Of a stretch of 14,534 bases of DNA, positions 1 through 14,534 are shown in pieces. This stretch comes from Abditibacteriaceae bacterium. Lineage in GTDB: Bacteria; Armatimonadota; Abditibacteriia; Abditibacteriales; Abditibacteriaceae. Each line of letters starts with the position of its first letter. Position 1 is the stretch's first letter. The stretch spans positions 1-14,534 of the forward strand of contig JANPJS010000218.1 of the NCBI GenBank assembly GCA_031425655.1. The letters are read 5' to 3'. Below the pieces are notes generated by a model. It was given only the letters and a program-made list of their open reading frames with translations, was not told where the DNA came from and ran no database searches. Position numbers and translations under genes: made by a program.

Positions 1-26
1 GTGAGTTACGGGAAGAATCATGCGAC

Positions 27-256
27 CTCACCTTACGCATTGGGGTGTGATAGGCAGGTCAACCAACAAGGTGATGAGTCATTCTGAGTCCTGCCCAGAG
101 GGCACCCGGAAGAATCTCGGCCTATGCGGTGCTTTTGCTCATGCTCCGTGCGGAGCCTCTTACGCAGAGATTCTTCCGGGTGCCCTCTGGGCAGGACTCA
201 GAATGACAGCGATTCTTGAATTTGTCTGCCTAACACACCCCACTGCGTAAGGTGAG
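27..256. mobile_element. MITE (non-autonomous element, 230 bp) with 31-bp terminal inverted repeats and a 7-bp target site duplication
   Basis: 27-57 CTCACCTTACGCATTGGGGTGTGATAGGCAG is the reverse complement of 226-256 CTGCCTAACACACCCCACTGCGTAAGGTGAG, with 2 mismatches. The direct repeat ATGCGAC abuts both ends (20-26 and 257-263). No transposase is encoded. Confidence 0.88.
78..207. repeat. Perfect 41-bp inverted repeat (REP-doublet/REPIN-like) nested inside the MITE
   Basis: 78-118 GTCATTCTGAGTCCTGCCCAGAGGGCACCCGGAAGAATCTC and 167-207 are exact reverse complements around a 48-nt spacer. Each arm has its own small hairpin (TGCCC-AGA-GGGCA). The ends resemble the widespread GTCATTCTGAG...GAAGAATCT class of intergenic palindromes. 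Confidence 0.9.
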
Positions 257-478
257 ATGCGACAAACTATGTTTTTTTTGCTGGGCACGCTTTGAATTGC
301 GGGCGTGGGCCGGGCTGAGCCGGCGCTGACGATTTATAATCAGCAGTTCGGCGTGGTGCGCGATACGGTGCATTTGGACTTGAAACCGGGCACCAATTAG
401 GTGCGCGTCACCAATATCACGGCACATTTGGAGCCGGATTCGGTGATTTTACGCGATCCGGCGGACACGCAGTTTTGA
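257..478 (+). pseudogene. Truncated pseudogene, N-terminus of a DUF4139/DUF4140-type secreted protein
   Basis: Reading from ATG 257 gives [71 protein letters not shown]. In-frame stops lie at 293-295 and 398-400. The LTIYN..F.VVRD...LDLK.G.N.V......AHLEPDSV pattern is typical of DUF4139-family N-termini. It is absent from the ORF track. Confidence 0.78.
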
Positions 479-497
479 ACGAATTCGAGAAAACCTC

Positions 498-2600
498 ATG
501 CTACAAGCCAAGTTTTGCCTTTGCGCCGCGTTGTTTTTGCTTTTGGCGCCCCAATTCGCCGCGCGGGCGCAGCCGCAGCGAGAAGAAAGTCCCGAATTGG
601 TGCTGCAAACGGGGCATCAAGGCAGCATCAATTCGATGGCTTGTTCGCCGGATGGGCGTCTTTTAGCTGTAGGAGCCATGCGCGAAGTTCGTTTGTATGA
701 GATAAAAAGCGGCACGCTCGTGCGACGGCTCACTGGGCACGATGACGCAGTCTATTCCGTCAGCTTTTCGCCCGACGGGCGGTCTGTATTGTGCGGCGGA
801 GGCAAGGTGCTGATTTGGGATGTCGAAAGCGGTCGCATTCGCCGTTCGCTGAATTTGCCGACATGGAATTTTCGATTCACCGCGTTCTGGCCGGACGGGA
901 ATACCGCGGCTGCCTCCGGCAACAGAGGCGACTTGCAGCTTTGGGATGTGGATACAGGCAAAGTCAAACGAACGCTCTTGATGGGAAAAATCGGGCGTCC
1001 GATAAGATATTCGCCGGACGGAAAAACCATCGTGGGCGTAAAAATAACGCCATTCAAACGGTTTAGAAGTATGAGTAGTAGCAGACCATCCATAACCAAT
1101 GTCGCATTGTGGGATGCGGACACAGAGCGGGAGATTACTCATTGGTCGCACGAATGGACGGCCAGAGATTTTGCATTTTCTCCTGATGGCAGTCTGGTGG
1201 CAGGCGCCACTTCGGAAGGTGTTTACGTGCGCAAAATTCCATCGGGCGAATTGCTCTGGCGAACACCGGGTAACTCGTTAAAGAACGTCGCCTTTTCTCC
1301 TGACGGAAAAAGCGTGGTAGCTGGAAGCAGTAGGAAAGAAGCGCGAGTCTGGGATGCGATCACCGGGCAAGTGCTGCACACGCTGACCGATGATTATTCT
1401 CATGGCGAAATCGTGGCGGTTTCTCAGGACGCGATTATAACCTCCAACAGCCAAAAGATGAATATCTGGGATGCCAAAAGTGGAGCGTTAAAACAAAGTT
1501 TAATTAGCCTGATGACGCCGGTCGTCGCTCAATTTATCGGAAGTTCCAAAGAGATTTTTAGTATGTCGGGGCAATCGCTATTGTTGGGTAACGGGTTGGG
1601 GAAACAACAGGATGTCAACAATATCGAGGCGGGTTTTGTGTCATTTTCTCCCGACGGCGCACTGGCGGTTGCCAAGCCTTCGAGCGAATTTGTTTACGCA
1701 TCCGAGGCCAACAAGCATTGGGGCGGCGGCGCCTACATCCTCTGGAACACCAAAACGTGGCTTCCTTTGCAGAAATTGGAGGGTTTGGCCGGGCAATTCT
1801 CCCTTGCGTGGTCGCCTGACAGTAAAACCATCGCTGCCAGCGGCATGACGGAAGCGGTCGTGCGCATCTGGAATGTAGCCGGATGGAAACTGAAAACGTC
1901 GGTAGGATTTTTTAAGGGCGCCTTCGATTTGGCCTTTTCTCCCGACGGAAAAACCCTCGCAGCCTGCATTTTTCACAAGAAATACATCGTCCGCCTGTGG
2001 GACGTGGCGACAGGACGCCTCAAAGCCGAATTCAGGCACGAAAACGCCTTGAATCTGGCTTTTTCTCTCGACGGAAAAAAGTTAGCCACCGGCAATCAAT
2101 TCGGCACCGTGCGCCTGTGGAATTGCAACACCGGCCAAATGCTCTGGGAAAAGACCGCTCATAACGGCGCAGTAAAGCAACTGGCGTTTTCACCCGATGG
2201 CCAAATTTTAGCCAGCGGCGGCAGCGACGGCGCGATTCAGTTTTTGGAGCCACGCAGCGGAGCGATGCTTCACGCTCTTGCGGCGCATACTTCCGATGTG
2301 CTTTCGCTCAGTTTTTCGCGCGATAATCGCCTGCTGGTCAGCGGCGGGGCCGACGGCGCGCTGCATTTCTGGGACGTATCGCAAGCGAAGCTGCTGCTCA
2401 CGCGTAGCGTAGTGTGGACGGATAGGGAAACCAAGCCGGCGTGGATCGCGTTCACGCCGCAAGGCTATTACGCTGGGTCGCCGGGCATCGAATCGCTGAT
2501 CCGCTGGCGTGTGGGGAATACGATGTTTCCGTCAGAGCAATATGAGGCGCGCTTTCATCGGCCTGATCTTGTCCGCAAGGCGATGGGCGACGTTCGTTAG
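498..2600 (+). CDS. Secreted WD40-repeat protein (about 14 repeats, probably a double beta-propeller)
   Basis: 700-aa ORF with a signal-peptide-like N-terminus ending ARA/Q. It has a PELVLQTGH lead-in and repeated GH..V.S.AFSPDG..L.SG..D....WD units (14 FSPDG-like turns counted). The C-terminus carries a WIAFTPQGYY...RPDLV motif. Confidence 0.95.
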   Translation: MLQAKFCLCAALFLLLAPQFAARAQPQREESPELVLQTGHQGSINSMACSPDGRLLAVGAMREVRLYEIKSGTLVRRLTGHDDAVYSVSFSPDGRSVLCGGGKVLIWDVESGRIRRSLNLPTWNFRFTAFWPDGNTAAASGNRGDLQLWDVDTGKVKRTLLMGKIGRPIRYSPDGKTIVGVKITPFKRFRSMSSSRPSITNVALWDADTEREITHWSHEWTARDFAFSPDGSLVAGATSEGVYVRKIPSGELLWRTPGNSLKNVAFSPDGKSVVAGSSRKEARVWDAITGQVLHTLTDDYSHGEIVAVSQDAIITSNSQKMNIWDAKSGALKQSLISLMTPVVAQFIGSSKEIFSMSGQSLLLGNGLGKQQDVNNIEAGFVSFSPDGALAVAKPSSEFVYASEANKHWGGGAYILWNTKTWLPLQKLEGLAGQFSLAWSPDSKTIAASGMTEAVVRIWNVAGWKLKTSVGFFKGAFDLAFSPDGKTLAACIFHKKYIVRLWDVATGRLKAEFRHENALNLAFSLDGKKLATGNQFGTVRLWNCNTGQMLWEKTAHNGAVKQLAFSPDGQILASGGSDGAIQFLEPRSGAMLHALAAHTSDVLSLSFSRDNRLLVSGGADGALHFWDVSQAKLLLTRSVVWTDRETKPAWIAFTPQGYYAGSPGIESLIRWRVGNTMFPSEQYEARFHRPDLVRKAMGDVR

Positions 2601-2676
2601 CATCTTTTAAGTAATTTTAGGGTGCGTAAATTGACTCTCTTGTTCGATTTCTCCGTGCCAAAGGCTGCAAAATCCC

Positions 2677-3435
2677 ATGATGAACCGTTTTGCGCACGCT
2701 GAAAAACTTGGGGTGGCGCTGCTGGCCTATATCGCGTTTTTTGCGTTATTCGCCGCTCTTGCGCTTCGTATTTCGCTCAGCGAGAATTATGCGCTTTTGT
2801 TCTTCAGCGCCTGGTTCGGCGCCTGCGTCGGGATTGTTTTGGTTTTCTTCTTTTCCCGCAGCTCGGACGTGCCCGGCCTGCTTTGCTTCCAAATCCTCAT
2901 TGGTATCGCCCTCGACGTTTCTTGCAACTTCGCCGCAGGTAAATTGGGCGAAGACGCGGCAACGGAGACATCCCGCTTGGCGCTGGTGGCATTTGCCAAC
3001 ATAGGCTTGATCGTGGCGGCGACAAGTTTGGGCCTTCTCGTCGCGCGCGGGCTGCGACGGCCCGACTACTTAATCATGGCGGCCATCGTGGGCGCGCTGA
3101 CGGACATCTTCAGCGTCTATGCCGGGCCGTCGAAACACATATTGAGTTCGGCGACGTTTCCTTACGTGTCGTATCAGTGGGGCGTCATAGGGCAGGGCGG
3201 GGTAATCCCTTGTGTGGGCGCGGGCGACTTCGTTTTCTTGGCGCTTTACTTTTATGGCGTCCGCCGCTTCGGCTTGGATGACCGCAAGACCTTAGTTGCT
3301 ATGGCAGCCGCTTTTGCGTTGGGCTATTTGGCGCTTCTGCTCAGTCCCGGCGGGATTCCGGCTTTGCCGTTCATGTCGGCGTTGCTGTTGGCCGTGCATG
3401 GGCGTGAATTGAAATTGCAAATGCGCGCAGCATGA
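2677..3435 (+). CDS. Polytopic membrane protein, putative presenilin/signal-peptide-peptidase-like (GxGD, peptidase A22-like) intramembrane aspartyl protease
   Basis: 252-aa hydrophobic ORF. Motifs occur in canonical order: LTD143IFSVYAGP, VG181AGD184FVF and IP228ALPF. The CDS itself is well supported; the family call rests on these motifs. Confidence 0.72.
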   Translation: MMNRFAHAEKLGVALLAYIAFFALFAALALRISLSENYALLFFSAWFGACVGIVLVFFFSRSSDVPGLLCFQILIGIALDVSCNFAAGKLGEDAATETSRLALVAFANIGLIVAATSLGLLVARGLRRPDYLIMAAIVGALTDIFSVYAGPSKHILSSATFPYVSYQWGVIGQGGVIPCVGAGDFVFLALYFYGVRRFGLDDRKTLVAMAAAFALGYLALLLSPGGIPALPFMSALLLAVHGRELKLQMRAA

Positions 3436-3500
3436 TTGTCAGGTTTGCACAATACGGTGAGGAAACGACTTACACTTCCGCCACGAAAAAGGAGAAATAG

Positions 3501-3959
3501 ATGGATTCTGTTGATGTGAACGGCACCGGACTGCCTTTGGACGGCGCCAAATTTCCGAATTTGGCCATGCAAACCGGCTCGGTTTCCCAAAGCGAGTTTA
3601 AAATCGGCGCTTTGGAACCGACGTGGATTATCGAGGGCAGCCCCGTGGTGCGGGCACTGGCCTTAACCAATTCCGAAGACGGATTGTTTTCCTGCGGCCT
3701 GTGGGACTGCACTGCCGGCAAGTTCAAGTTCATCTTCGGCTACGATGAAATCGTCCACATCATAGAAGGCGAGGTCACGATTCAGCAGACGGATGCTGAA
3801 TATACTTTGCGTCCCGGCGACGTCGCATTTTTCCCGAAAGGCGCGACAACTTACTGGACTGTGCCTCACTACGTAAAAAAATTCTGTATCCATCGCTCTG
3901 TGCAGCGCAGTCTGGCGGGCAAGATTCACGCGCGCATAAGGCAAGTTTTGAAGCGATAA
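3501..3959 (+). CDS. Cupin domain protein (DUF861 / Cupin_3, EutQ-like)
   Basis: The GLWDCTAGKF...YDEIVHIIEGEVTI...TLRPGDVAFFPKG...WTV...VKKF signature is present. A Shine-Dalgarno AAGGAG lies at 3489-3494. Confidence 0.9.
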   Translation: MDSVDVNGTGLPLDGAKFPNLAMQTGSVSQSEFKIGALEPTWIIEGSPVVRALALTNSEDGLFSCGLWDCTAGKFKFIFGYDEIVHIIEGEVTIQQTDAEYTLRPGDVAFFPKGATTYWTVPHYVKKFCIHRSVQRSLAGKIHARIRQVLKR

Positions 3960-4088
3960 TAGGATTTCGTCTTGATTCATGCCCATCGCGGTTGTTCGCA
4001 GCCCCAAACCGGAAGCAGCGAAAAGGCCGATGGGCGCACTGAGAAAACCGTCTTCGTCCCGGTTCAAAAAGCCATTAACGCCACGCAA

Positions 4089-4167
4089 TCGCCTACAGCT
4101 TCGGCTTTCGCTCGTGCTTCGCTGCGATCTCTGCGCTTCCGGCGGCGGGTGAGCTTAGTCGTTCGGC
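4089..4167 (+). mobile_element. attC site 1 (left arm truncated or degenerate)
   Basis: The right half GGCGGCGGGTGAGCTTAGTC-GTTCGGC (R' at 4161-4167) is nearly identical to attC2. Homology to attC2 extends left to CGCCTACAGCTTCG at about 4090. No good R''/L'' is present; only a weak CATTAAC at 4073-4079. Confidence 0.8.
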
Positions 4168-4194
4168 GGCTGTGCGCAGCATTGTCGCAGGCGC

Positions 4195-4224
4195 TTGAAT
4201 TTGAAGTCTCCGTTTGCCTATACT
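4195..4224 (+). promoter_or_regulatory. Putative sigma70-type promoter inside cassette A
   Basis: TTGAAT (4195-4200), an 18-nt spacer, then TATACT (4219-4224), ending 13 nt before ATG 4238. No clear Shine-Dalgarno is present. Confidence 0.5.
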
Positions 4225-4237
4225 TGTCCGAAGTGCT

Positions 4238-5017
4238 ATGGACAACCTCGAACTCATATCCCAACTTAAAGAACAAGCAAAGGAAGTTTCTGTTCGCAAT
4301 GGCGGCGAGCTTGATGCCGTCATTCGCCGGACTGAAATGATTGTCCGCAACGTCTTTGGCCCCGCAAGCAAATACCTTACGGATATAAAAGAGCTTAGCT
4401 TCCATCCGTCGTTTGGGCCTACAACAGAAGAATACAAAATTAGTGTTTGGCATTCCGGCCATAAAGCTTTAATCAACCTTATTCAAACGATGGAAGATGA
4501 ATTGAAGCTCTTCCAGCTAACAGCGACACAAGAGGAAGGCGCAACAAACCCAACGCAAGTAGGGAACCAAATTTTCATTGTTCATGGACATGACGAGGAA
4601 ATGAAACAGTATGTCGCCAGAACACTTTCAATTCTTGATTTGGAAGCAGTGATACTGCATGAAAAGCCGAATCAAGGCAGAACAATAATTGAAAAATTTA
4701 CAGATTATTCACAGGTTTCTTTCGCCATCGTTCTATTGTCACCTGATGATGTAGCTCGGCCCCGCCATTCAAAGCCAGAGGAGGAAAAGTTCAGGTCAAG
4801 GCAAAATGTAATCTTTGAGTTGGGCTATTTTATAGGTAAATTAGGTCGTGAGCGTGTAGTGGCATTATATAGACAGGAGAAAAATTTTGAAATGCCGTCG
4901 GATTTTTCTGGAGTGTTGTTCGTGCCGTTTGATTCAAGTGGCAGATGGCAATTCGATTTGGTTAAAGAGTTAAAGTCGTGTGGATACAAAGTGGATGCAA
5001 ACAAATTGCTGTCATAG
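4238..5017 (+). CDS. TIR-domain protein of the predicted nucleotide-binding/Cap12-Pycsar type (PF10137/COG4271-like) with an uncharacterised N-terminal domain
   Basis: The C-terminal domain has IFIVHGHDE, ILHEKPNQGRTIIEKF, FAIVLLSPDD, RQNVIFELGYFIGKLGR and PSDFSGV, all hallmarks of this family. ATG 4238 (259 aa) is preferred over TTG 4214, which overlaps the putative promoter. Confidence 0.92.
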   Translation: MDNLELISQLKEQAKEVSVRNGGELDAVIRRTEMIVRNVFGPASKYLTDIKELSFHPSFGPTTEEYKISVWHSGHKALINLIQTMEDELKLFQLTATQEEGATNPTQVGNQIFIVHGHDEEMKQYVARTLSILDLEAVILHEKPNQGRTIIEKFTDYSQVSFAIVLLSPDDVARPRHSKPEEEKFRSRQNVIFELGYFIGKLGRERVVALYRQEKNFEMPSDFSGVLFVPFDSSGRWQFDLVKELKSCGYKVDANKLLS

Positions 5018-5029
5018 GCACCAACAGCC

Positions 5030-5127
5030 TCCGAACAAGGCGATGCACCCGACCGCTTACAGCTTCGCTCGTCGTTCCTCACTGTGGTCCCTGCGCTTTC
5101 GGCGGCGGGTTAGCTTAGTCGTTGGGC
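5030..5127 (+). mobile_element. attC site 2 (complete, 98 bp)
   Basis: R'' TCCGAAC (5030-5036) begins 12 nt after the TIR stop and is followed by AAGGCGATGCACCCGACCGC. This pairs with GCGGCGGGTTAGCTTAGTC, with extrahelical bases. R' GTTGGGC is at 5121-5127. Confidence 0.92.
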
Positions 5128-5187
5128 CGCTGCGTGCGGCTTTTTGGGAACTGGCAGTATCAAACGGCGTTAGAATAAAAGTTGTAA

Positions 5188-5246
5188 AAGCGTGGGGACG
5201 ACTTCGCGTTTCAATAAAATCTTTGGGACGACCCAAACATGAGGAG
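5188..5246 (+). promoter_or_regulatory. Guanidine-II (mini-ykkC) riboswitch
   Basis: Two tandem hairpins carry ACGA tetraloops closed by G-C pairs: P1 GCGTGGGG-ACGA-CTTCGCGT (5190-5209) and P2 TTTGGG-ACGA-CCCAAA (5222-5237). A 12-nt linker joins them. SD GAGGAG (5241-5246) and the ATG of an SMR exporter follow directly, which is the canonical context. Confidence 0.93.
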
Positions 5247-5253
5247 AAACATC

Positions 5254-5574
5254 ATGGCTTGGGTCGTTCTTTTTGTTGCGGGTTTGCTTGAAGTTGGTTG
5301 GGCTATCGGGTTGAAATACACGGAAGGTTTCACCAAACTTTGGCCCAGTGTCGCAACTATCGGCGCAATGGCCGTTAGTTTCTTTTTGCTTTCTCACGCT
5401 CTCAGAACTATTCCAGTTGGCACCGGCTACGCGGTGTGGACTGGCATTGGAGCCGTCGGCACAGTTATTTTGGGCATGGTGTTTTTAGGTGAGCCGCGCG
5501 ATGTTGGGCGCATCTTTTGTTTGTTGCTCATCATTGCCGGCATCGTTGGTCTCAAAGTCGTTTCGCCTCACTAA
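5254..5574 (+). CDS. sugE: Guanidinium exporter Gdx (SugE), SMR family
   Basis: 106 aa from ATG 5254, with the SD 7 nt upstream: [26 protein letters not shown]...SFFLLS...[11 protein letters not shown]. It retains G10, E13, W16, S42, F43, Y59 and W62, typical of Gdx rather than Qac/EmrE. It lies downstream of a guanidine riboswitch. Confidence 0.95.
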
Positions 5575-5602
5575 GGCAGCGGGGCGAGACGTTCCAACAC
5601 CA

Positions 5603-5682
5603 GTTCAACAAGGCGCTACATTCGACCGGCGGCACCCCATTCATTTCCCCCTCCCGGCGGCGGGTGAACTTGGTCGTTTAGG
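5603..5682 (+). mobile_element. attC site 3 (80 bp, somewhat degenerate)
   Basis: R'' GTTCAAC (5603-5609), then AAGGCGCTACATTCGACCGG...CCGGCGGCGGGTGAACTTGGTC, then G|TTTAGG (5676-5682). It belongs to the same family as attC1 and attC2. The left stem has mismatches, and the R' tail overlaps the DUF1501 stop codon. Confidence 0.82.
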
Positions 5683-7135
5683 CCAATAAAGCGCGAATGA
5701 CGGTGCCCGAAACGTCCGTCAGGCGGTAATTGCGCCCGCCGTAGTGGTAAGTCAGCTTTTCGTGGTCAATGCCCATCAGGTGCATAATCGTCGCGTGCAA
5801 ATCGTGGACGTGAACTTTATTCTCAATCGCGTGCCAGCCGTATTCATCGGTGGCGCCGTGAACCATGCCGCCTTTGACGCCGCCGCCGGCCATCCACATC
5901 GTGAAGCCGAAAGGATGATGCTCACGCCCGTCGGTGCCTTCGGCAGTGGGGGTGCGGCCAAATTCGCCGCCCCAAACCACTAAGGTGTCTTCCAACAATC
6001 CGCGCGCTTTGAGGTCTTTGAGCAAACCGGCGATGGGCAAATCCGTCGCGGCGCAGTTGGCCGGCAACTCGGCTTTCAGGCCGCCGTGCTGATCCCACAA
6101 TTGGCAGCTTGAGCGTTTGGAAGTTTCGGTATGATAAACCTGCACGAAACGCACGCCGCGCTCGACTAAGCGCCGCGCCATCAAGCATTGGCGGCCAAAA
6201 GTTTCAGTCACTTTTTCATCCAAGCCGTAAAGTTTGCGTGTTTCGGGGCTTTCCTTATCTACATCGAAGGCGTCCGGCGCTTCGCGCTGCATCCGAAACG
6301 CCAACTCAAAAGAGGAAATGCGCGCGTTGAGTTGGCTGTCTTCGCCGCGTTGCTGCTCGTGCAACTGGTTCAGTTGCCGCAGCGCATCTAATTGCTCACG
6401 CTGGCGCTGCGCCGACATATTCGCATTTTTAAGATTGGCAATCGGATTCTTCAGATTATTGACAAGCGTGCCCTGATAAGCCGCCGGCAGAAAACTGGAA
6501 CTCCACAACGGCGCGCCCTGCGCCGGTTGCGCCGGGCTGATGACGATGAAACCGGGCAAATCCTGATTTTCGCTGCCCAAACCGTAAGTCAGCCACGAAC
6601 CCATGCTGGGCCGCGAAAACGCTTGTTCGCCGGTATTCATCTGCAAACAAGCGCCGTTGTGATTGATGTTATCGGCCACCATCGAGCGGATAACGCACAA
6701 ATCGTCCACGCAACCGGCGACGTGCGGAAACAATTCGCTGACATCAATTCCCGCTTGCCCGTATTTCTTAAAACTCCAGGGCGAGCCGAGCAAATTGCCG
6801 GTTTTAGTGCGTTCCAAATGCGGTTTATTAAAGGGCAACGGCTGACCGTTTTGCGCCAGCAAACGCGGTTTCGGATCGAAAGTATCAACGTGCGACGGCC
6901 CGCCCGACATGAACAAAAATATCACGCGTTTGGCTCGCGCCAGATGCATTGGCGCTTTAACCGACAACGGGCCGGCAGCTTCTACTTTTTTGGCAAGCGC
7001 AGGCGCCGCACGCGATTCATCGGCCAGCAGCGAGGCCAAACCGAGCATTCCAAAGCCGTTGGCGCAGGTTCGCAGCATTTCGCGCCGCGTGATTGGCGCG
7101 GGGCCGGCGTTGTGGCGCGGATCGTTGTGTTTCAT
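5678..7135 (-). CDS. DUF1501 domain protein (sulfatase/alkaline-phosphatase-fold related) with a Tat-like signal
   Basis: 485 aa. Motifs: TRREML twin-arginine motif, AKRVIFLFMSGGPSHVDTFDPKP, RRLVERGVRFVQV, WDQH, GEFGRTP, GREHHP and VHVHDLHATIMHLMGIDHEKLTY. Confidence 0.95.
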   Translation of the reverse strand: MKHNDPRHNAGPAPITRREMLRTCANGFGMLGLASLLADESRAAPALAKKVEAAGPLSVKAPMHLARAKRVIFLFMSGGPSHVDTFDPKPRLLAQNGQPLPFNKPHLERTKTGNLLGSPWSFKKYGQAGIDVSELFPHVAGCVDDLCVIRSMVADNINHNGACLQMNTGEQAFSRPSMGSWLTYGLGSENQDLPGFIVISPAQPAQGAPLWSSSFLPAAYQGTLVNNLKNPIANLKNANMSAQRQREQLDALRQLNQLHEQQRGEDSQLNARISSFELAFRMQREAPDAFDVDKESPETRKLYGLDEKVTETFGRQCLMARRLVERGVRFVQVYHTETSKRSSCQLWDQHGGLKAELPANCAATDLPIAGLLKDLKARGLLEDTLVVWGGEFGRTPTAEGTDGREHHPFGFTMWMAGGGVKGGMVHGATDEYGWHAIENKVHVHDLHATIMHLMGIDHEKLTYHYGGRNYRLTDVSGTVIRALLA

Positions 7136-7138
7136 AGG

Positions 7139-10100
7139 TCAATCTACATAAACAAACTCGTTGGAGTAAAGCAAAATCTGGCAGTATTGCTCCCAGACGT
7201 TGCTTTCGCGCGCCGCTAAAAACTTCAAGCCGATGGCGATCTCTCCTTCGCTCGGAGCGCGGCCAAAAAGTAACTGATATGCCTCGTTGATGCGTGATTT
7301 TTCGTCCGCGACCGCCGCAAGGCGTTTGGCTAAAGCCTGCGATTGCTCAAGGATAAACGGGTCGTTCATCAAGAAAAGCGCTTGCGGCGCGACGGTTGAA
7401 ACCGTGCGGCGATCTACGCTGGCCGTCGAGTCGGCGGCATCGAAAAGCGGCCCGTAGCCAGCGCGATCCGAGCGAATCGTGGTGATATACAGCGTGCGGC
7501 GCGGCGTTTTGAAATCGCGGATGGAAATGCCGCTGCGTTCGGGTTTTAAGCGGCCCGCAACCGAAAGAAGGCTGTCCCGAATCGCTTCCGATTGCAGACG
7601 GCGCCGGTTCATGCGCCCGAATAAATGGTTGTCGGCATCGGCTTGTTTCATCTTCCGCGAAATTTGGCTCGACTGCTGATAAGTCGCCGAAAGCATGATG
7701 GCGCGGTGCAGTTTCTTGAGCGACCATCCGCCCTGCGCGAATTCCGACGCCAGATAATCGAGCAGTCGGGGATGCGTCGGGCGTTCGCCCAAAAACCCGA
7801 AGTTGCTGGGCGTGCGCACGATTCCCGCGCCGAAATGCCCTTGCCAAATGCGATTGACCATCACCCGCGCCGTGAGCGGGTTTTTGTCGTTGGCCAGCCA
7901 GCGCGCCAGTTCCAAACGTCCGCTGCCTTGCGTAATCGGCGCCTGTTTTTCACCGGCTAAAACAACGGGGAAAGCACGCGGCACGACATCGCCAAGCCGC
8001 GCATAACTGCCGCGCTTGTGAACACGCACGTCGTGAAAACCGGCGTAAGGCGTTTGGGGCACGCCGCCTTCCTGCGCGCCGTTGGCGAATTGCAGCGGCG
8101 GCGGGGCGTCTTTTCGCAAAGAATCCAACGCGATGCGCTGCTTTTCCAACGATTCGCGTGTGGCGGGCGCCAACGCCGTTTCGTCTTCGCGATTGTTGAT
8201 CCAGAACGGGCTGCTTTTATCTGTGAGAATGAAGCTCTTTTGAAACGCATTCGCGGCCATTTCGGCGGCTTCGCGCGTGCCCGCAAGCGCATTTTGCCAC
8301 TGCGCCAGCGGCGAATCATCGGGCGCTTTTTTGCCGCGCAGACTTCCGGTCATGTCGCCAAAGCGCCAAACGTCGGCGTTGCCTAACTTGTCGCTGTGCG
8401 GGTTTCCCTTGCCGTTTTGATGCAAGTCGCCGACAACATCGGCGGCCAAATTCCACACGCTTTTGCCGTCCTCCGTTTCAATCGTCAGATCAACTATGGT
8501 CGTGTCGTAGCCATGACTGGCTTTCGGCAAAACCAACAATTCGATGAGGTCACCTTTGACGACGGAAAGCGCGGCCAACGGCGCATCGGGAAACTTTTGC
8601 GCGCCACCGTTAGGAACGTCGCCGGACGCTATTTCCTTAGCGCCCCGACTGCGAAGTTCTATGGCCCACGCGATGCCGTCGCCGCCGCCGCCATCGGCGT
8701 CCGCGACGCTGCCTTTGATTTTGATGGTGCCGTCAATCGGGCTTTTCCAGGTCACAACCACGCCATCCGCCGGGCTGGGGTGAATGCTGACCGATTGAGG
8801 CGGAAGGGTGAAAGTCAATAATTTGCGTGCCTCGGCGTTGGTGTTGACCAACATTGAAGGCGTGTCTTCGTTGACTTTGAAGCCATGCACACCGGCGCTG
8901 CCCAGCACGTCACGAACCGGCGTTGCCATCAAACGGTAATCGCCGACGCCGCTGTAACTCATCCACTGGCGCAGCGCGTGCGGATGTAAATCGCGCTGCG
9001 CTGCGAACGCTTCGAGGCCTGAATTAATCGGCTTCGCGCCGTTTCGATAATCGTAGACCGCCATCAGATAGCGCGCGGCCTGACTTTGCATTTCTTTGGC
9101 GTAAGCGACGTAATGCTCTTGCGTTTCGGCCTTCAACTTCGCTTCGGCTTCGCTGATTTTAGCGGCGGATTGCTTGCCTTTTTCGATGTCTTGCGGCAAA
9201 GCCAGAGGAATACGCAGCATACTTTCGCCCGCGCCTTTCTCCGCCATTTTGGGCAGAATATGCGTGCTGAAAAACATTCCCGACAGGGCGTAATAATCGC
9301 GCGTGGAAATCGGGTCGAATTTGTGATCGTGGCAGCGCGCACACGCAACCGTCAGGCCCAAAAAACCGCGCGTGACGATGTCCACTTGATCGTCGGCGAT
9401 GTCGGTCTGCACTTTTTCTTTGTCGGCGTCGCCGTTGCCCCAGTTGCCGATAGCCAAAAGCCCGGTTGCAATCACGCCCGAAGCGTCGAATTTCTCGCCG
9501 CGCGTCGCCAAAATATCGCCCGCGACTTGCTGCACAATGAACTGATCGTAAGGCAAATCGCGGTTGAAAGCGTCCACAACCCAATCGCGGTAGCGCCACG
9601 CTTCGGAAATATCGCCGTCGCTGCCGCTACCGCGCGAATCGTGGGAATCGGCATAGCGCGCCACATCCAGCCAATGACGGCCCCAGTGTTCGCCATACGA
9701 TGGCGAATCGAGCAAACGGTCAATCAATTTGGCGTAAGCATCGCGGCGGTTATCCGCAATAAAAGCGCGCACTTCTTCGGGCGTGGGCGGCAAACCTGTC
9801 AAGTCGAAGGTCGCGCGGCGCAGCAAAGTGGCTTTATCGGCGGGCGCTGCCGGTGTCAGGCCGCGTTTTTCCAACTCCGAAAGGATGAAATTATCAATCG
9901 GCGCTTGAATCCATGCCTTATTTTTAACAACCGGCACGACAGGCCGCTTGACAGGCTGGAACGACCAGAAATTGCGGCGTTCTTCGGTTATGAATGGTGT
10001 GGAATCGGGTGCCGCGGAATTGGCCGGCGGCTTCGCGGATTCGGGCCAAACTGCGCCGTTTTTGACCCATTGTTCCAGCGCCGCGATTTCGTCCGGCTTC

Positions 10101-10435
10101 AATTTGCCGGCGGGCGGCATTTTGATTTCGCCGTTGTAATGCACAACACGAATCAAAGCGCTTTTTTGCGGCTCGCCGGGCACCAAAACCGGGCCGTTGT
10201 CGCCGCCTTTTAGCAGCGCTTGGCGCGAATCAAGACGCAATGCGCCTTTTTGTTTGGCGTCTCCGTGACAGGAAACACATTTTTCCAGCAGCAGAGGCCG
10301 CACTTTCGTTTCAAAGAACTCGCTTTCACGAGTCGCGTTGGGCGGCTGTGCGTCAGCCGCGACGAGTGGAACAGCGAAAATCAGCAGTGCGCAATTTAGG
10401 CGAAGAAAGTTGATGAATTCAGAGAACGTGCGCAT
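7139..10435 (-). CDS. PSD1 and planctomycete cytochrome c domain protein (PSCyt1 + DUF1549 + DUF1553)
   Basis: 1098 aa with a signal peptide. Motifs: FFETKVRPLLLEKCVSCHG (CxxCH), LLRRATFDLTGLPPT, YGEHWGRHWLDVARYADS, CARCHDHKFDPI, NPLTARVMVNRIWQGHFG and PQALFLMND. It ends 3 nt before the DUF1501 start, the usual gene pair. Confidence 0.95.
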   Translation of the reverse strand: MRTFSEFINFLRLNCALLIFAVPLVAADAQPPNATRESEFFETKVRPLLLEKCVSCHGDAKQKGALRLDSRQALLKGGDNGPVLVPGEPQKSALIRVVHYNGEIKMPPAGKLKPDEIAALEQWVKNGAVWPESAKPPANSAAPDSTPFITEERRNFWSFQPVKRPVVPVVKNKAWIQAPIDNFILSELEKRGLTPAAPADKATLLRRATFDLTGLPPTPEEVRAFIADNRRDAYAKLIDRLLDSPSYGEHWGRHWLDVARYADSHDSRGSGSDGDISEAWRYRDWVVDAFNRDLPYDQFIVQQVAGDILATRGEKFDASGVIATGLLAIGNWGNGDADKEKVQTDIADDQVDIVTRGFLGLTVACARCHDHKFDPISTRDYYALSGMFFSTHILPKMAEKGAGESMLRIPLALPQDIEKGKQSAAKISEAEAKLKAETQEHYVAYAKEMQSQAARYLMAVYDYRNGAKPINSGLEAFAAQRDLHPHALRQWMSYSGVGDYRLMATPVRDVLGSAGVHGFKVNEDTPSMLVNTNAEARKLLTFTLPPQSVSIHPSPADGVVVTWKSPIDGTIKIKGSVADADGGGGDGIAWAIELRSRGAKEIASGDVPNGGAQKFPDAPLAALSVVKGDLIELLVLPKASHGYDTTIVDLTIETEDGKSVWNLAADVVGDLHQNGKGNPHSDKLGNADVWRFGDMTGSLRGKKAPDDSPLAQWQNALAGTREAAEMAANAFQKSFILTDKSSPFWINNREDETALAPATRESLEKQRIALDSLRKDAPPPLQFANGAQEGGVPQTPYAGFHDVRVHKRGSYARLGDVVPRAFPVVLAGEKQAPITQGSGRLELARWLANDKNPLTARVMVNRIWQGHFGAGIVRTPSNFGFLGERPTHPRLLDYLASEFAQGGWSLKKLHRAIMLSATYQQSSQISRKMKQADADNHLFGRMNRRRLQSEAIRDSLLSVAGRLKPERSGISIRDFKTPRRTLYITTIRSDRAGYGPLFDAADSTASVDRRTVSTVAPQALFLMNDPFILEQSQALAKRLAAVADEKSRINEAYQLLFGRAPSEGEIAIGLKFLAARESNVWEQYCQILLYSNEFVYVD

Positions 10436-10443
10436 TGTGGCCG

Positions 10444-10460
10444 CTAAAAAGTCTTTTTAG
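10444..10460. promoter_or_regulatory. Perfect 17-bp palindrome, possible operator in the divergent promoter region
   Basis: CTAAAAAG-T-CTTTTTAG, 8 nt upstream of the minus-strand ATG at 10435. Its function is not shown by the sequence. Confidence 0.3.
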
Positions 10461-10602
10461 GTTAGGCAGAATAACTGGTGTGAGGTTGCACTTTGTCTAT
10501 TCTTGAGGAATCTAAGGGGCGGCATACTGATCGAAAGTGCCCAATGTGAAACGAGCAAGATAGGAGGCTCTCTAATGCCTCTCGGAAAGGACATCCAACC
10601 TA

Positions 10603-11244
10603 ATGAAACCCCTGACAATCTGTTTGCTGCTGACAATATGTTTGCATTCCAAAATGCTTGCTGCTGAGCCGCCTGCCGCTTTCAAAAAAGCGTTTGCCGA
10701 ACATCATAAGAAAGACACTTTGTTCGACTATCGCACAGCTCGTGGTTTTATAGAGAAAGGCTGGGGCCGGTTTTATCAGGAAACAGTCGCCTCTGATTTT
10801 AAAGGCGCCCCGGTAGACAAAGTGCGGTTGGTCATTGGGCCTGTCAAGGGAAGTGTTCTTCAAATCGGCGACAAACTCGCGCTGATATTTCGATTGTTTA
10901 ATGACTCAGATTGCGATGCTACTGCTTACGTCGCGGGCACCTGCAAAACCGTTCACGCCGCCAGCTATATGGTAATTGATTGGCAAGGCAATCTTCTCGG
11001 AAATGTAGGAAGAGGAAAAGTGGGTGGCCCCCATTGCTTTTGTCAACAATCAGAAGCAATCTTGTGGCATCGCAGCGCAAGATGGCTTGACACCGCGACC
11101 GATTCTGACAGTGTTGTTGGATGGGCACCGGATAAAGCAGGAAAATACGTTATTATCGGTGTATACGCGTGCGGCACGAAAGAAGAGCCGGAGCGCAGGA
11201 TTTTGTCGAAACCTATAGTTCTCAACGTCAACGCGAACAAGTAA
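10603..11244 (+). CDS. Hypothetical secreted protein, possible C-terminal Ig-like beta-sandwich
   Basis: 213-aa ORF with a signal-peptide-like N-terminus and AAAGGA at 10586-10591. The pattern IGDKLALIFRLFNDS...AGKYVIIGVY...LSKPIVLNV is typical of Ig-like folds. GC is lower than in the neighbouring genes. Confidence 0.75.
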   Translation: MKPLTICLLLTICLHSKMLAAEPPAAFKKAFAEHHKKDTLFDYRTARGFIEKGWGRFYQETVASDFKGAPVDKVRLVIGPVKGSVLQIGDKLALIFRLFNDSDCDATAYVAGTCKTVHAASYMVIDWQGNLLGNVGRGKVGGPHCFCQQSEAILWHRSARWLDTATDSDSVVGWAPDKAGKYVIIGVYACGTKEEPERRILSKPIVLNVNANK

Positions 11245-11278
11245 TATCATTTTTCCGCTTCCCAAAACAGCCGCCCTC

Positions 11279-11442
11279 AGAGCGTGTTACGAAGTTATAT
11301 GGAGTGCGCCGACTTGTCGGCGCTTGAACACAGGCAACTTGTCGCCCAGAAAGCTATGTTGGGCTGGGCCTTTGAGAGCCGACAAGTCGGCTTTACACTA
11401 CCAGAGTGAACTCTCTTACTCCAAAAGTGCATAACACGCTCT
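11279..11442. mobile_element. MITE-like element (164 bp) with AGAGCGTGTTA terminal inverted repeats enclosing three REP-like hairpins
   Basis: AGAGCGTGTTA (11279-11289) pairs with TAACACGCTCT (11432-11442), and pairing extends imperfectly to TGGAGT/ACTCCA. Inside are GCGCCGAC-TT-GTCGGCGC (11306-11323), GGCAAC-TT-GTCGCC (11333-11346) and the inverted AGCCGAC-AA-GTCGGCT (11377-11392). Confidence 0.72.
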
Positions 11443-11532
11443 AAAATAACAAAGGTGTCGAAATACCTCGGTAACTCGCGCATTTGCTTTCTCGCAGTGC
11501 AACTTCTTCCGTTCGTTCCGCTCCCAAATTCC

Positions 11533-14385
11533 ATGATTTTCCGGCCTCGATTCGCTTTTTTGTGCTGTGCCGCGATGTTATTGCTTTTGCAGCCTGCGGT
11601 TCACGCTCAAGACACCAAAACCTCGCTTTCGCCGTGGCAAATTGAGTTTTCGGGGCCGCGCGGCGTATCGGTGGCGTATCGCGGCGTGCCTTTGATTCGT
11701 CGCTCCAGCCTTTATATCGTCAAACCGGGCTGGGCGGGCTTGCTTTTCGACCAAAGAGCGCAAAAACACACCGTTGAAAAGCGCGAAGATGGTGTTTTGC
11801 ACGTCGCCAGCGAAAACAGCGATTTTGCCGCGCAATACGACCTGATTCCCGTTGACGATGCGACCTTCGAGCTGCGTTTCAAGGGCGAAATGAAACGCGA
11901 CGTGCCCGCGCAAATCGAACTCGCGGCGGGCTATTTTAACGCGAATCTCATCGCTAATCGCCCTTTCCAAGCCTTAAAACGGGATGGCGGCGGGCAAATA
12001 TCGCGCGGCATCGTGCCGGCGTTTCCCCTGTTCGCCGGGTTGAGGGAAAATGATCTGGCGCCCGACTTCCAAAGTTTGGAATTTGATTCGCGCATCGGCC
12101 AAATCAGCATTGCGTTCAATTCGAAAAGCCGCATTACTTTTGCCGATGCGCGTCGTGACACGCAAAATTGGGCCAAAGAAGCGCCGGTTTTCTGGTGCGG
12201 CTGGATGGCCGGAGCGCAACCGCTCCGTTTTGGCGCGCCAGTCGAGATGACAATGCGAATCCGCGTTGCTGCGCCCGCTGTGGCAGACAAAACGCGGCCC
12301 GCTGCGATGATTCCACCCACTTTGCAGCCGATTAGCGATGCGGTATCAACGCAGGGCAAGCCGCTGGAAATTGTGCCGCGCCCGCAAAAAATCACGATGA
12401 TGTCGGGAGCGCCTTTCGTGGTGCGCGACGGCGTGAAAGTGAGCATTTTGGCGCCACGCGGCGAAACGCGTTTGCGCGCGGCACTGGAGCGCGTGCTGCG
12501 CGGCGAGTGGCAGCTTGAAACCGCCGCGCCGCTCGAATTTAACAGCGATGCGTCGGGTTGGTGCAGCGTGGTTTTGGGAGCAAAAACGCGCAAGCTCGCG
12601 CCGCCAAAATCGCGCCCGGTTTGGGCCAATCGCCTTGATGCTTATCAGCTAACGGTTGATAAAAGCGGCATCGAAATCAGCGCGCCGACGGCGCGAGGCG
12701 CGTTTCACGGCATTCAAACGCTCGCTCAAATTTTGCGGCCCGATGGCGCTAATGCGAGCGCACTGCCGCTTCAAATCGAGGATTACGCCGCGCTGGAATT
12801 TCGCGGCGCGCACTGGTTTCCTTCGCAATCGGGCGTGCCGTTTCATAAGCGGCTGATCGCGGTGATGGCGCGCGTCAAAATGAACGCGGCAGTGATTCAA
12901 TGCGAGGCGGCGCGCTGGGATTCTCATCCCGAAATCGCCGCGCCCAATTCGATTTCCAAAGCCGATTTGCGCGATTTGGTGGCCTTATGCCGCGCCAATT
13001 TCATCGAGCCGATTCCGCTCGTCAATACGCCCGGCCACGCGCAGTGGCTGTTTCGCAACGGCCAGCACCTCGAACTCGCCGAAGACCCGAAAACGCCTTA
13101 CGCCTACTCGGTTCGTAACCCCAAAAGTTTGCCGCTCATTCATCAGATTTTGGGCGAGGCCATCGAAGTTTTTCGGCCCCAAACCTTTCACATCGGGCAC
13201 GACGAAATCACGATGCGCGGGCGTTTTCCCAATCCCGATAACCCGTTTAATCGCGCGGGCGACAGCGCCACCGATTTGGTGATGGAAAATTTGAATTCTT
13301 TGCACGGTTGGTTGGCTGCGCAGGGCATCAAAACGATGGTGTGGGGCGATATGTTTTTGCATTCCGGGGCCGGGCCGGACGCCCATTCGGCGCCCAGTGC
13401 TGCCGAAGCCGAAAAACGGCGCCGGATGCTGCCCAAAGATGTCATCGTGACCGACTGGCATTATGGCGGCAAGCGCCTTTATCCCAGCCTTGCGCTTTTT
13501 GCCAAAGATGGCCTTAAAACCATCGCCGCGACGTGGAACACGCCGCAAAACATCCACTACTTTTCGCGCGCGGCGCAGCAAAACGGTTCGCTGGGACTGC
13601 TGCAAACGACGTGGGCCGGCTATTTTCCCGACGCCGGCACGCTCGAAACGCAGTTGTCACAGTTCACCGCGTTTATATTGGCCGGCGATTACGCTTGGTC
13701 GGACCGGGACGACGCGCCGGACGCCTTGCCTTACGATGTTGCGGCGCAGTGGAACACAGCTTATGCGCCGCAAAAACGCAAACCGGGCGTGCCCAACGCA
13801 CCGCGGGCGGGCGGGCCGAGTGCGGGAACGCTGCTGGACTTAACGCAGGCGGCGCAGACTTCGCCGGAAGATTGGCTGGGTTTAGGCGCGGGGCGCGACT
13901 TGGCGGCGCTTTTCGACGACCAGAACACGGTGCGGCGCTTTGACGATGTCGCTTTCAGGCTTCCGGGGCGAAAACTAATCGCGCTCAGCAACGCGCCGCG
14001 CGGACTCGCGCCCGATGGCGCATTGGGCGATTTAACCCTGAAAATTGGGACGCACGCCGCTCAAATCGCCTTGCTTCACGCCACGCTGTGGAGCGTGCCC
14101 GATGGCGTCTCGGCAGCCAAAATGAGCGTGGAATACAGCGACGGCACGACATCCGAATTCGAGTTGAAAGCGGGCGCGACCATTGCTTCGTGGCAAAGCA
14201 ATGCAATCGTCGCCAACGCGCGGCGCGCCGGGAGCGCCAAATCGCCCAACGGCACTGGGCAAGGGCTTTACGTCACGCGCTGGGAAAATCCGTTTCCCGC
14301 GAAGATCATCGCGCAGTTGCGCTTTACGCCCGTTGATGCCGAAGCCGGCTATGCACTCGCCGGCGTGACGCTTATCGGCCAGTAG
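11533..14385 (+). CDS. Secreted multidomain glycoside hydrolase family 20 (beta-N-acetylhexosaminidase-like)
   Basis: ATG 11533 gives a signal peptide (MIFRPRFAFLCCAAMLLLLQPAVHA). GH20 domain 2 is present (IVPRPQK...DAYQLTV...GAFHGIQTLAQ...IEDY...FRG). The catalytic barrel has IPLVNTPGHA, FHIGHDEI, MVWGDMFL and TDWHY. A C-terminal beta-sandwich follows. Confidence 0.9.
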   Translation: MIFRPRFAFLCCAAMLLLLQPAVHAQDTKTSLSPWQIEFSGPRGVSVAYRGVPLIRRSSLYIVKPGWAGLLFDQRAQKHTVEKREDGVLHVASENSDFAAQYDLIPVDDATFELRFKGEMKRDVPAQIELAAGYFNANLIANRPFQALKRDGGGQISRGIVPAFPLFAGLRENDLAPDFQSLEFDSRIGQISIAFNSKSRITFADARRDTQNWAKEAPVFWCGWMAGAQPLRFGAPVEMTMRIRVAAPAVADKTRPAAMIPPTLQPISDAVSTQGKPLEIVPRPQKITMMSGAPFVVRDGVKVSILAPRGETRLRAALERVLRGEWQLETAAPLEFNSDASGWCSVVLGAKTRKLAPPKSRPVWANRLDAYQLTVDKSGIEISAPTARGAFHGIQTLAQILRPDGANASALPLQIEDYAALEFRGAHWFPSQSGVPFHKRLIAVMARVKMNAAVIQCEAARWDSHPEIAAPNSISKADLRDLVALCRANFIEPIPLVNTPGHAQWLFRNGQHLELAEDPKTPYAYSVRNPKSLPLIHQILGEAIEVFRPQTFHIGHDEITMRGRFPNPDNPFNRAGDSATDLVMENLNSLHGWLAAQGIKTMVWGDMFLHSGAGPDAHSAPSAAEAEKRRRMLPKDVIVTDWHYGGKRLYPSLALFAKDGLKTIAATWNTPQNIHYFSRAAQQNGSLGLLQTTWAGYFPDAGTLETQLSQFTAFILAGDYAWSDRDDAPDALPYDVAAQWNTAYAPQKRKPGVPNAPRAGGPSAGTLLDLTQAAQTSPEDWLGLGAGRDLAALFDDQNTVRRFDDVAFRLPGRKLIALSNAPRGLAPDGALGDLTLKIGTHAAQIALLHATLWSVPDGVSAAKMSVEYSDGTTSEFELKAGATIASWQSNAIVANARRAGSAKSPNGTGQGLYVTRWENPFPAKIIAQLRFTPVDAEAGYALAGVTLIGQ

Positions 14386-14473
14386 ACGAATCAAAAACCA
14401 AGCGAGCTTGGCCGTTATAATTGGCTAAGAATCAGTTTGAAAAGTAGGGGTGAAACCTCAAAAGTACGCACCG

Positions 14474-14534
14474 GTCATCCTGAGCTTGCGATGGATCTCG
14501 GCGTAACGGAATCCAAAACGCCGAGATCCTTCGC
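14474..14534. repeat. REP-like inverted repeat of the same class as 78-207, cut by the window end
   Basis: GTCATCCTGAGCTTGCGATGGATCTCGGCGT...ACGCCGAGATCCTTCGC. The visible arms pair over 17 bp with 1 mismatch. It shares GTCATYCTGAG and GRATCTCGGC with the left arm and its flank at 78-121. Confidence 0.78.

Follow-up and report, generated by a model that had tools for sequence, protein, structure and literature searches.

A stand-alone PF10137 TIR gene in an integron cassette: a catalogued family with tested relatives and a head that may act as a plug-in phage sensor

What does a single gene that joins a TIR domain to a helical N-terminal domain do inside an integron cassette, and does it constitute a new anti-phage system? 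The gene lies in a window of 14,534 nucleotides (the whole stretch of DNA analysed here) from an Abditibacteriaceae bacterium. A preliminary description had read it as a candidate one-gene abortive-infection system, whose N-terminal domain might sense a phage component directly or drive oligomerisation.

The cassette and its gene

The cassette had been placed at 4162 to 5121, and these limits coincide exactly with the G/TT crossover points (4161/4162 and 5121/5122). Two repeat copies form its borders at a spacing of 960 bp, and its one ORF is closed by an attC site with paired core and inner arms (Table 1). The upstream attC was missed by the hairpin detector; matches to other attC copies begin at 4082. 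The left core of the cassette's own attC (5030-5036) is complementary to the cassette-start core (4161-4167) at six of seven positions and to the downstream core at five of seven, which fits insertion of the cassette as a circle. The repeats on either side are members of an attC family that has 60 matches on 29 contigs of this genome and is present in 18 of 24 genomes of the same bacterial family. An integron integrase is encoded on contig C103 (TIGR02249, 428 bits, cut-off 265), where more attC sites adjoin it; neither an integrase nor a Pc promoter was found on the cassette's own contig. One joint was seen in the contigs, within the repeats. At the level of homologous loci, an attC-like hairpin stands 3' of the gene in 8 of 228 cases, compared with 7 among 2280 random windows. 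Cassette capture is therefore recurrent, though confined to a minority of loci.

Table 1. Features of the two cassettes, with positions in the window
Feature	Position	Strand	Details
Upstream attC	4082..4167	+	nhmmer 68 bits; 5' end decayed; remnant of previous cassette
Integron gene cassette 1	4162..5121	+	960 bp; carries the head-TIR gene
Promoter-like site in cassette 1	4195..4224	+	13 nt before ATG; 9/12 consensus matches
259-aa head-linker-TIR gene	4238..5017	+	ATG 4238, stop 5017; PADLOC PDC-S35 family
Four-helix head, residues 1-93	4238..4516	+	pLDDT 94.6 for head alone
Flexible linker, about residues 94-110	4517..4567	+	pLDDT <50 at 94-106
PF10137 TIR, CAP12/Pycsar clade	4568..5014	+	predicted catalytic E194 at 4817-4819
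Cassette 1 own attC	5030..5127	+	complete; nhmmer 89 bits; two mismatches in inner arms
Cassette 2, independent neighbour	5122..5676	+	guanidine-II riboswitch, SugE/Gdx-type SMR transporter and short attC
Guanidine-II riboswitch, cassette 2	5190-5236	+	Rfam RF01068, 35.8 bits
SugE/Gdx-type SMR transporter, cassette 2	5239-5574	+	NF008512, 135 bits, cut-off 126
Short attC, cassette 2	5603-5682	+	

The surroundings offer some observations in their own right. Cassette 2 is a riboswitch-regulated gene packaged as an integron cassette. The attC family is dispersed over many small arrays and single sites (for example C211 9057-15268, C100, C103 and C243), far from the genome's single integrase on C103. 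Positions 27-256 of the window hold nested long inverted repeats (52 nt at 92% and 31 nt at 94%), possibly a small mobile repeat; a related sequence seems to be joined to halves of attC sites at other places in the genome, and in reads too.

The AT-rich character ascribed to the ORF is evident in its GC content of 42.3% against 55.2% for the window, and in a GC3 of 41.5% against 61-70% in four non-cassette genes. The putative promoter described earlier does exist as a site, but such sites occur at chance level (three in 3950-5700 against 1.9 +/- 1.3 in shuffles). The predicted layout of a helical domain of about 90 residues, a polar linker and a PF10137-like TIR was borne out by the AlphaFold2 full-length model (mean pLDDT 87.3, pTM 0.58), which displays four head helices, a disordered linker and a TIR domain. 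The TIR matches PF10137 with E 2.4e-36 (124.8 bits, cut-off 24.7), and its nearest solved relatives, by sequence and by fold, are TIR-STING proteins. Its retained glutamate, E194, aligns with the same-motif glutamate in TIR-STING chains and is invariant in 88 aligned homologues; by motif, it is present in 119 of 120. The glutamate of this motif is the catalytic residue in TIR NADases.

The head is harder to place. It has no Pfam or NCBIfam match (residues 1-100 in the Pfam scan), and fold searches with it return generic bundle matches only. It carries no conserved polar catalytic set; conservation is structural and hydrophobic, and the loop between helices 3 and 4 is hydrophobic and highly variable.

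A catalogued family with tested relatives

The gene matches the PADLOC model PDLC05005 (PDC-S35) with E 5.9e-79, residues 5-256 aligning to 6-262 of 264 model positions. The match spans the head as well as the TIR, and 30 of 31 heads are covered by this model; the domain called unknown is thus nameless in Pfam but contained in an existing PADLOC model. The novelty proposed for the system is lost with this assignment. The PDCs are 145 candidates published as untested and defined by their location inside loci of other defence systems (Payne et al., bioRxiv 10.1101/2024.01.29.577857); S35 is absent from the main text of that preprint.

Two single-protein systems of E. coli, TIR-V and TIR-IX, bring the family closer to experiment. 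In the available parts of the study that describes them (Wang et al. 2024, PMC11350192), both are triggered by phage portals, and their C-termini are superimposable while their N-termini differ. The model files of that paper allowed us to relate them to our loci. TIR-V has 291 aa; compared in three places with the 291-aa ORF of locus L232, it agreed at each of the 47 residues checked. The best PADLOC model for L232 is again PDLC05005 (6.9e-67), the same as for the cassette gene, and its TIR is 41% identical to that of the cassette protein over 148 residues, BLASTP aligning the TIR only. TIR-IX has the same pre-glutamate and C-terminal motifs as this TIR clade; its head is a different, strand-containing one, similar to that at locus L218. 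TIR-V thus shares the TIR clade of the cassette gene, as does TIR-IX, judged by motif. Since L232/TIR-V falls on PDLC05005 and is portal-triggered, PDC-S35 has tested members. We found no statement to this effect in the literature searched, where PMC11350192 was the one paper on TIR-V and portals; in its available parts, a systematic TIR study (10.64898/2025.12.03.692087) dropped stand-alone TIRs from its analysis. We conclude that the cassette gene is intact, that its family is already catalogued and that relatives of it have been tested; it is not a new system.

The protein search yielded 4312 matches among 4670 candidates, with homologues in bacteria, archaea, plasmids and viral contigs. 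The same head is present in 30 of 80 genome loci. For these 30 head+TIR loci, the 110 nearest neighbours were scanned against PADLOC, and 81 of them against NCBIfam. A defence gene lies no more than two genes away in 11 loci and is missing from the other 19, a raw count with no background control. At 4 of the 11 (L029, L035, L056 and L058, around 8000), the gene sits between a methyltransferase and a BPTD_3080-type restriction endonuclease. No conserved partner gene was found among the 110 neighbours and the gene is alone in its cassette, which together indicate a single gene that needs no partner. A search of 40 relatives did not recover the head, which makes the gene accessory.

Taken with the intact frame and glutamate and the strong conservation of the family, the defence neighbours argue against a cassette that is silent or devoid of an anti-phage role, whether stranded or serving stress-linked NAD+ metabolism. 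The decayed flanking sites, the contig without an integrase and the chance-level promoter would suit such a cassette, as would the published screen in which 20 of the 32 TIR candidates from E. coli conferred no defence (PMC11350192, available parts). On balance we regard this reading as quite improbable, and an anti-phage role for the gene as likely.

Several further loci of the clade deserve mention. Contig C45 of this genome (about 25100-26000, minus strand) carries a second PF10137-like stand-alone TIR, 37% identical, whose head is different and longer and which has no attC close by. Two TIR genes of the clade with different heads stand in tandem at L015 (6465-8456) and L180 (2814-4687), as if they were stacked sensors. 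Hundreds of plasmids from Klebsiella and Escherichia bear a TIR of the clade with another head (48% identity); its sole annotation is nucleotide-binding protein. In protein P0181, a methyltransferase-like piece is fused ahead of the head.

Could the protein instead be one half of a signalling system completed in trans, as effector for a cyclase encoded elsewhere or as a TIR signalling to a distant effector? The clade includes the Cap12 and PycTIR effectors, and SpbK, a TIR protein of the Bacillus subtilis element ICEBs1, makes N1-cADPR (PMC12847820, available parts). A class III cyclase with a weak PycC match (2e-18) is located directly upstream of the closest genome homologue (L003, 1536-2480); its position may be due to chance or may reflect a Pycsar-like pairing. 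Yet a cyclase neighbour occurs in only one of the 30 head+TIR loci, and the cassette protein has no nucleotide-binding domain. As described before, no cyclase, STING, cNMP or SAVED partner is present among the nine window proteins scanned. The genome, 97% complete, contains no SMODS match and only weak generic cyclase matches, and TIR-V, like TIR-IX, works alone (PMC11350192, available parts). Completion in trans is accordingly the least probable of the readings considered here, and very unlikely. One-gene abortive infection with a sensing head, as proposed in the preliminary description, stays the best reading, a predicted one, given that tested single-gene members of the clade exist in TIR-V and TIR-IX.

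The head as a mobile module

A profile of the head matched 1803 cluster representatives. Among the best 150 of these, 62 carry a PF10137-like TIR (some of them partial), 44 are short or fragments and 44 bear other tails. Ten of the last group were dropped by eye (short tails or probable frameshifted TIRs), and 34 were scanned; 19 of the 34 passed a Pfam cut-off as non-PF10137 fusions. Their tails are TIR_2 (6), DpnII-MboI nuclease (5), Ymh (3), EAD7/EAD11 (2), AbiJ_NTD4 (1), phosphorylase (1) and tail collar (1), and one further fusion among the 34 matches PDC-S05. The Ymh tail we take to be HEPN-like, with which PADLOC HEPN matches agree. Two or three heads in tandem are present in 9 of the best 150. 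This fusion pattern is in keeping with a binding module that governs whatever effector it is attached to, and the head is probably a sensor.

One type of fusion leads back to SpbK. From 120 matches to one fusion of the head to an SpbK-type TIR, 57 near-full-length proteins were aligned, and in these the head occupies the position of the four-helix portal-binding head of SpbK. SpbK itself combines a 94-aa head of this kind with a linker and a TIR (PMC12847820), and achieves one-gene abortive infection through portal-driven clustering of its TIRs, which depletes NAD+ (PMC11984713, PMC12847820), as far as the available parts of these papers describe. As a separate observation, each of 9 genomes of one Bacilli genus (L086-L088, L090-L095) encodes a 265-aa protein with an SpbK-type TIR at its N-terminus, which suggests a gene that is fixed, perhaps domesticated.

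Is the head also related to that of TIR-V, for which no head domain is recognised in the available text of PMC11350192? Comparison of the head with the TIR-V-type head by hhalign gave 45.7% with 31 sequences, 66-70% with 64 and 93.8% with 90 non-redundant ones, the last with E 1.7e-7; this alignment covered 90 columns and ran colinearly through the four helices. A score of 28.4 compares to 18.6 for the reversed control and to at most 16.3 in 40 block shuffles. Seven other head clusters were compared as well: two bridge both families and five score no higher than 5.2% against the cassette head. Iteration from the TIR-V head included 3 of 364 cassette-head-family members in round one (best E 3.9e-5) and the cassette protein by round three, with none of 9573 decoys. 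The reverse iteration, started from the cassette head, picked up a single one of the 26 TIR-V-type heads, and this was not L232. The subfamily of heads fused to SpbK-type TIRs scores 2.7% against the TIR-V head, and the L232 head alone matched no PADLOC model. Identity between cassette-type heads and the TIR-V head is about 11-12%. From these profile comparisons we consider the two heads probable distant homologues. The best bridge to the TIR-V head profile, P0218, is a protein with the head, a membrane segment and a phage tail-collar domain.

We found no description of the head family in the literature searched, with subscription journals largely outside it. The head may thus represent an undescribed family of plug-in sensors, and this may be a more interesting point than the gene itself. 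A bolder proposal would have it found a superfamily of plug-in portal sensors. The TIR-V head would belong to this superfamily, which would arm six or more effector kinds (two TIR families, a DpnII-MboI-type nuclease, the Ymh HEPN-like domain, a nucleoside phosphorylase and a PDC-S05-type domain) as well as EAD adaptors, and heads in tandem would bind the portal ring with higher avidity. We consider this possible, if rather doubtful. If true, one sensor fold would define a broad class of one-gene defences, and the variable head loop would set phage range.

A tentative trigger and comparison with known systems

We hypothesize that several copies of the head would dock on a phage assembly protein that forms a ring, the portal being the likeliest one. 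The docked heads would cluster the tethered TIR domains, as in SpbK, and thereby switch on their predicted NADase activity. Depletion of NAD+ would then stall or kill the infected cell, resulting in abortive infection. By analogy with the tested systems, the portal as trigger, SpbK-like clustering and NAD+ depletion form the most likely account, although the full chain, in which the head performs portal-type sensing, the TIRs cluster and NAD+ is lost, is put forward tentatively, at a little short of an even chance. It speaks against this account that TIR-V fails to protect against T7 or T4, whose portals do trigger it (PMC11350192, available parts).

The same one-gene design of sensor and NADase could operate with a head that binds a capsid protein, a tail part, terminase or a replication protein instead. 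The low identity to the TIR-V head and the variability of the helix 3-4 loop would be in line with divergent targets, and so would the history of the heads. The TIR clade bears several head types; its tree of 203 tips shows 57 label changes, where shuffling gives at least 93, which we read as frequent swapping of heads along the TIR tree. Moreover, single-gene TIR-VI responds to a tail fibre (PMC11350192, available parts). On the other side, both tested members placed in the TIR clade, and SpbK as well, respond to portals. A trigger other than the portal is hence rather unlikely, though it weighs more than the remaining alternatives.

A more radical alternative is that the head is no phage receptor at all, and rather restrains the TIR or binds a host guard, with triggering through the TIR region or through removal of the restraint. 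In the available parts of PMC11350192, the T4 portal triggers TIR-V as well as TIR-IX despite their different heads. A Dictyostelium TIR of the clade self-assembles and becomes toxic once its N-terminal tether is removed (PMC13142454, available parts). Both observations favour this alternative. Unlike a TIR-specific inhibitor, however, the head is fused to many unrelated effectors, and the model, with its pTM of 0.58 and disordered linker, has no fixed head-TIR contact. We judge this alternative improbable and retain portal sensing by the head as the preferred reading.

If the head binds portals, more than 1000 sequence clusters would gain a predicted trigger, and sensor swaps would provide simple single-gene tests of the recognition of phage assembly proteins. 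For specialists, the link between PDC-S35 and TIR-V and the head as a mobile module on many effector types should be of use.

Among known systems, Cap12 of CBASS and PycTIR of Pycsar share the PF10137 TIR fold and motif with the cassette protein. They differ in that the cassette protein has no STING or cNMP domain and no adjacent cyclase; the NCBIfam Cap12 model gives it 42.5 bits against a cut-off of 450. PDC-S35 matches over the full length, and its homologues are embedded in restriction-modification loci, the property by which PDCs are defined, but the name lumps several head types.

SpbK resembles the cassette protein in its layout of four-helix head, linker and C-terminal TIR, and the cassette-type head is also found on SpbK-type TIRs. 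In contrast, the SpbK TIR is of the TIR_2 type and that of the cassette is PF10137. The PADLOC spbK model matches neither the cassette protein at E up to 1 nor anything in the genome. Three head profiles gave no sequence match to the SpbK head of PDB 9phb, with a ragged alignment; the head is unresolved in the SpbK structure, according to the available parts of PMC12847820. The layout is shared, but no sequence link between the two heads was detected; at most, then, the cassette protein acts in the manner of SpbK, and it does not belong to that system.

TIR-IX is likewise a single gene with the same TIR motifs, and is portal-triggered, but has its strand-containing head in place of the four-helix head of the cassette protein. 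TIR-V differs in a longer head, only ~12% identical to the cassette head, and in a TIR domain far away on the tree (distance 2.0). It shares with the cassette protein the single-gene design, a stand-alone TIR of the clade with the conserved glutamate, and the best PADLOC model. Portal triggering is an experimental result for TIR-V, and by analogy with it would extend to the cassette gene.

Follow-up and report, generated by a model that had tools for sequence, protein, structure and literature searches.

The window, a stretch of 14,534 nucleotides that constitutes the whole of contig C218, belongs to an Abditibacteriaceae genome (G000) of 5.98 Mb that is 97% complete. On its forward strand, positions 5122–5676 hold a unit of 555 bp (52.6% GC), in which a leader of 132 nt precedes the ATG of gdx at 5254. 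An original prediction, made from the sequence alone, had described this unit as a self-regulated mobile cassette that packages a guanidine-II riboswitch and a Gdx exporter between attC sites. Both lengths were confirmed, and the two ACGA-loop hairpins, the Shine–Dalgarno (SD) sequence, the intact gdx gene and the flanking attC sites all lie where it had placed them. The head of the unit (5122–5145, forward strand) carries a motif common to other cassettes of the genome (28 cassette 5' ends compared), its tail likewise has the family motif, and the 28 nt between the gdx stop codon and R'' is a spacing typical of the attC family.

Using nhmmer, we found 65 matches to this attC family on 32 contigs of G000; the model was built from 42 seeds that include the window's own sites, such that the window sites score somewhat high. 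All of the latter lie on the forward strand. The first, attC1 (4082–4167; crossover G|TT at 4161|4162; 50.7 bits), lacks its left arm (R''/L'') and matches from model position 17 of 96. The second, attC2 (5030–5127; 98 bp; crossover G|TT at 5121|5122; 75.6 bits), is the site of the neighbouring TIR cassette, and the third, attC3 (5603–5682; 80 bp; crossover G|TT at 5676|5677; 46.0 bits), is the degraded site of the gdx cassette itself. A rule-based attC detector, used as a lead only, was noisy and missed attC3. As expected of a cassette, a single ORF lies between two same-strand attC sites with an R''-L''-L'-R' layout and a G|TT crossover. The neighbouring cassette (4162–5121, forward strand; 960 bp) encodes a TIR-domain protein (ORF 4238–5017; PF10137) that matches PADLOC PDC-S35 (E 1e-79), a candidate anti-phage defence gene, and has a head–tail match of 9/10. 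Near-identical fragments of this TIR cassette were observed at low depth in three other sediment sequencing runs.

Beyond the array, a chromosomal DUF1501 gene (5678–7135, reverse strand) is convergent to gdx and has its stop codon 1 nt from the last crossover; the array thus borders host DNA directly. Of four DUF1501 orthologues in relatives, three stop at this very codon and are followed by 260 nt that show nothing attC-like; the fourth reads on. An empty insertion site was not recoverable, nor could the left border be rebuilt. Upstream, an EutQ-like cupin gene (3501–3959; PF05899) was not found with this query in the 26 other genomes of the family, so the accessory region may begin to the left of attC1. 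The interval from the cupin gene to attC1 holds a GC-rich hairpin (3983–4037), perhaps a terminator or what is left of an earlier cassette. With three attC sites on a 14.5-kb contig, no integrase nearby and host genes on both sides, the array qualifies as a CALIN, and it resembles the CALIN/attG-inserted cassettes described as small clusters without an integrase that end at a host GWT triplet (bioRxiv 10.1101/2022.09.11.507474, in part); we infer that it was inserted at a GWT site beside DUF1501. In the likely source sequencing run a single contig spans 4135–5894 without differences, in agreement with the assembly though not an independent check on it.

Elsewhere in the window, positions 27–256 hold nested long inverted repeats (arms of 31 and 52 nt, 92–94% complementary) of a MITE- or REP-like kind, and a motif similar to these repeats recurs within two attC loops on C12, C16 and C211. 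The tRNA clusters of G000 on C61, C217 and C317 include one unassigned and one stop-anticodon call among 67 tRNA calls.

The guanidine-II riboswitch, its leader and Gdx

The Rfam model RF01068 (guanidine-II, mini-ykkC) matches 5190–5236 over its complete length (model positions 1–48); the score, 35.8 bits (gathering cut-off 32; E 0.00038), bears out the riboswitch identity originally proposed. At E ≤ 1 the only other match in the window was one 14-bit chance match, and the copy is single in G000, among 150 of 534 candidates scored. The Rfam match and folding together place hairpin P1 (10 bp, ACGA loop) at 5188–5211 and hairpin P2 (6 bp, ACGA loop) at 5222–5237, both on the forward strand; P2 ends 5 nt before the SD sequence GAGGAG (5242–5247, forward strand) and 17 nt before the gdx ATG. 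This is the arrangement of canonical guanidine-II riboswitches upstream of gdx/sugE, which likewise have two ACGA-loop hairpins, an SD sequence just 3' of P2 and Gdx downstream; a difference from known guanidine-II switches is its position between attC sites.

In the lowest-energy fold P1 is retained and P2 is open, with 5225–5236 pairing to 5259–5270 (codons 2–6) and thereby lengthening a 6-bp SD/AUG hairpin, in which 5238–5243 is paired with 5250–5256 in both predicted states. The predicted energy is −35.2 kcal/mol (z −4.6; 0 of 200 shuffles as strong), and the same P2–codon pairing is predicted in two relatives, G001 and G007. Folding therefore suggests that P2 paired with codons 2–6 is the OFF state. 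In Pseudomonas, by comparison, the switch relies on a helix termed P0b, formed by the 5' tail with the SD–AUG spacer (PMC10351892, in part), whereas the predicted partners here are P2 and codons 2–6. In the mechanism that we propose, transcription would begin either at the weak −10 inside the unit or in the TIR cassette upstream, and P1 and P2 would fold in the resulting RNA. In the absence of ligand, the loop and 3' strand of P2 would pair with codons 2–6 and the SD/AUG hairpin would grow to a helix of at least 18 bp (OFF). Guanidinium-bridged loop kissing is established for the guanidine-II class (PMC10351892, in part), and such kissing of the ACGA loops would occupy bases needed to start the OFF helix and, we infer, block its nucleation. 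In the ligand-bound form the 6-bp hairpin would remain, openable by the ribosome (ON), and Gdx would export guanidinium or guanylurea in exchange for protons. SD access was not raised in the fold model with both hairpins enforced (mean unpaired 0.41 versus 0.44).

Keeping both hairpins costs 12 kcal/mol in the window copy, against 4.0 in G001 and 4.3 in G007, and 6 of 500 synonymous recodings reached this value (median 4.2). With an OFF state more stable by this amount, the dynamic range of the switch may be small: the penalty is possibly more than the ligand can pay, and the switch may be kinetic or nearly locked. An extreme form of this, compatible with a cassette origin but in our judgement rather doubtful, is that the riboswitch is a relic locked OFF by an over-stabilised anti-P2 helix, with gdx barely translated with or without ligand. 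The size of the penalty relative to the two relatives and the predicted loss of P2 once the transcript reaches +12 both favour such locking, as do the eroded riboswitch of a further relative, G010, and the single changes stabilising alternative folds that break the Pseudomonas switch in the OFF state (PMC10351892, in part). Nevertheless, the ACGA loops, stems, SD sequence and reading frame are all intact, the gdx branch is short (0.04–0.12 changes per site in our trees), which fits purifying selection, and P2 is predicted to be 93–99% folded until +9, leaving a co-transcriptional window for ligand binding.

As for transcription, the leader contains a −10-like hexamer, TAGAAT (5171–5176, forward strand), a putative promoter element with no −35 at 16–18 nt, just as had been described, and a sigma-70 scan of 3900–5800 listed three sites, none of them in the gdx leader. 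In G000, the density of TAGAAT in divergent intergenic regions (n = 282) is 1.5 times that in convergent ones (n = 250); for TATAAT the ratio is ∼10. The suggestion that the unit carries its own promoter and is autonomous thus retains its lone −10 but finds little backing in a hexamer that is barely enriched and has no −35. The same scan placed a fuller promoter-like site, TTGAAT-18-TATACT, within the TIR cassette (4195–4224, forward strand) and listed no forward-strand terminator in 3900–5800; read-through into the gdx unit is therefore possible.

The gdx leader is the second longest of the 25 called (median 57 nt; 3 of 28 not called). It is thus unusually long, as first supposed, but the accompanying view that cassette leaders are very short as a rule does not hold in G000, where 35–80 nt is normal. 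Hexamers within one mismatch of TATAAT at 23–70 nt occur in 12 of 28 leaders, compared with 6.7 in shuffles (28 of 2000 reach 12), and cassette-borne promoters accordingly look common in this genome. Several cassette heads (two on the minus strand of C211, C243:14679 and C100:22624) have YTGCGC exactly 17 nt before TATAAT, GATAAT or GATACT, a sequence pattern that suggests a promoter built into the cassette head of the family; the gdx head has no good −10 at this 17-nt spacing.

The gdx (sugE) ORF (5254–5574, forward strand) specifies a protein of 106 aa, by sequence an SMR-family guanidinium/H+ exporter. It passes the NCBIfam SugE model NF008512 (135.3 bits, cut-off 126) and does not pass the Qac, EmrE and Smr models (Smr, 84.2 bits versus 200; SMR_qac_int, 65.5 versus 188). 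Of eight solved sequences matched, the closest is Gdx-Clo (6wk5; E 6e-33). At positions that separate Gdx from Qac (PMC11194549, in part), all six Gdx-side residues (G10, W16, A17, M39, A67 and K101) are present, plus E13, and none of the six Qac residues. On these sequence criteria, the window protein is a Gdx and not a Qac. The postulated relationship to clinical qac/smr cassettes proved to be a loose one: class 1 smr/qac cassettes share with the window unit an SMR gene in an attC cassette, but the single class 1 smr cassette examined (NZ_CP053191) has 50% identity to the window gene and a 25-nt leader with no Rfam match, where the window unit has a riboswitch.

Origin of the unit and probable decay of its attC site

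In order to assess recombination potential, pfold was computed on the bottom strand with the R and L boxes enforced, constraints that differ slightly from those of PMC5371416. Site attC2 is typical of the family in sequence but pairs weakly at the L box (6/8) and has a pfold of 1.75e-4. Site attC3 pairs at 5/8 in the L box and has a pfold of 7e-8 in the array and 2.6e-7 as a circle, such that no recombinogenic attC hairpin is expected there. Among 45 full-length sites (median 0.06; 21 sites above 0.1) the two rank 34 and 41, respectively, three of the four sites below attC3 being badly registered. By way of comparison, a cassette between sites with pfold values of 3e-3 and 8e-6 showed no detectable excision (PMC5371416, in part). 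The head–tail match of the gdx unit is 5/10; the 28 cassettes have a median of 8, and 756 unrelated pairs average 4.5, with 49% reaching 5. In this attC family, head–tail complementarity runs to ∼13 nt, longer than the customary 7-nt core; a further YAAC sits ∼11 nt upstream of R''. No PF00589 match was found on C218, and there is accordingly no complete integron with intI and attI beside the array. The integron integrase IntI of G000, one of its six tyrosine recombinases (428 bits versus 265), is encoded on C103, divergently from an array of four attC sites; IntI is also present in four of the five relatives checked.

The present mobility ascribed to the window copy is not supported by these values: both pfold values are low, the head–tail match equals that of unrelated pairs and the contig has no integrase. 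A low pfold counts against a cassette being currently mobile, not against its being cassette-derived, and we conclude from these predictions that the window copy is probably immobilised. For the unit to be an autonomous and currently mobile cassette with its own promoter would be consistent with the intact IntI elsewhere in the genome, with the intact GTT triplets at both crossovers and with the excess of −10-like hexamers in cassette leaders. We nevertheless regard it as improbable given the pfold values, the missing −35 and the slight enrichment of TAGAAT in promoter-rich DNA. Contigs from sequencing runs point the same way, if weakly: no joint skipping or circularising gdx was seen among 15 of 36 joints examined. 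One joint, 4147–5101, is backed by just 23 letters on one of its sides and is matched by other attC copies as well, and the small shares in sequencing runs X2–X4 fall mostly on DUF1501 paralogues.

The poor head–tail match may be explained by decay, or by the fusion of two cassettes. In the latter case, the head of one cassette would have been joined by deletion or recombination to the body and attC of a gdx cassette, and the 555-bp unit would never have moved whole. Besides a head–tail match at the level of chance, such a fusion draws support from the better fit of the gdx tail to the head of a C314 cassette (7/10) and of the gdx head to the tail of a C211 cassette (8/10), from similarity to G001 that begins only at P1 (5190) and from the low match of several other units in G000 (a score of 6 or below in 8 of 28). 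On the other hand, three of four head–tail differences in the first 12 nt are GC-to-AT transitions, as are all four departures of the attC3 L boxes from the family, a bias that would follow from simple decay, and the leader contains no leftover attC or ORF. We consider a fusion unlikely.

Relatives of the host bear further on where the unit came from. Close Gdx orthologues (71–76% aa identity) are present in 5 of the 26 other family genomes. The riboswitch scores 30.9 bits, just under the cut-off, in G001 (same genus, 76% aa) and 34.6 bits in G007; it is absent from the G010 and G018 loci, and the G024 locus is cut by a contig end. The attC model has no match at the 14 relative loci, and in G001 and G007 the riboswitch and gdx thus occur without attC. 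Across the phylum, RF01068 was found in 5 of 151 genomes; the three others with gdx gave no attC-model match. In G010, which belongs to another genus and carries the gene at another locus, the 3' tail agrees with that of the window unit at 11 of 15 nt, and the attC left arm at 13 of 17 nt (1 of 2000 shuffles); for this arm, between 77 and 1175 of 2000 shuffles did as well in the remaining four relatives. By this sequence match, the G010 locus appears to be an eroded copy of the cassette. A second copy of the exact window cassette in an intact array was found in none of the 26 family genomes. A clade of the G000 and G010 gdx genes is neither rejected nor supported (p-AU 0.32), and the gdx tree fixes no branching order inside the host family. 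That relatives carry the module without attC would suit a chromosomal riboswitch and gdx gene brought in between a pair of unrelated attC sites by some recombination other than that of integrons. This appears very improbable, however, in view of the family-typical spacing from stop codon to R'', the cassette orientation, and the tail and attC left arm held in common with G010.

The reading that we prefer, and think fairly probable, is that the unit is a genuine cassette of the genome's own attC family, carrying a guanidine-II riboswitch and Gdx, last in a CALIN and largely immobilised by attC decay. Under this history, a riboswitch–gdx module resident in the host family would have become a cassette, which IntI, acting in trans, would have inserted beside the DUF1501 stop codon and which would since have decayed. 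A betaproteobacterial lineage would have made the same design on its own; the cassette there is intact and has come to lie next to different neighbours.

A separate riboswitch–gdx cassette lineage and its implications

A survey for riboswitch-containing cassettes, performed with a pattern of P2, Gdx codons and attC left arm, did recover an independent cassette, of 455 bp. The GTDB scan returned five loci (three cassette copies in one betaproteobacterial MAG, G168, one relative with an attC-left-like remnant and one chance match), counts that are lower bounds as the pattern can match neither the window's own spacing nor Vibrio-type attC arms. The metagenome scan gave eight loci (one cassette, four gdx genes without flanking attC and three chance matches), and no loci with a longer spacing that fits the window cassette. 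A viral scan yielded five matches, all rejected as chance and without an Rfam match. Among plasmids, tblastn matched 737 records, of which the 40 listed were sugE or unannotated, with no close relative above 69% among those listed; blastn with the betaproteobacterial cassette found eight plasmid records, none covering 80%.

The three copies in G168 (L061, L063 and L064) each combine a riboswitch of 47.9 bits with gdx, an 83-nt leader, P1 18 nt after the crossover and a 63-bp attC, with a head–tail match of 11/12. G168 has a full integron, with IntI (476 bits) ∼7 kb from one copy, and the array is partly duplicated between contigs C2 and C15. A metagenome contig, L071, holds one further copy of the 455-bp cassette; its upstream end is not clearly attC. 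Two G168 copies have like neighbours and the third differs on both sides, with divergence beginning exactly at the crossover, as it does in L071. The G168 copies thus have two different downstream neighbours and L071 a third, making three in all. The crossover is A|TT in all three G168 copies and G|TT in L071; pfold is 0.86 in L071 and 0.56 in G168, the latter inflated by A|TT. In a Nitrospirales genome (G169, locus L065), a gdx gene of the cassette clade (78% nt identity) has the riboswitch and, after the stop codon, only the first bases of an attC left arm.

In trees of 20 sequences, a single clade of the window gdx and the betaproteobacterial cassettes was rejected (p-AU 5e-50 for protein and 5e-5 for DNA); the constrained group was defined by trait, but after an earlier tree had been seen. 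As monophyly with the window gdx is rejected, these sequence comparisons indicate that the riboswitch–gdx cassette design arose at least twice. Looked for elsewhere, the window cassette is found only as the eroded G010 remnant, whereas the betaproteobacterial cassette does recur. The idea that integrons move riboswitch–gdx modules is consequently borne out by a separate lineage sitting among different neighbours, and this lineage, rather than the window copy, is the stronger evidence for it. The window copy matters less in this respect, and looks like a cassette under domestication.

Several known systems share parts of this arrangement. The blaCMY–blc–sugE block of plasmids moves with ISEcp1. 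Its plasmid sugE(p), 63% identical to the window's, likewise pairs a mobile Gdx with a guanidine riboswitch of type II, but adjoins a lipocalin gene, and attC goes unmentioned in the accessible part of the report (bioRxiv 10.1101/768630), the supplements of which could list integron-borne sugE. Gdx has been placed near integrase genes in print (PMC7695847, in part), and the qacE and qacI cassettes have long 5' UTRs with promoters (PMC8876359, in part). The cmlA1 cassette is also self-regulated: it has a promoter of its own and a long leader that exerts translational control (PMC8876359, in part), but through leader-peptide attenuation rather than a ligand-binding RNA. The only riboswitch-in-integron claim that we found in the literature searched is the aminoglycoside riboswitch of class 1 integrons, which overlaps attI1 and was rejected experimentally (PMC9410878, in part); the window riboswitch, in contrast, is contained entirely in the cassette and is of a class that has been validated. 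No description of a validated riboswitch class inside a cassette was found in the literature searched, a body of text that excludes supplements and most subscription journals. These are known parts in an apparently unreported arrangement.

Cassettes known to regulate themselves do so mainly through promoters and leader-peptide attenuation. That a validated riboswitch class occurs in attC-bounded cassettes, made at least twice, shows that integrons can move ligand-sensing regulation together with the gene. Moreover, cassettes of the Gdx type gain a function other than antiseptic resistance, which is of relevance to guanidine and metformin-derived guanylurea (PMC10461911, in part); none of eight qac and three smr cassettes raised MICs (PMC11721406, in part). 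A bolder proposal, which we put forward only tentatively and hold to be less likely than its negation, is that riboswitch cassettes are a recurrent and overlooked class, made more than once across phyla and acting as metabolite valves. Poorly translated cassettes lower the expression of cassettes behind them (PMC11511950, in part), so a guanidine-gated gdx in mid-array, as in G168, would render the cassettes downstream of it responsive to guanidine or guanylurea if the valve reading is true.

Finally, the UTR before P1 measures 18 nt in G168, near the point where similarity to the promoter-bearing Nitrospirales copy starts, and 66 nt in the window; through such a recognisable 5' UTR at cassette ends, one could test whether transcripts are the source from which cassettes are copied. 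In the Nitrospirales copy, a −10-like hexamer was observed just before the riboswitch, and group II intron matches lie ∼1.5 kb downstream.
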